NCBI GenBank assembly: GCA_000004985.1
Contig: GG738878.1
Origin: Naegleria gruberi
Lineage: Eukaryota
DNA: 64,000 nucleotides
Strand: one strand, 5' to 3'
Below the pieces are notes generated by a model. The model had not been told where the DNA came from. It made no database searches and was given only the letters and a program-made list of their open reading frames with translations. A program made the translations under genes and the position numbers. Of this stretch, positions 1 to 64,000 are shown piece after piece. How positions within the stretch are numbered: the stretch's first letter is position 1; every line of letters begins with the position of its first letter.

Positions 1-697
1 CCACAACTGCTGCACTGATCATAGCCTGCACTTCCATTGTAATTGTGGTTCCTGTTCTGATTGTGTTTATTGTGTTGAGTGTCAAGAAAGATAATTCGAA
101 AGAGAAACAATTGAGACAAGTGAAGAAATACATGATTATGGACACGATTAATGATCCTTCAGTGGTGGAAAAGTTTAAAGATTTTTGCAAACAAGAGAGA
201 AGTGAAGAGAATTTTGCATTATTGGAAAAGATTAACGAATATAAGAAATTGTGTGAAAGAAGTTTCGATATTCAGGTTTTCTTATTCGATACTGATGTTT
301 TGAGTAGTTCAGATCAATTTTCTGAGATGACTTCGTCGAGTAATGATGATTCTTCCAAGAAGAAGAACAAAGCAAAAAGGGATATACTGAAAAGGATTTA
401 TTGGAAATTGAAAAGAAGAAATTCGAAATTGCATTCGAAATTTATTCAGAATTTTTGGATGTTCGTGGTGATCGTTCAGTGAATATCAGTAAGGCATTTG
501 CTGATAATGTGAAACAACACTTGGATTATTTCGCAAAGGGAGAAAACGAATCCATTCCAGAAAGTTTATTCGAAAGTATTGAATACGAAATGTGTGTCTT
601 GATGATGGACACTCACCACAGATTCAAACAACACTTGGAATTGCAAATGAAAGAAAAGAAACAAATCTTGTCTTCTCTCAAGAAATCCAAAAAGTAA
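1..697 (+). pseudogene. 5'-truncated tandem paralogue of the downstream RGS-domain membrane protein gene, with a -1 frame break near 395
   Basis: nt 1-700 are ~90% identical to 2170-2874. Track ORFs 45..482 and 401..697 lie in different frames. A 1-nt deletion relative to the paralogue occurs at ~385-395 (gcaaaaaggg vs gctaaaaaggg). Copy runs off the window edge. Confidence 0.4.
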
Positions 698-1320
698 ATC
701 TCCACAATTATATTCGAAAGGGTTGTTTACATGTTATTATCACTTGATAAATTCACAGCTTTTGATATCTAAATTACAAGATTCTTGACTACAGGACTGA
801 AGATTAATTGAGTTTATTCGATTCATCTAGTAAGGAGAAAGTGTCAAGCGTTTAGATCCCTTTTGCTAAAAAGTTTATTGGCAACGAAACATTGATTCCT
901 CTCCGAAGAAAATGCTAAAACAAATACTAGTCCGCAAATACAAAATTCAACATGATTCGAATAACTTTTGTATTACTGATTGGACTAATGATTCTAAGAA
1001 ACAATGATTCTCTTGAGTAACAATCACAGCAACGGGTTTTTGATACTACTCAGTGCATCTATTATTTTTCAACACCATTTTCCTTATTAATGTTGCACTT
1101 TCTTTAAATGAGTAATCTTTCTGTTTTAATACGAAAGGTCCTACATCGAAATCTGTCAAATGTTGGAATTTGAATAACTCTATGGTTTCTCTGTATACTT
1201 TCGTGGCAAGACTCTCTTCAATTGATTTCAAAACAAACCATCAGTTGCCACAAACAACCGTTCATATGAAAGATTTCTCATAGTTTCGAAACACATCAAA
1301 ACATCAAAAAAAAACACAAC

Positions 1321-2874
1321 ATGACAGGTACAACAATCGAAATGCTAGATAGTAGTGCTACGAACATTAATACTTCCACAACTAGCTTTTCCTCCAATCA
1401 AATCAACAGAATCAACTCTCCACCTTCAGTCAACCTGACCAGTTTGACCTCTTCACAAGATTCCATGATTCCAACATCACCAACCAATAATTCCAACTCT
1501 ATGAACAGAAGAGATTCCACTCACAAATCCACAACTGGTAAAAGTTTACCATCCTCATTGAAAACACCAAGAACTTCATCTGTTACTGCTTTCCATTCGA
1601 AAAACTTTCGTATACATACATGTTGTGGCATTCTAGAGCTGAATTGCTTGAAAATGACAAGTTTGGCAGCACTTGTTGTTAGTTTATTCGCATTTACTGC
1701 CTTAATTGCAATCATTAGTTTAAACTATTCAGTAGTTGCCACCTATCACTCAAGTTTAGAAACTTTAGAAACTTCTGGAACTTATTACAGAGAATTGATG
1801 AAATTATCTGCACGTGCTGCAGTCACAGCTGATTATAACAGAACCTTGTCATTGGAATATGTCGACTTGTACAATAGTTATTTTAAAGAGTATTATGTAG
1901 TAATGAATAATTTAATTGCAAACGTTCCTCCTTCAGTGCTGTATTGGAATCAACATAACATGTTGAGAGAAAATGTCAAATCAAGAAAAGCTGTCAATAT
2001 GGAAGTTGCCATGATGTCACAAGTCACAAATGGAAATTATACAGCAGCTCTCAGATCCCTCGATTCAGATCAATACAAAGATTTGCTAACAGGTTATGAA
2101 GAAGAAGTTCAAAGTATCATTGATTATGTCGCCGACCTTAAATATTCGAATGCAGAAATGGATTTGGCAACCACAACTGTTGCCTTGATTATTATTTGCA
2201 TTTCTCTGGCAATTGTTATTCCAGTTCTGATTGTATTTGTATTATTGAGTGTTCAGAAAGATAATTCGAAAGAGAAACAATTGAGACAAGTGAAGAAATA
2301 CATGATTATGGATACGATTAATGATCCTTCTGTGGTGGAGAAGTTTAAAGATTTTTGCAAACAAGAGAGAAGTGAAGAAAATTTTGCATTGTTGGAAAAG
2401 ATTAATGAGTATAAGAAATTGTGTGAAAGAAGTTTCGATATTCAGGTTTTCTTATTCGATACTGATGTATTGAGTAGTTCAGATCAATTTTCTGAAACAA
2501 CAACATCCAGTACTGAAGACGCATCCAAGAAGAAGAACAAAGCTAAAAAGGGATATACTGAAAAAGATTTAATGGAAATTGAAAAGAAGAAATTCGAAAT
2601 TGCATTCGAAATTTATTCAGAATTCTTGGATGTTCGTGGTGATCGTTCAGTGAATATCAGCAAGGCATTTGCTGATAATGTGAAACAGCATTTGGATTAT
2701 TTCGCAAAGGGAGAAAATGAATCCATTCCAGAAAGTTTATTCGATAGTGTGGAATACGAAATGTGTGTCTTGATGATGGACACCCACCACAGATTCAAAC
2801 AATTTATGGAAGTTTCCCTCAAGGAAAAGAAACAAATTCTTTCAACATTGAAGAGAAAAACTGTAAAAAAGTAA
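1321..2874 (+). CDS. Receptor-like membrane protein: Ser/Thr-rich N-term, TM1, ~150-aa extracytoplasmic domain, TM2, cytoplasmic C-terminal RGS (regulator of G-protein signalling) domain
   Basis: Single 517-aa ORF. Two hydrophobic helices (LAALVVSLFAFTALIAIISL; ALIIICISLAIVIPVLIVFVLL). C-terminus shows the RGS signature (FCKQERSEENFALLEKINEYKK ... FEIAFEIYSEFL ... VNISKAF ... MDTHHRFKQ). Confidence 0.7.
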   Translation: MTGTTIEMLDSSATNINTSTTSFSSNQINRINSPPSVNLTSLTSSQDSMIPTSPTNNSNSMNRRDSTHKSTTGKSLPSSLKTPRTSSVTAFHSKNFRIHTCCGILELNCLKMTSLAALVVSLFAFTALIAIISLNYSVVATYHSSLETLETSGTYYRELMKLSARAAVTADYNRTLSLEYVDLYNSYFKEYYVVMNNLIANVPPSVLYWNQHNMLRENVKSRKAVNMEVAMMSQVTNGNYTAALRSLDSDQYKDLLTGYEEEVQSIIDYVADLKYSNAEMDLATTTVALIIICISLAIVIPVLIVFVLLSVQKDNSKEKQLRQVKKYMIMDTINDPSVVEKFKDFCKQERSEENFALLEKINEYKKLCERSFDIQVFLFDTDVLSSSDQFSETTTSSTEDASKKKNKAKKGYTEKDLMEIEKKKFEIAFEIYSEFLDVRGDRSVNISKAFADNVKQHLDYFAKGENESIPESLFDSVEYEMCVLMMDTHHRFKQFMEVSLKEKKQILSTLKRKTVKK

Positions 2875-4112
2875 AATTGTAAATTAGGTTTCTTTATTCG
2901 AATTATTTAGGATAGATAACAGAACTTGGGTGTTGTTCGAAAACTCCATTTTCAATGCTTTAGGATAATGGCTATATTGCTCTCAAATCATTACTGTTTC
3001 GATTGATAGTTTACTTTCCAATATACTTTAGACGAAACCATTCGGCTATTAACAATTGCAGGTTCTGCAAAACCATCCATCAAGGATTCGGCACCATTGT
3101 ATACAATACTTTACAAAACACTGTAGATCAATACAATACAATAAAAAATTGATAGAGTTCACTGGTGTGAAAAAAAATGCTTATTTTTTATTAAATTTGG
3201 CAACCAAACCGATTTGTACTTCTATTACGCTCCAACTCATCAACAAACATCAAAATGACATTTAACTGATCATATTGATGAAGTTGCCAAAAACCCTTCT
3301 CCTTGACATTTGCTTGTCAAGTGACAGAAATCATTGAATTTCATCATGAACACAAAGATATAAACTCTTACCACTTGTTTTTCATCAAATAAACATCAAG
3401 ACATCTACTAGCACCATTTTCTACCTTTTTCAAGTTACGTTGTAATTGAGACAATTTATGGTCAACACGAAATTGGATGGACATGCCAACAAAACCAAAA
3501 AACGAAACCTTTTCTTGATAGGGACAGCTGTTGGCTTCTCATAAGTCATTGTGTTAACACCTGTCAGTGAACCAAGACAATTGACATTGTTGATTCCGCT
3601 ATAAAACAATAGAAAAAAAATTTCACTGCTGCCACGCTGCCACAAGAAGGTAATTTTTATATGCAATTTGATCTTATCCATTCTTTTTATTTGTCATGTT
3701 GTTGATAATTGTTCACAACATATTGAAAATGTCACTTGTCTTTGTTGGATTCAATAATGAAAACGTACATTCCAATGATGTTAATCTCTTCTGAAAAGAA
3801 ATTACAAACAACGAACCATTTGATTATCATATTGGACATTTTAACGCTTGGTGACAGCAGCATCAGTCAATAATCAAAAACACAAAAACAATTTAAAAAA
3901 CGGAGAACTCTTCAACAACCACCACTAAACTCTCCATTCTCCGTTTATTCTCATCAATTACACAACAATTTGTCAGAAGTGTCAGAAGTCACTGGGTCAC
4001 TAAAAAATTTCTCAACAGCTAATTGATCAATTTTTTAGCTACAACAAGAACAAAGAAACAAGATAATAGTATCAAGATTGTGTTTTTAACTCTTTGATTA
4101 CTGACAGTTAAA

Positions 4113-6207
4113 ATGTCACTCTCAGAATACGTACGTCGGGAAGATTTAAAAACACTTTATGCTCTTCCTATGAAGGAAGCAAGTAAAAAATTAGGAGTGA
4201 GTGAAAGTAGTTTGAGAAATATTTGTAGAAAACACAACATTGAACGATGGCCATGTATGTAAATTACTTTACAATAATATATTTAATACTATTTAATAAT
4301 ATTTAATAATAATATTTAATAATATTTAAAAATTACAAAAAATAATTGAATCGTTCCAAGATCGTAAATTTCAACAATTAGACGCTCACATTGCCTCATT
4401 GCAAAATGTCGAAGTTTCACAACAATCTCAACAACAAAAAGAAATGATTGAAAGTTTATTAAGAGCTCGATCAATTCTCGAAGATAATCCAAACATGACA
4501 TGTGAAATGGCAATTCTACAAGCTAACAAACAGTTACTGGCCAATAATCCACAAAATGGATCTCAGGTTCAAGAAATGACAGCTCAAATGATGAACATGA
4601 TGAATCAGAATCCATCAATGGATGATGCTTCTCCAACCATTAGTGAAAATTCATCACTTCATCATTCAATGGGTGGTGGTGTTGGTAATAATAATAATAA
4701 TTTGGATAATTCTTCAAATCAAATTCAACGAAGTCCAATGCATCAGCATCATCATCATGGAACAACGTTTGTGCCAAGTTATCCAACTCATGTTACTTCA
4801 CATTTGAGTGCTAGTGCTGCATTGAGTGCAATGGCTAGACGAAAGAAACATCCACAATATGTTTCGAATAATGCAGCTTCGTCTTCTATATTAGATACTT
4901 TGGATCAACAATCTAGATCTACATCCATGTTTTCAGTTCAATCCAATCCAACAATTGAAATTCAACAACCAAATAGATTTACAGATTCTGATGTCATGAA
5001 TCCACAACATCATGCCTATTTGCATCATCAGACAATTCTCAATTCTCATAATCCACATATGAGAAGTGTTTCCTCTGATAATATTTTCCCATCAGCATCG
5101 AATGGAATGATTGGTGTTGGTAATATGCAAGGTAATTCTTCAATGGAAATGATAACAAATATGGGTGAGAGAAGAGGAGCTGTTTCACATAGAGATTCAT
5201 TGGCTTTTGGACAGGGATTTGTGTTGGTCAATCAGGGAAGTGGTGGTTCAGTGATGGACGAATCGAATGAGTCCTCCACCACAGCAAGTGAACAACAATC
5301 AGTTTATTATAATGGTGAACTATCTCCACAACAGCAATACTCTCAACAACAACACAATAATGGAATGATGTTTAATGAGTATCAATTATTGGATCCAAAT
5401 GTGAAATCACGACACATTTCTCTATTGAAACAACAGAGAAGACCACCTCCACAACCACCACGTTCACTCTCCACTTCAACTGCACTCTCACCAATGCCCA
5501 ATTTAAATTCCTCTCCTCAACTGCAGCCACAATATCAATCACCAAATGCCTCCAATAATAGAAGTAGCAATTCCATGATGCAAGATCTTCAAATTAATAA
5601 TAGAAAATTCACATCGACAACGACACCACCTTCCTCCTCACACAATTCATCACTGAGAAGTAGTTCAGCATCTCACACAGATTTTGATTCACCTTTTATA
5701 GATATTATGCAATCAGATCAGGAGGGAGATATTTCAATGGGTGATAATTTCCTTTCTTCACCTTCAATTCTAATTAATAATAGATTATCTGATGATCAAA
5801 ATTCAACTCATCCTTTCCAAAGAACAAGTCAATCTTCACTAACGAGTCAAGTTTCATTGAATAGATATTTACTAGATTCACCTAATCATCACGATTTTGA
5901 TTTTGTTTCAAAACAAGAACAACGTGAGAATAATCATAGAATCTTGGAAGCTTTGAGAATAACACCAACTACACCATCAAATAATTCTGTTGGTAGTAGT
6001 GTTAATAATCTGTATGATCCTCTATTTGATAGTAATGCCTTCTTAAGAGGAAGAACAAGTTCAGTTTCGTCTACTTTCTCAGATGGTATGTCAACTCCAA
6101 TGACTCCAACAGGAGAAGGTGGAAGATTGTCAAATGCATCAAATTTAAGTTTAAGACTTTCACACGGCATGAATTCTGATTTTAATTTTTCCAATAACAA
6201 TTATTAA
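4113..6207 (+). CDS. RWP-RK domain transcription factor with a long Q/N/S-rich low-complexity C-terminal region (2 exons: 4113..4254, 4361..6207)
   Basis: Exon 1 encodes MSLSEYVRREDLKTLYALPMKEASKKLGVSESSLRNICRKHNIERWP. GTATGT donor at 4255 and acceptor ...ccaag at 4360. Splicing restores RWP-Y-RK in frame with track ORF 4399..6207. Confidence 0.8.
4262..4330. repeat. AT microsatellite (aatatttaataat)n inside the RWP-RK gene intron
   Basis: Direct reading: atttaatactatttaataatatttaataataatatttaataatatttaaa. Confidence 0.6.
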
Positions 6208-6343
6208 GAGTTTTTAATTTTGCTAATTTGTGCGGTTTGATTAATATTTGAGTTATTTTAATATTATTGTAATTTTACACACACAACAATAAAGTTTTAC
6301 AAATGTACAATTTATTTAAAAATCCACAACTTTGAATTGTGTA

Positions 6344-7566
6344 TTAAACTTCAGTCTTGAGGTGAACAATTTCAGGACCAACTTCATCATATTGTTCCCT
6401 TGTAACACACAAATCAAAGAATGAAGACAAGGTAGCTCTAATACTGCCACCAATCCATGCCAATTGATCTCTCCTATCTCCTGCAACAATACGAATATCC
6501 ATTGAAGATGGTGCCTTCTCTGTCATTTCCTTTGTTAATCTCTCTTCAATACCTTCAAATTTTGTTGAACCACCAGCAAGAACTGAATTACGATACAATG
6601 TCTTACGAACGTCGATTGGTGAACGACTAATTGATTCAAACAAGAGTTCATGTATACCAGATGATTCCATACCAATAAGTTGAGGATAGAAGAGAACTTC
6701 TGGTGCACGGAATCTTTCAGAATTGATTGTAATTGCTGTACCATCAGGTAAGTTGTAAACTTGATCCAAAGATGAACTTTCCTCTGCTTTTTCCATTTCT
6801 TCATCATAATCCAATGGAATGTAACAGTGTTTTTCTTTCATTTGTCTAATAATTTCATGTTCGGCTGTTGTGTGGAAATTGTGGTCCTTTTCACTTAACA
6901 TTTTCATTAAATATTCTGTCACATCTCTTCCAGCAATATTCAATCGGAGTACAGCATGAAGCATGACTGTATTTTAATGAAAATCCAAGAAATTATAATC
7001 GAAACAATTATTCGAAACACAAAATCTATCAAAGGACATTATACAAATAAAAACATACCAAGACCATCATACATTGGAACACAATGAGCTGCACCATCAC
7101 CAACATCCAAACAAACACCTGTCAATCTACCAGAAGCCATCAATGACAATGCTCCTTGAATACCCAAATAAAAAGCAGGAACTTCAAACTTTTCCATTAA
7201 AATTTCACAAACTTTCTCACGTTGTACTTTTGGTGTGAAAGGAGCATCTGTTAATAAAAGTGGTTGTTCCTCAGGTGCTAATTTTAATTCATTGTAATAG
7301 GTGTGAGCAATAACAGATTCCCAGTGATCATAATTTTCAATTGTTCCGTGTACCATTGGATAGTCTAATTGCAAAACACCTCTCTTGGATTGAGCAGAAT
7401 GTCCAACATAATGTTCTCGGTTGACTGTACCAACAAGTACTGAAGTATCTTTTGCTTTACCAATCATATTGGAAAATACGGCACTTGGTGATTGATAACC
7501 AGCAACACCAGCTTTGATGAAGCCAGATCCATTATCGATAACTACTGTTGGAAGTTGTGATGCCAT
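6344..7566 (-). CDS. Actin-related protein (Arp1/centractin-like or divergent actin); 2 exons (7566..7059, 6966..6344), 92-nt intron
   Basis: Actin-fold motifs VVIDNGSGFIKAG, LTDAPFTPK, GVCLDVGDGAAHCVPMYDGL | VMLHAVLRLNIAGRD, GGSTKFEGI, WIGGSI. Intron GTATGT...ACAG at 7058..6967 joins track ORFs 7039..7623 and 6344..6964. Spliced length 377 codons. Confidence 0.75.
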
Positions 7567-7756
7567 TTTTTTTGATGGAAACTTTTGACAGGTGTTATTA
7601 TTTAGATGATGAGTGAAATCCATAAATATTAAAACAATGAAGAAATAAAATTGAAAAGATTTTGAGAAAATAAAATCTTAATCAATTCTTCCAATACACA
7701 ATAGTTAAATTAATTATTCAAATAAATTTTAAATTTGAATAATTTATAATAATAAT

Positions 7757-8498
7757 TTAAATATTTACAAATTTAGTATTTCCATGTTCTGTTACAATCT
7801 TAATCAAAGATCCAGATACAGGTTTTTCTCTACATTCAATCCAATCCACAATCTTTTCAGAAACATGATCCAAAGGAGTCCAATTTGAAAAATCAGCATT
7901 TGGCATTGCATTTCTATTAGCTTCAGTATCCAACATTGAAGGAACAATTCCAACAGTTGTTGTTCCTCTAGGAAGTCCACATTGTTCAGGATCTGCAAAG
8001 CTCTTCACCAAATGATGAACAGAACTCTTAGCCACACCATAAGCCAATGTCACTGGAGTTTTCCCTAAAGCTCCTGCAGCTCCAGGCAAAACCAACAAAC
8101 CATCCTCTCTCATATATTTACTAGCACACAACGCACTCAACAAGGACGATTGAACACTCACTTGCCACATCAAATCAACTTGTGAGAGGAGAGTTGGTTC
8201 CTTCAAATCTCCCATCATGAAACCACCTGCAACATTAATCACAGCCTCCAAATTATTATTATTAGCTGGATTTAGAGAGGAGAGAATTCAAGGCTTTCTC
8301 AATGGTTTGTTGACTCAATTCACCCGAATGATTATTTGCGTTTGATGATGATGCTGAAGGTAATACAATGGAATGATCAGCTTCGGAATTTTCCTTCAAA
8401 TCAATGGAAATGGCAATGAAATTCTTCTTTTTTAAAGAACGGATGAGATTTTTTCCGAGAGCACCAAAGCCACCAAAGACTGCTACGTGTTTAGACAT
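7757..8498 (-). CDS. QDPR: Dihydropteridine reductase (QDPR-type short-chain dehydrogenase) with an apparent +1 frame break at 8252-8264
   Basis: N-term VAVFGGFGALG Rossmann motif. Downstream ORF aligns with QDPR (DLMWQVSVQSS, AGALGKTPVTLAYGVAKSSVHHL, DFSNWTPL, SGSLIKIVTEHG). The two track ORFs (8498..8262 and 8251..7757) are separated by 10 nt in a (taa)4 run and differ by a +1 frame shift. Confidence 0.75.
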
Positions 8499-8598
8499 TT
8501 TTTTTTAATAATATTTAAACTATTTAAATAATATTTAATATATTTAAAAAAAATTGTAAAGTGTATTAAACAACAAAAATATCCAACACCAAAAAAAA
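8499..8598. promoter_or_regulatory. 100-bp divergent intergenic/promoter region between QDPR-like (-) and FkbM-type methyltransferase (+) genes; carries palindromic TTAAATA(A)TATTTAA-like elements
   Basis: Sequence ttttttttaataatatttaaactatttaaataatatttaatatatttaaaaaaaattg lies between two divergently oriented start codons. Confidence 0.4.
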
Positions 8599-10002
8599 AT
8601 GAATCAAGAGTTGGGAGCAGGTCAACAAATCGTCGTTGCCTCTAACAGTAGTAGCACAGTGGTTCATAATGATTCTTCATTGTCGTCATCTTTGATCAGA
8701 ATAAATAATTCCGATGATGATGAACTCGCACCAATCATGACTAACTTTAACCGATCCAATACAACAGCAACAGTTTCATCTAATATAATTTCCCGATCGC
8801 CACCATCAAAGGATGAGGAGATGGCTACTAGTGGTGGTGGTAGTAATTTAAATCAACAACTCCCATTAATATTAAATCATGAAAGTGATATTTTGGGAGA
8901 AAAATCGGTGAAGGCTTTTTCTGGTGTTTGGATGAGAAGGCTTGGAAGTATCTTTTCTTTCATTCCGAGAATATTTAGAAATTTATTGAGAATGTGTGGA
9001 ATTAAAGCGAAATATTTAACATTTTTGGACAAGTTGCCTTCAAGGAATTTGATTATTTCTGTATTGGCAGTTATTGGATTGATATTTATGATTTTAATTG
9101 CTGTACAATCTAACAAACCAAAGGGTTTGATTCCATTGGTTAGAGATGATAATAGACTTGTTGGGTATATTGTAAAAACAAATACCAATCCATCCTTTTA
9201 TATGAGAGTGTTGAATCCTGCTAGAGATACTGGATTTTCAAAGCACATGGTTAGATATGGCAATTGGGAATCAGCAACTGAAGAACTATTCAAAATGTTA
9301 ATTGAGAAATTCCAAAGAGATTCAAAAATAACTGGAAAGAAGTGTCTCATTGTTGATGTTGGTTCTCATTTGGGATTTTATTCAATTTATCCTGCACTGT
9401 TGGGTTGTAAAGTTATCTCGTATGAAATTCAACCAAAAATGGTGGAAGTGATTAAGAGTTCTGCATCTCTAAATGATGTTGACAAATTGGTTTCAGTTAA
9501 AAACTTGGCTGTTTTCAGAGATGCCAGAAAATATATTCAATACTCAACCAAGTACAATGCTGATCTTACAAATGTTGTTACTGCAGATGAGGAAACTGAA
9601 AGTAAGACTCCAGGATCTGTTGAAACCATATCACTCGATGAGGACTACTTCTCGGCAGATATTCATATCAATTTGCTAAAGGTTGATATTTCTAAAAAGT
9701 CAGATGATGTCTTTGCTGGTGGTTTGAGAACACTCTCCTTTATGATTGATCACATTATTACTGAATTGACAGCAGACGATGCTGTGCCCATTCGTTACAT
9801 TTTGAATGCATACTATGATAAGGTTGTTGTTTTAGAAGATAGCTCAGGAATTTCAGGACTCTTTTTCAAATCATCCACACCAAAAATCTTTAGAGGAAGC
9901 GAAGTTTCAGTTGAAGCAATCACTGCATACTTGGCCAAGACTGGTAAGAGAAATGTTTGGTTCTCCAGAAAGAAGAACACAATCCCATACTATGGTAAAT
10001 AA
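8599..10002 (+). CDS. Type-II membrane protein with FkbM-family SAM-dependent methyltransferase domain
   Basis: 467-aa ORF. Single TM (LIISVLAVIGLIFMILIAV). Motif CLIVDVGSHLGFYSIYPALLGCKVISYEIQP typical of Methyltransf_21/FkbM. Confidence 0.55.
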   Translation: MNQELGAGQQIVVASNSSSTVVHNDSSLSSSLIRINNSDDDELAPIMTNFNRSNTTATVSSNIISRSPPSKDEEMATSGGGSNLNQQLPLILNHESDILGEKSVKAFSGVWMRRLGSIFSFIPRIFRNLLRMCGIKAKYLTFLDKLPSRNLIISVLAVIGLIFMILIAVQSNKPKGLIPLVRDDNRLVGYIVKTNTNPSFYMRVLNPARDTGFSKHMVRYGNWESATEELFKMLIEKFQRDSKITGKKCLIVDVGSHLGFYSIYPALLGCKVISYEIQPKMVEVIKSSASLNDVDKLVSVKNLAVFRDARKYIQYSTKYNADLTNVVTADEETESKTPGSVETISLDEDYFSADIHINLLKVDISKKSDDVFAGGLRTLSFMIDHIITELTADDAVPIRYILNAYYDKVVVLEDSSGISGLFFKSSTPKIFRGSEVSVEAITAYLAKTGKRNVWFSRKKNTIPYYGK

Positions 10003-10012
10003 TATTACAAGA

Positions 10013-12554
10013 TTATTTTATAAATACTTTCTTTGACTCTTTCCACATCTCTGACAAATCTTTTCCTCGAATTAGAGAATTACTTGCTCTCAAGTAGAAA
10101 TGATCTTGATGTTCAAATTGACTGGCACTAGTTAAAATACGTTCCTTAAATTGATTTTCCAATTGTGGAGACTCTGGAATAGATATAGTATTTTCAAAAA
10201 AGGAGGTAATGAGATAATTCTGCAGGGAATTGAGGATTGAAAGAATAATTGGAGATTTGAGGTTCTTGGCTATGTGGAAGAAATCTTTCCCAACGCTTGC
10301 ATTCATTTCTTGAAGATTCTTATCGTTAGTGTTGAGAATACCTTGCATGTAAATACTCAAGTTCAACAACTTGGACATGTACTCCAAGAAGAGAACTTCC
10401 AAATCTTGCTCCCCTTCTGATGTGATAACGCTCAAGAAGGTCAAACATTCTGTCAAGTTTCTTGGAATAAAGCATTCCATTTCTGCCATAACATAGTTGG
10501 TATTCAGTGACATGGAGCTGTACTGACTAGTGAGAATGGCAAAGAATTTCGTGTTAAACTTTTCAAATTGATCGACAAGTTTTGCTGATTTCGTAGTGAT
10601 TCCAGAGAGGTAAGTAAGCTTGAGAAAGTTGAACACCAATTTCTTGAACTGTACACTATTGGTTGTACATCCCTCAATCTGTTGATGGATTTCAATGAGC
10701 AACAAGTATCTGGTAAATAGAGCATGTTGTAACTCCAATACACTTTGAATATCAACATTCTCTGATAACTTGTTCACAATTAGATCAAGCATATTCTTAA
10801 TGACGAGTTGATTGTAGGATGAATTCACACTCTTGAATTCGAGGATGGTATTAAAGAAGGAACTCCACAGATTACAAATTATAGTCTGTATGTCATTGGT
10901 GATAATATTGAAATCCTTCTTATTTTGCTTTACACTCTTCTCACTTTCTAATAATAAGATTGGTCTATTATCATCATGTGGGGAGAGCTTGAATAGACAA
11001 TAGTATTTCAAAAAGAGAGACTCTAGGGAAAAATACATGCCGTGGTAGTATGGTTCCATAATTCTATTGAGAATAGAGAGGAGAACCTTTTCTCTAATGA
11101 AAGGCATCAATTGATTCTTACTCTTATTACCATCCATACACTCAACCAAAAAGCTAACGAATTCATCTGATAAAAAGAGACGAAACATTTCGTTAAAGCT
11201 ATCATCTGGACAGTTTTCCTTAATATCATTAGGGAGGTTTGCTTCAGGGAAGATCATGTGTAAAATGTAATTTCTTCTATCAATTTCCTTTCTAGAGAAG
11301 AGGGCTGGGATTACTGGTGTGGTAGTTGCTGCATTGGAGCTGCTGGAGGCAATTATCTGAGAGTTAGACTGCAATAGATTGGTCCTTTCCAAATCTACTA
11401 CTGTTGCAGAGGGAACCTCATTCTTCTTAGAGACCTTTCTTTTCTTTGCTTCCTCCTTACTTTGAGCTTCCTCTTCAGCTGTCTTCATCTTTGGTCCTCT
11501 CTTCTTAGGTTCATAATAAACACATTCATCAGGTATTCCTCTCTTTTTACATTCACCACAAGGCATTCCCTTATCTTTAAAATGGGGTCTGTAAATTTTA
11601 CTGTAATCTCTACAAATACTTACCACTAAATTAGAGTCAATTACAACCTGCCTAATACATTGAAAATACTTACCATTTACGATGTGATTTTCTACAATTT
11701 ATACATGCCATTCTGGCTTGACTTGGATCTGTGGGTGGTTGTTGGGTTTGGGAGTTATTGGATGAAGGGGCTTGTTGGACGGATGAGGAGGCCACTATTA
11801 CTGATTGTGTTGTCTTTACCAACTCTTGGTCAGCAATACAGTGAGAAACCTTAACTGGTGTCGTGGTAGGACTGTTTGTGACAATAATTCCAGTTGTTGT
11901 GGAAGAGGAAGGATTAGATGATGGTTGCATTTCAGGACTTGTCCCAATTGTTACTTGCTGTGGAGTCTTTCTGTATCCAGATATATAGCCAGGAATAAAA
12001 CTATCCATAGGAACAATATCAATACTTGGTTGAATAATGGCTTGATAAAGAGGAGGTGCATATCTTACAATAGTTTGTGGTTGTGCTGACAAGGCTTCCA
12101 TCAAATCATGACCACCATTACTATGAAGAGGTGGTTTTGGTTCCATATTATTACCACGCCACGATTGTGGATGTTGTTGTTGATAGTGATGAATGTGATC
12201 CACCATGACTTTTGAAGATGGTTGTTGTGAAGTCAAATTATGAATGGAAGGAAGACTGAATCCTTGTTGATGTTGATGTGGAGGTGTCTGGGAAGGAATA
12301 AAAGAGGAAGAATTGCTCTTCATAGCAAGAGGCAAACAGGAAGGGTAAATTGATGAACTCGGATTCATCATGATTAAATTATTGTGCTGATGATGATGAT
12401 TATTACCCACATGATGATGGTGACCACTAGAAGCAATATGAGAATTATTTGTGGTATTATTGGTGGAGGAGGAATTGGTTGGTGTGGATGGAGTGGATGG
12501 CGATTGTTGTTGTTGCCCAGGCTCCACTTTCACCATCACAGCTAAAGGTTTCAT
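10013..12554 (-). CDS. Zn(II)2Cys6 binuclear-cluster (GAL4-type) transcription factor, Q/H/S/P-rich N-terminal region; 2 exons (12554..11674, 11600..10013), 73-nt intron
   Basis: Upstream ORF ends ACINCRKSHRKW*. GTAAGT donor at 11673, acceptor ...gattacag at 11601. Splice gives C-x2-C-x6-C-x13-C-x2-C-x8-C (CINCRKSHRKC...CGECKKRGIPDEC). First ATG at 12554. Confidence 0.65.
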
Positions 12555-13392
12555 AGTTGTTTGTCCCTTCTTGTGTTTTTTGTGGTGTCTTTTTGCTGAT
12601 GAACGCAGAAATCGCACAGAAAGGTTAAAAACGTTTTTTTTTGCGTAAAAATTTTTTTAAGGATTTTATCGTTGCGGGTAAACGAGAAAACTCCGAGTTG
12701 AAAGGTCATCATTCTCTCAAGAAATTGCAATTCTGTTTCAATCAATGGGACAACACAAGTGGGTAATGCAATATATTACTCCATTTCTCCTCAACTTCCT
12801 TGCAATACAAAGTCTAACTTCTGGTTGATTTTATTTGTGAGAAAGAGAAAAAAACATTGAGGGAAAATGCATCATCCAATATTGTTAAACCTTCTCACAT
12901 TTTCCACTGCACCTGCTCTTTATCCATCCAGTAACTGCAGTTTACAGTACAGTTGGAAAATTGTTTGGATACGGCTCCACCTTATCTGAATAGCAAACCC
13001 TTTTCTCAAAGATCCAAAGGGCAGTTTCTCAATGAACCAATGAGATGCAGTAAGTAGTGGGAGCTTTGTAAACTTGAAAAGATCAATTGCGTAAATCATT
13101 TATTTGAATAAATTTTCAAATCTGCCAAATAACCAAAGAAGGGAGCTGTTTCTTACAAATTTTCTTTGAATTCTTGTATAATTCTCCAAGTGAATTCTAA
13201 TATAATGGAAATTTCCAATAGGAATTGTTGCATTAATGAGATGGTTCCACAACAATAAACTTCTCCTTTGGTTGCATACCATCTCACCAAATAATTTCTC
13301 GAATCTATGAAGGATTGTGAAGTCAATACTTACAAGTGATCAATCACACCATATTCTAAAAAAATTAAATATTATTAAAATTTTATTAAAAA

Positions 13393-14040
13393 ATGAGCAA
13401 ACGAAACAGACAAGATTTTGAAAATCATCAATTCATTAATTCGGAGGAAATATTCACTAACAATTTTAATAATAATAATATGGAAGAGAAATCAAAAAAA
13501 ATTGTAAAACTGGAACAAGAAATATTTTCAGATGACATTTGTTTTGAAATAATTTCCATGATTGATGATTCATGGTTTATTTTAAATAATTGTACTTTAA
13601 TTTCAAAACAATTCTTTAATGTGATCAAGGAACGTTCAAAACTTGCTATTCAATTTAAAAAAAAATTTACAGAGAAACGAGTTCAATTATTTTTGAAAAC
13701 TCAATTCATGAATAGTATTGTTAATGTTACATTTTCTAGTTGGTTGCTTGATTCTTTTGAAGAAGCCAAATTCATAACTGAAATGAAACAGTTGATATCA
13801 CTTAATATTCGTGGCTATGATTTTGGTGATGAAGAAGCCAAATTGATAAGTGAAATGAAACAATTAACATCACTTGATATTTCTTACAATCAAATTGGTG
13901 ATGAAGGAGCCAAATATCTAAGTGAAATGAAACAGTTGATATCACTTAATATTCGTGGCAATCGAATTGGTGATGAAGGAGTCAAATATATAAGTGAAAT
14001 GAAACAATTAACATCACTTACATATAAGGGATTATATTGA
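13393..14040 (+). CDS. F-box-like plus leucine-rich repeat (ribonuclease-inhibitor type) protein
   Basis: N-term ICFEIISMIDDSWFILNNCTLISKQFF (F-box-like). Repeated FITEMKQLISLNIRGxxIGDEGAKYLSEMKQLTSL units. Confidence 0.5.
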   Translation: MSKRNRQDFENHQFINSEEIFTNNFNNNNMEEKSKKIVKLEQEIFSDDICFEIISMIDDSWFILNNCTLISKQFFNVIKERSKLAIQFKKKFTEKRVQLFLKTQFMNSIVNVTFSSWLLDSFEEAKFITEMKQLISLNIRGYDFGDEEAKLISEMKQLTSLDISYNQIGDEGAKYLSEMKQLISLNIRGNRIGDEGVKYISEMKQLTSLTYKGLY

Positions 14041-14539
14041 GTGAAGTTTAAGCTTTCCAGATCCCCAGTTTGAAATTTTTCTCTCATCCCTTAGTAACAC
14101 TTTGAAAAGTTATAGAATAATATTCATTTCTTCAAACAACACGGATCAATCTTCAGTACTGAGATTGAAAGTATGAAAGAATGACTGTTGTTTCGGTTTC
14201 CTTGAGTTTAATCGAGTAAGGAAATTTCTGCTTCCGAAGATAAAAATAACATTCCGTATGAAATTCCGTGAGTTCCTTTCCTTCAATCACACATTAAGAA
14301 TTTGTGAGTTCTTCACTCAATCGACAAAAATAACTGCGCTTGTTGTGAGTACAAAGTATTGAGCACGTTCAAATTATTTTCCTTATCAAAACTATAAATA
14401 GATCATGTGAAAAATGTGAAAGCAAAACAATAAGAAAAAAAATTAATTAACATCAACAACTGGTCTACTTGTCAAATTTTGTGTACAAAATCTTAAGAAG
14501 TGTAAATAATACTACTAAATACCAATCAACCAAATCAAA

Positions 14540-15979
14540 ATGAGTTTCATCCACATTCCAATTTCTACTGCAGCTGCTTTCCAACCTCAACAACAAACTA
14601 TTCCAAGACAAGTTTCTTATCCAAATTTGAGAGAAACTTCATCATTCAATGATTATCCAACTCAAAATTTTGTAAATAATGTAACAAAAATTCCACTTTT
14701 GATTTCTCCACAAACAAGACAAGTTGAAAGAAATGTTCCATTCAAAATTTATGTTTTTGAAGGAAAATTCAATCACAATTTGAATAGTGCTTCAAATGTT
14801 TTGAGATTTGAAATTGATTCTAATCATGAGAGAAGTTTCGAATTATTTGATAGAGTTTTGAGAGAACATTCCATTGATAGGAGACAATTTGAATTACATT
14901 ATGTTGATGATGAAGATGATTTGGTTTCATTGACAAATTTAAGAGATTTCCAATTCATGTTGAAATTAATGAAAGGAAAATTGACCAAGATTATTTGTGA
15001 AAAGAAATCAATCAAATCACCACAACAACAAGCATATCCTCAACAATATCCTCAACAACATATTGCCTTCAATAGAATTTCACAAGCATCACCATCAGCA
15101 TGTTTATTTGCTCAATTCCAACAACCAAGAGTTGAATCTCAAAAGAAACAAGCTCCTCAACAACAAGCAGAACAATCTTGGGAAAATATGATTGAAAAGG
15201 CATTTAGATCTGCCTTCTCAAATGAAAATCCAACTCAACCAAAACAATCATTCTTTCCACAAGTTGCTGCTTCCACTCCTCAAACAAAACCAAAAGTGAG
15301 AAGAATTGAAATTAGTCTTTCTGATCTTTTGGGAATTCCAACAAGTAATGAAGCTGCTCAACAACCAGAAAAGGAAGAAACAAAGAAAGAAAAGAAGGAA
15401 AGTACTTCTACACCTCAATCATTCAGAGAATTATTACTTCAAAGAATGAAGGAAATGAGAGAAGAAGAGCAAAAGAGTCAACAATCACAAACTCAAGAAA
15501 AGAAACAAGAAGAGAAACCTATTCAAACTTCTCCAACTGCAATTGTTGTTTCTCAACCAAAAGAAGAAGAAGAACCAATTCAAGAACAAGTGAAGGAGAA
15601 AGAAATTGTTACTGAAAATACTCCAACTATGACCACTTCATTGCTTCTCTCCAATTTAATTGAAGATCAACCAACTGAATCAGTCGTTGAACAAGTTCAA
15701 CAAGAAACAATTGCTTCTCAAGAAGAAACAGAATCAGTGAATCAACAACAAGCTCAACAAGTTTCCAATCAAAATCTTGAAAATCAAGATCCAATTATTG
15801 AATCAATTCCTGAAGAAGAAGAAGAACCAGTTGTGAAAACAACCATTCCACACAAATATCAAAAAGAATTGAAATTATTGAATCAAATGGGTTTCACCAA
15901 TCATATTCTTAATATTACCTTATTGAATAGGTATGAAGGTGATATTCAAAGAGCCATCTCTGATCTCATTCATCAATAA
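14540..15979 (+). CDS. PB1 domain, low-complexity Q/E/P region, C-terminal UBA domain protein (p62/NBR1-like architecture, no ZZ finger)
   Basis: PB1-like FKIYVFEGKF...FELHYVDDEDDLVSLTNLRDFQFM. C-terminal UBA-like KELKLLNQMGFTNHILNITLLNRYEGDIQRAISDLI. Confidence 0.55.
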   Translation: MSFIHIPISTAAAFQPQQQTIPRQVSYPNLRETSSFNDYPTQNFVNNVTKIPLLISPQTRQVERNVPFKIYVFEGKFNHNLNSASNVLRFEIDSNHERSFELFDRVLREHSIDRRQFELHYVDDEDDLVSLTNLRDFQFMLKLMKGKLTKIICEKKSIKSPQQQAYPQQYPQQHIAFNRISQASPSACLFAQFQQPRVESQKKQAPQQQAEQSWENMIEKAFRSAFSNENPTQPKQSFFPQVAASTPQTKPKVRRIEISLSDLLGIPTSNEAAQQPEKEETKKEKKESTSTPQSFRELLLQRMKEMREEEQKSQQSQTQEKKQEEKPIQTSPTAIVVSQPKEEEEPIQEQVKEKEIVTENTPTMTTSLLLSNLIEDQPTESVVEQVQQETIASQEETESVNQQQAQQVSNQNLENQDPIIESIPEEEEEPVVKTTIPHKYQKELKLLNQMGFTNHILNITLLNRYEGDIQRAISDLIHQ

Positions 15980-16298
15980 TCATCAAGTTTAAATAAATAC
16001 TACCTTGTAAATATCTAAATATTAAATAATTCGCTTTACAAGTAGTTGCCTGTTAAGCCATGCATGTTAACCGTACTACAGAATGTAGTTATACTTGTAG
16101 TAGGAGGAAGATCATCTGTTGTTACAAGAGATTCACAAATCAAGTTCTTTATGTAATTGCCATCATTAATTTCTGTTTTTAGTATAATCTACAAATGTTT
16201 AATATTTTGATCTATGTCCTTCAATACATCTGTAACATTAGAATACTGCAAATTTTTCATCTTCTTAATAATATTTGATAAAGGAAGAACATCAAATT

Positions 16299-18697
16299 CT
16301 ACAAAGTGAATGTCGCTCCAAACTTTCTCGTCCACCTTTGAATAAAACTCAAAAGTTTCTTAACAACAATTGACAAGGCGTAAATGTCATGAAGAACTGT
16401 GAATCTTAATTTTGGGTCTGAAGGAGAGTAATCTTCCTTGTAGTTCACAATGCTGGACTGATTCAATAATGTTGAATTGTTAAAATCTATCAAAACTGCT
16501 TCAAAATCAGTTTCATTTTTCATTCTGAACATGATATTATGGACACTTATATCACAATGAACAACTCCATGTTCATGTAGACTTTCCAGAGCCCTAAGAC
16601 ATCCAATAACGGACTTTAAAATTATGTTTCTAACTATTACATTGAGATTTTCATAGATTTCGAGTTTTTGTAAAATATCTGTCAACTCTTCATAATTAAG
16701 CAACTTCTCTTGAACAGTTATATACAATAGATTATTGACCGGACCATAATAATAAATTTCACAAATATTAGTATTTTTTAAACCTTGAATAAGATTCATA
16801 ACTTGAATATTTTCAAACTTTTTGTTTGTGATCTTGAAATAAGATTCCTTAGTATTGTATTTCATTGTACCAAGCATTGTCTTTTGTTTTACAAGTTCAA
16901 TATTATAATTTGATCCAATATTCAAGTTATGAATCTCAGATGATAACATTATAACATTATTCTTGTTATCACCGTCATAAGCATCGTTGTCGTTATTATT
17001 GTTATCACTGTCATCATTACCATAATTGTCTTCACAATCAGTATCATTGTCGGTGTCATTATCATTGTGAAATTGCATTGAATTTAGTTGTTCTACAGTT
17101 CGTATAGAAACCTTCAATACGTAATATACAACTTTTTTTGTAGTATTCCTTAATTTGAAAACTAGTTCTATTTCGTTAGTGGGATGGACGCAATTTTTTC
17201 CCCTTAATAATACTTGCAAAGGAAATCCTTCTGTTTGGGCATTGCTTTTTAAAAACACACATGTCCTATTTTTTTCCTTTTTGAAAATATTATCTGCGTA
17301 ACTATTCATAGTATATTTTGTAATGTTTTTGTGGGGAGGTAAGGGAAACGATAATAATTTTGAAAATACATCTAGAGCTTCATTGTAAGAGTTAAATTCT
17401 AATATGTCAAGTGAAGCGAATCGGTCATAATTGAGATTGAAAAATGGTAAGTCACAAAGTCCTGGATGGAACACAGACTTTGATGATGTTGGAGTGTCAG
17501 CAATCTTTTCTACAAACGACAAACTCTTTTGATTGAACTGAGAGTTTAGAAACCTTCTTCCAATCTGAAGAATAATAGACATTACTTTTGAAATACCGTA
17601 TGGAGTAGTGAAATCATACCATATGCTAGTATATAATCTATAACTATAACTAAAATATTGTTTGTTATCAACTTTAGGAATCAAAAATAATCTCAAAAAG
17701 CAAATTTTGGTACCGGCTGATAGAGACCCAAAAACGTCCAACTCAGTGTCAGAACTTAGCAATTTTCTTTCAAACAGTTCAAAGAGCAACTCTGTTAATG
17801 ATCCTCTCATTAACAACACCACTTTCTTAAAGTCAGGATGATCATACACACTATCTATTTCAATAGGTTTCCATTCTCCAAAAAAGAAACGCCAATCAAA
17901 ATTTTCTAAAACATTAACTCTTGTCAATATTGTGCCAGGCATGAAGTATTTTGTTGTGAAATATCGAGTCAGTCTGGATTGGTTGGATAGTGCATCTTCG
18001 TTTACATTTCTTAAAAAGAATTTGAAAATGTTCGTTGAAATACTTACGCTCTCGATGAAATCTGTCCATTAGAAATGCTTGTAAGGTACGAAAATATGAT
18101 TGAGAGTGATTCGTGATAGTTAATTTCATAATTTTGCTCAAAATGCAAGTTTCTTAAAGCAAAGAGAGGAGATAACAACGGATTTGGATTTCCCTTATTG
18201 TAACTTGAAAAAAGATCATTAGAGAACTCTATAGGACAATTCACGTTTCCTATTTTGTCTTTTTGAAGTACCTGAGTCATAGTTTGCTCCAAAAAACTCA
18301 TTTCTTTGTTGTCGTCAAAACCAATACCGCTCTTTTTAAGAGAAATTAAGCCTTTAGCCAAGAAGGATTTAGTACTTGTGTTTAGATGTGGAGCAACTTG
18401 TTGATTATCTGCTTCTATCTGATCTACATGAATTTCATTTACATTTCCATATACATGTTTCATAATCAAATCATTCTTTGTATTATGTGAAGCCTCAACA
18501 TAAGCACTCTCCCATGCAGATTGGAGGTGATTTGGTATTTTGTTTGAAAAGATATCAGAACCAAATGTATGTAAACTAACCACTGAAAGCACATCAAATG
18601 AATCTCCCAATACATCACCATTTAAAAGATTAGCCTTTTGAGTGTTCTTATTAAACATTCCAGGCCAATACAGCATTCCATTTGTTCCGAATATCAA
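16299..18697 (-). CDS. Large protein of unknown function with C-terminal protein-kinase-like (possibly pseudokinase) domain and D/N-rich repeat; 2 exons joined by 74-nt intron (18047..17974)
   Basis: GTAAGT donor overlaps the stop of track ORF 18044..18697. Acceptor ccag at 17974 restores the frame into ORF 16299..17942 (...ISSRA|LTRYFTTKYFMPGTIL...). Kinase-like HGVVHCDISVHNIMF...LIDFN. 5' start uncertain. Confidence 0.5.
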
Positions 18698-19111
18698 AAC
18701 CCAAACACCTTCTCCATCTTCAAAATCTTGATCTATTAAATTAAGTTTTCTTTTCTCTCCTCTGCTTTCTGTCTAGGTTTATTCAAAGATCAAATACCTA
18801 CTTGAAAAATGCACTAAGGGAAACTTCCTTAAATCTGTTCATTTTTTTTTATTTTGATACGAAAAGAAAAGGTGGTAAAATGCCCTATGTTTTATCTAGT
18901 CATCATCATCTTTAAAATGTCACATAAATCACTTTGTTACAAAGTCTCCAATTACATGTTAACCTTACTCTCCTCCCCAAATCCAAGTAACACTCTTAAA
19001 AAACCTTCAAATCTACAAAACCATGAGCTTTTGTTCTTCCTTTGAACTCTTTAAAAAAATTCAACAAAAATGCAAATCAACGGCTAATTAGGAAGCCTTG
19101 ATGATTTTGTA

Positions 19112-20923
19112 TTGAAAAGGCTGGAAAATCAAACGAACAAAAAAATGAGTCAACTTCAACCCTCGACGATTCTCTCATCGTTTAATAGTAAACAACAGCA
19201 AGGTGGTGTTGGAGGATTGGGATTTAAATCATCTGGATTTCAGGGATTGTCTCTTCCGTTACATTCTATATCTTCATTAAATTCTGTAAATAATCCACCG
19301 TCGACACCTTCACCTATCAATTCAGCTGCCTCCGGTGGCAGTGAAAGTGGTAGGGGAAGAGAACGAGGAAATCATCATCGGCAATCTTCATCGCATGATA
19401 TGGATCAGACACAATTACACTCATCAAGATCAAGAACATCATCGATAGCTTCTGGATTTAATACACCTACTGCTGAATTGTCAGAATTTAGTTTTGGATT
19501 TACAGAGAGGACATCATATCAACATGATGGTAAAAAGAGAGACTTGTCAGAGATGGTGTCCAACTTGTCAAGTGATCGTCAACAGGGTGGTGATGAGTTG
19601 GAAATTTTGAAAAGACAACTTGAATCAACAAAGGAAAGATACGATACATTTAGAAAAGGTTTTATCTTGGAGAGAAATCAGAGATTAAAAACTGTTCACG
19701 ATTTGTACAAATTCACAAAGAAGATGGAAATATTACAAAAACAATTATTCGAGAAAGATACAGCCCTCTTGGCTCTCTCAACGGAAAATGTAAAATTAAA
19801 AGAGGATATTTATGAAATTCACAAGTTTGGAGTAAATTCAACAATGGCACAACCATCAAACAATAATCAACCAACAGCTGCAGCAAGCAACAAGGACAAT
19901 TCCGATAGTGGTTCTAAAAGAAGATTATTCTTTTCGAGAAAGAGAAACATGTCCACAGACTCTGCTGACAACTCGAAAAATTCACTGTCAAACGAGAACT
20001 TAAAACAAGTTGTCAATATGGATTTCACCGACAAGACAGAGTCTCCAAAGGCTGGTAATAACGAAAGCAAGCTGGATGCTATTCAAGAAATGAAACACTG
20101 GAGAGAATTATATAGAAAGACTCAGAACGACCTTAAAAAACGAGAAAAGCAAATAAGTGACCTCCAATCACAGGAACATGTACAAAAGCAAATGTTGCAA
20201 GAAATTCAGGCCAAATATCGTAATACTGAGGGAAATTTGTCAAAGAGTCAAGAGGCTATTACTAGTTTAAAGTCACAATTATTCGAGAGAGAGCAATCAC
20301 ATTTAAACCTTTCAAAGGAAAATGATTTATTACAACAACAGTTGTCAGAGTATCAAAAATGGAAGGAAGACTTTTTGGAAGATTACCAAAACATGGAACA
20401 AACAGTGGCAAACTTGAAGGAAGAAATTGAACGTAAAGATTTAGATCTATTAAGATTAACAGAGAAATGTATGGAACTAAAGGAACAACTCAACTCTGTG
20501 AGGTTGCAAATTAGAAAATTCAGATGTAAGCGTATTTCACAAGGAGGTCTTGCCAACAAGTTGATGGGATCTGTAACAAAAAGCGATGCAGCCATTGTAC
20601 TTCACAAAAATCCACAAAATGGTATTCTTTGGATTGATATCAAAATACGGACAGGAAAAGATCAAGACAGATCAGATTTCAATGCCATTAATTCGAATAT
20701 TGTTCAATCTCACCCTCTCACTTCTATTACAGATATAGTACCGGACGTTCACGACCCAAAACGTTTTTCAATTTATTTCTTTTCTAATGCCACAGCCAGT
20801 CCTTCCAAGAATACTCCAAATTCTGTAATTGAAACATTTGAATGCACCAGTGAAAGTGAAAGAACTGAAACCATGCAAAGTATTCAAGAGTTTATTAGCA
20901 TTGCAGCACAAGCATTCGATTAA
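19112..20923 (+). CDS. Coiled-coil protein with Ser-rich N-terminus and C-terminal PH-like region
   Basis: 603-aa ORF. Long heptad-like E/K/Q/L-rich segment (ELEILKRQLESTKERYDTFRKGF...). C-terminal ~100 aa PH-like (ILWIDIKIRTGKD...RFSIYF...TETMQSIQEFI). Confidence 0.4.
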   Translation: MKRLENQTNKKMSQLQPSTILSSFNSKQQQGGVGGLGFKSSGFQGLSLPLHSISSLNSVNNPPSTPSPINSAASGGSESGRGRERGNHHRQSSSHDMDQTQLHSSRSRTSSIASGFNTPTAELSEFSFGFTERTSYQHDGKKRDLSEMVSNLSSDRQQGGDELEILKRQLESTKERYDTFRKGFILERNQRLKTVHDLYKFTKKMEILQKQLFEKDTALLALSTENVKLKEDIYEIHKFGVNSTMAQPSNNNQPTAAASNKDNSDSGSKRRLFFSRKRNMSTDSADNSKNSLSNENLKQVVNMDFTDKTESPKAGNNESKLDAIQEMKHWRELYRKTQNDLKKREKQISDLQSQEHVQKQMLQEIQAKYRNTEGNLSKSQEAITSLKSQLFEREQSHLNLSKENDLLQQQLSEYQKWKEDFLEDYQNMEQTVANLKEEIERKDLDLLRLTEKCMELKEQLNSVRLQIRKFRCKRISQGGLANKLMGSVTKSDAAIVLHKNPQNGILWIDIKIRTGKDQDRSDFNAINSNIVQSHPLTSITDIVPDVHDPKRFSIYFFSNATASPSKNTPNSVIETFECTSESERTETMQSIQEFISIAAQAFD

Positions 20924-21348
20924 ATTATTTCATACATTATCAATTACTTGTCTTGATTGATAAAATCCTTCTTTTGGATGATTTCTATGCCATTTTTTAT
21001 GATTTGTATCGGTAGACTGGGTTTTTCGAGAAGAGTATTTTTCTGATTGTATGTTAGTCTGTTTCTTTTCATATACCCATTCCCATTTCTCTAATCCCTT
21101 TGTTGTACAATATTTTTGGAAAGTAAACTCCCAAACATTGTTTGATTTACATTTAGTTCTGAATTTGCTAGCACTGTACTTAGGTGATTTTTCCGAACTC
21201 TTCTCTACACGAGGTGTTTGTGATCTCACTTTTCCGTATGGAACTAGACTCATCAAAATGTTTTTTTTTAATTTTATTGTAAACTCTGAATGTTTAGTGA
21301 TGTGTGCTCTAAAATTATCAATAAAGGTAACTGGCAGTGTTGTATTTT

Positions 21349-23253
21349 CTATTCTTCAAATAGCAACAATTCAATGAAAATGAAAAAGGCACCCACAAGA
21401 ATGACAAGTGGTGTGATTATCAATCCAAATTTGAGGAATGTGAAATAATTAATCTGCTTACTAGTAATACCATTCTGTCTCAAAATACTCAAAAACATAA
21501 TACCTGCCAATGCACCGAATAAGGTAATGTTGGCTCCAAAGTTAGATCCCAAAATGAGACTAAACATTGATCCTTTTCTTTGCAATGGAGAAAGAATCTT
21601 GTACTCCTTACTTGAAATTACACTTGTGAAAAGAATAGTCATTGGTTGATTGTTAATAATGTTACAAGAGATGGCTGACAGGTAGCTCATTACCAAGGTA
21701 GTAACTGCAAGAGAACGAACTGTAGGTTTCTGATCTAGTGGATTATTAGCACCAGAAAGAGAAACAATCAATTCAGCTGCTCTCTTAGCCAATAGATCTG
21801 TCCATCCATAATAATTCAACAATTGCACGATTGTAAACATGGACAAGATGAATGGAATAATTTTCCATGGCAATCTCTTCAATACTTTCCAAATACTACT
21901 CTCAAATACTTTCACTGTTCCTCTTCTCTTCTTGATAAATTGAATTGTATCCATTATAACATCGTAGATGAGTGAAAATCCAAAGAATGAGCAAGTGACA
22001 ATCCATGGAGGGATGGTGTCTCCAGATTCTCCAAACTTGATCAGGGAAGTCACACTCAATGTCACTAAACACAACAATAAGGCAATTGATTTGATAATGG
22101 CTGCCTTGATGTCCAAATCATTTTTCTTTTCTTCTCCTTGACCTATTAAACTTGATTTGTCTTCATTGGATAATTGTTGAGCTACCACTTGATCTATAGT
22201 TGGATTTTCCTCCTCAATCGAAGTAGTATTCTCTTCTGGAACTGTTTCTTTCCCAGCAGGTTCTGAGTTTTGACTTTCAACTTCAATCTTTGTTGGAATT
22301 GAACTGAAAAAGTAAACATAAAGCAATACGAAACAAACAATTCCAGAAGCAGTTGCTGGAATAGCCATCCATTTAGAGTAAACCAAAAAATTCAAATCAT
22401 ATGCCAAGGCCACAATGACATTTGTTGGATTTCCAATTTCCAAAATTACACTCCAAACATTTGCCAAAAAGAATTGAGAAATCACATACGGAGTTGGATC
22501 CAAATTCTTACTACACGAACACATATAACAGCAAATAGGTGTCAATGTCAAAATCACAATATCATTCGATGTAAAAATTGTCAAAACACTTGCAAATAAT
22601 GAAAACCAAATAAACAGTTTGTGTCCATTATAATTTGATTTTTTGATAATCCAATTGGCAATAAAACTGAATAATCCAGTAATATCCAATGAAACACAAA
22701 CATATGACAATGACATGAACAATAACAAGATACTGTATGGTTGCAAATGTTGTCCAGGAGCTCCAATTAACCCAATTTTCATATTATCCCAATCCAATGT
22801 TCCACTAATTAATAAAACAATAAATGCAATAATCGAAGCCAAACTCAAATCCAAATCAACATGATAGAATTTTGATTGGGAAAGAAGAGATGTGAAGGAA
22901 TGAGTAGGTCCACTACTGTTAGCAATGGTTCTGTTTGTTGTTGATTCCTCTACTTCTTCTTCCTGTTGAATATTAGTATTATTATTATTGGAAGAGGGTT
23001 CTCTTTTCACATATCGATACCATGTCTTGATGGTTGAAAGAGTTGGGAATATCGGAATGGAAGGAGAGGCAATAATAAATATAATATCAATGATGAAAAC
23101 GATTAGACAAAACCATGAGTGGAATATATAGGTTGGATTGTTATGGTCATTATCATCACTGCTTGTATGATCACTGGTTTGTGATGTAGTGATGGTGGTT
23201 AGAAATTCACTTCCAATTATTGGTGAAAGCAAAGTTTGTTGGTGTGAAAACAT
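21349..23253 (-). CDS. Polytopic anion permease of the ArsB/NhaD/CitMHS superfamily (OCA2/P-protein-like)
   Basis: 634-aa ORF with >10 hydrophobic helices. IGNPTNVIVA motif. Large acidic central loop. Confidence 0.5.
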   Translation of the reverse strand: MFSHQQTLLSPIIGSEFLTTITTSQTSDHTSSDDNDHNNPTYIFHSWFCLIVFIIDIIFIIASPSIPIFPTLSTIKTWYRYVKREPSSNNNNTNIQQEEEVEESTTNRTIANSSGPTHSFTSLLSQSKFYHVDLDLSLASIIAFIVLLISGTLDWDNMKIGLIGAPGQHLQPYSILLLFMSLSYVCVSLDITGLFSFIANWIIKKSNYNGHKLFIWFSLFASVLTIFTSNDIVILTLTPICCYMCSCSKNLDPTPYVISQFFLANVWSVILEIGNPTNVIVALAYDLNFLVYSKWMAIPATASGIVCFVLLYVYFFSSIPTKIEVESQNSEPAGKETVPEENTTSIEEENPTIDQVVAQQLSNEDKSSLIGQGEEKKNDLDIKAAIIKSIALLLCLVTLSVTSLIKFGESGDTIPPWIVTCSFFGFSLIYDVIMDTIQFIKKRRGTVKVFESSIWKVLKRLPWKIIPFILSMFTIVQLLNYYGWTDLLAKRAAELIVSLSGANNPLDQKPTVRSLAVTTLVMSYLSAISCNIINNQPMTILFTSVISSKEYKILSPLQRKGSMFSLILGSNFGANITLFGALAGIMFLSILRQNGITSKQINYFTFLKFGLIITPLVILVGAFFIFIELLLFEE

Positions 23254-23317
23254 TTTTTTGTAAAATGATTATTTAAAATATAAAGAAATATATTGGTTGA
23301 GTAGAATTTAAACATGT

Positions 23318-24679
23318 TTATTCGTCGTCTTGCTCATCGTCTTCTTGTGTTGAGGTACTTGATTGTTTGGCGAATTTCTTTGCCTTCTTCTTTTCCTTTT
23401 TAGATTGTTTCTTATTGGAGGAGGTTTGGACTAATTCTTCATCTGAATCATTATTTACATTGGATGATGGTTCTTGATCTTCATCTGAATGAGAAGAGGC
23501 CTTCTTATTGGATGTTGGTGCTTTCTTAGCAGCTGTCTTTTTTGGTTTCTCTTCCTCTTCATCGTCTTCAATGGTGGCAGCAGCTTCATCATCAGAATCA
23601 TCTTGTTGAGTTTGCTTCTTCTTGGCCTTCTTCTTTTCCTTTTTGGATTGTTTCTTGTTGGAACTTGAGATTAATTGCTCTTCGTCACTTTCATCCTTAG
23701 TAGTGGTGGTTTTTTCTGGCTTTTCATCATCACTTTCATTCTTGTTGGACTTTTTGTTCTTTTTGGTTGGTTTCTTCTTGGAATCTTCAGACTTTTTCTT
23801 GCTCTTCTTTGATGTTTCCTCTTCTTCCTCATTGTCAGAATTTTCCACTGTAGAATGGTGAATTGGTTTCTTTTCAGATTCATCTTGCTTATCATCCAAT
23901 TCATCAATGGTTGTATCACCTTCCTCAGAGACAGTTGTATCCAAAACTTGAACTTCTCCATCTTCTTCATCAACAATATCAAAAATGTGACGATAGAGAC
24001 CTGGATCAATTCTACAAATAATGTTTGCAGTTTCAGTCTCTGGTGAATAATCGTCTTGTTCAAATTTAACTTGTTCTTCTTCCTTATTGGCAGTCTTGAA
24101 GAGTTGTCTCAATTTTTTAATATTTTCCTTGCCACTTAGTGTCAACTTTACACGCATATGGGCCTTTTCAATTGGAATTTTCCTCTTTAACTTTGAGATG
24201 GCCTCCAAAGCTTGTTGTTTAGTACTCTTGCTTGGTTTTACAGAAAAGTGAATTTGTTCTTTCAGAGCTCTTTCAATAACTCCTCCAGGATATGGTCTTT
24301 GTGTATCAGGATTTATACACTTATTCGTAATAATTGTAACTATATCCTTAAACATTGATTCGTACATTTCCTCTCTTTCCTTAGTACTCACTTGTAATTC
24401 ACCATCTTGTAAAATCTTTTTACAAACTTCCTTTGTATCACTAGTTCCAAAATACTTTTGAAGATCAGTCTTCTTTGCAGCTTCTCCTTTAGAAACATTT
24501 GTAAAAACTGTATCAATTTGAACAACTTCTGACAAATCCTTTTCAATTCCCTTTCTCCATGAAACGACACTGTTTTTATAACAAGCAATTTCAAAAACTG
24601 CTTTTTGAATTTTCATCCTCACCACAGCAACGTTGGTGTGTAAGATTTGATTTACAGGTGTTTTTACAGCTCGGGACAT
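23318..24679 (-). CDS. SBDS: SBDS (Shwachman-Bodian-Diamond) ribosome-maturation protein with ~200-aa K/E/D/S-rich C-terminal extension
   Basis: N-terminal 250 aa align with SBDS (NQILHTNVAVVRMKIQKAVFEIACYKNSVVSWRKGIEKDLSEVVQ...KQQALEAISKLK). Tail contains the duplicated SSNKKQSKKEKKKAKK segment. Confidence 0.85.
   Translation of the reverse strand: MSRAVKTPVNQILHTNVAVVRMKIQKAVFEIACYKNSVVSWRKGIEKDLSEVVQIDTVFTNVSKGEAAKKTDLQKYFGTSDTKEVCKKILQDGELQVSTKEREEMYESMFKDIVTIITNKCINPDTQRPYPGGVIERALKEQIHFSVKPSKSTKQQALEAISKLKRKIPIEKAHMRVKLTLSGKENIKKLRQLFKTANKEEEQVKFEQDDYSPETETANIICRIDPGLYRHIFDIVDEEDGEVQVLDTTVSEEGDTTIDELDDKQDESEKKPIHHSTVENSDNEEEEETSKKSKKKSEDSKKKPTKKNKKSNKNESDDEKPEKTTTTKDESDEEQLISSSNKKQSKKEKKKAKKKQTQQDDSDDEAAATIEDDEEEEKPKKTAAKKAPTSNKKASSHSDEDQEPSSNVNNDSDEELVQTSSNKKQSKKEKKKAKKFAKQSSTSTQEDDEQDDE
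23340..23670. repeat. Internal direct repeat (~75 bp, two copies) in the SBDS C-terminal extension
   Basis: cttgttgag..ttgcttcttcttggccttcttcttttcctttttggattgtttcttgttgga recurs at ~23345-23420 and ~23600-23665. Confidence 0.5.
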
Positions 24680-25688
24680 TTTCCTAGTAATTAATTAATT
24701 AATAATAATAATATTCAATATTCAATAAATAAAATTCAAAATCGGATCCGACAATACTAATATTTTATACTGTGTCGATATTTAAAATCCTCTCTGATGA
24801 TAGAGCGTGTTGTAAAATCAAAAAAAAAACAAGTGTTTGATGCCTTGTTGTTGATTAATTTTTTTTGAAGATTTATTTTTAAACTTTGAGTTTCAAATTT
24901 GATGTTGAGATAAATTGTTGAGTTTTTGTGTGATTGAGTTCATAAAGATTCAAACTTGAGCTAGAAGTGGTGAAATAATTTTATTGAATGAAAGGTTTTG
25001 AAAATTTTTTGTTTGGAAATGATTCAAGGTTTATTAACATTTCATACTGAGAATTATTTAAATTTTTGGCATTGTCATTCTTATTGAGTACCATCAGGAT
25101 ATTGATACACGACCATCAAACAAGCAAACCAAACAGAATTCGTCCATGGATTATCCTAAACAATCAAAATCAAAGGTTTGTTATTGGAATAAGGCTTGGC
25201 GAAATAAATTTATGTATTTTTTTGTTGTTTTTGACTGAAAATTTTTGTCTACAAAAAAGGAAAAGAAGATTTTTGCAATAAATTTAATCAATAATATTGA
25301 TGTTTAATTATTAACATTTGGAGGGAGTTTGTTATGGTGAAGGCGCTATTCAATGACCACCCATCCATCAATTATTTGATTTAATTCAATTTTGTTAATA
25401 AAAACAAGCACCTGGCTAGGAATTGATGTTGTAAAAAAAATAGCCACACATTCCCCTTACCGAAAATCCCATCGTTTTTTTCTCGCTTCAATTAGCAAGT
25501 TTGCAGAAGAATTCATACACACAACGACGACGGATTATTGTAGTAGTAATAATTTATACTATCTAGACGCACACACACAGTAGAAAATAACAATAATCGC
25601 TTATCTTATTTTTATATAGGTAACGAAGAATATTGATCATCATCATCTAACCGAAGAAGAACAACAACCAAATAATTAATTTATTAAA

Positions 25689-26363
25689 ATGTCATCATCA
25701 ACATCACAATCACCAATGGATGAAACCATGAATGATGAAGAATTTTTCGAAGAACCAAACGTACAAGAGGAAGAACACAAAAAGACCAAGGTTAAGCCTA
25801 AAGCATTGAAGAGCAAGTGGAGATTTTGGCATGAAAAAATTGGTACCCAAGACGCTTGGAAGAGTTTAGATCACTTGGTTGATTTGTGTGAATTTGGAAC
25901 TGTTCAAGAATTTTGGAGTTGTTTTAATAATTTACCAGCCATCACTCACCTCAAAGTTAAGGAATCTTTCCACTTGATGAAGAATTTGAACGGCCCAAAT
26001 GATAATACATCAAAGGTTGCTAACTTGACCATTTGTCCTGCTTGGGAAGATCCTAACAATGTTAATGGTGGTGAATGGATTTTCCGTACTTCCAAAGATG
26101 TTTCTGATATCGTATGGAGAGAATTGGTTTTGGCTGTTATCGGAGAACAATACCACTCTGCATTGCAACCAGGTGATGAAATTTGTGGTTTGAGTGTTTC
26201 TCAAAGACCAACAGATAACATTTTCAGAATTTGGAATATGAAATGTGGAACTGAAGTAGACCAGAAAAAGATTTATGAAAGAACAATTGAAATTTTGACT
26301 GAACAAGTGAAAGAAATTGCTTCAATCATACAAACACCATACTATAGAAAGCATAAGGAATAA
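25689..26363 (+). CDS. eIF4E: eIF4E-family mRNA cap-binding protein
   Basis: Conserved Trp pattern of eIF4E (WRFWHEK, FW, PAWEDPNNVNGGEW, IWN), 224 aa. Confidence 0.8.
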   Translation: MSSSTSQSPMDETMNDEEFFEEPNVQEEEHKKTKVKPKALKSKWRFWHEKIGTQDAWKSLDHLVDLCEFGTVQEFWSCFNNLPAITHLKVKESFHLMKNLNGPNDNTSKVANLTICPAWEDPNNVNGGEWIFRTSKDVSDIVWRELVLAVIGEQYHSALQPGDEICGLSVSQRPTDNIFRIWNMKCGTEVDQKKIYERTIEILTEQVKEIASIIQTPYYRKHKE

Positions 26364-26446
26364 ATATTTTACAACTTGATTTTATTCTTAGGGTTTTGGT
26401 ATTTATAATTTAAATAAGGTTAATGGTGGCGAAATATAGTTCTACT

Positions 26447-27709
26447 TTAGTAGGTTCTTCTGTGAATAATTTGTGGTCCATAGTCATTGTAATCAGTTTT
26501 CTTAATCCACATTGAGCTGAATGAAGAAAGTGATGAAAGAACAGATGCACCATACCAAACAGCGTTAGAAGGATCTTTGGTTTCAACAAGACTGACAATT
26601 GTACTGGTTGTTGAAACTTCTTGAACTTCTATTCTCAATCTCTCAGCAAATGAGTTAATGCATGCAGTACCACCACAAACAATAATATTTGAGAACATTT
26701 CCTTCTTTGTATCAAATTCACATTGATTAGCACAATCGTGCAGAATATGTTGAATTCCTGGAATTTCAAATTCTCTTCCTGGGAGATGAACAGATGGATT
26801 AAAGAATATTTCTGTTGGTAAAAATCTTTCCTTTTGGCCAACAGAAACTTTTTTACCATCTGGTAATGTATAATCCTTATAATAGCTCACTTGATTGGCA
26901 GCACTCTTTGCTTTGGATTTCTTCTTGTCTGTTGTTTCGGCTTCTGAAGCTCCATTCAAAAGACTGTCCTCGGTTTTTTGTTTCAATTCTTGTGATAATT
27001 TCATTTGCTTGTGATATTCATAACCAGATGTGTAAACTAGCTTTCTTTTGATTTGTTCAATTACATTGGCATTAAATACAGTATTAAATTCATCAGGAGT
27101 CATGGAAGAAAATTCAGTATTAATCTTTAGAGTTTTTTGTGGTGCATCACCTTCGGAAGTGTCCATACTATTGTTACTATGTAATAATTGTTTTTGGAGA
27201 AGTGTTTTAAGATATTCATTAGCATGTTTTCCTCCTATATTTACAAAATCAGCTGCATGTGGGAAAGCCAATCCTTCATAAATTGGTGTAAATCTAGTTT
27301 GCTCATATCCAACATCGCACACTATACCAGTAATTTTTCCGCAACTATAAAGAGCCAAAAGACCTTGATTAGCAATAAAAAGGCCTGGTATTTCATATTG
27401 TTCAAACATGTGTTGTGTAATTCTTTCCGAATGTAATTTTGGAGCAAGAGTATGTTCAGACATGATGACAGACATATCAGTGGCTGGTCCATCCAACATA
27501 TCACCTTTTAGCATAGCCTTGTTAAATCCGTAACGCCAAACTCTGTCCATGGCATCAAAATTATTGATCAATCCTCTCTTCATTGGTGATTGATCATTAT
27601 AAAAAAAGGCAGGATCTTGAGTTTGATAGATATCAAGTGGAGCATCCTCACCAGACAAACCTATACGTGTCTCGTAGGTACCATTATCAATCACTACCGA
27701 TTTGCTCAT
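26447..27709 (-). CDS. Divergent actin-related protein (nuclear Arp class, Arp6-like)
   Basis: VVIDNGTYETRIG start. Actin-fold core (GIVCDVGYEQTRFTPIYEG, NIIVCGGTACINSF, VWYGASV). Insertion typical of nuclear Arps. Confidence 0.65.
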   Translation of the reverse strand: MSKSVVIDNGTYETRIGLSGEDAPLDIYQTQDPAFFYNDQSPMKRGLINNFDAMDRVWRYGFNKAMLKGDMLDGPATDMSVIMSEHTLAPKLHSERITQHMFEQYEIPGLFIANQGLLALYSCGKITGIVCDVGYEQTRFTPIYEGLAFPHAADFVNIGGKHANEYLKTLLQKQLLHSNNSMDTSEGDAPQKTLKINTEFSSMTPDEFNTVFNANVIEQIKRKLVYTSGYEYHKQMKLSQELKQKTEDSLLNGASEAETTDKKKSKAKSAANQVSYYKDYTLPDGKKVSVGQKERFLPTEIFFNPSVHLPGREFEIPGIQHILHDCANQCEFDTKKEMFSNIIVCGGTACINSFAERLRIEVQEVSTTSTIVSLVETKDPSNAVWYGASVLSSLSSFSSMWIKKTDYNDYGPQIIHRRTY

Positions 27710-27968
27710 TTTTTTTAATAATAAATAAAATTTTTATTTTTTTATAAATGATTTTGTGATGGCCAATAAGAAATAAACAAACAACACAAATTGCTTCCGA
27801 TTCTTTGGGAATCAATGAATTTATCATTTCATAAATTGATATGTGGAGAGTCGGTCCTATTGCATGTCTTTTATCAGACGGAAAATGATTTTTATTTTAA
27901 AACCCTAACTTGATTCGAGTATTTGCAAAATCAGAGAACTTGAAGGTTGAGAATAGCCGATAATCAAT

Positions 27969-28055
27969 GCGGGGATGAGTTTGGCTGGTGCTGAATGCAG
28001 CCTTCAAAGCTGTAGCTACTGTTCGGTAGAGAGGATCGATTCCTCCTTTCCCGCG
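27969..28055 (+). tRNA. tRNA-Sec: Selenocysteine tRNA (tRNA-Sec, anticodon UCA), 87 nt, 9/4 acceptor/T-stem fold, long variable arm
   Basis: GCGGGGATGAGTTTGGCTGGTGCTGAATGCAGCCTTCAAAGCTGTAGCTACTGTTCGGTAGAGAGGATCGATTCCTCCTTTCCCGCG. The 9-bp acceptor stem has one U:U mismatch. The anticodon loop cUUCAAa reads UCA. The T-arm is a 4-bp stem plus ATCGATT loop. Near-colinear with human tRNA-Sec as recalled from memory. Confidence 0.8.
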
Positions 28056-28062
28056 TACTGTC

Positions 28063-28067
28063 TTTTT
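28063..28067 (+). terminator. RNA polymerase III T-run terminator downstream of tRNA-Sec
   Basis: TTTTT begins 8 nt after the discriminator base. Confidence 0.45.
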
Positions 28068-28075
28068 ACTTTTTC

Positions 28076-30025
28076 CTAGTAGTAATGGTCCAAATATTCT
28101 GGATAGTGGATTGGAATGGGATGATCTGGAGCATAAGTGATGCCAGAAATGACATGGGTTAAGGCATTCATACTTTTGATATCAAGCATTTTGATTTTCA
28201 AATTTCGTTCTGGACAGTTCAATAAATGTTCTTCCAAATCTTGTGTTGTACATTCTGTTTTACAACATGGACAAGTGGCTAGAGTCCTTACTGTCTTCTT
28301 ATGGACAATATCAGAAAGGGTGTGAAAATCTTTAAAGTGCTGAGGAATGGCATGTCTTGGCAATGTTTTAAAACATCCAGGACAAATAACTTTAGAGTTT
28401 TGTAGAGCTAATTTGAAGGACTTGCGTTGCTCAATAATTGTATTAATATCTTGGTCGTAATCAATCTCAGGCAGAGAGCTATCATTTTCAATAATTGGTT
28501 TGAATTTGAAATCGATTTGTGGAATTGTTTTAAGTTTGGTGATGGTCTCTTGCGACATTAAAGGTAATCTCTTCAATGAAACCCAACACTTTCTCGATGT
28601 ATCATCAAGAACTGCAATCAGGAGACTTTCATTTTCAAAAACGTCCATATATGGGAATTCAAATAGTATTTTGGTTAGTTTCTTATTTCTCAAGAGAGTG
28701 GAAATTAATTCAAAGTAACTGGATTCATATTGTTTCTTATGTTCATAAAATGAAATCTTAATTGTTGTCAGATTGGACAATCTCGACAATGCATTTTTAA
28801 CAAGGAGTGCATCTTTTGATATTACATTTTCCAATACCAGATTTTTCACATTTTCACATCCTTCAATAAGTGAATTCAGCTTAATTTTAGAGCATGCATC
28901 TCCTATTTTTCTAAGATAAAGATCCTCAATCCTGCTTCCCAAACCCGAAAAATCAAGTGCACAAGACCTTCCAAACAATGTGATGAATCCAAATCCCAAT
29001 GTTAATCGTTTCAGCCTTGGACTGTATCTAATATAGTCACAGAGTTTATCCAGTGCTTCTTGAACTTCGCTCATTTGAATTGTGGAATAGATATCATTTG
29101 GATAAATGTTAATTTCAACTGATTCATGGTCCTTATCTATGACAACTTTGGAAAATAATGAATTAAAATCTCTGACGCTCATATCTGGTAGTCTGATACT
29201 CTTGCATGAGGTATAGAAAATTTCAGAGTCTACTGGAAATAGATCAGTATATTCGGAAGAATAATTTCCAAACGGAACAAACCCATCTGTAAAAAACGAA
29301 TAATGGAAGTGGCATGAATTGTTGAAATACTCAACCAGAGAATTATCAACAACTACAATTTTGGCATTACATATTAAATCAGTCAGGTATCTTTGTGCTG
29401 AAATATTCGATAAGGACACCATCTGCACATCCTTACAAACCTCTGCAAGTAATTTAAACGTATCTGAATCTACTAGTTCATTGAGCATGTCAAAGCATGA
29501 ACTCAGTGATGATTCAGAAAGTGTCAACCGTCTAAGAGCTGGCTCTGATAAACTGTTTGGAAAATAGCTGTCAAAATTAGCCAACCTCTTACAGAACTCT
29601 TCAGTTTCTCTCTGTGATCTATTTGCAATAAAGACATTATCATTATTTCCTTGTATATTCTTCAAAAATCCAAATTGTTTCCTACAAATTACATCCCCAA
29701 CTTGTCCATTCATGAATAAATGTTTAATTGTCATTCCATTTGCTTTCACAAATTTAATCACATATCTAATGAAGGGAAGCAAATTTAATTGAACATTATT
29801 ATTAAAATCATCATGAATATTTGTCAATGGCTTGTTGGTTGTATGTTCTTGGTCATTCAACTCAACATTCGGATACAAATGAAGAGTTTGCAATTTTTCA
29901 ATAATCAATCGTCTCCAAACCGAGCATACATGAGGAATCACTCTTATTAATTGATGAAAATCAATAAATGGAAACAATCGATAGAAAGCAACCTCTTCCG
30001 GCACTTGATCATGAAAATTAATCAT
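28076..30025 (-). CDS. F-box-like protein with LRR-like middle and C-terminal Cys/His zinc-finger region
   Basis: N-term FYRLFPFIDFHQLIRVIPHVCSVWRRLI. C-term CPGCFKTLPRHAIPQHFKDFH...CPCCKTECTTQDLEEHLLNCPE. Confidence 0.45.
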   Translation of the reverse strand: MINFHDQVPEEVAFYRLFPFIDFHQLIRVIPHVCSVWRRLIIEKLQTLHLYPNVELNDQEHTTNKPLTNIHDDFNNNVQLNLLPFIRYVIKFVKANGMTIKHLFMNGQVGDVICRKQFGFLKNIQGNNDNVFIANRSQRETEEFCKRLANFDSYFPNSLSEPALRRLTLSESSLSSCFDMLNELVDSDTFKLLAEVCKDVQMVSLSNISAQRYLTDLICNAKIVVVDNSLVEYFNNSCHFHYSFFTDGFVPFGNYSSEYTDLFPVDSEIFYTSCKSIRLPDMSVRDFNSLFSKVVIDKDHESVEINIYPNDIYSTIQMSEVQEALDKLCDYIRYSPRLKRLTLGFGFITLFGRSCALDFSGLGSRIEDLYLRKIGDACSKIKLNSLIEGCENVKNLVLENVISKDALLVKNALSRLSNLTTIKISFYEHKKQYESSYFELISTLLRNKKLTKILFEFPYMDVFENESLLIAVLDDTSRKCWVSLKRLPLMSQETITKLKTIPQIDFKFKPIIENDSSLPEIDYDQDINTIIEQRKSFKLALQNSKVICPGCFKTLPRHAIPQHFKDFHTLSDIVHKKTVRTLATCPCCKTECTTQDLEEHLLNCPERNLKIKMLDIKSMNALTHVISGITYAPDHPIPIHYPEYLDHYY

Positions 30026-30470
30026 TTTTTTAAATTAATTAATTATTATTTGGATGGAACTTATGAACTTTAATTGATGGAAGAATATTAATATATTTAA
30101 AATAATATTAAAAAATTAATAATATTTAAATATATTAAATTAAAAAAAATATGACAAATCAATCATACAGACAAGCTATTGGAAATTTGTGGTCCATGAT
30201 AAAATATGTGATTGTACTTATTTTGGAAAAGGATCCATTCAAATTCTATACCTTGTTTACTTTGCCAGTATTGACAATCTTGTCGGTTCAAAATATTAGA
30301 ATGACACGACAATTATCAAGACAAACAGCAAGAGCCATTGAATCAATTTAAAGAAGGGTTTATTCCGATGATGAAAATTAGAAAATCAAAATTTAAATGG
30401 TGGTGAGGGAAAATAGATTGGAGAATCAACTATTTACAAATGGTTAAGTTTATGCAAGGTAAAAATTGGA

Positions 30471-31339
30471 TTACTTTTTAGAGAGGAATATTTCGAGTCG
30501 TCTTTTGATGTCTCCATAAATTTCATCATTGCTATCAATTCTGGTTTGATATTCGGTATGAGGAACTGTTTTAGCTACTTGTCTCAATTTCTATGGGAAT
30601 AATTATATGATGAATATAGAATTATTATTAAGGATTTGTACTTACAGACATGCTCAAATACGAAATTTGATCAGTGACCATATTAATGAACCAATAAGGA
30701 ACGTAGGAAAGTTTTGGATCGACACTTCCAACAATTTGAACAAATGTTTCCTCTGGAGAAACATACTTTACAAGGAAGCTAGCATATTCACATTCTGCAC
30801 AGACATTATCCTGACTGACGTAGCTCCCAATTTTATCCTTATACTCTGGATGAGTCGCTGGTGTAATTCCCTGTACAGACACCATAATGGATCCATCACT
30901 TTCCAATCTATCAATTGCAAATGCATACGAAATCAAATCTCTAGGACTGAATGGCCAAGGTAAATTGAATGAAAAATAGGACAGGAATCGATATTTACCA
31001 AACTTGTGAATGACCAAAGAATCTCTCATCGATGGAACCCAAGATTTGTATAAATCGACTAATATCCAATAATATTATTTAGATAATTATCCAAAATGAT
31101 TCAGACATACCCTCATAGAAGATTGAAAGAACCTGAAACATGGATGCATGAATTGTTCCCTCAACTTTTACGGCATGCATTCCACTTCCTCGATCCTTAT
31201 AAAAACTTTTCATACTCTCCTTTTCAACGCACAACTTCCACTCATTATGTGTTTCAAATTCTCCAATAATAAATTCTGCAAATCTACCATCATGAATTAT
31301 TCTTCTGATAGATTGTTGCTCCTGATTTTGGAATTGCAT
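30471..31339 (-). CDS. START-domain (StAR-related lipid-transfer) protein; exons ~31339..31111, 31058..30646, 30590..30471; a further 5' exon (31493..31446, MADNDTSCFSTEDIAQ) is possible
   Basis: START motifs EFETHNEWKL...MHAVKVEGTIHASM and RDLISYAFAIDRLESDGSIMVSVQGITPATHPEYK...SPEETFVQIVGSVDPKLSYVPYWFINMV. GTATGT donor at 31110 / acceptor at 31059. GTAAGT donor at 30645 / acceptor at 30591. All frames consistent with track ORFs. Confidence 0.6.
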
Positions 31340-31720
31340 TCACTGCCTCTTCCAATTTGTCTTTGTTTTCCAATAGGTGACCATACTTTTCCTTCAATAA
31401 TTTAAAACTCTCCAACATTTTGTCCTTCTCCGATAAGTTTAATACTTGAGCAATGTCTTCAGTGGAAAAACATGAAGTGTCGTTGTCAGCCATTTTTATT
31501 TTGGATTTTAATCAGAATTTGCATTATCTGGGTTGATTTAAATTTCTTTGTTGTTCAAATGAAACTGCAACTGGCAGTGAGAAATGTAACGTTCGATATT
31601 AATGATTAATATTAATACATATCAGAATTATTCAATCATTGTTGAGCTCTTTCTTTTCCTTTTCCAATTTTCTTGTTAATAATTTCAATTCCTTTTTGAG
31701 TTTTTTCTTTTTTTCTTCTT

Positions 31721-32194
31721 TCAAAAGCTTTTTTTGCTCCTTCTTTCTCTTCTTGTTGATTTTCTCCAATTTTCTAAAACAAGATGGACAAAGACAAACC
31801 TTGACAGGCACTGTTTGACTTCACCATTTTCCTTATATGAAAAATTGAGAAGTGAGCTTTGTAATTCTTCCTTTTCTTCACAATTCAATGCTGCACAAAT
31901 GAGATCTCCCTTGCTTCTTAAAACTTCTGATTCTGTTCTCCAGCGCAGCCCAATTTTACCCTCCTTATATTTACTCAAATCGGCAATTGCATAATCCCTA
32001 AATAATTTCCTTTCATACTCCTTGGCTAAATTTTCTCCGTATTCATTGGGTTCCACATCCACATCCTCTTCCGAATTTCTAATAAATTGATAATGTTTTT
32101 TTAATAATTGCATATCGTTTTGATAGGTCGGAGCTGATGATGCCTCTGGCAGCCTATTCTTTTTTAAAAACTCCTCTCGTCTTGTGTTGTGCAT
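31721..32194 (-). CDS. FRA10AC1: FRA10AC1-family protein (C-terminal conserved domain only)
   Basis: KLFRDYAIADLSKYKEGKIGLRWRTESEVLRSKGDLICAALNCEEKEELQSSLLNFSYKENGE closely parallels the FRA10AC1 core (KLFKEYCIADLSKYKENKFGFRWRVEKEV...). Confidence 0.7.
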   Translation of the reverse strand: MHNTRREEFLKKNRLPEASSAPTYQNDMQLLKKHYQFIRNSEEDVDVEPNEYGENLAKEYERKLFRDYAIADLSKYKEGKIGLRWRTESEVLRSKGDLICAALNCEEKEELQSSLLNFSYKENGEVKQCLSRFVFVHLVLENWRKSTRRERRSKKSF

Positions 32195-32258
32195 TTTTTT
32201 GTAAAGTTGAATAATTATTGAAAGTGATAATTGTTAATTGTTGGACATTTTCATTGTT

Positions 32259-35200
32259 TTATTTGTGGTCTAACTTTTGTTTCATCATATCAATGAGCAT
32301 ATCAGAGTATTTCTCCAAAATATCCTTCGTTGAAGCTGCATTAATTTGCCAAGCTTTAGAAGAAAATGTAGCAGACATATTCTGCAGCAGTTTTGCAATA
32401 GCTTCTTTTGATTTGTTGATGGCTTCTACGTCCTTATTTTCTGAGTTATCCATATGGTCAATTATTGAGAGAGCATGAGTAAAAGAATGGGAAATTTGGT
32501 TGAGTTTAAGTACAAGGGTTAGTGGAATATCAGACATGTTTGGAATACTTTCAGTGAGATTAATTCTAGATGTGGTCAAATCGTTAGATGGTAATGTTGG
32601 TTGATTTGATGAGGCAGTAGTTGTGGTAGTTGTAGGGATTGAATGGTTATTGATTGTGGTGGAAGATGATGCTGTTGAGGAACTTTGGGTAGATGAAGGT
32701 TGGAGAGGTGGAAGATGATTGGTTTTTGGGAGTGGTTTTGGAGGCTGCTTTGATGGTTGACCAATGGCCTTTTTCAAAAATTGTGAGGTGACACTAATTC
32801 TTCCATCACCCAAAGGTGCTTCGAAAGGAGCAGAAAGACTTTCAAAATTCTTCATTAAGAAATCCTCTTGTACCTTTGGTTTTTCAGGAGGTTCCATTTC
32901 AAGCTTAATTACTGCAGTCTTTTCATCTTCATCATCTGACTCTTGTACGAGCTTGTCTTGAGATACCTTGTTGGCTGCCCTCACTAGGAAATCTGGAGAT
33001 TGTTCAGTATTGAAATAGACTACATCTTCCTCTACTGGATCGTCTGCTTCGTCATTAGAACTTGTTTCATCCTCTATAGCAGCTAATTTAAATTCTTTCT
33101 CATCTGCTCTATCTAACCATTTACTATTCTGAGGCTTTGATTCTACAGAGTTTAGGATTGCATTGATTTCATCACTTGTTTTGGTTTTCTTTTGTTTTGC
33201 CCATAATGGTAGTAATGTATCACGTGTTGATAACTCGACAGTGTGTTGAGGACTTTCAGGCATGAGATTTTTTGGTAATATGCTTTCGAATGGCTTATTC
33301 TTATTCAAAAGTTTGGTAATGTTAGGGGAGAGTCTCCACACAAAAATACATCCATCCCCTGATACTGAGATGATTCTTTTAGAGTCTTTGGAAAATTTTA
33401 CACCAGTTATGATTTCTGAATGACCACATACTCTCGATAAGCATTCACCTGTCTGCAAGTTGTAAAGCCTGATATATTTATCAGCAGAGCTGATAACAGC
33501 AAACTCTCCAGAATAGTCGCAACAAACTCTGATAGGTTCAGCTGATGGAAGATAGCTGTCAGCGGTTGATCTAGTGTCAACCTTAAAGCTTTGTTTAGAT
33601 TTGCACTTGTCTAACTCCCAAACACTAATCTTCTTATCCTGTCCAACTGATACAATTTCGTTTGTCTTGCTTACATCCAAATCAAAAATGGTTCCATTCG
33701 ATTGACTATTTTGATATCTTCTGAAAGTATATTCACCATTTGGATCTCTTTCAATCTTTCTAAATACAATAGATTTATCAGCACTGCAGCTGATAAGATA
33801 TCTGAAATTTTCATCCTTTGTAAATCTCACAGAAGTAACAGATGCCGTATGATCATCAAGGGAGGTTACCAATTTGAATAAGGAATTCTTGTATTGGAAA
33901 ATGTGAATAAGTCTATCTCTGCTACTTGTAGCAAATAGGATATCTGTAGAATCTTCAGGGTTCACACTAAAATCCATAGATAAAATTTCAGAGTCGTGAG
34001 CTACTTCAGAATATTCAATGGAAAAGTTTGTTGTTTGAAATATTTTGAGAACACCTTGTCTACTTCCGCAACCTATAAGATTACCATCCTCAGAAAACCT
34101 CACACTTCTTATTCCTTGTTCTCCATTAGGATTTGAAGGTTTATCCTCAATTGCGTGTAGCAAGTCCTTACAGAAAACATTTTTAGAAATGAAAGACTCT
34201 CCTCTTTCAATCTTTTCAGTGAGAGAAGTACTAGCTTCCACATTCCAAACTCTAACAGTATTATCACTCGAACAAGTAACAAATGATCCATGAGGTAAAA
34301 GTGAATTATTTTCAGGAAATAGATCAATATCCCAAATAGAATCACTGTGAGAAAGGAAACTTCTGTACTTGGCTATTCTTTGCAAATTACTAATGTCCCA
34401 AATAAAGAAGGATCTGTCACTGTAGACTGCACATACCTGTCGTGAATCAAGAAGTCTGCAAGCCACACAATTAATATCGTTTGAGTAGGACATTCCAGTG
34501 GTTAGTGGTGGTTTTGGTAATGTGCATTTGAATTTAAGGCTGGTTGGCTCAAACAGACGAACTGTTCCATTTGCACATCCACAACAAATAATATCTTCAT
34601 TGACACTAAGCGAGAATGCTGCTTTAACTTTCATATCCAGCCATTTAAGAATCTGTCTATTTTCGTTTAGTAAACACAAAATTCCATCCGAATTAACTGT
34701 ATACACCCCAGTTGACCCATCCTTGTGTTTCACTATATCAACACTAACAAAATTAGATTCCTTAAAATTCCCCAGAATACACCTAGATGTTTTTACCTCC
34801 ATACTACCATTTGGTTGTTGTTCAATTTGATGATATTTTACAAACTTGTCTCCAACTGTTACAAAAAATGCTCCATCATGTGAAAATGCAACATCATTGG
34901 TCTTTGGAATATCAGTAAATCTAATTATTCGAATTGAATACTTACCTTTCTAATATTTTTGATAGTATGTACAAGACTTCCTTTTTGAGAAGAAGCAGAA
35001 GATAATGTTGAAGCGTTAACACTTTGATTCATATTGGCAGAGAGATCCCACAACTTGATGGTACCATCATTTTCATCCCCAACACTGACAATATATTTTG
35101 CATCATTTGAAAATGCTAAAGAAGTAATTCCATATGAATGATTATCTTTCTTGAGCTCTATAGTTTTCTTTCCTGTTAAAACATCCCATATTACAATAGA

Positions 35201-35593
35201 TGGTTTTGATCCTTTTTCACCTGCTGCCAATAGTTTCCCATTCCTACTGAATTGAAGACAAGAGAAGGTTTTGTTTGATGATGAATTTTGTAAGAATTGA
35301 TATTGTTTGTTCTTTCTTGGATTGTAGCAAACTACCACATTTGCCGAACAATAGGCAACATATTTTGTTTGTGGATGAACTGAAAGCTTTGAATTAGAGT
35401 CGGTTGTTAAACCAATAATTTTTTCCAAAGTTATTCTAGAGCCACCCGATTGTGATGGTTGTGAATTTGATGATGCAGCTACACTTTGTTTTCGCTTCTT
35501 TGATGATTGACTAATGGATCCGCTACCACTTTGTGTGATCGTTCGTTTCAGAGAGGTTGGAGTGGCAGAAGGATGCGGTTGAGGACCAATCAT
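32259..35593 (-). CDS. WDR62: WDR62/MAPKBP1-family WD40-repeat protein (~1096 aa); 2 exons (35593..34946, 34901..32259), 44-nt intron
   Basis: Strong colinearity with WDR62/MAPKBP1 (HGSFVTCSSDNTVRVWNV; SSRDRLIHIFQYKNSLFKLVTSLDDHTASVTSVRF; CSADKSIVFR; GHSEIITGVKFSKDSKRIISVSGDGCIFVWRL; LPLWAKQ). GTAAGT donor at 34945 and acceptor ccaaag at 34902 restore ...NIRK|TNDVAFSHDGAFFVTVG. Confidence 0.85.
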
Positions 35594-35821
35594 GATTTTT
35601 TTTAAAGTTGTTTTTTATTTAAATTTTGGCGCCAACTTTTTTAACGAATGGATTGCATTCAAAATTGTTGAAAATATCAAGTTCTGCATTTAGCATAGGA
35701 GATTGGAATTCAAACCAGCACCATTCGAATGAAAACTTTTTAATTGGAAATATTTCACAATTTGTTTAAAAAATATTAAATTACAAATAAGAATAATAAA
35801 AAAATATTATATTGAAATAGA

Positions 35822-36829
35822 TTACATGTTAGTTGATTGATAAGATTTGTTATCCTTCTTTCTTTCTTCCAAAAGACATTCAACATAGGCCTGAAGAGTA
35901 CGAGAAATATCTCTACCATGTGGAGTAGCAAATTGGAACTTTTGTTTGGACAAGACTCCTGAAACGAAAGCAAAAGCATTTCTCTTATAGGCCCATGAAT
36001 AGATATCTGAATAACGTTGAGTAAGAATTGGTTCCTTGGTTCCTAACTTTAACAATTGAATTCCATTAGAATTGACTGCAAGAATAACTTGATCAGGTAA
36101 ATTTGCTTGATCCTTATTAACAGTTTGTACAGTCCAGAAAGTACTTCCATAAAAACTCCAATTACGAACATAATTCAAGTAGTGCAACATGGCATCTTCC
36201 TTCTTTAAACCAATCAAACGAGCATGTTCTTGGAAGACATCCTTTTCCCAATCTTCTAATTTACGATTTGATTGAAGGAGAGGAGCAGGAATAAAACGAC
36301 CAATCTTATCCTTCAAAAAACCTTGAATGTGTTTCTTCTTATTGTGATCACCAAAAGTAACTTGCATATTAAGACCAGCTAATTCAATAGCAGCCGATTG
36401 ACTACATGGATAAGTACCATCTCGAACATCAGCAACAGCTTGAATAAAACTATAATTCAAAAACTTTTCTTGTTCACGTGGAATTGCCTTGTGCTTTAAA
36501 AAGACTCTTCTCTTGAATACTAATTTAGAGTCCTTCTCCCAGTCTTTCTTTAATTTTTCCCATTCTTGTTTATCATTCACATACTTTTGAAAGTCTGCAT
36601 CAGAACCAACAGTTTCATAGACCATCAATTTGCACGGTTGTTCATCATCATCTAAACATCTACACTCTCCGTTCTTGTAGAAAAAGAGCGCAAAAGTTTC
36701 ACGTTGTTCCAATTCAATCTTATCAGCGACAACAATTGATAAATCACGAGCACTGATGGTTGGACTAACGGCAATGGTTTTGAAGGAATCATCTACAAAG
36801 TAGACACGAATAACTAATTTAGAATCCAT
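35822..36829 (-). CDS. Stand-alone FERM-domain protein
   Basis: 335-aa ORF. Ubiquitin-like F1 lobe (LVIRVYFVDDSFKTIAV). F2 (FLNYSFIQAVADVRDGTYPCSQSAAIELAGL). F3 PH-like end. Confidence 0.55.
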   Translation of the reverse strand: MDSKLVIRVYFVDDSFKTIAVSPTISARDLSIVVADKIELEQRETFALFFYKNGECRCLDDDEQPCKLMVYETVGSDADFQKYVNDKQEWEKLKKDWEKDSKLVFKRRVFLKHKAIPREQEKFLNYSFIQAVADVRDGTYPCSQSAAIELAGLNMQVTFGDHNKKKHIQGFLKDKIGRFIPAPLLQSNRKLEDWEKDVFQEHARLIGLKKEDAMLHYLNYVRNWSFYGSTFWTVQTVNKDQANLPDQVILAVNSNGIQLLKLGTKEPILTQRYSDIYSWAYKRNAFAFVSGVLSKQKFQFATPHGRDISRTLQAYVECLLEERKKDNKSYQSTNM

Positions 36830-37326
36830 TATTGTTTGTTATTTATATATTAATATTAATAGTATGAGGATGTTAATGTTGATGGGAAATTTTGATGAAA
36901 GTGTGTTGTTGTTTTAGTAGTAAAATAAAATTGTTGTGATTATTACTAATAGGATGATGTTGGTAACACTTTGATCAATTTTTTTTGTGATGAGTTGACA
37001 TTTGACAGTAAAATGACTCATCCATAGTTCTTCAAGTGACTAAACGTTATTGCCATTGTTATTTGTATGGCAAGGTGTGATCTTTATCCTTCACTGACTA
37101 AAACAACGTCTCTTTGTAAATTACATAATTCAACACTTTACAATGTTCAATAATTAAGTAAATGTTTATAATGAAATTACAAATATGAATATGCTTTGTT
37201 ATTGTTACTTGTCATATTCTATTTTTATTTTAAAAAAAAATATGAAACAATTTTATGTAGGTTTTTTGGGCATGAACCTCTGATTAAGATGATCATCAAT
37301 TAAAGAGTGCAGGAAATAATGCAAGT

Positions 37327-38452
37327 ATGCAATTGGCTCGGGTTGCTGATGTGAATGATCGTCAAGTATTTAAGCCTTGTACGTTGATTGATGATCAGGA
37401 GAGAGTTTTGAGGATGTATTGTGGTCGTTCTCATGTTCTCTATGAAAGTAAGTTGTTGTCTCTTTTGAAATATTGGATCTAACTATGTATTCCGAAATTT
37501 GTTCATATTTGTGCACATTCATATTTAAATAATTATTATATATTTAGCTAGGGACGGATCTTTGATAAGTTTTGGAAGAAACGACTATGGTCAATGTTCC
37601 ATTCATGAAAAGGAGGTTAATCGTCCTGTGCCAGCACTGTATAAAACCCGAACAGGTGCTGTTCAGCAAGTCAAATATCCAAAGTTTTTCTCAACTGGGT
37701 GGTTTCATTCATTGTTGGTAAAGGATGAAAGATTGTATGCTTGTGGATACTTTTCATATTCCCCAATGAGTGGTCATGTTATATTTAATGATGTGACAGA
37801 TATTGTGATTAAGGTACCATTTAAAGAGATTACATTTGTGGGTTCTGGAGATCATGTTTGTACAATAGTTGTTGATAATTGTAGAATTATTCAAATGAAT
37901 ACGAATTTAGAGGTATATAATGTAGATAATTTGAGAGAAATATGTGCATACAAGAGTGGATTTTGCTATATTTCTACAGGTGGAGTAATATATCAACCTG
38001 AGGGTAACAATATTGTACAAGCAAAGGAATATTCGAGTTTTGGATGCTATGACTTGAGGACGACAGCAGTTGGCGGTTTTTCCTTCAAATCAAGAAAATT
38101 GGAAAAGTCTATCATTGGAACAGATGAATATTCACTGGATTGCAATGTCTACTCATCATTTTGCTCACATTTTGTCTATAATACGAAAGAGAGAAAATTA
38201 TATGCGTACGGTTCCAATAGTGATCATCAACTTGGAGTAGGCACAGCAAGTGCTGCTAAAGGTTCGGAGGTTTCCTCAATTAATCAAATTCTTTCAGATA
38301 ATTCCAACTGGGATATTTTAGATATTCATTCTGGATGTGATTTCACAATTATTTCAATAGGAGTTCCATACTCGAAGAATGTCATTAGATTTAAAAATAA
38401 CTTATTGAAGAACGCTAATGCATCATTGCTGACTGATGTCAAGTTTCTCTAA
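37327..38452 (+). CDS. RCC1-repeat (regulator of chromosome condensation-like) protein; 2 exons (37327..37447, 37548..38452), 100-nt intron
   Basis: RCC1-like GRNDYGQCS, LYACGY, YAYGSNSDHQLGVG. GTAAGT donor at 37448, acceptor tatttag at 37547. Frame joins into track ORF 37562..38452. Confidence 0.6.
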
Positions 38453-38689
38453 GTATCTATATGGTTAGTGTGAAAAAGAACTTGGTTTGTAAACTATTCT
38501 TTAGCAGTGAAAACCAAATCCAGATGCAAATGGTCTGTCATTTAGTACAAAATCCTCAATTCCCCAATATATATTTTCAGATTCAAAGTGAATATTTCCA
38601 ACTTCTTCAACCTTTCTTATTTCCCATATATTAGCAGAATTAATTATTAAGGAAAATTTTAAAAAACATTCTTTTAAAATTAAACAAAA

Positions 38690-40216
38690 ATGTTGCACGC
38701 TTTCCACAAGCCTCTGCAAGTAAACAGAAATGGAACACAAATATTCCTATTGTTGTGTACAAAAAAGAAGCCGATAGCAACAAGAACGTTCGCGAATACT
38801 TTTATATTGTCCTCGTCGGTTCCTTCTAAAGAGTTGTTGTGGAACAAGAACATTTCCATTGATGATAAAATTAAATTCTACAGAACATTTAAAACAAATA
38901 ATCATGATTTATTGGAAATGATTGACATTTGCTTGCTGGTGGCAAATTGTTGTTCCATGATGAAGAGTGAGAAGGAATTTAAAGAGTGTTTATTGGATTT
39001 AAAAAGTTATTGTTCACAATTAAGCGATCAAACAGAAAAAAAAGTGAATGAAAAATCATGGAATTTTATAATTCAACATTTTTGTAAAGAACAAACATTT
39101 CATTCCTATGCCATTTATCTATTTAAAAGAGTTATGCAAGAGAAACAATTAGCATGTCCCAATTTATTTACATTAACTGCCATACTTAAAGTTTGCTCTG
39201 TAGGTAATACCCAAGTTGAATTTTGTGAACAAATTGTTAATGAATTAGAGCAACATGGCGCAATGAATGTATTTTTATACACTCACTTTATTAATAATTG
39301 TATTTGGAATGATGATTTGGAAAGAGCATTAGCAATTGTGTTGAATATGAAAGGCAAAGATATTGAACCAAACTATGCAATTTATATCCCACTTTTAAAA
39401 GCAGCCACTGTTAAGAAAAACATTCAAGTTGGAATGACACTTTACCAACTTGTAAAAAAGAGTAATTTAGCAAGTCCTCAATTATCAACGACAATTATAT
39501 CATTTGCATTGAAATTAAGAAAACCAGAGTTGGTAATAGAAGAAATTGAATTAGTGAAACAACAAAAATGGATGACAATCATAACATGGAATAGTTTAAT
39601 TCAAGCATATATTCAAGAGAACAATATTAAGAAAGCGATTGATGTTATTCATGAAATGAAAGATAATGGTATTTGTCCAGATTCGGCAACTTTTAACATT
39701 CTCATAACAGCTTGTGCTAATACCAAGTTATTTGCAGAAGGAAAGTTGATTCACAAAATTACAACTAACACTTTGAAAGATAATTGCTCTGTTGAACTAT
39801 TGACATCCATTATTAATTTTTATACAAAATGTGGACATCCAGAGATTGCAATCAACGAATGTGAAAAGATGAAATCAAAGGGATTAATGAATGTTGTTTC
39901 TTTTACATGTCTAGTTGAAGCATACATTCAAATAAATGAAATACAAAAAGCCATCGACACAGTTACTGAAATGAAACAATTCAAGGTTACTCCAAACGCT
40001 ACCACATTCTCCATTTTGCTTACCGCATGCGCTAAGTTGAAATTATATAAGGAGGGAATATTGATTCACAAAATTGCAAATAATACTTTGAGAGATAATA
40101 GCTCTCTTAAACTTTTGACATCAATTATTAATTTTTACACAAAATGTGGACATCCAGATATTGCAATTAATGAATGTAAAAAGATATCAAAAAGTATTAT
40201 GGATGGAATTGTTTAA
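38690..40216 (+). CDS. PPR (pentatricopeptide repeat) protein, N-terminal part with mitochondrial-presequence-like start; frame lost at ~40190 and continues in ORF 40273..43038
   Basis: MLHAFHKPLQVNRNGTQIFLLLCTKKKPIATRTF presequence-like. Then 35-aa PPR motifs (ITWNSLIQAYIQENNIKKAIDVIHEMKDNGICPDSATFNILITACAN...). Ends where a 13-nt deletion relative to sister repeats shifts the frame. Confidence 0.6.
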   Translation: MLHAFHKPLQVNRNGTQIFLLLCTKKKPIATRTFANTFILSSSVPSKELLWNKNISIDDKIKFYRTFKTNNHDLLEMIDICLLVANCCSMMKSEKEFKECLLDLKSYCSQLSDQTEKKVNEKSWNFIIQHFCKEQTFHSYAIYLFKRVMQEKQLACPNLFTLTAILKVCSVGNTQVEFCEQIVNELEQHGAMNVFLYTHFINNCIWNDDLERALAIVLNMKGKDIEPNYAIYIPLLKAATVKKNIQVGMTLYQLVKKSNLASPQLSTTIISFALKLRKPELVIEEIELVKQQKWMTIITWNSLIQAYIQENNIKKAIDVIHEMKDNGICPDSATFNILITACANTKLFAEGKLIHKITTNTLKDNCSVELLTSIINFYTKCGHPEIAINECEKMKSKGLMNVVSFTCLVEAYIQINEIQKAIDTVTEMKQFKVTPNATTFSILLTACAKLKLYKEGILIHKIANNTLRDNSSLKLLTSIINFYTKCGHPDIAINECKKISKSIMDGIV

Positions 40217-41850
40217 TTCAAGCATATATTCAAAATAAGGAAGTTCGACAGGCAATTGAAATAATCACAGAAATGCAAGATTATGGTGTTGAACCAAACT
40301 CTACCACTTTTAACATTTTACTCACAGCGTGTGCTGATTCAAAATTGTTTGAAGAAGGAAAGGCAATTCACAAACTTGCAACTGGCACCTTGAAAGATTA
40401 CTCTTCTGAACTTTTAGCATCTATTGTCAACTTTTACACAAAATGTGGACATCCAGAAACAGCCATTAAGGAATGTGAACAATTGAAATCGAAAGGATTA
40501 ATGAACAATATTGTTTGGAATTGTTTAATTCAAGCATATATTCAAAATAAGGAAGTTCGACAGGCAATTGAAGTAATCACAGAAATGCAAGATTATGGTA
40601 TTGAACCAAACTCTACCACTTTTAACATTTTACTTAAAGCATGTGCTGATTCAAAATTATTTGAAGAAGGTAAATTACTGCATCAAGCATCTGGTCAAGT
40701 GCTCAATAATCCTACAATAGAGTTGAACAATAGTATAATTAATTTTTACACAAAATGCGGACATCCAATAATAGCTATTGATCAATTTGAAAAGATGAAA
40801 ACCAAAGGATTTGAGGCAAATGTTATTACTTGGACGTGTTTAATTCAAGCACACGTTCAAAATAAGGAAGTTCGACAGGCAATTGAAGTAATCACAGAAA
40901 TGCAAGATTACGGTATTGAACCAAACTCTACCACTTTTAACATTTTACTCACAGCGTGTGCTGATTCAAAATTATTTGAAGAAGGTAAATTGATTCACGA
41001 ACAAGCAATAGAAAATGTTAAAGATTGCTCTACTGAACTTTTGACATCAATTATTAATTTTTACACAAAATGTGGACATCCAGAAACTGCCATAAAGGAA
41101 TGTGAAAAATTGAAATTGAAGGGATTAATGAACAATGTTGCTGTTTGGAATTGTTTAATTCAAGCACATATTCAAAACAATGAGGTCCAAAAGGCAATTG
41201 AAATAATCACAGAAATGCAACAATTTGGATTGAACCCTGATTCTACAACCTATACTATTATACTTAAGGCATGTACTGATTCAAACTTGTTTGAAGAAGG
41301 GAAGTTTATTCATGAACAAGCAATAGAAAATGTTAAAGATTGCTCTACTGAACTTTTGACATCAATTATTAGTTTTTATACAAAATGTGGACATCCAGAG
41401 GTGTCAATTGGAGAATGTGAAAAATTACAATCGAAGGGATTAATGAACAACATTGCTGTTTGGAATTGTTTAATTCAAGCACATATTCAAAATAACGAAG
41501 TTCAAAAATCAATTAAAATAATCACAGAAATGCAAGATTATGGTATTGAACCAAACTCTACCACTTTTAACATTTTACTCACAGCGTGTGCTGATTCAAA
41601 ATTATTTGAAGAAGGAAAGGCAATCCACAAACTTGCAACTGGCACCTTGAAAGATTACTCTGCTGAACTTTTAGCATCTATTGTCAACTTTTACACAAAA
41701 TGTGGACATCCAGAGGTTTCAATTGAGGAATGTGAACAATTGAAATCAAAGGGATTAATGAACAATGTTGCTATTTGGAATTGTTTAATTCAAGCACATA
41801 TTCAAAATACAACAAATACCCAAAACCCATCTACAATAGAATATGGACTG
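39590..41850 (+). repeat. Tandem array of ~7-8 near-identical ~315-bp units (each = 3 PPR motifs) inside the PPR-DYW gene
   Basis: Unit boundaries at the recurring string ggaattgtttaattcaagcacatattcaaaat at ~39590, 40205, 40515, 40830, 41145, 41460, 41775. Inter-unit DNA identity visibly >85-90%. Confidence 0.7.
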
Positions 41851-43038
41851 AACAAAGCAATGGTGGTTTTTAATGAGATGAAGGAACATATTGAACCCGA
41901 TAAGATAACCTACCTCATATTGTTGGCTGGATGTGGAGAATATGTTGCGAGAAAGATGGGACTGGATATTATTGATGAACTCAAACTAAAAGGAATGGAT
42001 GTTCATGAGGAGATAGTCAGTGTTATGATCTACTTTTATTCAAGAATTGCTTATCAATCAACTGCACAACAACTATTTGAAAAGCTTGTCGAAGAATCAG
42101 CCCAAAAACGTCTATCCATCATAACATATAATAACATGTTGTCATGTTACGCTCAACATGGAAAAGGAACACAAGCCATGAATTTATTTAATGAAATGGT
42201 TGATAAGAACGTTGAAATGAACGAGCAAACATTCACAATCATGCTGAACACATTTTCACATTGTGGAATGATTGATGAGGCGAATCAACTTTATGGAGAA
42301 ATGAAGACAAAATACAACCATAATCCATCAGTAATTGTAGACTGTGTAATGGTTGATGTCTTTGCCCGTTCAGGAAGATTTCATGAGGCAGAAAAAATAA
42401 TTAACGAAAGAATGAATTATTCTTTGTGGAGTGCTCTACTGGCAGGATGTAGAAAGTTCAATAATGTTGAGCTTGGTGAAAAGGTTTTTAAAATATTGCT
42501 TAGTATTGATGAAAAAAAAGCTCCACCATATATATTATTATCGAACATTTATACTTATTATGGGTTGAATGAAAAAGCTGACAATATAAGACAATTAATG
42601 ATTGAAAATGGAATTAAAAAGATACCAGGAATTGTGTATCAGGAAGAAGATGGTAAATCATACCAATTTGTTTCTGGATCAAAAAAATATGAAAGATTTA
42701 AGGAAATTGAGAAAATGAGAGAGGAGATTTACAGAAAAATAATCCAAGCTGGTTTTGAGCCAGATACTAGATGGGTAACTAACTCAAAATTATTAACTGA
42801 AGAAGAAAAATTAGATTCACTTTGTAGACATGCTGAGAAGACAGCAACAGCTCATGCATTTGTTTTGAATCCAAAGAGAAAATCAATTATTTTAGCGGCA
42901 AATCTTCGTGTTTGCAATGATTGTCATACTGCCACAGAATTCATTTCAAAAGTGATGGATGTTGAAATAATTATTAGAGATGCAAATAGATATCACCATT
43001 TTAAAGATGGTAAATGTAGTTGTGACGGATATTGGTAA
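40273..43038 (+). CDS. PPR-E-DYW protein (plant-type organellar C-to-U RNA editing factor); in-frame coding continues upstream to ~40203, so probably the same gene as 38690..40216
   Basis: ~20 PPR motifs followed by an E domain and canonical DYW deaminase end: HAEKTATAHAFVLNPKRKSIILAANLRVCNDCHTATEFISKVMDVEIIIRDANRYHHFKDGKCSCDGYW. Confidence 0.8.
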   Translation: MQDYGVEPNSTTFNILLTACADSKLFEEGKAIHKLATGTLKDYSSELLASIVNFYTKCGHPETAIKECEQLKSKGLMNNIVWNCLIQAYIQNKEVRQAIEVITEMQDYGIEPNSTTFNILLKACADSKLFEEGKLLHQASGQVLNNPTIELNNSIINFYTKCGHPIIAIDQFEKMKTKGFEANVITWTCLIQAHVQNKEVRQAIEVITEMQDYGIEPNSTTFNILLTACADSKLFEEGKLIHEQAIENVKDCSTELLTSIINFYTKCGHPETAIKECEKLKLKGLMNNVAVWNCLIQAHIQNNEVQKAIEIITEMQQFGLNPDSTTYTIILKACTDSNLFEEGKFIHEQAIENVKDCSTELLTSIISFYTKCGHPEVSIGECEKLQSKGLMNNIAVWNCLIQAHIQNNEVQKSIKIITEMQDYGIEPNSTTFNILLTACADSKLFEEGKAIHKLATGTLKDYSAELLASIVNFYTKCGHPEVSIEECEQLKSKGLMNNVAIWNCLIQAHIQNTTNTQNPSTIEYGLNKAMVVFNEMKEHIEPDKITYLILLAGCGEYVARKMGLDIIDELKLKGMDVHEEIVSVMIYFYSRIAYQSTAQQLFEKLVEESAQKRLSIITYNNMLSCYAQHGKGTQAMNLFNEMVDKNVEMNEQTFTIMLNTFSHCGMIDEANQLYGEMKTKYNHNPSVIVDCVMVDVFARSGRFHEAEKIINERMNYSLWSALLAGCRKFNNVELGEKVFKILLSIDEKKAPPYILLSNIYTYYGLNEKADNIRQLMIENGIKKIPGIVYQEEDGKSYQFVSGSKKYERFKEIEKMREEIYRKIIQAGFEPDTRWVTNSKLLTEEEKLDSLCRHAEKTATAHAFVLNPKRKSIILAANLRVCNDCHTATEFISKVMDVEIIIRDANRYHHFKDGKCSCDGYW

Positions 43039-43224
43039 GGAGGATCAGATCTAGCATGACAATAGGTGCATAAATGAATCATGTTATTAAGACTGAACAC
43101 TACAAACTATCGATGTTATTGGAATAGCATAACAGACAATTTTCAATATTGATATTGGCATCGTTTTTGGAACGAACATAATTAGTTTTTAGGAATGCGA
43201 AACTGAACTAGTTCAGAAATTACT

Positions 43225-43911
43225 TTAATCATCAAAGTAGCACATTTCTCCCTCTTTGAACTGGTCATATCCCAGAGAAACACAATATCCTTTTGAAGAA
43301 TAATCTTTGAATGTCTCAACATCTTGAACATTATACACAGTCTTTTTACACTCCTTACAAAAACTTTCATTTGACCAAGTATCCTCTAACATGCTGAATT
43401 GTAATGGGCACTTGTAAATATATTCACAATTCTCAATAAAACTAATATTACTCAAACTTTTGTCTTCATCATTCCATGTTTCAGATGGAATTCTGAAATC
43501 ATTACCATGAATCTTAATGTGAGCTTTTCTCCTTCTCAAAACATGCATCCAATTCTTAATGTTAAGTGCCTTTTCGAATCTTGGAAAATAGAAACAAACT
43601 AAAGGTTTCCAGATATGAGTTTGAACATAATGAAAATCTACACTTTCATCATTTACAGGCTTTTCAATTTTCTTTTCTCTCGGCTCTTGATTAAAAAGTA
43701 TTTTCAAATGTGCAGAATTTGCTTGTGAAAAACCAACCAGCTCTCCCAATTGACAATACATGGCAATGTGAATAATTAATTCGCTAGGTATTTGGCTCCA
43801 TAACGAAGGATTATTGTCGGAATCTGCTAGTTTTGTAGAGAGATTTGTGTCGGTAACATGAGACAATTTCAGTGTTAAATGTTTAATTGTAACAAAAGGA
43901 ACAAGATTCAA
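43225..43911 (-). CDS. F-box domain protein, otherwise uncharacterised
   Basis: SLWSQIPSELIIHIAMYCQLGELVGFSQANSAHLKILFNQ matches the F-box consensus. Confidence 0.4.
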   Translation of the reverse strand: MNLVPFVTIKHLTLKLSHVTDTNLSTKLADSDNNPSLWSQIPSELIIHIAMYCQLGELVGFSQANSAHLKILFNQEPREKKIEKPVNDESVDFHYVQTHIWKPLVCFYFPRFEKALNIKNWMHVLRRRKAHIKIHGNDFRIPSETWNDEDKSLSNISFIENCEYIYKCPLQFSMLEDTWSNESFCKECKKTVYNVQDVETFKDYSSKGYCVSLGYDQFKEGEMCYFDD

Positions 43912-44193
43912 AAGTTCATCTTGATTGTAGTGTGTTAGGAGAGTTATTCAGCAATTGCCCTCCCAATCACCTCAAGAACTTTAGCATTAATTCTCCCAAG
44001 ATTCGTCTATGGGAATAGTGTTTGTTGTATCGAGTGCGGTTCAGAAAATTGTTCAATTGGGAATTGTTTTCTTTGCTCTGCCTGGTCTAGGCCATTCTCA
44101 ATAATGGGAATTTCATATTTGCAATCATGCCACTTGCACATTAGATTTTCAAATGTTTAAGTTCTTTAATGAAATATCAAAAATTAAAAAAAA

Positions 44194-46221
44194 ATGCATA
44201 AAAACAATTCACAAGGAAATGTTATGAATTTTGTATTGTATTTGGTTTTGGGATTGTTGATCGTGAGTTGTTGTGGTGTGCTTGGCAGTGATTGTCCAAC
44301 ATTCCGATCAAAGAATTACTTTCCCCGAATGTTGTATGAAAATGATGGAACAATTTTTAGTGATGAATATTTAACAATGAGGGATGGTGTAAAGATTGCC
44401 TGTGATTTGTATTTACCTTATAGAGCAGTGAATGAAAATCATAGATTACCAACTCTTTTGCATATTACTAGATATAATAGATCATTTAAAGTGAATTTTC
44501 CATTCAATTACTTGTTTGGAGAAAAGCTCAGTATTAGAGGCATTCCATTCAAGAAGTTTGTTGCCAGAGGATATGCTGTAGTTTCATGTGATACTAGAGG
44601 TACTGGTGCAAGTTTTGGAAGTCGTCCTTATGATTTTCATAGAGATGAAGTTCAAGATTTTGGAGAAATTATGGATTGGGTTGTAAAGCAAAAATTCAGT
44701 AATGGAAAGATTGTATCAACAGGTATTTCGTATGATGGAATGGTTAGTGATTTCTTAGTTTCATTGAATCACAAGAGTTTGGTTGCAGTTGCATCAGTTA
44801 GCTCTCCATTCGATCTCTATAGAGATATCATTTATCCTGGAGGTCTTTATCAAAAATCATTTATTGACCATTATTTGAAATTTACTCAACATGTCGAAAA
44901 GTTTGGAGTTGCACCACAAAGAGATAATATCTGTCCAGGATGTGAACCTGACTCTTTGAGAGAAATTTTGATGAATTGGTTCGCCAAATTTATTTTGGGA
45001 GGAGTGAAGGATGTTAATGGTGATGAAGAGACGAAGAAGAAAGCAATTGAATCCCATGCTTCCTCGTATGATGCTCTCGAAATTGTTCACCATCTTGAAG
45101 ATGGTATTAATAAGGTCATTAAAACAAAGACATTTACCTATGAAATGGAAAAGGATGGGCCAGTGAGAGCTGTCCAAGATACCAAGAGAAGAATTCCAAT
45201 GCTTGTATTAGGAGGTTTCTATGAAAGCCAAGTTCAAAACAGTGCTGTGAAGAGATTCAAGTCACTCTATCATGAGGAAAGCAAATTAATTCTTGGTCCT
45301 TACACCCATGGTTTTAGAAATATTGCTTCACCTTATTTGAAGGAAAAATTCCCATGTTTCAATGCCATGGAAGAAGTTATGAGATTCTTTGATCATCATT
45401 TGGGCTTGGATGAAAATACAGGCATTGAAGATGAAAGCCCAATTCATTACTATTCTGTTGGAGCTGAAAAATGGATTTCTACTGATAGTTGGCCACCAAA
45501 ATCTATTGAAACTGTTTATCATTTCTCTGAAAACTCTAAATTAACTACTGAAAAGATGTCTGATCTTTCTTCTAGCCACATCTTGACCCTTAACTTGAAG
45601 GAAAGCACAGTCGTTTTATCCAAGTGGAATATGTTAACTCACTTGTTTGAGAAGTACCCTAGATATAGTGAAAAGCTCTCCTCTTCCTCATGGAACAATG
45701 GAAAATTAAACTTCCAATCAGAACCATTGAAAAGAGATATGGAAATTAGTGGAAATCCTTATATTGATGTGGAAATTACAGCAAATAACAAGGATGGCGT
45801 ATTATTTGCCTACATTCAAGAAGTAGAAGCCAAAGGAGCTGTCAATCTTATTATGGATACTCAATTAAGACTCGTTCATAGAAAATTAACAGGAAAATCG
45901 AATACTGGAGTTATTGATGTTATTCCTTTCAATTCCTTCTACTTGGAAGATAGAGAATACTTGGAACCAAACAAGAGAACACATGTCAGAATGTACTTCC
46001 CAGCCTTGTCATACACTGTCAAAACTGGAAATTGCATTAAGGTTTCATTATTCACTTTTGATGATTTGAACTTTAAGATATTTGGTAATGCTTCTGATTT
46101 GTCAACCACGTTACAAGTTCACTCTGGATCTGTCTATTTACCGGTTGTTGGAGAAGAAATTGTGGAGGAATCAATCATTACTAATGAAGAGGAGCCACAA
46201 GAGGAAAAAGATGAATTATAA
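44194..46221 (+). CDS. Secreted CocE/NonD-family alpha/beta hydrolase (peptidase S15 / X-Pro dipeptidyl-peptidase-like)
   Basis: Signal peptide MHKNNSQGNVMNFVLYLVLGLLIVSCCGVLGS. Motifs MRDGVKIACDLYLP, YAVVSCDTRGTGASFG, GISYDGMVSDF (GxSxG nucleophile elbow). Intronless 675-aa ORF. Confidence 0.7.
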   Translation: MHKNNSQGNVMNFVLYLVLGLLIVSCCGVLGSDCPTFRSKNYFPRMLYENDGTIFSDEYLTMRDGVKIACDLYLPYRAVNENHRLPTLLHITRYNRSFKVNFPFNYLFGEKLSIRGIPFKKFVARGYAVVSCDTRGTGASFGSRPYDFHRDEVQDFGEIMDWVVKQKFSNGKIVSTGISYDGMVSDFLVSLNHKSLVAVASVSSPFDLYRDIIYPGGLYQKSFIDHYLKFTQHVEKFGVAPQRDNICPGCEPDSLREILMNWFAKFILGGVKDVNGDEETKKKAIESHASSYDALEIVHHLEDGINKVIKTKTFTYEMEKDGPVRAVQDTKRRIPMLVLGGFYESQVQNSAVKRFKSLYHEESKLILGPYTHGFRNIASPYLKEKFPCFNAMEEVMRFFDHHLGLDENTGIEDESPIHYYSVGAEKWISTDSWPPKSIETVYHFSENSKLTTEKMSDLSSSHILTLNLKESTVVLSKWNMLTHLFEKYPRYSEKLSSSSWNNGKLNFQSEPLKRDMEISGNPYIDVEITANNKDGVLFAYIQEVEAKGAVNLIMDTQLRLVHRKLTGKSNTGVIDVIPFNSFYLEDREYLEPNKRTHVRMYFPALSYTVKTGNCIKVSLFTFDDLNFKIFGNASDLSTTLQVHSGSVYLPVVGEEIVEESIITNEEEPQEEKDEL

Positions 46222-46226
46222 ACTAT

Positions 46227-47144
46227 TTAATGATGACTAATCGGAAGTGGAATGTGTTCTTTTGTGAAATGATCAATCTCTGCACAATACTTTTCTGGTT
46301 CAACAACAAAAATCTTAATGTGATCAATATCACCCTCAAAGCAACAAATCTTTACAGATTTCTTTTCCTTATAATTAGACCAAAATGCATAAACTGCCTT
46401 TGAAGGAACAATAAAATCTTCCTTGGCATACATGACCAAAATTGGAGTGTCTTCACCAAACACCTTTGTGGTTAAACTCAATTCACTCAAATATCCAACA
46501 TAGAACTGTTCAGCCATATTGCTCACATGATAGTAAAAGTAAAATACACAATAAATAATAAATCTAATGATCATTCCAATAATTCCAATAGAATTCTTAT
46601 CAGGAATAACTTTCTTCAATTTCTTATCATAGTTATATCCTGCCAAAACTGAAATAGCATCTGCATCTTCAGTATTTACACCAGGGAATGAATCAGAAAT
46701 CAATCCTCTATATCCCTTTCTAACATTTATATAATCATTCTTATTAGAATCCAATAGAGCCATCATTCTAGCAACAAATAAACCTCCATTATTTGAAATT
46801 GCATGAACAATGAAAGAGCTTTCATTTTCCTTCTGATCCACTTCAATCATATCCAAAATTTTCTCTACTCCATTCAAAGATGCTTTTTTCGAAAATAATT
46901 CCCAAGAATCTGGAATATACGACAAGACATCATATCCCTTTCTGGTATAAATTGCAGTATACTTGGAGACGAATCTGAACTTGCTTCCATACCAACCAAT
47001 CAACAAAACAAGTGGTGGAATATTCTTCGGATTCTCCGATCCAATATCATCATGCTCAAAAAATTGGAGCTTGTTTTTATTTCCGAACTTTTGTACCAAA
47101 CGTTGAAGTGTTTCCCTGCTGTTGCTGTGATGATGTTGAGCCAT
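46227..47144 (-). CDS. TMEM53/DUF829-family alpha/beta-hydrolase-fold protein
   Basis: PPLVLLIGWYGSKFRFVSKYTAIYTRKGYDVLSYIPD parallels the TMEM53 core. First ATG at 47144 (MAQHHHSNSRETL). Confidence 0.6.
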   Translation of the reverse strand: MAQHHHSNSRETLQRLVQKFGNKNKLQFFEHDDIGSENPKNIPPLVLLIGWYGSKFRFVSKYTAIYTRKGYDVLSYIPDSWELFSKKASLNGVEKILDMIEVDQKENESSFIVHAISNNGGLFVARMMALLDSNKNDYINVRKGYRGLISDSFPGVNTEDADAISVLAGYNYDKKLKKVIPDKNSIGIIGMIIRFIIYCVFYFYYHVSNMAEQFYVGYLSELSLTTKVFGEDTPILVMYAKEDFIVPSKAVYAFWSNYKEKKSVKICCFEGDIDHIKIFVVEPEKYCAEIDHFTKEHIPLPISHH

Positions 47145-47549
47145 TTTTTTTATTGTAGATTTTTTAATTGGGTTGTCCTGTTGTAATGCAAAGATATTAG
47201 AGAATCTCATTATCTCAATATTAATACGCACGCTAGCACATAAAATAATTCTCCCAATGGTACCGATTTACCAATCATGTTAAAAAGTGCGACAGTATAA
47301 AATCAATAACTTTCAATATTTTGTAAACTTTCCACCTTGTTCCATAAGCATTGATCATTTACTGTATTGTAAAAAATCAAAATAATTTTCAAATTTGATC
47401 AAAATAAACGAAGAGGAACCAGAAACCTTCCAATTCCATTCAATTTCAATTCTTAAAAAAATCAAAAAAACGAATTAAGGGATCAATTCTCCGCAAGCTT
47501 TGAATCATCAAATACTTATTTATTAAGGAAAAATTATGATTGCAATAAT

Positions 47550-48957
47550 ATGAGTCCAACAAATTCGATATACCAGCAGAAGTGGAGAGTCTCATCACAA
47601 TTATGTATCATGATGATGATGATGGTAATTTTCTGTTGCACTAGATTGGAATATATTAAAGCCAATACTCCAATAATTCGATATTTAAATTTTGATACCT
47701 ATTATACGATGGATTCAAATTCAACTCTTCAATATGGTTTCAAGGTTGGGAAAGATCAAGAGAATTTAAGAGTGGCTGAGGGTTGTGAAATACTGCTTTC
47801 CTTTCGCTCGTTAAATGAAGAATCGAATTTAATTAACATGTCTTTGAGTAGTCTTCCATCTGAATTGTTCAGCAAGTATTATCCATCTACTATGGCAGAA
47901 ATTTATTCGATACAATTTGATGCCAGTAGCTTGCAATATCTCAATAACACCTCTATGGAATTCAAGCACCACTGCCCGAACGGAATTGCAAACGCAAGGT
48001 TAGGAACCTTATCTGCATATACATTTACAAATGATCGTTTTTTAGCCACCAGTGCGCAGCATGGACCTGTAGAAACAACCTTATTAAGATTTCCAATGAT
48101 TTCATTAAGATTATTTGGTGATAGGCTGATTATTGGCATTCACTTGTCATTCATCTTGAGATCCACTGTATTGAATCAGCAGAAATATATCTATGGTCCA
48201 ACAGAACTAGAATTTAACCTCCAACTTTATCACAAATTGGTTCTTAACATGCCATCCATTGCTTCAACAGTTGTGGGGACAGTTTTCACAGTTAAAGAAA
48301 CAAAAAAGGAATCACAAGCGTTTACTCCAGAAGGCTACTCTACTCTCTTTTCACTTGGATTGGTTGGTGGAGAAACCTCAAAGGCAACATTGAGGTATAC
48401 ATTCAGTTCTCTGGTAATACTTGATGCTCTGGGATCATATGTAATGTTTAAACCAAGGTACTCTAATCAGCTATGGACATTTCTTAGATACTCTTCCTTA
48501 TCCTGGAGAAAAAGTATTTCGTGTCAAAATGCCAGCCATTTCGACTGTGAGAATTAAAAACATTGCTGCAACCTATGGATCTTTCACAGTAAGGTTAAAG
48601 AGAATGAGTCCACCTACATCTTATTCGTATGAACAATCAGAGTTCATAACAGCCAATATTGCAACAGCAACCAATTTTGAAATTTTGAATCTTGACTATG
48701 TGGAAACAAATCTCTTCATTTCCCTTGATCCAAACACTCATTCATTTTTTGGATTCGATATTGAAGTGCAGAGAAATGTGGTTGGACAGTTTGCGTTTGT
48801 GGTTTTAGGGGTAATACCTATTTTGTTCACTTTGTTCATAAGTGTTGCAATTATTATTGTGCTTGTTACAATTAAGCGAAATTCTTCAACTTACCGTTAT
48901 AAAGAAAGTGAACTCTTACAAAATAATGAAATGGACTCAATAAATAGAGATTTATAA
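47550..48957 (+). CDS. Predicted type-I membrane protein (signal peptide, large ectodomain, single C-terminal TM); two overlapping ORFs 47550..48557 and 48529..48957 related by +1 frame break at TAA 48555-48557
   Basis: N-term MMMMMVIFCCTRLEYIKA hydrophobic. C-term TM FAFVVLGVIPILFTLFISVAIIIVLV. No GT..AG pair of >=40 nt can join the frames. Confidence 0.4.
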
Positions 48958-48981
48958 ATTAAAGGAAGTTTTGAGGGTTGT

Positions 48982-51059
48982 TTAGTGATGAATTGGACGA
49001 AGAACTGGTTCTTCAAGATCGAGAGACAATTCCCAATCGTGGAGTGGAATAAGGGCAGGACGGAGAGAAATAGTAACACAGGTAATATTTTCCTTTTGGC
49101 ATTCAGAGTAAAGGTGAGCTTCAACGTCAGGAGAGACAGCACTTGTACATTCGTCCAAAATAGCGTAAGCTGGCTTATGGTACAATAATCTAGCAACTGC
49201 CAATCTTTGTTGTTCTCCCAATGAAAGAATATCATCCCAATTCTTTTCTTGATCCCAACCTTCTCTTTCGGCAATATAGGCAATTCTGACTCTTCTTAAA
49301 AATTCCTTAAGTTCATCATTAGAGAATTTCTTAGATTTTTCGCTATTAGCACCTTCTGGGTAAATAATTTGTTCTCTGAGAGTACCAAAAATGTTATATG
49401 GTTTTTGAGGAATATAGTAAATATCAGAGCATAAAGTATTATTGGCACCACCAGGTTTTTGAATCTTACCAGAATCAGCATACCACAATCCAGCTAAAAC
49501 TCTGAAAATTGATGATTTACCAGTACCATTAGGACCAGTAATGAGGAGATTGTTTCTCTTTTCTGGGGTAGTCTTTAAAACCTCAAATGACAATGATTTA
49601 ACGAGAGTGTGATTGTCTGGTGTTGATAAATGTACATCTTCAAATTTGATAATATCTCCTGAAACAATATGTTTGGCCTTCTTTTCAGCATCCATCTTTT
49701 CAATAGAATCAATGGTTTCCAAGAGGTGACAAATGTTAGCAGCATAACCTGATGTTTCAGATAAACGAGTATGCAAGTGAATAATTTCACCAACAGCTGT
49801 AAATTCGTGTGAAACGACAGCAGCCAAATATCTCAAAACTCTGGCCAATTCAGTTTGGTCAGAATGCTTCAACATACCAAAGAAAACTGGATACATGGCA
49901 ATGAGCCAACTGACAGCTTGAGGTAAGTTGAATACAAAGAAGTCATTGAAGAAACCGAACAACCACTTGGATCTGATGAGCAATCTCTTGTGATTGAACA
50001 AATTCCAGAAAGCTTCATCAGAAACATTTCTTTCCAAAGCATCACCAGCATAGAAAGCAATGGATTCACCATTGGTAGCAGTTCTATAATGAGTATGTCT
50101 GAATTTACTTTCAAGATCTTGCAATCTTGAAGTAAGAGTACCAAATGGAGGTCTCAAAATAGCCATAGCAATGAATGAGAAGGTCATGTATCCCAAGATA
50201 ACAAGAGGACCTCCAACACCAACAATATTAACGAATTGATAAGTATAAACAATAACGTCAGCAATTGGTTTGACCAAGTTGGCATACAAGCTACAAATAC
50301 CATCACAGAACCTGTCAACATCTTGTGTAATGGTTTGATCACTATTGAGATTCAATATTATTGAAATAATTGTAGGAAAAACTTACGGATCATTGAGGCC
50401 AGTATTCAAATTGGCAGTCTTGTAGTACATCATATTACGCAAATACTTGCCATGAATATATTTTGTCAAGGAAATTCTCCATTCCAATTGAAGTTTGTTG
50501 ATGAGGAATTTCAAACTTGGAGCCAAGAGTGACGAAGCAAATGAGAGTAATGTGGAATATCCAAGAATTGACATGAAACTTTTGAAATCAAAGTTCATTA
50601 AAGCACCTGATAATTCACCTGATAAACTACTCAACCAGTTACTAACAAATGTTCTCATAATGACAACGATTGTGACACCAATCAATTGTAAAAATTCTTT
50701 AGATCTTTTTTGGAAATTTAGAAATCACATTAAACTCAAATTACTTACTTGACAGAAGGAACAACGATAGAAATCAAAAGCTTCAATCTTTCTAAAAATT
50801 GCATATCAATATTTGCCTTGATTTTCTTTCCTCCTTCTTGATTGTCGATTTGTTTGGAAATACCCTTCTTGAATTTCCAATATTTAACCAAACCAACAAG
50901 ACCAGCAACAGAAATAGCACCAGAGATTGATGCATACTTTAAGTTTCTCTTATTAAAAAAGTCTGTTTTACCAGTTACTGCTTGGAATAATTCGGCCAAG
51001 CCAAACATTGTATCTTTTAAAGCATCTCCGACACTTGGTTTACTTTGTACATTGACCAT
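48982..51059 (-). CDS. Peroxisomal-type ABC half-transporter (ABCD family); 3 exons (51059..50749, 50704..50387, 50341..48982), introns 44 and 45 nt
   Basis: Colinear with ABCD1/PMP70 (NDPDQTITQDVDRFCDGICSLYANLVKP; ESIAFYAGDALE; LITGPNGTGKSSIFRVLAGLW; LSLGEQQRLAVARLLYHKPAYAILDECTSAVS). GTAAGT donors at 50748 and 50386. Acceptors aaaaag (50705) and caatag (50342). Total 662 aa. Confidence 0.85.
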
Positions 51060-51799
51060 TTTAATACTAGTATTTTAAATTGATCCTATAATGTTGTTGT
51101 TATTATATAAATGATGGTTAAATCTATTACTACAAAAAACAAATTTCCTTCCAATACAATGGCCTAAAATTTGATGAAAATTATAAAACGTCGACAACAA
51201 GAGAAAAACTGTTATTTCTTCTTTCCTTCAGTGCTGATGTTGTTGTTATTGATGATGATGGTGCTGATGTTTTAAAATTCTCTTGGCAATGTAGACAGGC
51301 CTTGTCCGATATTAAACAAGAGAGAGATGCACTGGGAAATTTTTTTTAAAGAATGGAAATTTTCCTGTCTGTTGATTTTCTGTGCTTTGCCTGCGATGTT
51401 GGGAAAGAATACAGAGAAAGAAAAATTCTCCAAGATGACAAGGAGAATCTTTGCGGCAATAAAAGGGTGGTTATCTGAGCATTAGTTTACAATGTTGTGA
51501 TTCTTAATATCAATGATAATTATTATTCTTACAGAATGATGATGGTAGAAGAATGGAAGAATAAGAAACAACAATTTGATTGGTAAAGGTATGTCAACAT
51601 TGCCAATAAGATGATTAAAGATCTAGGATTAATATATTAGCTTCTTTTCCCAATTATTTTCTTATCTTTGGAAACAAAATTCAAAAGTTCCCTTCATTTA
51701 CGTGTTCCAATACGTCATTTGATGAAGTTTTTCAACCCCATACAAACAACTATCCGTTAGAGGTAAAGAATTCTTGCGTTAATTATTAACAACAAAAAA

Positions 51800-52705
51800 A
51801 TGTTGGCCTTTATCATAATTAGTCAAGCTGCAGTCTATTTGGGATTACTCTTCCTCGTGTTGTGTGTTGCTACGGGATTGTACTATTTGGCAGAGTTGGC
51901 TGAAGAAAATACTGTCATGACTAAGAGAGTTATTTCCTATACGATCTATGTAGGTTGATGATGAGTTAGCCTTGGAGCATAGAACAATTATTAATCATGA
52001 TGATGAAAATTATCGGAATGAATTTGGAAATTAATGGAAAATAGCTTGTTGTTGCTTTACATTTAATTTTGTGGATTTTTGATGAATTGTATTTCAAGTA
52101 TATTTTCATCGGAATTGTTTCTCATATTATTTATTATCAATTGCTTTCTACATTCCCATTCATTAGGGTGAAATCTCTCTCTTTTGTGTTGAGCATTGGT
52201 AAGTTTTGGATTAATGATTTTAATTATATATTTAATAATTATTATTCAGTTGCTTTCTGTATTTCACATGTTGGATGGTATTATTACTTTACTGATTTTT
52301 ACACACCAATTTATGATTTTTCTGAATTGCTAGGTAAGTAGAGTTTGATAATATTTCTGATGAGCCTGACACTTCTTGTTTTAATTTAAAATAATAATAT
52401 TTTAATTTTTATTTTAATTCAATAATTATTAAATATTGAAATCTTTAGGATTTTTCTTCATTTGTGTCTGGATTACTCCATTGGCACTGTTTGTAAGTTT
52501 GAGTATTGGAGATGTTCAATTGCCTGGACTTGGAATGAATGATGGAATTGATTCTGGAAATAGAGATATTTTGAAGAAGAAAAAGAACAATGTTGCTCAA
52601 TGGATTATGTCCTTCTTGAATCGTTTCAGAAAATCCCAAGAAACTGCTCTTCCACAACATCAACCATATATGAATGTCAACAATTCATATACACCATCAT
52701 ATTAA
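51800..52705 (+). CDS. TEX261: TEX261/Svp26-family ER-Golgi cargo-receptor protein; 4 exons (51800..51949, 52045..52198, 52250..52333, 52449..52705)
   Basis: ATGLYYLAELAEENTVMTKRVISY; QLLSTFPFIRV; GFFFICVWITPLALFVSLSIGDVQLP parallel TEX261. GTAGGT/GTAAGT donors. Intron 2 is 51 nt and ORF-preserving, so the track shows it as read-through. Confidence 0.75.
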
Positions 52706-52864
52706 ATATGAAAAATCCAAAATACTATAAAAATTTATTTATTTCTTTTTTCAAATAAGATTATAATATAATTTAGATGTTGCAAAAACAAATTACATTC
52801 TGAAATCAATGAATTAAAGAAAAAGTAATATAATAATTTAATATTTATTCAAAGTATTAAAAAA

Positions 52865-54347
52865 ATGCAGCAAAGAAATTCTTCATTCACCGTGGAAATA
52901 TTTCAACAAGAAGTTTTGGATTACCTATCGGAAAGTTTAATGTTGAAGGAAAAACATGGATCGGAAGAATCTAAAAATTTACTTGTTAATTCTCTGTTGA
53001 GACCTCCATCCATATCAACCATTCGAGTGAATACTTATCATTATAAAAAAGGTGGAAAATTCTCAAGTCATGATGAAATTATGGAACAAGCAAGGAAGGA
53101 TTTGGAAACAATTTTTCAAAACAAGTACAAGGTTGAGAGGAGTCCAAATGTTGATGATTGTTTGGTGATCCCTGTTAATGAACTCTCACCAAATTATTCA
53201 AATATTTCGGATCAATGTATGTAATCACTTATGTAATTAATTGGAATTTATTGAAAAAGATATTGTTGTGGATAGAAAATGTGGAGAAGCTGTACTGAGA
53301 GGAGCTGATGTATTTGCTCCAGGAATTTTGGGAATTTCAAAAAATTGTCATTCTGGATCTGAAATTGCAATTCTATGTGATATTTCTTCTCAAACAAAGA
53401 AGGGATTCAGATTTGAAAAAACCATTGAGGAAATGATACAAATTGATGAAAATACCAAGTACCAGAATTTCATCTATGTTGGAAATGGAATTTTGAAAAT
53501 GGACAGGACCAGTATTTTCCAAGCCAATGTAAAGGGAATTGGATTGGAGGTAACCCAACCATTCTATGAGACCTGCTCCTTGAATGAAATATCTCAAACA
53601 TATTACAATGAATTTTTCGCTCAAAATATTTGCTCCATGGTGGTAGCTCACCTTTTGGATCCAAAAAAGGGAGAAAAGATTTTGGATATGTGTGCATGTC
53701 CAGGTGGAAAAACTACACACATTTCAAATCTTATGGAGAATGAAGGTGAATTGATTTGTTGCGATAGACAGAAAGGAAAGGTTGACCTATTAAAGAAATT
53801 GAGTGAAAAACTTGGTTATTCAGTGATGAAACCAACAGTCCTTGATGGTACAAAGGCAACAAGAAGAGTTAACACTGATTCTTCTGAAAATCAAAAATCA
53901 AAAAAGAGAAAGACCAATGAAGAACAAGTATTTTTAGAGGAGAATTATTTTGATAGAGTATTGGTGGATGCACCATGTTCTGGACTTGGACAAAGACCTA
54001 CCCTCTCATTTAAGGAATTTTCATTGGATTCTCTCAAAAAGACAGCTGAATATCAACGAAAGATTTTGGCAGAGGCTTTCAAGGTTTTAAAACCTGGTGG
54101 TATTCTTGTCTTTTCCACATGTACCATCAGTCCAATGGAGAATGAAGAAAATGTTTTGTGGATGCTTGAAAATTTCCACTCTAAAATTGAGTTATTGACA
54201 CCCAACATGACAGCTTTTGCCAGTGAAGGTCTTTCATCCATTATTTCTGATTCTTCAATACGGAGTAAGGTCCTTCGATTTGATCCAGTAACAACTCCTG
54301 AAACTATTGGGTTCTTTGCTTGCAAATTCAAAAAACTTTCCAATTAA
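52865..54347 (+). CDS. NOL1/NOP2/Sun-family RNA cytosine-C5 methyltransferase with PUA-like domain (NSUN6-like); 2 exons (52865..53216, 53260..54347)
   Basis: DIVVDRKCGEAVLRGADVFAPGI (PUA). LDMCACPGGKTTH, VLVDAPCSGLGQRP, GGILVFSTCTISPMENE (m5C MTase motifs). GTATGT donor at 53217, 43-nt intron, acceptor aaaaag at 53259. Confidence 0.75.
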
Positions 54348-54554
54348 AACATTTCAAATATTTCAATACCTCTCTCTAATAACACACAAGTTTTGGAAAT
54401 CTAATTACAGAGCCCCTGCCCATTATTACTCTGCAGTAATGTCTATTGAATATTTACTTTGAGAGAGCTGTGCACGATCCATTAGTTTTGGAGTGTTCAA
54501 ATGGCGAAGCGACTCCTTTTGGGAAATAAAAGCGCCAAAATCACAATCTAAAAA

Positions 54555-57500
54555 ATGGCAGCAATTCATCACACGCTTCCACTTTACAAATTGGTGACGA
54601 CGGGAAGGATAACAAGGATGAGTGGTTTTTTCATGATGATTTTAATGGTGGCCATTGCTGTTGTTGTTTTCATGAGAGTCGATGTGGTGCAGAGTAAAAG
54701 ATATGACCTGTCCCAACAATATGATCAGCAACAACTCACTGATGATTCCGAATTGTTTGTTAAAGTGTCGTCTGTGGATTATGAAAGATGGATGATGCAT
54801 CAACCTAATATCGAAAAGGTTTATAGACTTTCAAAGAGAATAAGGAGAGCCAAGGCAGAAATTGATTACAAAACAGAATACCTCTATGTTTTGGGTGAAG
54901 ATCACAATGGTGGTGCTTCTTTTTATATGGATGCGAGTGAGGAAATTATTCCAAAACATGCCAATATTTCAGTAGTATTTGATTATTTGGACGAAGCATT
55001 GGAATATGTCCATGAAAATAAGGATGATCCCTATTTACACAGATTTGTGGTTATTATGCAACAGGGTATTCACAAAGTGAAGGGTAATGAAGCAAGAATT
55101 TCTAGACCTTTCACTTCTATTGTTTCGGAGGACCCAAGATTTCCAGATAGAACCATTATCAGAGCCAATGATATCAATGGTCAGGTGCTTTTCATCGATT
55201 CAACTCATAACATTACAATTAAAGGTGTCACTCTGACTGGTGGGCACTTGGTAAATTTGAAGTTTTCTCACAAGAATGTTCCAAAACCTTGTGGTAGTGG
55301 TAGGTAGTTGACAAATTAATCCATACTGATAACAATTCTCTCAATTTATAGGTTTATTAATTTCTGCTTCAAGCAATATTTTGGTAGAATCTGTATTGTT
55401 ACAAGCAAATAAGGCTGCTATTGGTGGAAGTGTTTGCATTTACAACTCAACTGTTGTCAACTTCCACAAATGTTTCATTAAGAATAGTGTTTCATTCATT
55501 AGAAATATGCTTCTTACAGATAGCTTGAATGGTTTACAATTTTCTGAAGCTTCCAATTTCAATGTTAATAACAGTATTTTTGCTCAAAATTTACCAGCTT
55601 CTAATGATCCAGAAGGTATTTATGGTTGTGGTGGTGGTTTGGGAATATTCAACTCAAATCAAACCATATTTTCTTCATGTGTTTTTGCCAACAATACTGG
55701 TAGGTAATCTATCTTAATAATTTTACTTATTCTAAATTATCAATAGCAATTAACGGAGGAGCCATATTTACAGTTAATTCTTCATTCACTGTAACCAGTA
55801 GCAGAATTAGTGGAAATACAGCTTATAATCAAAGTAGTGGAATTTATAGTGATTGGAATAGTGAGGTTTCCATTGACAAGGTTTTCTTCTTGGAAAATAG
55901 ATGTGTTAGATTGACCTGTAAGATTATCTACTCACCAAAGAAGGAATATTTGGACGATATTTCAAGCTTTAGAGAAGTTGTTTTCCCTGCTATTTGTATT
56001 ACTGGAATTATTCTTTCCATTGGTTTGGGCTTTATTGGTTTATTCGAATTTATTAGAATGGTCAAGCAGAAAAAAAGATGGAGCAATGTAGTTTGGGGAG
56101 ACAAGATTTATTTGTGGCTTTTAGGTGCTTTGGGTATCTATAGGCCTTATGGATCTGTTCCAAGACCTTACAATTGGTTCCACAGAACCCTTATAGTACT
56201 CATTCTCGTTTTGAGTTGCATTCTTCAAGGAATGCAATCAGCTGCAGTTATGCCAGAAGTAAGTTTTCTTTTATTTCAAAATCTTAAACTGTGAAAAGTT
56301 TTTTGATCAAATGGATACTGTAAGATTCACAATCAGCGCTATTCAACAAGTAGTTTTCAATTTCATTCCTCTTGTATGTTATATTGCATTGATATTGGCT
56401 GTTAAGGCAAGCTACAAGAGATTGTTTGTCAACTACAAACCACCAATTCCAACAGAAGTTGAAGTTCAAGAAGAAAATGCTAGTCTCATTAACTTTTATC
56501 AAACTCAAATTGAAAAGGAAAATGAAAGTGTGAACACAGCATCTCCAGTATCTGATCTTTCTGAACAATCTTTTAGAAAAAAGAAGCGTAAGCATGCCTT
56601 TGATTGGAAGAAGGATACTCAAAAGACTGGTCTTCAAAGAAGTATCCATAATAGAAGAGCATTGGCAGGTGTTATTATTTCTGTATTGATTTTGGCATCC
56701 TCTTATGTTATTATTATTTTTGATACCATGTACTTTATTGATTCTAATATTGATATTGCAGCCACTACTAACCAACCTATTGGATTGGATACTATATCAA
56801 GTGCTATTTTCTACATGATGCATTGGCTTTTAAACATGTCAATTATGACCATGGTTTTGCTCACTGTATTCTTACTTTGTAACAGAATTAATTCTTATCA
56901 GAATACTTTCTTTGAAACATTATACCATCAGTTAGAGAGAGCTGTTTTCAATTTGCAAACTGGTGTCTACAGTTATGTTCACCTCAGAAAGGAATGGTAA
57001 GTATAGTATTTCATTTAATTTTCCAACCTATCTGATAGCAAACGTTTGGTGAGATATTCTTGGATTTTAACAATTTCCTATATTATTATTTTCAGTGGAA
57101 TGTGTGTCAATCAAGTTTTAATGGTTTTGTGGGGAGGCTCAGAATTCAAATTCTTTATCTATTATGTAGCAGTTCTTGTTGTAATGCTTGTTCTCATTAC
57201 ACACGTCAGTTATACAAGTAATCACTGGACCAGTTTCAGATTTGATGACTTTTTAGCAGCAGTTCCTCACTCAATTACCTATGATTATGGTATTTTCTTT
57301 GTAAGTTTATTGTCATACACTTTTATTTAATATATAATTTTCATAATTATCAAAAGGTTCCTGGAGCTAATAAGAAACTTTCACTTCCAAAAACTGAAAT
57401 TAATGACAATCTCAGACTCAATGATGGTGCATTCCCAGCTGGAGAAAGCAAGGATAAAGCTGAGCAATTGTTGAGAGATTTAACCTTCTTCCATATGTAC

Positions 57501-57656
57501 ATTCGAGATAGAACCTTTGCTTATCGTTTCCCACTCGAAATTCAAATGCAAACCTATGTCGTATTGACTGCCATTGGTTTATTGGGTTCCTCCTACGCCT
57601 TACTCAAATATGTTTCAAACTCATTCGAAACATCATACTATTATCAATATTTGTAG
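54555..57656 (+). CDS. Novel-architecture membrane protein: N-terminal signal-anchor, ~330-aa right-handed parallel beta-helix (pectin-lyase-fold/PbH1-like) ectodomain, then ~9 predicted TM helices; 6 exons, 954 aa
   Basis: Exons 54555..55299, 55352..55699, 55747..56258, 56299..56996, 57039..57300, 57357..57656 join six track ORFs in frame. Donors GTAGGT x2, GTAAGT x3. Introns 52, 47, 40, 42, 56 nt. Beta-helix rungs (NITIKGVTLTGGH; AAIGGSVCIYNSTVVNFHKCFIKNSVS; AINGGAIFTVNSSFTVTSSRISGNTAYNQSSGIYSDWNSEVSI). Confidence 0.65.
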
Positions 57657-58221
57657 ATGGAAATGTCGTCAACCTATTGACTGACTATCAACAAAATTGC
57701 AATTACATTGAGAAGTAAACTCCTTTTGGTATGAATAAATCTACCCTCTCAATGTTTTACAATAAGATTACAATAATGGTTTGCAACATGACAGGCTCAT
57801 TTCAAGGGACAGTTCCTCAAAATTAATACAACCATCGTTAGACTTTCCCAAATTATAATTATACACGAATGGACTACAGTTTTTTCTCTCAACAATCAAC
57901 AAGATGGATCTGGCACATCACCTATTGGAACAATTTGTGAACGCTTCGTTGTACTTCTTGTAGAGGTAATTTTCTGTAAACATGCATCCAATATTCAAAT
58001 GTCTGCCTTTCACGCCATTGGAAGGTTTTTTTTAATTGTTCTCTTGACTTTTGTGAAACGTCACCATTCATTTTAGTACTAAGCTCGTCAAGTGTTTCAT
58101 ATTTTGACTTTGATGTACTGACAAGTGCCATGATTTGGAATGTTGTGTGACTCTTGACCAACAGGAGGACCATTAACTCAACGATTGAGAAAAAAAAACA
58201 TAACTAACCAAATAACCAAAG

Positions 58222-59136
58222 ATGATGCTAAGTAATCCAAGTCCTCACATCAACATGTTGATTCCTCACCACCAACACCACCACCACCATCAGCATCAAT
58301 ATCACCACCAAACTGTTGGTCAACAACAACAGTTTAACACTAGTAATTTATCACCAAATTTAATGCAAGATAAAACACCAGAGAAAATGGTCTGTGGTAT
58401 TATACTCAATAACTGGAAATCTCGACACAATACGAAACTGTTGATGAGAAAAGCTCTCAATGATACTGATTCTATTGCTGCTGGTTCGATATTTAAATCA
58501 GCTGATATTGGTGGTGGCACAACATGTCTTGGTATTCAAAAGAAGAAAAAAACTCTTGATAACAAGGGTAAATTCAAATTTCACCAATATCAAGCTCCTC
58601 ACGGTAATGGTTTCGATTCGTTTTATTCGAATACTTTATCATGTTCAGCTCAATCTGATGTGAAAAAGGTGAATAATAAGGCACTTTCTTTGACTCACAT
58701 TGAAAGCAACAAACAATCTGTAAATAGCCACAATAGTCCATACATTGAAAAACAAGTAGTGTTCAAATTTGCAACACTTCCACATCAAACTGCCAGCCAT
58801 CATGTGAAATCAGTAAGCTCAACTGTCATTGCCTCAACCAACATGTACACCTCATGTGGTACAAGCTCTACAAGTAGCAGCACAACGAGTAGTAGCAACA
58901 CTAGTTCACAATTAAATTCAAGATCCAATCAATTAATTATGGATGATGATTATAACAATCATTATCAAAGAGTAGCTACTCTTCAAACTGCACCAATCAA
59001 TTCCAATAATAATAACAATCAGTGGTGGAATTCTTTCGAACTTCCACAAATTAACAGTTGTCATCAAGCTACAACAACTACCTCTTCAGAACCATTACCA
59101 AGTTTTTCACAATTAATAAACACTCTTGGTATTTAA
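58222..59136 (+). CDS. Low-complexity His/Gln/Ser/Asn-rich protein (poly-His tract HHQHHHHHQHQYHH)
   Basis: Single 304-aa ORF. Composition typical of Q/N/S-rich nuclear proteins. No recognisable domain. Confidence 0.35.
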   Translation: MMLSNPSPHINMLIPHHQHHHHHQHQYHHQTVGQQQQFNTSNLSPNLMQDKTPEKMVCGIILNNWKSRHNTKLLMRKALNDTDSIAAGSIFKSADIGGGTTCLGIQKKKKTLDNKGKFKFHQYQAPHGNGFDSFYSNTLSCSAQSDVKKVNNKALSLTHIESNKQSVNSHNSPYIEKQVVFKFATLPHQTASHHVKSVSSTVIASTNMYTSCGTSSTSSSTTSSSNTSSQLNSRSNQLIMDDDYNNHYQRVATLQTAPINSNNNNNQWWNSFELPQINSCHQATTTTSSEPLPSFSQLINTLGI

Positions 59137-59453
59137 ACACATTTAAAATTTGAAAATCAACCACAGTTTCTGAACTGTACTTATTATCAGATTTATCCCA
59201 TTTCTTATTTTAATATCTTTTATCTTCTCTAAAGAGATCCGTTGCAGCCTTACTTTGAAAATTTCAAAAAAATTAATAAATTAAAAAATGGAGCACAACA
59301 CACAGGTGAAAACACGTGTTTGGTGGCACTCTACTCTATTCAATCTGTATTCCCTGAGACTGGTATTAATCTCCGATATGCTACTTTCAAAATATGGGTG
59401 ATTTGTGAATTATGTCATAGTTGACTCGATGTGTGGTCTTTTTTAAAAACAAA

Positions 59454-62400
59454 ATGAAAAACTGTTATTTTGGTGATATTGTGATTGTGTGTGTTGATGA
59501 AGATGGTGATGGTGATGATCATTATTCGGAGGCTGGATATGAATTATTACAAAACCACTTAGATAGTGTAGCATGGGAAAGAGTGGAGAGGAATGAAAAG
59601 ATTTATGATCATATGGAGAGTCTAATGAAACCCTATATTTGGTCAGGTTTGGAATATATTGAGAAAAATCCATTTCCAGACAATGATTGTAAATTGGTGT
59701 TTTATAGAGTGTTGAAGAAATTTGGAGAGTTATTGGAAATGGCTTCAGATGCTATCAAGTGTGATGAACGGTTGGTTCTTAAGGCTGTTAAAAGTAAACC
59801 TTCCTCTTTGCAATTTGCAAGTTTGGAATTGAGATCAAACAGAGAGTTTGCATTGAAAGTTGTTTCGTTTAAGACTCTTCATAGTGGTTCTCCATTTGAA
59901 TTTTTGGAGAATTTTCATGGTGATTATGAAATAGCATTGTTAGCTGCCAAACAATATGGAATGGCATTGGAGTTTGTTGCACCAAAGTTGAGAAATAACA
60001 GAGATATCATACGTGAAGCAGTGGAAAATAATGGATGTGCACTACAATTTGTCCCTGAACAATTAAAAGATAGAAGCTTAGTATGGAGTGCTTTAGATTC
60101 ATATTGCAAGTTTGAATTTGTACCAAAAGAAATGGAGAATGATAGAGAAATTTTACTTAAAGCTGCCTTACATTCAAATTTGAGCAGAATTCCAGACTTA
60201 TTTCACAGTGACAGAGAATTCGTTCTTGAACTTGTAAAGAGAGATGGATGTTTATTACAACATCTTCCAATAGAGTACCAACAGGATAGATTATTTGTAT
60301 TGGAAGCTGTAAAACGGAACCCTTTTTATTTAGCTGAGGCAAGTGATGAATTTAGAGGTGACAGGGAAATTGCTTTGATTGCTTTTCGGAAAAATCCGGA
60401 TGTATTTCAATATATTTCAAATAACTTGAAAAATGATAGAGATTTCATATCAAGCTTGATATTGAATGGATATGACCTGTATAGATTACAACGGTTTGGT
60501 GTTGCACTAGCCAACGATCGAGATTTCATTTTGAGTGCGATGGATAATTGGCTTGACTTTTCAAATTTTATGGATATGGAAAATACTTACAGGTCAGACC
60601 TGGAATTATGTAAAAAACTTATCAAACTATATCCTGATTGCATACGTTATACACTATGTGAAGAACTGAAACATAACAAAGAATTAGTAATGAGCTTATT
60701 ACCTCATAGTTTGGAAATACTTGAAGACATACCAGACGAGCTGAAGAATGACAGAGAATTTATTCAATACGCATTACGGTTGCATGACAAGTCATTACAG
60801 TATGCGTCGGACGAGCTGAAGAATGATAGAAGTTTGGTAATGGAAGCCATAAAATACGATAGCAATAACTTTATCTTTGCTTCTGACGAATTGAAAAATG
60901 ACAGACAAATTGTAGACTATATTATTCTTCAAAATGCATCTTTAATTGAATTTGCCTCCAAGTCCATTAGAAATGAAAGAGAAATTGTATTGAAAGCTAT
61001 CAAAAATTCATTTACTGATATTTCTCAATTTTTAGGTTATGAAATTATGGAAGAAAGAGAAATAGTCTTGGAGTGTGCTAAAAGGTTTGGAGGTTTGGAG
61101 CATCTTATAACCGAGTTTAGAAATGATAGAGAAATTGTTCGACATGTTATTCAAAATAATAAGGGTGAACAGCTTACTTATGCATCTGAACATTTACGCA
61201 AGGATCGAGAAATGGAGCTAATTGCAGTAAGGAATGGGCTGAGTTTGAAGTATGTCCATAACAAAATAGACAGGGAAATTGTATATGCTGCCGTAAATCA
61301 CTATGAAAGAAACGTTAAATATATACCAGATGAATTCATGAATGATGAGGAAATTATCTTACTATCTGCTAATTATCGTAATTGTTTAGATTACACTGGA
61401 GAACAATTGAAATCAAATAAGGAATTTATTAGAAAATTGATTTCAAAAAATGGTTGTTTATTATCAGATGTAGCAAGTGAGCTGAAGGATGATAAAGAAG
61501 TTGTGATGGATGCTGTGACTTCAAATGGCTTATCACTACAGTTTGCTTCACAATCAATGAAAGAGGATAAGGAAATTGTTTTGTCAGCTGTAAAATCCGA
61601 TGGACAAGCTCTGTCCCACGCCCCTGATCATTTTAAAAATGATAGAGAAATGATAATTTCTGCAGTTGATCATGGGTTTGCGGAATTTGATCATGATTAC
61701 ACTGCAGATAGAGAAATAGCACTAAAGGTAGTGAATAGGGATATTTTTTATTTCGAATACACAAAGGAACTGAGAATGGATAGAGATTTCATATTACAAA
61801 TAGAAAATCCAAATTTCTCCCTTTTATCAATTTCCCCTAAATTAAGAAATGATAGAGAAATAGCTTTTAAGGCGTTGGACATGGATGGGAATGCTTTATT
61901 GTACGTCTCTGACGAGTTGAAGAATGAATTTAAAAACGATCGAGAAGTATTGTTAAGAGCAATTGGAACTAATCAAATAGCATTTGTTTGTGCCTCAGTT
62001 GAGTTGCAAAATGATGAAAAGTTTGTATTAGATTCGGTCTCAGTGAATGGAATGGTATTGAGATATTTACCACTCAAATTCAAGGATAATAGACAAGTTA
62101 TTTTGAAAGCTGTTCAAAATAATGGTTGGGCACTCTTTTACGCACCATCAGAATTACTTCAGGATAGAGAAATAGTAATGAATGCCATAAAGAATACTGG
62201 TACTTCATTGGAATATGCTCCTTTCGAATTTAGAAACGATAAGGAAATTGTTTTAGAGGCAATTAAAACCAATGTGGAATCTTTACAATCGGCTTCATAT
62301 GAATTACGGAATGATGAGGAATTTATTTCACAAGCTATGGATATTGATATTGAATCTCTTCAATATGCCAATTATTCACTGAGATATAATATTGATTTTC

Positions 62401-62600
62401 TTACAAGAATGAATAAGGAAAATAGGATTATTCAAGGAGCATCAGAACAGTTACAAAAAGTTATTGACATGAATGGATTACTACAACAATTCAAGCAGGA
62501 GACAACTAGCAAAATCTACAACTTCAATCCCATTACTTTATGGACAATTTCAATTTTATTAGTGGCTTTATGTTGTGGAATCAAATTATATAATATTTGA
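59454..62600 (+). CDS. Tail-anchored protein made of ~30 tandem ~30-aa DUF4116-like repeats (LKNDREIVLxAVKxNGxALQYAS)
   Basis: Repeats such as ELKNDREFIQYALRLHDKSLQYASDELKNDRSLVMEAIKYDSNNFIFASDELKNDRQIV. Single C-terminal TM ITLWTISILLVALCCGIKLY. Start taken as first ATG (MKNCYFGD). Track ORF begins at alternative start 59421. Confidence 0.55.
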   Translation: MKNCYFGDIVIVCVDEDGDGDDHYSEAGYELLQNHLDSVAWERVERNEKIYDHMESLMKPYIWSGLEYIEKNPFPDNDCKLVFYRVLKKFGELLEMASDAIKCDERLVLKAVKSKPSSLQFASLELRSNREFALKVVSFKTLHSGSPFEFLENFHGDYEIALLAAKQYGMALEFVAPKLRNNRDIIREAVENNGCALQFVPEQLKDRSLVWSALDSYCKFEFVPKEMENDREILLKAALHSNLSRIPDLFHSDREFVLELVKRDGCLLQHLPIEYQQDRLFVLEAVKRNPFYLAEASDEFRGDREIALIAFRKNPDVFQYISNNLKNDRDFISSLILNGYDLYRLQRFGVALANDRDFILSAMDNWLDFSNFMDMENTYRSDLELCKKLIKLYPDCIRYTLCEELKHNKELVMSLLPHSLEILEDIPDELKNDREFIQYALRLHDKSLQYASDELKNDRSLVMEAIKYDSNNFIFASDELKNDRQIVDYIILQNASLIEFASKSIRNEREIVLKAIKNSFTDISQFLGYEIMEEREIVLECAKRFGGLEHLITEFRNDREIVRHVIQNNKGEQLTYASEHLRKDREMELIAVRNGLSLKYVHNKIDREIVYAAVNHYERNVKYIPDEFMNDEEIILLSANYRNCLDYTGEQLKSNKEFIRKLISKNGCLLSDVASELKDDKEVVMDAVTSNGLSLQFASQSMKEDKEIVLSAVKSDGQALSHAPDHFKNDREMIISAVDHGFAEFDHDYTADREIALKVVNRDIFYFEYTKELRMDRDFILQIENPNFSLLSISPKLRNDREIAFKALDMDGNALLYVSDELKNEFKNDREVLLRAIGTNQIAFVCASVELQNDEKFVLDSVSVNGMVLRYLPLKFKDNRQVILKAVQNNGWALFYAPSELLQDREIVMNAIKNTGTSLEYAPFEFRNDKEIVLEAIKTNVESLQSASYELRNDEEFISQAMDIDIESLQYANYSLRYNIDFLTRMNKENRIIQGASEQLQKVIDMNGLLQQFKQETTSKIYNFNPITLWTISILLVALCCGIKLYNI

Positions 62601-62966
62601 AGGTTTATTTTGCTTTACAATTAAATTTACAAAATTATTGATCCAAATATCACTAATAATATTTTGGAACAACAACTGAGGGAGGAACTATGACAATAAG
62701 AAACACACCAATACAACAAAAACAAACATTCATCATGACAGTAAACCAAAACAATGTTTTGGCAATAGCTGCCACTGATTGAGATTTTCTGTTTCCTGAA
62801 TATTTGTATGTGGAATGAACAAACCAAAAAGGAATGCAACTTAATGGGAAGCAACCACAACATGCCAATACTACAGCTAAACATATTGAAAGAGTCAATG
62901 AAGAACTTGCTCCAGATTCTTCATCATAATATTTATCCCAATCTCTTGGTTTGTAGTAGTTTTGAA

Positions 62967-64000
62967 ATGAGAATATCAATGGATGATGATCGATCAAGTT
63001 CGGATCTATCAATACAATCGGAGGAAAATACACCACCACCAATAGCAGGAATAACGAATGACAATGCTCTTGTTACAACTGATACTAATGATGGTACTGG
63101 GAATGTTGGGAATATTCCACCTCCTCCACCATTATCAAGTGTAGTTCCTGTTTATTTACCAGCGAATTTGATGAAACCAATAGAAGTAGTGCCACGCATA
63201 CCTACTAATGGGTCTTTTTCAGACTCATCTGAAAGTGATGATGATGAGGATTTGGGGTATCATCGTCCTATACAACCACCAATTGAGACTCCTATCAAAC
63301 CAAGAGTTTTTAAAGAACCAACTTATGACCAAATTAAACCAGTCATTGGAATACCAATTCCGAATGCAAATACAGATAGAACTAATGAAATTATGTCTGG
63401 ATGGATCACTAAATATAATTATGATAATGTTCCTCCAGAAGCATTGATGGAAATTTTCAAATTTGTAGATGTCAAAACCTTGTCAACGTAAGTTTTTAAA
63501 AACAACTACAATTTTGAAACATTTGAATAGTTGTTCCCTTGTTTCAAAGAATTGGCACTTTGCCACACTTCATGACGCCTTGTGGGAAGATTCAGTGAGG
63601 AAATTATTTGAAAGATTTAACAATCAAGAATCTGACTGTAAGTATATAGAAATACGTGTGTAGTATTTAAAAACAATAATATTTGGAATAATTTACAACC
63701 TTATAGACTATGCAATTGATTGTGGAAGAATGAATAAGAAGTATGGTACTCCAATTAAACCTCCTCCAAAAATTAAAAAGATTGAGGATTATGTAACAAT
63801 AGAGAATGGTAAAATTGTTTCCTATCACACTCTAAGAGCATTGAATATTGAACAAGGAAAGAAAAAACTCATTTCCAAATTGAAAAGAGACAGAAAGGAA
63901 TATTGGAGAACAAAGTTCCAAGAGAAGTATGACAATGCCTCTTCGTAAGTTTTTGGAAAACAAAGTTTTATTTACCTCTTTAAACAGACTCAAGTATAGA
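62967..64000 (+). CDS. F-box protein, 5' part (>=4 exons; continues beyond window end)
   Basis: Exon ends ...PPEALMEIFKFVDVKTLST with GTAAGT donor at ~63487. Next exon CSLVSKNWHFATLHDALWEDSVRKLFERFNNQESD completes the F-box. Further GTAAGT-bounded exons at 63705.. and a donor at ~63945. Start codon choice (62967) uncertain. Confidence 0.5.

Follow-up and report, generated by a model that had tools for sequence, protein, structure and literature searches.

We identified two adjacent paralogues of a receptor-like RGS family at the start of a 64,000-nt stretch of Naegleria gruberi contig GG738878.1 (the window). We consider it rather likely that these proteins combine an outward-facing sensor of bacterial type with an inward-facing RGS domain to act as a receptor-GAP, and that the frameshift in the upstream copy is either young or an error. 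Profile comparisons also indicate a relationship that is new here: the ectodomain shares homology with a periplasmic sensor domain that occurs in bacterial histidine kinases and has no annotation so far. The tandem duplication and the frameshift are ordinary in themselves.

Architecture and membrane topology

The intact downstream paralogue is a 517-aa ORF (positions 1321..2874, plus strand) that requires no intron; its product matches a public N. gruberi "predicted protein" (P0001) with 100% identity. It contains two strong hydrophobic segments (aa ~113-134 and ~286-309) about 151 aa apart, and its order of cytosolic tail, TM1, ~150-aa helical ectodomain, TM2 and RGS domain is conserved in 15 out of 15 close homologues. 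The cytosolic N-terminal region (aa 1-112; 1321..1656, plus strand) is S/T-rich and disordered, with AF2 pLDDT values below 50 up to approximately residue 107, and carries a conserved KTPR.SSVT motif. It is closed by a conserved 'TCCG..EL.C.K' beta-hairpin that adjoins TM1 (AF2 strands 96-100 and 103-107), in which T100, C101 and G103 are nearly invariant across the family alignment. TM1 (aa 113-134; 1657..1722, plus strand) has a Kyte-Doolittle peak of 2.6, is conserved in 15/15 homologues and falls in AF2 helix 109-147, while TM2 (aa 286-309; 2176..2247, plus strand) has a hydropathy peak of 3.4 and falls in helix 250-311. In the AF2 model, both TM helices run on from helices of the bundle, TM2 being continuous with the last ectodomain helix. 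The ectodomain between them (aa 135-285; 1723..2175, plus strand) is an all-helical sensor of the four-helix-bundle type. The inter-TM loop measures 141-156 aa in the 14 homologues that could be parsed cleanly, and the alignment shows the same module in the fifteenth (P0009).

In most of the 15 homologues, 4-5 K/R residues lie just after TM2, versus 0-2 before it. This excess fits the positive-inside rule with the RGS side in the cytosol, and we infer that the 135-285 loop lies on the non-cytoplasmic side, where it could face the lumen of an organelle instead of the cell exterior. The first-pass annotation had proposed TM1, an extracytoplasmic helical domain of ~150 aa, TM2 and a terminal RGS domain; the 15 homologues, the charge bias and the AF2 model all agree with this topology. 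The loop is predicted to be neither disordered nor intracellular, being all-helical with confident pLDDT values of 80-95 (AF2) and a charge bias that places it outward.

The sensor-TM-RGS architecture recurs in approximately 65 clusters at 50% identity, and the members that carry an organism name so far all come from Naegleria and Willaertia, two heterolobosean genera. A search that started from P0093, a sensor-TM-RGS fragment not of the Naegleria type, returned no named relatives. Identities across the family range from 41 to 79% in the ectodomain vs 65 to 99% in the RGS domain, and the ectodomain has thus diversified far more.

A bacterial-type sensor in the ectodomain

The predicted ectodomain fold best matches the ligand-binding domains of 4HB chemoreceptors (Foldseek: MCP2201, Vc1313 and NarQ), and it is predicted to form a four-helix bundle that is superposable on solved ligand-binding domains, as had been suspected from the sequence. 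Its conserved residues are S163-A164-R165, E228, A243, S249, Y252 and Y259, and it also carries conserved N-x-S/T sequons.

The first-pass annotation had described the topology as resembling that of a bacterial chemoreceptor, and our comparisons suggest homology and not only analogy. A profile search over the TM-sensor-TM region retrieved kinases with PAS, GAF, HisKA and HATPase domains at E-values of 1e-8 to 1e-4, and the bacterial homologues of the sensor comprise histidine kinases (PAS/GAF), GGDEF proteins and STAS proteins. One of the bacterial matches, MCX6170343.1, is encoded on a 2.5-Mb contig of an Ignavibacteriales MAG. An HMM of the ectodomain free of TM segments still scored 24-41 bits on bacterial proteins, with a best E-value of 1.4e-5 at library size. 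TM-free HHalign of the ectodomain against the bacterial sensor gave a probability of 98.2% and an E-value of 3e-14 over 126 aligned columns, figures that carry a selection bias, since the bacterial sequences were picked by the Naegleria profile, which the library-wide E-values answer only in part. Identity to the bacterial sensor is only ~21%, and the conserved S-A-R, E, A, S, Y and Y positions coincide in the two families. Reversed, column-shuffled and block-shuffled controls scored 7-24 vs 85 for the real alignment; together with the TM-free HMM and HHalign, these controls led us to reject a false homology driven by TM segments or composition.

The bacterial sensor (of the 'DEVLTMSAR' type) can be summarized by the motif Y.DEVLTMSARMAA.TGD..WE.RY ... 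TD.AN.KLVAME..AF.LV..G....A..LL.S.EY..QK..Y. Of the residues invariant in the bacterial family, the Naegleria ectodomain has S-A-R, E(86), A(101), S(107), Y(110) and Y(117) but lacks W41, R44 and K114, and it carries an invariant R where the bacterial sensor has D23. Neither side of the comparison matches a described domain family: in Pfam searches at E-values up to 1 and up to 10, no family matched the ectodomain (4HB_MCP, CHASE3, TarH and others were unmatched) or the bacterial sensor, NCBIfam gave no match in the sensor region of either the bacterial proteins or the whole Naegleria protein, and the bacterial profile found no match among PDB sequences. The analysis thereby draws attention to a sensor domain of bacterial histidine kinases that lacks annotation, and the profile similarity suggests a probable bacterial origin of the Naegleria sensor module.

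The RGS domain

The first-pass annotation had the protein ending in an RGS domain, and this is borne out by a Pfam match above cut-off, by the fold and by the contact residues. Pfam PF00615 matches aa 333-492 (2317..2796, plus strand) with 33.1 bits against a gathering cut-off of 23.9 (E 8.4e-8), the profile match being split by an insert of ~30-55 aa. The first helix, alpha1, probably begins near aa 323, only ~12 residues after TM2. The RGS blocks of the AF2 model have pLDDT values of 81-92, and Foldseek assigns a probability of 1.0 to matches with SNX13, RGS4, RGS8 and RGS16, with TM-scores (target) of 0.64-0.78; the RGS4, RGS8 and RGS16 structures are complexes with G-alpha.

The G-alpha-contact residues in the intact copy are S351, E352, E353, N354, N445, D487 and R491, and E349, S351, N354, N445, D487 and R491 are invariant in the 15-homologue alignment. 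RGS4 residues S85/E87/N88, N128 and D163/R167 correspond to S351/E353/N354, N445 and D487/R491, and alignments to RGS10 and RGS4 place the SEEN motif and the catalytic Asn correctly. Judged from these alignments, the domain retains the residues that canonical RGS proteins use to stabilize the G-alpha transition state.

Between alpha4 and alpha5 lies a family-specific disordered insert (aa 382-409; 2464..2547, plus strand; pLDDT <50), which corresponds to the stretch where the upstream copy is frameshifted. It is S/T/K-rich, comprises ~30 residues and ends with a conserved KKKNK.KKG motif.

Proposed function

Control by receptor-GAPs has been proposed to be the ancestral means of regulating self-activating G-alpha subunits in plants and many protists. 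To our knowledge, receptor-GAPs have so far been described essentially as 7TM-RGS proteins. According to PMC9283941, Naegleria fowleri possesses self-activating G-alpha subunits together with 28 RGS proteins of the 7TM type and 79 other RGS proteins. Because some Naegleria G-alpha subunits activate themselves, a receptor-GAP would be a logical point of control. By analogy with AtRGS1 and the Naegleria 7TM-RGS proteins, it is plausible, and a reasonable reading of the architecture, that the protein is a ligand-regulated GAP. The protein would dimerize, as bacterial 4HB receptors do, and a ligand may bind the ectodomain, again by analogy with those receptors. Ligand-driven movement of TM2 could then shift the closely tethered RGS domain or alter its accessibility, and GTP hydrolysis on membrane-bound G-alpha would rise or fall accordingly. 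Alternatively, regulation could follow the AtRGS1 route, in which the ligand triggers phosphorylation and internalization. Neither Pfam nor AF2 revealed a HAMP or signalling-helix module between TM2 and the RGS domain, and such a transmission mechanism would therefore have no direct precedent.

It is unlikely, in our assessment, that the protein is instead a constitutive, membrane-anchored GAP whose TM segments and helical loop only anchor, dimerize or sort the RGS domain, with no ligand involved. RGS proteins that are fused to a single TM segment or to several and have no known ligand do occur in most eukaryotic lineages (PMC3971589), and the missing HAMP-like transmitter would suit such an anchor. 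Against this, the loop is conserved, well folded and homologous to a bacterial sensor that precedes kinase, GGDEF or STAS outputs, and its greater divergence relative to the RGS domain is the pattern expected of receptors that evolve new specificities. We regard it as less probable still that the RGS domain is a scaffold- or effector-type binder of G-alpha (or of another partner), as in GRKs, axin and some sorting nexins, which would signal downstream of G-alpha and not as a GAP. Such a role would be in line with SNX13 RGS as the best Foldseek match of the full model, with the unusual insert, and with the low sequence similarity to canonical RGS proteins (PDB phmmer E ~0.003-0.03), but all classical G-alpha-contact positions are invariant or nearly so across the family. 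The insert lies in the alpha4-alpha5 loop, which in RGS4-Gi structures is on the face away from G-alpha.

The receptor-GAP reading, which we continue to prefer, can be set beside several known systems. Like AtRGS1, the 28 N. fowleri proteins and those of Trichomonas, the Naegleria protein joins a receptor-like N-terminal module to a C-terminal, cytosolic, membrane-tethered RGS domain, and 7TM-RGS proteins likewise occur in organisms with self-activating G-alpha subunits. However, every homologue has two TM segments, not seven (hydropathy, AF2), the sensing part is a 150-aa four-helix ectodomain between them and not a heptahelical bundle or N-terminal EGF, lectin or GPS modules, and homology to the 7TM-RGS proteins is limited to the RGS domain. 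With bacterial 4HB receptors (Tar/Tsr, MCP2201, Vc1313, PcaY, NarX/NarQ, TorS and the HK9 sensor) it shares the succession of TM1, an all-alpha loop of ~150 aa and TM2, its sidedness being inferred, whereas its output is a eukaryotic RGS domain ~12 residues after TM2 without HAMP or a coiled-coil transmitter. In the bacterial PAS/GAF kinase, GGDEF and STAS proteins, the homologous sensor domain is also placed between two TM segments; the Naegleria proteins add N-glycosylation sequons, the cytosolic 'TCCG' hairpin before TM1 and the RGS output. SNX13, SNX14 and SNX25 also have two N-terminal TM helices followed by a cytosolic RGS domain, and the SNX13 RGS is the top Foldseek match noted above. 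The sorting nexins, however, continue as PXA-RGS-PX-PXC, while Pfam finds no PXA, PX or PXC match in the Naegleria protein, and their TM helices form a short hairpin without a folded lumenal domain.

More tentatively, and at somewhat less than even odds in our judgement, Naegleria and Willaertia may have captured a bacterial periplasmic four-helix sensor, wired it to an RGS domain and expanded the product (the ~65 clusters) as non-heptahelical, ligand-gated receptor-GAPs that couple chemical cues from the environment to heterotrimeric G proteins through control of GTP hydrolysis on self-activating G-alpha. In the full-text literature searched, which did not cover the survey of Anantharaman et al. 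(2011, Gene 475:63), no paper linked RGS to a four-helix or histidine-kinase-type sensor. If the proposal is correct, these proteins would constitute a large second class of receptor-GAPs built on a bacterial-type, two-TM four-helix sensor, in which a prokaryote-style chemoreceptor front end drives a pathway found only in eukaryotes. The input to G-protein signalling would then be modular and open to horizontally acquired sensor domains. The system would also be tractable, since soluble ectodomains could be screened for ligands as is routine for bacterial chemoreceptors, and the genus of the pathogen N. fowleri would gain a set of candidate surface receptors.

The frameshifted upstream paralogue

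The 3' part of a second copy occupies positions 1..697 (plus strand; repeat detection, alignment and frames), with its stop codon at 695-697. It is cut by the window edge, so that the visible part begins at the extracellular end of TM2, and it corresponds to the 3' end of XP_002675336.1/NAEGRDRAFT_69386 (a public model of 504 aa; P0002), whose C-terminus we could reproduce from the window sequence. Upstream TM2 (TTAALIIACTSIVIVVPVLIVFIVLS; 3..80, plus strand) is read in frame 3 and diverges from the downstream copy by 27% at the nucleotide level. It is followed by the juxtamembrane linker and the N-terminal half of the RGS domain (alpha1-alpha4; 81..323, plus strand), also in frame 3, and the C-terminal half (alpha5-alpha9), the basic tail and the stop codon (377..697, plus strand) are in frame 2. 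The sole alignment gap is a single base missing at an A-run between 373 and 374 (plus strand; GC|AAAAAGG), where GC-AAAAAGG aligns with GCTAAAAAGG at 2542-2552. The missing base shifts the reading frame from 3 to 2, and frame 3 then meets a stop at 480-482. The first-pass annotation was thus right about a 1-nt deletion but placed it before the RGS domain; the site is in mid-domain, at codon A408 of the intact copy, inside the alpha4-alpha5 insert. With one A inserted, or with a -1 slip, the reading becomes ...NKAKKGYTEKDL..., in agreement with the family. Translation in frame 3 up to the gap and in frame 2 beyond it conforms exactly to the family consensus.

The upstream copy had been described as decaying, a description that the sequence after the shift does not support. 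The RGS N-half (81-323) differs from the downstream copy at 10/243 nt and by 1 aa (dN/dS 0.018). The post-shift RGS core has a dN/dS of 0.087, with 7 synonymous-only vs 3 non-synonymous codons, and no replacement in it is derived in the upstream lineage. The same derived-change test gave 5 vs 2 in the post-shift tail, which is poorly conserved family-wide. No second lesion was found in the 231 visible codons. By these measures, the sequence on both sides of the lesion is still under purifying selection. An old pseudogene was rejected as an explanation: the reading frame is disrupted, but the post-shift RGS core lacks relaxed constraint.

The lack of decay after the shift means that the lesion either arose very recently or is an error. 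We lean slightly towards a very young, possibly allele-specific, inactivating mutation. Only a little behind in our estimation, at just under an even chance, is an intact, ordinary gene whose apparent deletion stems from an error in the assembly or consensus, or exists in one haplotype only. The low post-shift dN/dS, the RGS core free of derived replacements, the lack of a second lesion, the exact fit of both frames to the consensus and the position of the gap at an A-run are all as expected of an intact gene. On the other hand, the public assembly was built from Sanger reads, in which runs of 5-6 nt seldom give rise to one-base errors. Nor did we find an independent sequence of the upstream gene: its database cluster has a single member, and a search with a 'repaired' C-terminal query returned only three distant paralogues and missed even the known copies.

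The public model restores the frame with a 20-nt GT..AG "intron" at 340..359 (plus strand), the only excision that reproduces the P0002 C-terminus. This intron is almost certainly an annotation artefact, judging from the family alignment, in which the excised stretch is the conserved SS..D.SKKKNK. We consider it very improbable that the upstream copy is expressed through this intron, or that programmed -1 frameshifting or transcriptional slippage at the A-run allows its expression. The GT..AG ends are present, the 3' end (TTCCAAG) is similar to that of a genuine intron in the window (4255-4360) and a -1 slip on GCA-AAA-AGG would yield the consensus protein. However, 20 nt is far below the 106 nt of that genuine intron and could not accommodate a branch site, and the excision takes out conserved residues (SSNDDSSKKKNK) and produces KEEQS, which departs from the consensus. 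Introns and shifts are absent from the corresponding position in all paralogues, and no stimulatory structure or canonical slippery heptamer was identified. Both the real-intron and the programmed-frameshifting readings are therefore rejected. In effect, the public gene model hides a frameshift behind a 20-nt intron.

Age of the duplication and genomic context

The first-pass annotation had reported a tandem second copy, truncated at the window edge and ~90% identical over 700 bp, and we found 91-92%. Two ungapped 300-nt blocks, offset by one base, are 90-91% identical, and the gapped alignment gives 92%. The ~90% figure arises because only the RGS-coding segments are covered, which are unusually similar (96-99% aa; dS 0.19-0.27 vs 0.9-2.2 in neighbouring segments). 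At the protein level, the two copies share 77% identity overall; the value for the ectodomain is 71% and that for the tail 52%. Beyond the stop codon the alignment collapses, and the 3' flanks are unalignable. The duplication can consequently not be called recent, as had been assumed; from these divergences, the two copies appear to be old duplicates. The high similarity of the RGS-coding segments next to diverged neighbouring segments suggests gene conversion, which has probably homogenized these segments between the copies.

The spacer between the paralogues (698..1320) is dissimilar to the 3' flank of the downstream copy, and a 61-aa minus-strand ORF within it (1046-1231) has no Pfam match. 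No further copies of the gene pair were found in the window by tblastn, and no functional linkage with neighbouring genes was found. The neighbours are unrelated in kind and include RWP-RK, PB1, kinase, CitMHS, SBDS, actin, WD40, FERM, PPR, peptidase, ABC, methyltransferase and DUF4116 genes.

Results and discussion

The intact gene (ORF 1321-2874, + strand) encodes a 517-aa protein that is 100% identical to a Naegleria gruberi 'predicted protein' of the same length from a 395-kb scaffold (P0001; P-numbers denote proteins from our homologue and profile searches). The TM1-ectodomain-TM2-RGS architecture proposed for it in the first-pass annotation is real, and richer than was described there. 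By alignment and hydrophobicity scan, one common plan is found in 15/15 close homologues, which belong to N. gruberi, N. lovaniensis and N. fowleri or to environmental assemblies. A variable N-terminal region rich in S/T is followed by the KTPR.SSVT motif, which is conserved, and by a hairpin, T-C-C-G..EL, that is almost invariant; then come TM1, a loop of 141-156 aa (the ectodomain, aa 135-285 in the intact copy), TM2, a basic stretch and the RGS domain. Most members have 4-5 K/R per 15 residues after TM2, against 0-2 before it, and the loop carries conserved N-x-S/T sequons (e.g., GNYS/T), in keeping with a lumenal or extracellular placement. An AlphaFold model built with the 15-sequence alignment predicts that the loop is entirely helical (pLDDT 80-95), its first helix running on into TM1 and its last into TM2.

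A T-C-C-G..EL.C.K beta-hairpin on the cytosolic side of TM1 (aa 96-112, window 1606-1656) occupies the same position in all paralogues and is absent from the bacterial homologues discussed below. It may serve as a site of S-acylation or metal binding that is particular to the eukaryotic family.

The ectodomain had no Pfam match. Foldseek searches with it again returned 4HB sensor families (MCP2201, Vc1313, NarQ), with E-values weak enough that the fold evidence by itself is suggestive rather than decisive; the decisive evidence that the predicted ectodomain is homologous to a bacterial sensor domain comes from sequence comparison. When 1.84 billion cluster representatives were searched with a profile of this module, 94 proteins matched, including many TM-loop-TM-RGS paralogues. 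Proteins in the tail of the matches (E 1e-8 to 1e-4) aligned over their N-terminal TM-sensor-TM region and carry PAS, GAF, HisKA, HATPase_c and receiver domains, while further tail proteins have GGDEF or STAS outputs. One match comes from an Ignavibacteriales MAG (2.5-Mb contig) and a second lies on a 2.8-Mb contig; the proteins on these two contigs are bacterial. The bacterial sensor motif reads Y.DEVLTMSARMAA.TGD..WE.RY..FEPQLD.AIK...P....TD.AN.KLVAME..AF.LV..G....A..LL.S.EY..QK..Y. A Naegleria-only HMM from which all TM residues had been removed scored 24-41 bits on bacterial-type proteins, and HHalign comparison of the Naegleria ectodomain alignment with 25 bacterial sensor regions gave a probability of 98.2% (E 3e-14) over 126 collinear columns, in which the conserved S-A-R, E, A, S, Y and Y of the two alignments coincide. 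Reversed, column-shuffled and 7-residue block-shuffled controls scored 7-24, compared with 85 for the real alignment.

Searches of Pfam, NCBIfam and PDB sequences gave no match to the bacterial sensor domain. This well-conserved periplasmic domain is common to histidine kinases, GGDEF and STAS proteins (P0060, P0065, P0071, P0084, P0096 and others), and is doubled in tandem in P0068, P0087, P0100 and P0104.

Some 65 of the recovered clusters (50% identity) combine the module with an RGS domain, with named members in N. gruberi (at least nine), N. lovaniensis, N. fowleri and Willaertia magna. Four eukaryote-looking fragments with a bacterial-type sensor (P0072, P0079, P0093 and P0062, from JGI, Logan and EukProt) hint that the sensor-RGS fusion may also occur outside Naegleria and Willaertia. 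In P0072 the sensor is joined to a class-3 cyclase, and in the short fragments P0079 and P0093 it is followed by one TM and then a more canonical RGS domain; these three are nearer the bacterial form. In the W. magna protein KAL9656166.1 (P0024, 1302 aa), a TM-sensor-TM-RGS unit is joined to another membrane module and to a long C-terminal stretch without a Pfam match, which reflects either fusion in the gene model or an architecture of larger size.

The RGS domain of the intact copy matched Pfam above threshold (aa 333-492), and Foldseek assigned its fold a probability of 1.0 to SNX13 and to RGS4, RGS8 and RGS16 from G-alpha complexes. RGS4 contacts G-alpha through S85/E87/N88, N128 and D163/R167. 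The corresponding positions here are S351/E353/N354, N445 and D487/R491, of which S351, N354, N445, D487 and R491 are invariant in all 15 homologues. Helix alpha1 (QVKKY; EVKKW in RGS4) probably starts ~12 residues past TM2, and the putative GAP domain would therefore sit tight against the membrane.

The repertoire of N. fowleri includes self-activating G-alpha subunits along with 28 7TM-RGS proteins and 79 further RGS proteins, and 7TM-RGS domains act as selective GAPs when isolated (PMC9283941). We infer that the most likely function of the present proteins is that of a receptor-GAP. Ligand binding to the 4HB ectodomain, which is probably dimeric, would move TM2 and thereby change how the adjacent RGS domain is oriented toward, or available to, lipid-anchored G-alpha-GTP. 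Another route, resembling that of AtRGS1, would be ligand-triggered phosphorylation of the S/T-rich tails followed by internalisation. Among paralogues, divergence is much faster in the ectodomain than in the RGS domain, which would fit diversifying ligand specificity. TM-anchored RGS proteins with differing TM numbers have been tallied in surveys (PMC3971589); we found no identification of a two-TM, 4HB-sensor class in the literature covered, a key 2011 survey lying beyond that scope. Public databases already list both genes of the tandem pair, as uncharacterised proteins; what is new is therefore the interpretation, namely their reading as a receptor-RGS variant with a bacterial-type sensor.

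The window is eukaryotic and AT-rich (GC ~33%). The upstream copy (1-697, + strand), cut by the window edge, corresponds to the public model P0002 (504 aa; XP_002675336.1 / NAEGRDRAFT_69386), which is 77% identical to the intact copy and on the same scaffold as P0001; its exact C-terminus is obtained from window 3-697 after splicing out a 20-nt GT..AG segment at 340-359. Direct repeats of 300 nt each (1-300 / 2171-2470 and 374-673 / 2545-2844; 90-91% identity) show a one-base offset, and gapped alignment of the two copies (92% identity) has only one internal gap, AAAGC-AAAAAGG upstream versus AAAGCTAAAAAGG downstream. In translation, frame 3 of the upstream copy gives TM2 and the first RGS half, and frame 2 gives the second half to a TAA at 695-697. 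Because repeats, gap and frames agree, the first-pass description of an upstream copy, ~90% identical and with a one-nucleotide frame lesion, is right except in placing the lesion before the RGS domain: the absent base, between 373 and 374, falls at the position of codon 408 of the intact copy, inside the Pfam limits. No third copy of the RGS gene was found in the 64-kb window by tblastn. The spacer between the two genes contains a non-repetitive 61-aa ORF (1046-1231, - strand) without a Pfam match, which may be a chance occurrence.

The lesion site is the low-complexity insert of the RGS domain (residues 382-409), disordered in the AlphaFold model. Frame 3 yields ...SEMTSSSNDDSSKKKNKAK, in agreement with the family consensus SS..D.SKKKNK.KKG, and frame 2 resumes with KGYTEKDLLEIEKKK, likewise consensus; adding one A to the run GCAAAAAGG recovers N-K-A-K-K-G-Y. 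The 20-nt intron annotated at 340-359 is almost certainly an annotation device, since its excision loses a conserved stretch and makes KEEQS, found in none of the paralogues, and the genuine intron of the window is 106 nt long (4255-4360, GTATGT...CCAAG). Nor is the upstream copy decayed, which was one of two options given in the first-pass annotation. Its RGS N-half differs from that of the downstream copy by 10 nt and 1 aa (dN/dS 0.018), and the post-shift RGS core by 11 nt, with seven codons changed synonymously only versus three non-synonymously (dN/dS 0.087). Polarised with seven other paralogues, the 85-codon post-shift core contains no derived replacements in the upstream lineage versus two in the downstream lineage. 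Because constraint, as estimated from these substitutions, is the same on both sides of the lesion, the lesion is either extremely young or not real.

The duplication itself, taken to be recent in the first-pass annotation, is old. Identity within the pair is 62% in the N-terminus, 73% in TM1, 71% in the ectodomain, 69% in TM2, 71% in the insert and 52% in the tail, with no alignable similarity past the stop codons; high identity is confined to the RGS N-half (99%) and C-half (96%). Other paralogue pairs have closer ectodomains (77-79%) yet less similar RGS halves (84-92%), and dS of the tandem pair is 0.19-0.27 in the RGS segments versus 0.9 for TM2 and ~2 for the insert. Most simply, gene conversion would have homogenised the RGS-coding segments, a reading that stays inferential because the ectodomain DNA of the upstream copy falls outside the window.

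Several other features were observed in the window. A selenocysteine tRNA gene (anticodon TCA; 27969-28055, + strand) was predicted by ARAGORN and confirmed by a match to Rfam RF01852 (69.8 bits versus a gathering score of 47); on one side of it lies a gene of the actin family, on the other an ORF of 649 aa without a Pfam match. The gene at 40273-43038 (+), directly downstream of a second PPR gene (38690-40216, +), encodes a PPR protein of the plant type that has an E motif and ends in a DYW deaminase domain (PF14432, E 3e-33). Outside plants, RNA-editing factors of the DYW type are unusual, but they have been reported in Naegleria. The window's 106-nt intron interrupts an RWP-RK transcription-factor gene (4113-6207, +), the RWP-YRK motif of which is complete only once the intron is removed; beyond this motif the protein is long and rich in Q, N and S. 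A 1059-aa ORF at 59421-62600 (+) consists of 17 DUF4116 repeats (E 2e-204).

Follow-up and report, generated by a model that had tools for sequence, protein, structure and literature searches.

Is a conserved enzyme gene that breaks off at a run of stop codons and resumes in another reading frame decoded in a special way, spliced, or merely out of phase? This question is raised by an unannotated orthologue of dihydropteridine reductase (QDPR, also DHPR) in Naegleria gruberi NEG-M, which occupies positions 7757–8498 on the minus strand of the 64,000 nucleotides analysed here (hereafter the window, i.e., the whole stretch of DNA). A first-pass annotation had placed three explanations side by side, namely an indel in the repeat or an assembly error, a recent pseudogene, and +1 translational recoding at a stop codon.

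Results

A dihydropteridine reductase encoded in two reading frames

The 78-codon ORF in frame 0 (MSKHVAVFGGFGALGKNLIRSLKKKNFIAISIDLKENSEADHSIVLPSASSSNANNHSGELSQQTIEKALNSLLSKSS, beginning MSKHVAVFGG and ending LNSLLSKSS) spans the Rossmann strand 1 with its GGxGxLG motif through helix 59–75. The 3′ segment, which bears the NVAGG motif, the catalytic Tyr153/Lys157 pair, and the LDT..NR motif, lies in the +1 frame and is unbroken from NNNNLEAVINVAGG to the terminal KFVNI and its stop codon (Table 1). Skipping a single base joins both segments into a fused protein of 246 amino acids. This protein aligns over residues 3–243 with human (1hdr, E 4.4e-49) and rat (1dhr) DHPR in the PDB, in agreement with the earlier proposal that the junction SKSS-NNNN-LEAVINVAGG has the spacing of human QDPR. 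All of the seven best PDB matches are DHPR/QDPR structures (E 4e-49 to 6e-38), and the next SDR follows at 3e-07. The Pfam family adh_short covers residues 3–198 with 33.7 bits (cutoff 26.6). In alignment A1, the glycine motif VFGGFGALG corresponds to residues 7–15, with G9, G10, G12, L14, and G15 nearly invariant, while A90, G91, and G92 (within NVAGG), Y153 and K157 (within AYGVAKSS), D190, T191, N194, and R195 are invariant. By each criterion of sequence and predicted structure that we tested, the N. gruberi gene belongs to the QDPR/DHPR family, save for the continuity of its ORF: instead of the continuous frame of about 240 codons typical for the family, the deposited sequence holds the two halves in frames 0 and +1.

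Table 1. Features of the QDPR locus and of a second frame-broken gene in the window.
Feature	Position	Strand	Description
QDPR 5′ segment, frame 0	8265..8498	-	ATG at 8496-8498, then 78 codons, MSKHVAVFGGFGALG...ALNSLLSKSS; aligns to human DHPR residues 11 to ~80
QDPR 3′ segment, +1 frame	7757..8263	-	NNNNLEAVINVAGG...YGVAKSS...LDTEANR...SGSLIKIVTEHGNTKFVNI; stop TAA at 7757-7759
TAATAATAATAAT	8252..8264	-	Frame 0: four TAA stops (8253-8264); +1 frame: orphan T (8264) and (AAT)4 Asn tract (8252-8263)
Two-frame overlap zone	8265..8287	-	Frame 0 and +1 frame both open, 23 nt; lesion within the zone or at T 8264
Rejected 58-nt pseudo-intron	8266..8323	-	G|GTGAATTGAG...TTCTCTCCTCTCTAAATCCAG|, donor GTGAAT; restores the frame, deletes helix 59-75
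Divergent neighbour gene, 467 aa	8599..10002	+	59% identity, E 3e-163, to a 466-aa N. lovaniensis gene divergent from QDPR (L005)
Actin-family gene, first exon	7039..7623	-	Pfam Actin 1.3e-45; downstream of QDPR; GTATGT intron at ~7058-6967
PPR ORF, 508 aa	38690-40216	+	Overlaps the next ORF out of frame
PPR-E-DYW ORF, 921 aa	40273-43038	+	DYW deaminase 3e-33; complete PPR motif upstream of the first ATG

The gene has left no trace in the protein catalogue of the species. Five of the ten long ORFs in the window are exactly equal to annotated NEG-M proteins (XP_0026753xx/XP_0026754xx). A protein-database similarity search with the fused QDPR retrieved no N. gruberi protein, and consequently the gene has neither a model nor an annotated paralogue in the catalogue. 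Exact look-ups in the protein collection gave no match for the 78-aa ORF, the C-terminal ORFs starting at ATG or TTG, the two repaired proteins, or a spliced model, and none for the protein of the neighbouring gene. A metagenome scan with the fused protein yielded only relatives of 26–28% identity, and we found no paper on N. gruberi QDPR in the literature.

Elsewhere in the window, the 634-aa protein XP_002675435 (21349–23253, minus strand) shares a 90%-identity cluster with the 641-aa protein P0033, encoded on a 3.1 kb contig of an ENA assembly. Thus, a close relative of N. gruberi is represented in one or more public assemblies, environmental or other; the contig with P0033 does not cover the QDPR locus.

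Uninterrupted orthologues at a syntenic locus

The closest database proteins are a “dihydropteridine reductase” of N. lovaniensis (P0002), a fragment from N. fowleri (P0004), and two unnamed environmental proteins (P0001 and P0003), to which the fused N. gruberi QDPR is 62–67% identical. We inspected the loci of N. lovaniensis (L005) and of two environmental Naegleria-clade species (L001/L002 and L003/L004). Each of the four Naegleria-clade orthologues is encoded by one uninterrupted, intronless ORF with no stop at the position of the break. The gene neighbourhood is shared as well: the divergently oriented neighbour has its counterpart in N. lovaniensis (Table 1), and an actin-family gene (PF00022) likewise lies downstream of QDPR in that species. 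Judged from the sequence comparison, the N. gruberi locus is orthologous to the N. lovaniensis QDPR locus.

The stop codons are an asparagine tract read out of phase

On the minus strand, the break region reads GCC TTG AAT TCT CTC CTC TCT AAA TCC AGC TAA TAA TAA TAA TTT GGA GGC TGT. The halves are offset by +1 around a (TAA)4 run, as had been noted before, and this run is located at 8253–8264 within the 13-nt TAATAATAATAAT. In the +1 frame, the same region reads AAT AAT AAT AAT TTG GAG GCT GTG ATT AAT GTT GCA GGT GGT, and this frame is open upstream as far as a TGA at 8288–8290. The two open frames thus overlap by 23 nt, which leaves room for a shift elsewhere than at the TAA.

Homology narrows the position further. 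It supports frame 0 through LNSLLS, where I-E-K-A-L-N-S-L-L-S matches LIEQNLNKILS of the environmental orthologue P0001 with the same hydrophobic spacing, and it supports the +1 frame from (A)NNNNLEAV onward, where (A)NNNNLEAVINV matches ANNKLDAVVNV of N. lovaniensis. The latter match extends to the codons, GCT AAT AAT AAT AAT TTG in N. gruberi corresponding to GCC AAT AAC AAA TTG in N. lovaniensis. On this basis, the lesion is one extra base or two missing bases, placed roughly at 8264–8274 (TCT AAA TCC AGC T). The four “stop codons” are an AAT asparagine tract that is out of phase by one base. As an ORF ends at the first stop after any change of phase, and as (TAA)4 is a shifted (AAT)4, a break “exactly at TAA” is no independent coincidence. 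The earlier description of a break exactly at an in-frame TAA is therefore correct for the end of the first ORF, which does terminate there, but goes too far for the lesion itself, which may lie anywhere within about 8264–8274.

Runs of at least four AAT-type trinucleotide units occur five times in the 64-kb window. The break falls into a surface loop whose length varies from three to nine residues among the orthologues, which marks this loop as an evolutionary hot spot for indels.

Apart from the break, the gene shows no decay

If the gene had been released from selection long ago, further damage would be visible. Instead, of the 38 columns without variation among nine homologues, N. gruberi keeps 37, which, together with the end-to-end match to human DHPR, bears out the first-pass view of two well-conserved halves. 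The sole changed column is a Lys-to-Asn replacement just before LEAV, within the AAT tract. Identity to two outgroups amounts to 48.3% and 49.8% for N. gruberi, compared to 48.3–48.7% and 44.7–49.8% for the intact Naegleria-clade orthologues; since these values are equal, there is no acceleration of the evolutionary rate. The relative-rate and invariant-column tests rule out a long-standing pseudogene.

The AlphaFold2 model of the fused protein, computed from alignment A1, shows alternating strands and helices (mean pLDDT 91, pTM 0.90). It predicts a helix at residues 59–75 (pLDDT about 94), a loop at 76–82 that contains the break, and a strand at 83–88 (LEAVIN). Translation of the first ORF alone would give a 78-aa product devoid of the catalytic Tyr and Lys. 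Phenylalanine hydroxylase, a user of BH4, is expressed in N. fowleri (PMC7326272), which indicates that QDPR has a role in the genus.

Introns that restore the frame remove conserved protein

We listed all GT..AG, GC..AG, and AT..AC pairs spaced by 10–400 nt across the locus. According to the first-pass annotation, the break cannot be attributed to any GT..AG pair. Taken literally, this is wrong, since 71 GT..AG pairs in this size range restore a single ORF. Its conclusion against an intron nevertheless holds, because none of these pairs is compatible with homology or structure: all frame-restoring candidates either delete conserved motifs or, as the 58-nt and 49-nt candidates do, delete the homologous structural helix. 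A 97-nt alternative removes NVAGG itself.

Genuine introns of the window, read by eye, provide a useful local yardstick for such candidates. They are about 38–92 nt long and AT-rich, with donors GTAAGT, GTATGT, or GTAGGT and acceptors TAG, CAG, or AAG (6967–7058, 17990–18090, 55690–55760, and 63470–63600).

The best candidate for a short spliceosomal intron spans 58 nt (8323..8266), and its removal would give a 227-aa protein that retains NVAGG. It has a length of 1 mod 3, GT..AG ends, and a pyrimidine tract (TTCTCTCCTCTCT) before the AG, and its size falls within the 38–92-nt range of the real introns. However, its donor GTGAAT lacks the G at +5 that every clear intron of the window possesses, and its GC content of 0.40 is at the level of coding sequence, compared to 0.17–0.23 in clearly defined real introns. 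Its interior translates in frame 0 into the very segment that is homologous to LIEQNLNKILS of the orthologues and is predicted with confidence to form the Rossmann-fold helix 59–75. Further, the orthologues are all intronless, and the 58-nt spliced model is absent from the protein collection. We therefore regard splicing as a very improbable solution.

A second frame-broken gene in the window

As a control, we scanned the window for pairs of same-strand ORFs that overlap in different frames. Most of these pairs reflect ordinary GTAAGT introns, as in the WD40 gene at 34.9 kb. A different case is a gene for a PPR-DYW protein, which is divided between two ORFs (Table 1) and encodes a complete PPR motif (YYGWNCLIQAYIQNKEVRQAIEIITEM) upstream of the first ATG of the second ORF. 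At the junction (about 40142–40222), one copy of an internal repeat of about 315 nt is a net 13–16 nt shorter than six paralogous copies, which points to a real deletion rather than a slip in base calling. Judged by this repeat comparison, a real deletion has split or pseudogenised this gene, which resembles plant-type RNA-editing factors. A 47-nt GTAAAA..TTCAAG “intron” would restore its frame, but it would remove the conserved WNCLIQ codons, and the spliced model is absent from the protein collection. Thus, QDPR is not the only gene with a frame lesion in these 64 kb, and frame lesions in the window are not tied to stop-codon contexts.

The window also contains a selenocysteine tRNA gene with the anticodon TCA at 27969–28055 on the plus strand (ARAGORN; Rfam RF01852, 69.8 bits with a gathering score of 47), just upstream of a gene for a 649-aa protein at 28076–30025. 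It shows that the Naegleria genome carries selenocysteine-decoding machinery.

Discussion

Decoding of the broken frame

Could the two segments still yield an enzyme from the sequence as deposited? One way would be a programmed +1 frameshift, in which the ribosome pauses while Ser-AGC occupies the P site and UAA the A site, the U is skipped, and AAU is read next (AGC-U-AAU), so that full-length QDPR is made. The +1 sites of antizyme (UCC UGA U), prfB (CUU UGA C), and Euplotes (AAA UAA) share a stop codon in the A site, the skip of one base yields perfect family spacing, and the gene shows no decay, all of which speak for this possibility. In contrast, none of the four Naegleria-clade orthologues, each a single ORF, has the shift, and UCC AGC UAA UAA corresponds to none of the contexts known to be prone to shifts (e.g., CUU-AGG-C, UCC-UGA-U, CUU-UGA-C, AAA-UAA). 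By base-pairing rules, AGC should re-pair poorly on GCU, as tRNA-Ser(GCU) would face a central mismatch on this +1 codon. We detected no stimulatory RNA structure, with MFE z scores relative to shuffled controls of +0.37 for the 125 nt downstream and +0.50 for the 131 nt across the site, and an Rfam search at the break site gave no match at E <= 1. Moreover, four tandem UAA codons argue for termination rather than bypass, and the 23-nt overlap of both frames means that the position of the shift is not tied to the stop. A literature search found no paper that links Naegleria with programmed frameshifting. We therefore deem it highly improbable that the deposited sequence is right in all alleles and that the first UAA is bypassed in this manner. 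If it were, Heterolobosea would have its first described programmed frameshift, residing in a housekeeping metabolic enzyme, at a recoding site of very recent origin that operates with neither a known slippery codon nor a stimulator.

Even less credible, to the point of being negligible, is a functional split enzyme, whose 78-aa N-terminal and about 153–164-aa C-terminal ORFs would be translated apart and assemble non-covalently. In its favour, neither ORF is damaged, and 14 codons into the second half lies an in-frame ATG (MMGDLKEP...). However, re-initiation 40 nt past four stops would be abnormal for a eukaryotic monocistronic mRNA, a start at the internal ATG would drop strand 83–88 together with NVAGG, and the orthologues are single chains. 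To our knowledge, there is no precedent for a split SDR Rossmann fold.

Two events at the level of RNA were rejected as well. For transcriptional slippage, the overlap zone offers homopolymers of at most 3 nt, and a slip along the TAA/AAT units amounts to 3 nt and leaves the frame unchanged. Editing in heteroloboseans is substitutional and organellar, acting on mitochondrial transcripts, and nuclear RNA editing has no support at QDPR.

A probable ordinary phase lesion

Most likely, the break is an ordinary 1-nt phase lesion that involves no special decoding mechanism. Accordingly, among the three explanations of the first-pass annotation, an indel in the repeat or an assembly error and a recent pseudogene both fit all findings, while +1 recoding at a stop is unsupported. 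The lesion lies on the 5′ border of the (AAT)4 tract or a short distance before it, in the loop between helix 59–75 and strand 83–88. From there, two scenarios lead to a cell that still has an uninterrupted QDPR ORF. In the first, the draft Sanger consensus would be wrong at the repeat, for example because a column was mis-called between two alleles with unequal numbers of repeat units; if one allele had (AAT)4 and the other (AAT)5, a majority-rule consensus could retain part of a unit, namely the orphan T. In the second, the locus would be heterozygous and the assembler would have taken up its null allele, the other allele being intact. Naegleria has been described as mainly heterozygous diploid (PMC9928731). 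Because the gene is otherwise perfect and single copy, a BH4-using pathway is expressed in N. fowleri, and the genus is mainly heterozygous diploid, we lean toward an intact ORF in the cell, by way of a consensus error or a heterozygous null allele, and it is in this sense that we infer an artefactual or allele-specific lesion. Against this reading stand the lack of gaps or ambiguity codes in the window that would suggest low coverage and the 13–16-nt deletion in the PPR-DYW gene, a demonstration that this genome does harbour real disabling indels. Short AT trinucleotide repeats, moreover, are not classic sites of Sanger errors.

The main competitor is a fixed, recent loss, to which we assign a smaller yet appreciable likelihood. 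The frameshift would then be real in all NEG-M copies, perhaps as a result of decades of axenic culture, and QDPR would be a very young unitary pseudogene from which only the N-terminal fragment of 78 residues, without the catalytic Tyr and Lys, would be made. NEG-M is an old laboratory strain maintained in axenic culture, and loss of a cofactor-recycling enzyme might be tolerated in it. The deposited sequence contains the lesion and gives no hint of low coverage, a real frame-disrupting indel occurs in the same window, the annotators made no gene model at QDPR, and the loop accumulates indels across species. On the other hand, the absence of any other damage, with all but one of the invariant residues kept and no rate acceleration, implies that any loss must be extremely recent. 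It would also have struck the only QDPR homologue retrieved for N. gruberi, in a genus with an active BH4-consuming pathway. Heterolobosean studies settle such frameshift cases by read mapping (10.64898/2026.08.18.745565); a literature search found no reassembly of NEG-M.

Irrespective of which of these origins applies, the main use of our analysis is a correction of the annotation: N. gruberi carries QDPR. Going by its sequence, the gene is present and essentially intact, but it is missing from the reference protein catalogue of the species because of the frame break. Without a QDPR model, comparative and pangenome studies that start from proteomes would score tetrahydrobiopterin recycling as absent from N. 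gruberi. If the lesion is real and fixed, it would represent a very young loss of BH4 recycling in NEG-M; if it is decoded, it would be a new recoding event, against which the evidence argues. The locus also calls for caution in searches for recoding, as out-of-phase AAT tracts mimic “tandem stop” recoding sites by a mechanical effect of phase and carry no recoding signal.

Comparison with known systems

With the known DHPRs, i.e., human 1HDR, rat 1DHR, Dictyostelium 3ORF, and N. lovaniensis C9374_001066, the N. gruberi protein shares GGxGxLG, NVAGG, Y-x3-K, LDT..NR, and alignment over the full length. In contrast to them, the N. gruberi copy has its frame shifted by +1 in the loop that precedes strand 4 and is absent from the protein catalogue of its species.

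With antizyme +1 frameshifting at UCC UGA U, the locus has in common an in-frame stop at the shift point and the need for a +1 shift to obtain the full-length product. The antizyme site has been conserved between yeast and mammals, combines a defined UCC-UGA context with stimulators on its 5′ and 3′ sides, and is under polyamine regulation, whereas the N. gruberi site is species-specific, has an AGC UAA context, and shows no stimulatory structure. The +1 frameshifting of Euplotes at AAA-UAA/UAG resembles it in that a UAA in the AT-rich genome of a protist would require a +1 bypass. Euplotes sites, however, have a slippery AAA Lys codon before the stop and are found in many genes. In N. gruberi, the P-site codon is AGC, and the 64 kb contain just one further frame break, the 13–16-nt deletion, which is not associated with a stop. 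The N. gruberi break therefore resembles the antizyme and Euplotes sites only in the stop that ends the first frame and departs from them in their testable defining features.

The closest likeness is to frameshifted genes of draft assemblies, young unitary pseudogenes, and null alleles. Nothing sets N. gruberi QDPR apart from this class: a conserved gene, present in a single copy and perfect in all other respects, has its phase disrupted at one point beside a simple repeat, and the relatives do not share this lesion.

Follow-up and report, generated by a model that had tools for sequence, protein, structure and literature searches.

Zinc-cluster (Zn2Cys6) transcription factors of the fungal Gal4/Hap1 type are characterised by the motif CX2CX6C…CX2CX6-8C with a basic segment between Cys2 and Cys3, a proline preceding Cys4 and, following Cys6, a basic KRG motif. 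Their classical spacing is said to be CX2CX6CX5-12CX2CX6-8C. To our knowledge, Upc2 and Cep3 are the sole Zn2Cys6 proteins for which the structure of a large domain other than the DNA-binding domain (DBD) has been solved. Upc2 (S. cerevisiae, C. glabrata; PDB 4n9n, 7vpr) is a sterol-sensing factor with a C-terminal ligand-binding domain, and Cep3 (CBF3 subunit B; PDB 6p7v, 6f07) is a yeast kinetochore protein, which binds centromeres as part of a four-protein complex of budding yeasts.

Zinc clusters outside fungi have been reported before. A search with PF00172 gave 71 proteins in Naegleria gruberi, 24 in Ectocarpus, 7 in Capsaspora, two in Fonticula, one or two per dictyostelid species and one each in two diatoms, and ancient origin versus lateral transfer was already debated (Scazzocchio 2014, PMC5611559). 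The Acanthamoeba genome paper lists 22 zinc-cluster factors for Acanthamoeba and three for Dictyostelium. A preliminary description of the locus studied here had put forward a Zn2Cys6 factor outside fungi as a novelty; a PF00172 protein is indeed encoded in the Naegleria genome, but this has been known since 2014, and a public allelic gene model has the same splice and the PF00172 domain. What is added here is that the RefSeq model splices the cluster away and that the C-terminal domain is predicted to adopt a fungal regulatory fold. In a literature search, no mention of the locus NAEGRDRAFT_50293 was found and no paper linking the 'middle homology region' to these protists.

Gene structure and zinc cluster

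The full explanation favoured here, with a probability of roughly 0.75, is that the locus encodes an N. gruberi zinc-cluster transcription factor of 822 AA with a 73-nt intron in the codon of Cys3 and a helical domain. The gene (NAEGRDRAFT_50293) occupies 12554..10013 on the minus strand of the window, i.e., the whole 64-kb stretch of DNA analysed, and has two exons. Exon 1 (11674..12554, minus strand) begins with the ATG at 12554 and carries the codons of AA 1-293 and, as its last two bases, the TG of Cys3; it ends in TGT ATA AAT TGT AGA AAA TCA CAT CGT AAA TG|GTAAGT. The phase 2 intron (11601..11673, minus strand; GTAAGT…ATTACAG) is followed by exon 2 (10013..11600, minus strand), which completes the Cys3 codon with its first base and continues through AA 295-822 in an uninterrupted frame. 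In the translation of the spliced gene, the stop codon TAA is found at 10015..10013, and the predicted product has 822 AA.

Unspliced read-through at the donor leads to an immediate stop after …HRKW. When every AG up to 220 nt from the donor was considered, three acceptors gave an open frame, corresponding to introns of 22, 55 and 73 nt. The TG|T codon of Cys3 is restored by the 73-nt intron alone (acceptor …GATTACAG|T), and only with this intron was the full PF00172 match obtained. For the 22-nt and the 55-nt intron, the match was limited to the C-terminal half of the domain; the 55-nt intron would end in a GTAAG acceptor. Exon 1 is common to the allelic JGI model and the RefSeq model, the 3' part of exon 2 is the same in RefSeq, and the product of exon 2 aligns to the C-terminal end of the orthologues from N. 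lovaniensis and N. fowleri. Based on frame, orthologues and splice-site quality, the 73-nt intron thus appears to be the best splice model. The preliminary description had claimed that the Cys6 motif becomes whole only after removal of a 73-nt GTAAGT intron; coordinates, intron and motif were all reproduced, and the PF00172 search it had proposed as a check on the spliced protein gave 27.5 bits at a gathering cutoff of 21.

The binuclear cluster comprises AA 283-321 (11519..11708, minus strand), and the intron interrupts the domain. Its sequence is CINCRKSHRKCKIYRPHFKDKGMPCGECKKRGIPDEC with the motif CX2CX6CX13CX2CX8C (spacing 2-6-13-2-8), and the six Cys codons are located at 11705-03, 11696-94, 11675-74 + 11600, 11560-58, 11551-49 and 11524-22 on the minus strand. 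The match covers PF00172 profile positions 2-38/39 and increases to 31.4 bits for the isolated domain; the orthologues score 33.3 and 40.2 bits. A DBD profile built from three orthologues matches the solved domains of HAP1/CYP1 (E-value 1.6e-6), Cep3 (7e-6), Put3, Lac9, Pho7 and Leu3. The PF00172 match lies far beyond chance, and the motif recurs, with an intron at the equivalent place, in the N. lovaniensis orthologue and in a metagenomic relative. In a motif scan of the 64-kb window, no Zn2Cys6 motif beyond this gene was found.

Orthologues were found in N. lovaniensis (C9374_001068, named 'Zn(2)-C6 fungal-type domain-containing protein' in UniRef), in N. fowleri and in a metagenomic relative. 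The architecture is common to all of them, and so are the six cysteines and the signature 'C..CRKSHRKC', at an identity within the clade of 25-34%. The N. gruberi protein resembles its relatives in domain, clade and 'CRKSHRKC' signature, and the N. lovaniensis and N. fowleri genes also resemble it in synteny and intron site. Compared to the orthologues, the N. gruberi gene has a Cys3-Cys4 loop longer by eight residues and a donor displaced by 2 nt, and it lacks the second intron.

With the fungal Gal4/Hap1 type, the Naegleria cluster shares the Cys pattern, the basic segment, the proline and the KRG motif. It differs in its position 282 residues from the N-terminus, in a third loop of 13 residues, i.e., one above the classical 5-12 (five residues in the orthologues, with spacing 2-6-5-2-8), and in a His for Lys exchange. 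Lys18 of Gal4 is the highly conserved lysine of the zinc-cluster family; a His stands at the corresponding position in each of the four orthologues, and a neighbouring N. lovaniensis paralogue (CKESHRKC) has it as well. Because of this His, the recognised DNA triplet may differ from CGG.

Intron boundaries and the deposited gene model

There is no difference between the sequence analysed and the RefSeq locus of XP_002675433.1 (UniProt D2VKH2), which lies on a 395-kb scaffold. The RefSeq model starts at the second in-frame Met (12536) and removes an intron of 130 nt (11575..11704, minus strand; donor GCAT|GTATAA, acceptor TTTTAAAG|AT) and with it Cys1-3. When this splice was rebuilt from the genomic sequence, the RefSeq protein of 797 AA was reproduced exactly; its junction reads …ARMAY|KGMPCGEC… and retains Cys4-6 only. 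If the model were right, the product would fall outside the zinc-cluster DNA-binding proteins. The model stands in RefSeq/UniProt for the main scaffold and keeps the frame; nevertheless, we regard it as very improbable. The stretch treated as intronic encodes RMACINCRKSHRK, which is nearly identical in the orthologues (RMSCTHCRKSHRK, RMACVHCRKSHRK); being conserved at the protein level, it is taken to be coding. The six cysteines are kept in the orthologues, whereas the RefSeq product reaches only 13.5 bits with PF00172 and stays under the cutoff of 21. The ends of the orthologue introns (GTATGT…ACAG, GTGAGT…ACAG and GTAAGT…ATAG) agree with GTAAGT…ACAG of N. gruberi and disagree with the poor donor GTATAA and acceptor AAAG of the RefSeq intron. 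The allelic JGI model (610 AA, 13-kb contig) takes exactly the 73-nt intron and scores 28.1 bits, although it contains a spurious additional intron near the 3' end. The 130-nt intron is therefore probably an annotation error, and the N. fowleri model looks affected by the same error. Half of the DNA-binding domain is absent from the RefSeq/UniProt model, which is a correctable mis-annotation, and counts of Naegleria transcription factors that rely on domain matches will come out too low for this family wherever an intron interrupts the cluster.

For both relatives with readable DNA, the intron was found ≤ 4 nt from the N. gruberi site. In N. lovaniensis it is in phase 1 directly after Cys3 (…AAG TGT G|GTATGT…TTTACAG|AC), and in the metagenomic relative in phase 0 directly before Cys3 (…AGA AAG|GTAAGT…TTAATAG|TGT). 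The boundaries have moved in N. gruberi: the donor lies 2 nt upstream and the acceptor 12 nt upstream compared to the relatives, and eight codons (KIYRPHFK; 11576..11599, minus strand), present in N. gruberi only, are added to the Cys3-Cys4 loop. In DKGMP, the ancestral DKxxP of this loop is still visible. The first 11 nt of the insert (AAAATTTACAG) recur without change at the 3' end of the N. lovaniensis intron, and over TAAAATTTACAGAC the two species agree in 14 of 14 nt; this sequence forms the intron 3' end and acceptor in N. lovaniensis and the codons K-I-Y-R inside the modelled exon 2 of N. gruberi. We infer that the insert is exonised intron sequence and that a loss of 2 nt at the donor may have been rescued by a shift of the acceptor, which would have made part of the intron coding. 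For an enlarged Cys3-Cys4 loop, AlcR of Aspergillus nidulans and a zinc cluster of Thalassiosira are precedents; in comparison with these, the extension in N. gruberi has eight residues, is species-specific and apparently stems from intron boundary sequence. The locus is an instructive case of an intron-boundary shift within a zinc cluster.

The acceptor TTTACAG|A (11589..11595, minus strand), which is conserved in N. lovaniensis, is still present 12 nt downstream of the modelled one and equals it in consensus quality. Its use would give an intron of 85 nt and join TG to A, i.e., a TGA stop straight after …CRKSHRK. The gene would then be decaying, or its products would be a protein of 293 AA without DNA-binding domain or an internally initiated one without Cys1-3. 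The identity of all 14 nt of the acceptor region to N. lovaniensis, the 2-nt offset of the donor, which resembles a frameshifting deletion, and the confinement of the loop insertion to N. gruberi are in line with continued use of this ancestral acceptor. Against it, the downstream frame of 1.59 kb is open in a genome of 33-36% G+C and remains alignable with the orthologues up to its last residues. Furthermore, no disabling change was found across three N. gruberi alleles (the third allele has 0 nt differences in the intron and one synonymous nt in exon 2), which are too similar to each other for a selection test. The open frame, the alignment to the end and the lack of disabling allele changes speak for a gene that is functional. 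In splicing, the first suitable AG is usually chosen. Since the upstream ACAG is also nearer to the likely branch site, the modelled acceptor is favoured over TTTACAG|A, whose use in N. gruberi we consider quite unlikely.

Flanking regions and predicted fold of the C-terminal domain

The preliminary description had counted about 520 AA for the remainder of the protein; about 500 residues follow the cluster, but a further 282 precede it. These N-terminal residues (AA 1-282, 12554..11709) are of low complexity, rich in S, P, Q, T, N and H. The cluster is followed by a basic linker and spacer (AA 322-396; 11294..11518, minus strand) with a conserved EPKKRGPK and a KKRK motif, and these basic motifs may act in nuclear localisation. 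The spacer, taken to be disordered, spans about 75 residues with a high share of K, S, E and A; its conservation is poor, it is indel-laden, and in the orthologues it is Pro-rich. A coiled coil directly after the linker, an element of the Gal4 type, was not evident by eye in this variable region.

The C-terminal domain (AA 397-822, about 430 AA; 10016..11293, minus strand) starts at a conserved RKEIDRRNY and contains the conserved block LFLKYxCLFKLSxxDDNRxILLxESEKS. It is predicted to be all-alpha with about 20 helices. A Pfam search with the C-terminal 438 residues and with the orthologues gave no match at E ≤ 10, including the fungal families PF04082 (Fungal_trans) and PF11951 (Fungal_trans_2); in lacking a Pfam middle homology match the protein again differs from the Gal4/Hap1 type. 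An exhaustive search of 1.84 billion representative proteins with a C-terminal profile from three orthologues returned four sequences, all of the own orthogroup. One of these is a metagenomic protein, and its contig encodes the same zinc cluster upstream. Against PDB sequences, the profile returned noise only.

For comparison at the fold level, the domain was modelled with AlphaFold2 from an alignment of four sequences; the input contained neither the zinc cluster nor templates nor any fungal sequence. The fold search against 48,164 PDB-40 chains was run twice, each time with another target sequence. In either model, the fold is all-alpha and comprises about 20 helices. All four fungal zinc-cluster non-DBD chains returned (two of Upc2, two of Cep3) were among the top 28 in one run and the top 17 in the other of the 48,164 chains; Upc2 ranked first both times, and the alignment to Cep3 spans 271-287 residues. 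The Z margins of these matches over designed helical repeats are small and the identity is 7-8%, with about 40% of the Naegleria domain aligned in the case of Upc2. In a Foldseek search of the C-terminal model against PDB, nothing was significant (best E 0.86); the top TM-score of 0.35 belonged to the CBF3 chain 6gyp_B, which is to be read as a hint. When the DBD profile was searched against PDB, the only long zinc-cluster chains matched were those of Cep3.

The predicted fold of the C-terminal models thus agrees with the solved ligand-binding domain of Upc2 and with Cep3, and that both families reach the top in each of two runs is difficult to explain by chance. On these models, we judge it probable that the C-terminal domain is homologous to the regulatory domain of Upc2 and Cep3. 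A two-domain design common to the Naegleria factor and the fungal regulators, diverged past sequence recognition, is likely. The preliminary description had called the rest of the protein unrelated to the fungal middle homology region. By sequence this holds in the Pfam and profile searches, but at the level of the predicted fold it is probably wrong.

Alternatively, the likeness to Upc2 and Cep3 could be no more than what all-alpha domains have in common, or could have arisen in the modelling; Naegleria itself would then have invented the domain and combined it with a borrowed zinc finger. This is possible but doubtful, considering that the four returned chains ranked as high as stated with two target sequences, that Upc2 was first in both runs and Cep3 was aligned over such a length, and that the models were built in ignorance of zinc cluster, templates and fungal proteins. 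The idea of a Naegleria invention follows the preliminary description and Scazzocchio (2014).

If the protein is a zinc-cluster factor with a regulatory helical domain, its six cysteines would bind two zinc ions by homology with Gal4 and Hap1. The cluster would, like theirs, enter the major groove and read a trinucleotide half-site, and judging from the family, specificity would be set by the half-site spacing within a dimer. The helical domain probably serves in dimerisation, as it does in Cep3, in a control of activity by signals, or in both; dimerisation via this domain is the more likely because no coiled coil is evident and the spacer is Pro-rich in the orthologues. It may also gate activity on a ligand or partner in the manner of Upc2, and the Q/S/P/H-rich N-terminus may, speculatively, be an activation region. 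These comparisons have limits: nothing indicates a sterol pocket or ligand in the Naegleria protein, and there is no hint of a role like that of the centromere-binding Cep3. If the fold holds, the debate about ancient origin or transfer is sharpened, and dimerisation or ligand control becomes a testable hypothesis for an orphan domain in a genus which includes the pathogen N. fowleri.

Genomic context and origin

The gene is a genuine nuclear gene of N. gruberi, and contamination is excluded on the basis of synteny, uniform composition and the intron shared with the orthologues. Two observations might raise the suspicion that the gene is a fungal contaminant or was acquired very recently from a fungus: members of the Pfam family come overwhelmingly from fungi, and among solved structures the DBD is matched best by yeast proteins. 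However, the G+C content of the window is uniform (30-36%), and the other genes in it are ordinary eukaryotic Naegleria genes, among them RGS, PB1, kinase, CitMHS transporter, SBDS, actin and WD40 protein genes. The order zinc-cluster gene, convergent gene of 467 AA, adh_short and actin is common to N. lovaniensis. Orthologues of 25-34% identity mean that the gene is old in the clade, and fungal proteins went undetected by the C-terminal profile among the 1.84 billion representatives. The chance of contamination or very recent transfer is thus practically negligible; synteny, G+C and the orthologue intron confirm what the preliminary description had argued from the presence of a spliceosomal intron.

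A farther-reaching reading, which we hold to be unlikely, is that a discoban lineage carries the whole fungal-style architecture, with the rescued frameshift as a side case. If true, the whole architecture would point to very ancient beginnings, close to the root of the eukaryotes, or to a very old transfer of the whole gene and would disfavour recent piecemeal borrowing; the orthogroup would then presumably represent a regulator under the control of a ligand or partner, in the manner of Upc2.

The N. lovaniensis paralogue neighbouring the orthologue differs from the genes described here in that it is intronless and carries its cluster at the C-terminus.

Intron position inside the zinc cluster

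The homologous intron of the zinc cluster was located in three taxa (window 11587-11675 (-); 6829-6907 in L001, the syntenic genomic sequence of N. lovaniensis; 997-1038 in L002, a metagenomic contig carrying an orthologue), where it occupies three different positions, all within 4 nt. In L002 it precedes Cys3 (phase 0), in N. gruberi it splits the Cys3 codon (phase 2), and in N. lovaniensis it follows Cys3 (phase 1). The 11 nt matching the 3' end of the N. lovaniensis intron are coding in N. gruberi, within an 8-codon loop insertion.

Public gene models

The RefSeq model of the gene (XP_002675433.1, NAEGRDRAFT_50293) contains a 130-nt intron, GTATAA…AAAG (window 11575-11704 (-)), by which Cys1-3 of the zinc cluster are lost, and the model fails PF00172 with a score of 13.5 bits. 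This intron is probably an annotation error, and domain censuses would miss the gene if based on this model. In P0001, the allelic JGI model of 610 aa, the zinc cluster is spliced correctly and the C-terminus is truncated and frame-shifted (window about 10700-10800 (-)), apparently due to a spurious predicted intron. Exon 2 is uninterrupted in the window and matches the orthologues up to its end, which gives a protein of 822 aa. The N. fowleri model P0004 is devoid of Cys2-3 and reads MACTHY|KLHPCGEC (columns about 340-370 of the orthologue alignment A1); judged from the alignment, this gap looks like a further mis-called splice at the homologous intron.

Possible recognition signature and relatives

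A histidine at aa 291 (window 11684-11686 (-)) occupies the site of the family's conserved lysine, K18 in Gal4. HAP1 reads CRKRKVKC at this segment, whereas the Naegleria protein reads CRKSHRKC. The latter motif is identical in 4/4 orthologues and SHRKC is found again in an N. lovaniensis paralogue; this may represent a Naegleria-specific DNA-recognition signature.

This paralogue, a second, intronless Zn_clus gene of 627 aa (L001 11231-13114 (-)), is situated between adh_short and actin, and its cluster lies close to the C-terminus (CLECKESHRKCSRTLPACSRCIKRGFKCEY). Only about 200 bp are present at the syntenic position in N. gruberi (window about 7560-7765); comparing the two sequences thus indicates a lineage-specific gain or loss in the Zn_clus family. 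The contig L002 (ENA ERZ27315067, k141_1511066; G+C 38%) stems from a Naegleria-like organism; its orthologue (517-2607 (+)), of 671 aa, has the architecture of the N. gruberi protein. This gene carries two introns of only 36 and 39 nt, and a prokaryote-style gene caller broke it into two ORFs.

Other features of the window

The stop codon of the zinc-cluster gene is 11 nt from the end of a convergent gene (8599-10002 (+), 467 aa). The latter shows good conservation in N. lovaniensis (59-67% identity, tblastx), and its sole match, to TRM5/TYW2-type methyltransferases, is weak (E=0.005). The divergently oriented neighbour (13393-14040 (+), LRR_6/LRR_8) encodes a leucine-rich-repeat protein with repeats of ISEMKQLTSLDIS…GDEGAK; its ORF appears to extend past a possible intron. 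Two actin-family genes were found. For the first (6332-7559 (-)), the tblastx match to the syntenic N. lovaniensis actin is broken, which suggests an intron; the second (26447-27709 (-); PF00022, 262 bits) is more divergent. ARAGORN predicted a selenocysteine tRNA (anticodon TCA, 27969-28055 (+)) just upstream of a 649-aa ORF without Pfam match.

Follow-up and report, generated by a model that had tools for sequence, protein, structure and literature searches.

Positions 27969-28055 on the + strand of the window, as we call the whole 64-kb stretch of Naegleria gruberi DNA analysed here, are a genuine eukaryotic-type (9/4) tRNA-Sec gene, recognized by two independent detectors and supported by covariation with 40 other genes. 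With a probability of about 0.93, this is the nuclear tRNA[Ser]Sec (SelC) gene of N. gruberi; judging from its sequence, its product would enter the standard Sec pathway and the gene would be transcribed as an autonomous RNA polymerase III (Pol III) unit. The anticodon is UCA, and CCA is not encoded.

ARAGORN called a tRNA-SeC(TCA) of 87 nt at 27969-28055(+), the only tRNA that it found in the 64-kb window. The window was also scanned with 4227 Rfam families at gathering thresholds, and a single match was obtained, to RF01852 (tRNA-Sec), at 27969-28054. It covers model positions 1-91, end to end, with 69.8 bits (E 3.2e-12), above the curated RF01852 gathering score of 47, so that the covariance model for eukaryotic tRNA-Sec accepts the sequence. 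Within the Rfam clan the tRNA-Sec model won, and no match to RF00005 (general tRNA) was kept. A preliminary description of this DNA had proposed an 87-nt eukaryotic tRNA-Sec of 9/4 structure with anticodon UCA; ARAGORN, RF01852 and the covariation presented below agree on this, and the full-length match to RF01852 establishes the Sec-type fold by covariance model. In single-sequence folding the minimum free energy was only modestly better than that of shuffled sequences (z = -2.36); tRNAs normally behave in this way, and such folding is not the test that matters here.

The acceptor stem has 9 bp in the sequence and in the Rfam structure line, as first described. Its 5' strand (GCGGGGAUG, 27969-27977) pairs with 28046-28054, and the 3' strand CUUUCCCGC together with the discriminator occupies 28046-28055. 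The pairs are, in order, G-C, C-G, G-C, G-C, G-C, G-U, A-U, U:U and G-C. The U:U mismatch (U27976:U28047, acceptor pair 8) is the single pair flagged as non-canonical by Rfam. The discriminator is the G at 28055 (G87 in the gene, G73 in canonical numbering). The D-arm (27980-27995) has a 6-bp stem, UUUGGC/GCUGAA, and a 4-nt loop, UGGU, in the Rfam structure line, and is supported by covariation. ARAGORN and Rfam both place the anticodon arm at 27996-28014, with a 6-bp stem and the 7-nt loop CUUCAAA (C-U-UCA-A-A), in which the anticodon TCA lies at 28004-28006. The long variable arm (28015-28030) is of the serine type; its 5-bp stem CUACU/GGUAG and 4-nt loop GUUC span 28016-28029 in the Rfam structure and the stem is supported by covariation. 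The T-arm (28031-28045) has a 4-bp stem, GAGG/CCUC, and the 7-nt loop AUCGAUU. The D-arm, the anticodon loop, the long variable arm, the 4-bp T-stem and the ATCGATT loop had all been read correctly from the letters. In conclusion, the canonical hallmarks of eukaryotic tRNA-Sec are present: UCA anticodon, 9/4 structure, 6-bp/4-nt D-arm, long variable arm and G73. The tRNAscan-SE 2.0 paper gives the special fold, the UCA anticodon and G73 as the canonical features of tRNA-SeC (PMC8450103), and the Naegleria gene has all three.

Comparators were obtained by scanning JGI metagenome contigs with the anticodon-arm pattern TGCAGNCTTCAAANCTGTAG, which yielded at least 120 loci. ARAGORN called a tRNA-SeC in most of the loci listed, and these contained 53 distinct sequences. 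Alignment A1 consists of the window gene and 40 distinct 87-nt environmental tRNA-Sec genes; no gap was needed across the 41 sequences. The identity of the Naegleria gene to the comparators was 56-72%, with none above 72% among the matches listed, and a Naegleria-specific DNA pattern gave 0 matches in the JGI metagenomes. When the 9/4 cloverleaf was applied to A1, 95.7% of the cells were paired, compared with 40-47% when the 3' partners were slid by 1-3 columns. Compensatory (two-sided) changes were observed at 21 of the 30 pairs, and none of 500 shuffles reached the observed pairing and covariation values.

The compensatory changes were spread over the molecule: 6/9 pairs of the acceptor (helix 1), all six pairs of the D-stem (helix 2, with 99.2% of cells paired), all five of the variable stem (helix 4) and 3/4 of the T helix (helix 5). 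Acceptor pair 8:79 was unpaired in 41/41 sequences; the U:U mismatch is therefore a conserved feature of the family. The mismatch had been noticed from the start, under the label '8:65'; the label is idiosyncratic, and gene numbering makes it 8:79. All sequences of A1 have G73. In the anticodon stem the search pattern dictated five of the six pairs, which are thus uninformative, but the closing pair 33:41 was free on both sides; it is complementary in all 41 sequences, as C-G in Naegleria and as G-C or A-U in the comparators. Similarly, pair 12:27 is U-A in Naegleria and C-G or A-U in the comparators, so that the compensatory pairs 12:27 and 33:41 are contributed by the Naegleria gene itself. 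Near-colinearity with human tRNA-Sec, as claimed in the preliminary description, is supported indirectly, through the gapless alignment to 87-nt tRNA-Sec genes. Some of these 87-nt comparators are, we presume, vertebrate-like.

Several arrangements were seen in the environmental loci. In four of them a tRNA-Arg(CCG) lies 12-14 nt upstream of the tRNA-Sec, on the same strand, which suggests a dicistronic tRNA-Arg/tRNA-Sec unit in some lineage of uncultured eukaryotes. In five others the tRNA-Sec is inside a very dense tRNA cluster. Six environmental tRNA-Sec genes have CCA directly after G73; an encoded CCA is unusual for eukaryotic nuclear tRNA genes, and it may be due to chance or be a lineage feature. 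Finally, one contig (Ga0105211_1000127) matches the tRNA-Sec anticodon arm twice on one strand, at a distance of about 5 kb, so that tRNA-Sec would be duplicated in that organism.

Signals expected of a Pol III gene were looked for in and around the tRNA-Sec gene. The T-arm contains a B-box-like sequence, GGATCGATTCC, at 28033-28043, which matches 10/11 positions of the consensus GGTTCGANNCC. Six matches of this quality, this one included, were found on both strands of the window; four of the others, at 40295-41552(-), were discarded because they are the antisense of PPR repeats. No acceptable A box was found in the gene, the best candidate having three mismatches; a missing A box is usual for tRNA-Sec. 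Downstream, two T5 runs form a putative Pol III terminator at 28063-28067 and 28070-28074 (+), starting at +8 and +15 from the gene end. The first had been reported, correctly, as a T5 8 nt downstream, and its role as a Pol III terminator is a reasonable reading; the second run had been overlooked. In this AT-rich window the probability of a T5 within a 12-nt stretch is 0.024-0.038, and that of two T5 runs within 20 nt is 0.001-0.003 (0.1-0.3% of window positions).

Upstream, a spacer of 259 bp (27710-27968) is shared with the divergent gene of an actin-family protein. It contains an A/T block at about -79 to -67, but no TATA box between -40 and -15, compared with a TATA at -29 to -33 in 13 of the 39 environmental tRNA-Sec genes examined among the loci listed. 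No PSE-type element could be recognized from the sequence alone; its recognition calls for comparison with Naegleria snRNA promoters. Of the two elements of the vertebrate-type (type 3) Pol III promoter, a TATA at -30 and a PSE near -70, the TATA is thus missing here. The promoter type would therefore differ from that of metazoans, since the gene is devoid of TATA, compared with the 13/39 environmental genes and with the TATA, PSE and AE required in vertebrates. Because it is on the + strand between two genes on the - strand, the tRNA-Sec gene cannot be part of the sense transcripts of its neighbours. The 10/11 B box, the two T5 runs and this antisense orientation together suggest autonomous Pol III transcription: the transcript would be made from an internal B box and end at the T5 runs at +8/+15, with no TATA at -30. 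A T5 run terminates Pol III on the human tRNA-Sec (Aeby et al., 2010; PMC2943599).

The T-loop AUCGAUU departs from the other genes at one position. Position 54 (A28035) is an A in Naegleria and a T in 40/40 comparators from the loci listed; relative to the canonical T54-Psi55-C56-R57-A58 T-loop, position 54 deviates and the other four are canonical. A54 is also the one position at which the B box departs from its consensus. Since the anticodon arm was the sole criterion by which the comparators were chosen, the comparison of T-loops is free of bias; it covers lineages that share this anticodon arm, whereas trypanosomatids and Dictyostelium, among others, have different anticodon stems. A54 occurs in, and is tolerated by, eukaryotic initiator tRNAs, and is therefore compatible with both the T-loop fold and transcription by Pol III. 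T54 is a conserved rather than a defining feature of the eukaryotic tRNA-Sec family. Deviant B boxes have been reported in lineages with other anticodon stems, such as trypanosomatids and Dictyostelium (Aeby et al., 2010; PMC2943599).

The gene lies in a gap that was said to be 366 bp long, and this figure is exact, from the ATG of the ORF at 26447-27709(-) to the stop of the ORF at 28076-30025(-). The identities first given to these two neighbours were not supported. The upstream one (NAEGRDRAFT_50297, 26447-27709, -) had been described as Arp6-like. It encodes a divergent actin-family protein for which Pfam gives Actin alone (7.5e-78), its best PDB matches are conventional actins and not Arp6, and its best matches beyond Heterolobosea are to ordinary actins, which are about 28% identical to it; the Arp6-like label is therefore unsupported. 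The downstream neighbour (NAEGRDRAFT_69401, 28076-30025, -) is a predicted protein of 649 aa, identical to XP_002675438.1 and without a Pfam domain. It had been called an F-box protein, and no Pfam F-box was detected at E<=10 with either the whole protein or its N-terminal 70 aa; the N-terminus is F-box-like by eye only. Altogether, five of the long ORFs in the window encode proteins identical to RefSeq entries of N. gruberi NEG-M on a 395,411-bp scaffold, including SBDS (XP_002675436) and eIF4E (XP_002675343), which identifies the window as DNA of this strain.

The stop codon of NAEGRDRAFT_69401 (TAG, 28078-28076, -) is 20 nt from the 3' end of the tRNA-Sec gene (+), so that any 3' UTR longer than 20 nt would traverse the tRNA gene in antisense. 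Past the tRNA, the - strand has its first AATAAA near 27895, which would give an overlap of convergent Pol II and putative Pol III transcription.

The conservation of this location was examined at the loci of the actin-family orthologue, with 10-kb flanks, in N. fowleri (VFQX01000012), in a Naegleria-like contig from ENA (k141_113984) and in Willaertia magna. No tRNA-Sec was found beside the orthologue in any of the three. As it is absent from these loci and from a fourth one (L124), the insertion site would be lineage-specific. The sole homologue of NAEGRDRAFT_69401 that was found is on a contig of 2.1 kb whose sequence stops 42 nt after the stop codon, and no tRNA-Sec 3' end is present there. 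Parts of the cluster of SBDS, eIF4E and actin-family genes are shared across Naegleria; the ENA contig has the actin-family gene in inverted orientation, and N. fowleri has a tRNA-Arg(TCT) at 14499-14572 of its locus, between ORC5-like and SBDS genes.

An independent assembly of the locus was also sought. Two contigs from ERR1078381 (PRJEB11402) encode an eIF4E identical to that of N. gruberi; both stop inside the actin-family gene, short of the tRNA. The same sample contains a homologue merely 49% identical to the 649-aa neighbour, which suggests N. gruberi-like DNA in this sample, accompanied either by a second heterolobosean or by a paralogue.

Other ORFs of the window deserve a brief mention. 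The ORF at 40273-43038(+) encodes a PPR protein of 921 aa, which carries an E motif and, at its C-terminus, a DYW deaminase domain (PF14432, 3e-33); a second PPR gene precedes it at 38690-40216(+). This PPR-E-DYW layout is the architecture of plant-type RNA-editing factors; both DYW-PPR proteins and C-to-U editing in mitochondria have been reported from N. gruberi. A 1059-aa ORF at 59421-62600(+) consists of 17 DUF4116 repeats (E 2e-204). The adjacent ORFs at 32259-34802(-) and 34925-35593(-) each match WD40 domains of MABP1/WDR62; they probably represent two exons of a single gene with an intron of about 120 bp between them. Similarly, the 206-aa ORF at 6344-6964(-), which matches the C-terminal half of actin only, is probably another intron-split gene.

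Three other explanations were weighed against the Pol III-transcribed SelC gene. A real tRNA-Sec could be transcribed by RNA polymerase II, as in Trypanosoma brucei, and processed from a longer transcript. We consider this very improbable. Naegleria and trypanosomatids are both Discoba, the T. brucei tRNA-Sec is a Pol II product and the Naegleria gene is tightly packed between two Pol II genes, but it is antisense to both and has no ride on their sense transcripts. The absence of a TATA box at -30 and the single B-box mismatch would also fit Pol II; on the other hand, trypanosome tRNA-Sec genes are devoid of A and B boxes whereas the Naegleria gene keeps 10/11 B-box positions, and its T5 runs at +8 and +15 are improbable by chance. 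To our knowledge, Naegleria does not use a polycistronic mode of transcription. Pol II use was proposed to be a derived trypanosomatid trait tied to polycistronic transcription, and Pol III transcription of tRNA-Sec to be ancestral (Aeby et al., 2010; PMC2943599). The gene of Naegleria, a non-kinetoplastid discoban, is consistent with the ancestral Pol III mode and with a derived Pol II mode in trypanosomatids.

The two remaining explanations bear on the gene itself. A decayed, non-functional tRNA-Sec pseudogene, with the working gene elsewhere in the genome, is hardly plausible: A54 departs from the T of 40/40 comparators and the location is not conserved in relatives, but A54 is tolerated in eukaryotic initiator tRNAs, all stems are intact with a lone non-canonical pair that is the universally conserved one, and the differences from other tRNA-Sec genes are compensatory. 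The score is also 23 bits above the Rfam threshold, and both a terminator and a B box are present. A gene that has nothing to do with selenocysteine, whether an opal suppressor or tRNA-Ser-like, or a tRNA-like fold arisen by chance, is scarcely conceivable. Long variable arms are found in tRNA-Ser and tRNA-Leu as well, but the 9-bp acceptor, the 4-bp T-stem and the 6-bp/4-nt D-arm are specific to tRNA-Sec. The folding z-score of -2.36, taken alone, is modest; against it stand the win of the tRNA-Sec model in its clan, with no RF00005 match kept (E 3e-12), and the Sec system published for N. gruberi. A functional SelC gene transcribed by Pol III is thus the reading that we retain.

At the level of sequence and structure, the tRNA-Sec gene carries every determinant of the established eukaryotic Sec pathway. 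The long variable arm and G73 are determinants for SerRS, and the 6-bp/4-nt D-arm and the 13-bp acceptor/T helix are determinants for PSTK, SepSecS and EFSec. The transcript would be charged with serine by seryl-tRNA synthetase through its long variable arm and G73. PSTK would then phosphorylate the serine, yielding phosphoseryl-tRNA-Sec, which SepSecS would convert to the selenocysteine form with selenophosphate supplied by SPS2. Finally, EFSec and SBP2 would deliver Sec to UGA codons in mRNAs that carry a SECIS element in their 3' UTR.

PSTK, SepSecS, SPS2, EFSec, SBP2, a candidate SelC gene and a TR3-like selenoprotein have reportedly been described in N. gruberi, according to the abstract of an earlier study. 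The SelC candidate of that study may be the locus 27969-28055. The study has the Sec machinery of N. gruberi as its subject (da Silva et al., 2013). The N. gruberi SPS2 is fused to a methyltransferase domain, and a NifS-SPS fusion is also present (Mariotti et al., 2015). The large thioredoxin reductase of Naegleria has been described as Sec-containing (Leitsch et al., 2021, citing da Silva et al.). The 65 curated eukaryotic tRNA-SeC training sequences of tRNAscan-SE 2.0 come from its references 49-60, da Silva et al. included (PMC8450103). The preliminary description had deduced from the tRNA a UGA-to-Sec recoding system and a selenoproteome in this organism, in agreement with this literature (da Silva et al., 2013; SPS2; Sec-containing thioredoxin reductase). 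In conclusion, the tRNA-Sec finding is correct but already known, because the Sec trait has been published for N. gruberi.

The 64-kb window itself contributes no further component: no selenoprotein or Sec-machinery Pfam family was found among its 33 long ORFs, no long ORF contains a lone in-frame TGA flanked on either side by coding potential, and none of the ORFs terminates at a TGA within a C-terminal context resembling that of TrxR.

Annotators can take the gene as a sign that N. gruberi decodes Sec, and that gene models ending at UGA, for example that of the large thioredoxin reductase, may be too short. The gene is found automatically by standard tools (ARAGORN, Infernal/Rfam, tRNAscan-SE 2.0). 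Its residual value is comparative, as a data point from a non-kinetoplastid discoban and as a rare A54 T-loop variant. The only items that are mildly new are this A54 variant and the TATA-less, double-terminator, antisense architecture of the gene. It is conceivable, though in our view unlikely, that they define a distinct heterolobosean tRNA-Sec variant, with an initiator-like A54, a TATA-less B-box-dependent promoter and a tight double terminator. If this were true, A54 could change the tertiary contacts between T-loop and D-loop or the modification pattern, or could act as a discrimination signal between EFSec and eEF1A, and the architecture of the gene would be a record of the ancestral Pol III state from which, within Discoba, the trypanosomatids switched to Pol II.

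Compared with known systems, the Naegleria gene is closest in form to eukaryotic tRNA[Ser]Sec (RF01852; for example human TRU-TCA), with which it shares the length of 87 nt without gaps, the UCA anticodon, the 9/4 fold, the acceptor U:U mismatch, the 6-bp/4-nt D-arm, the long variable arm and G73. Its anticodon arm TGCAGNCTTCAAANCTGTAG is common to at least 120 environmental eukaryotic loci. It differs from the eukaryotic comparators in having A54 instead of T and a C-G pair closing the anticodon stem, and from vertebrate genes, which require TATA, PSE and AE, in the absence of a TATA at -30. The terminator starts at +8 in Naegleria, whereas 45 nt separate the human gene from the first T4 downstream of it. 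The tRNA-Sec genes of T. brucei are likewise from Discoba and lie in a short spacer between protein-coding genes; however, they are devoid of A and B boxes and, as sense-oriented members of a Pol II polycistron, are transcribed by that polymerase (Aeby et al., 2010; PMC2943599). The Naegleria gene, in contrast, is antisense to its neighbours and has a near-consensus B box and oligo-T terminators, so that neither trait of the trypanosomatid Pol II genes, sense placement in a Pol II unit or lack of a B box, is observed. With bacterial SelC it has in common the UCA anticodon, a long variable arm and a role in UGA-to-Sec decoding; bacterial SelC combines an 8-bp acceptor with a 5-bp T-stem (PMC8450103), whereas the Naegleria tRNA has the 9/4 structure that is supported by covariation.
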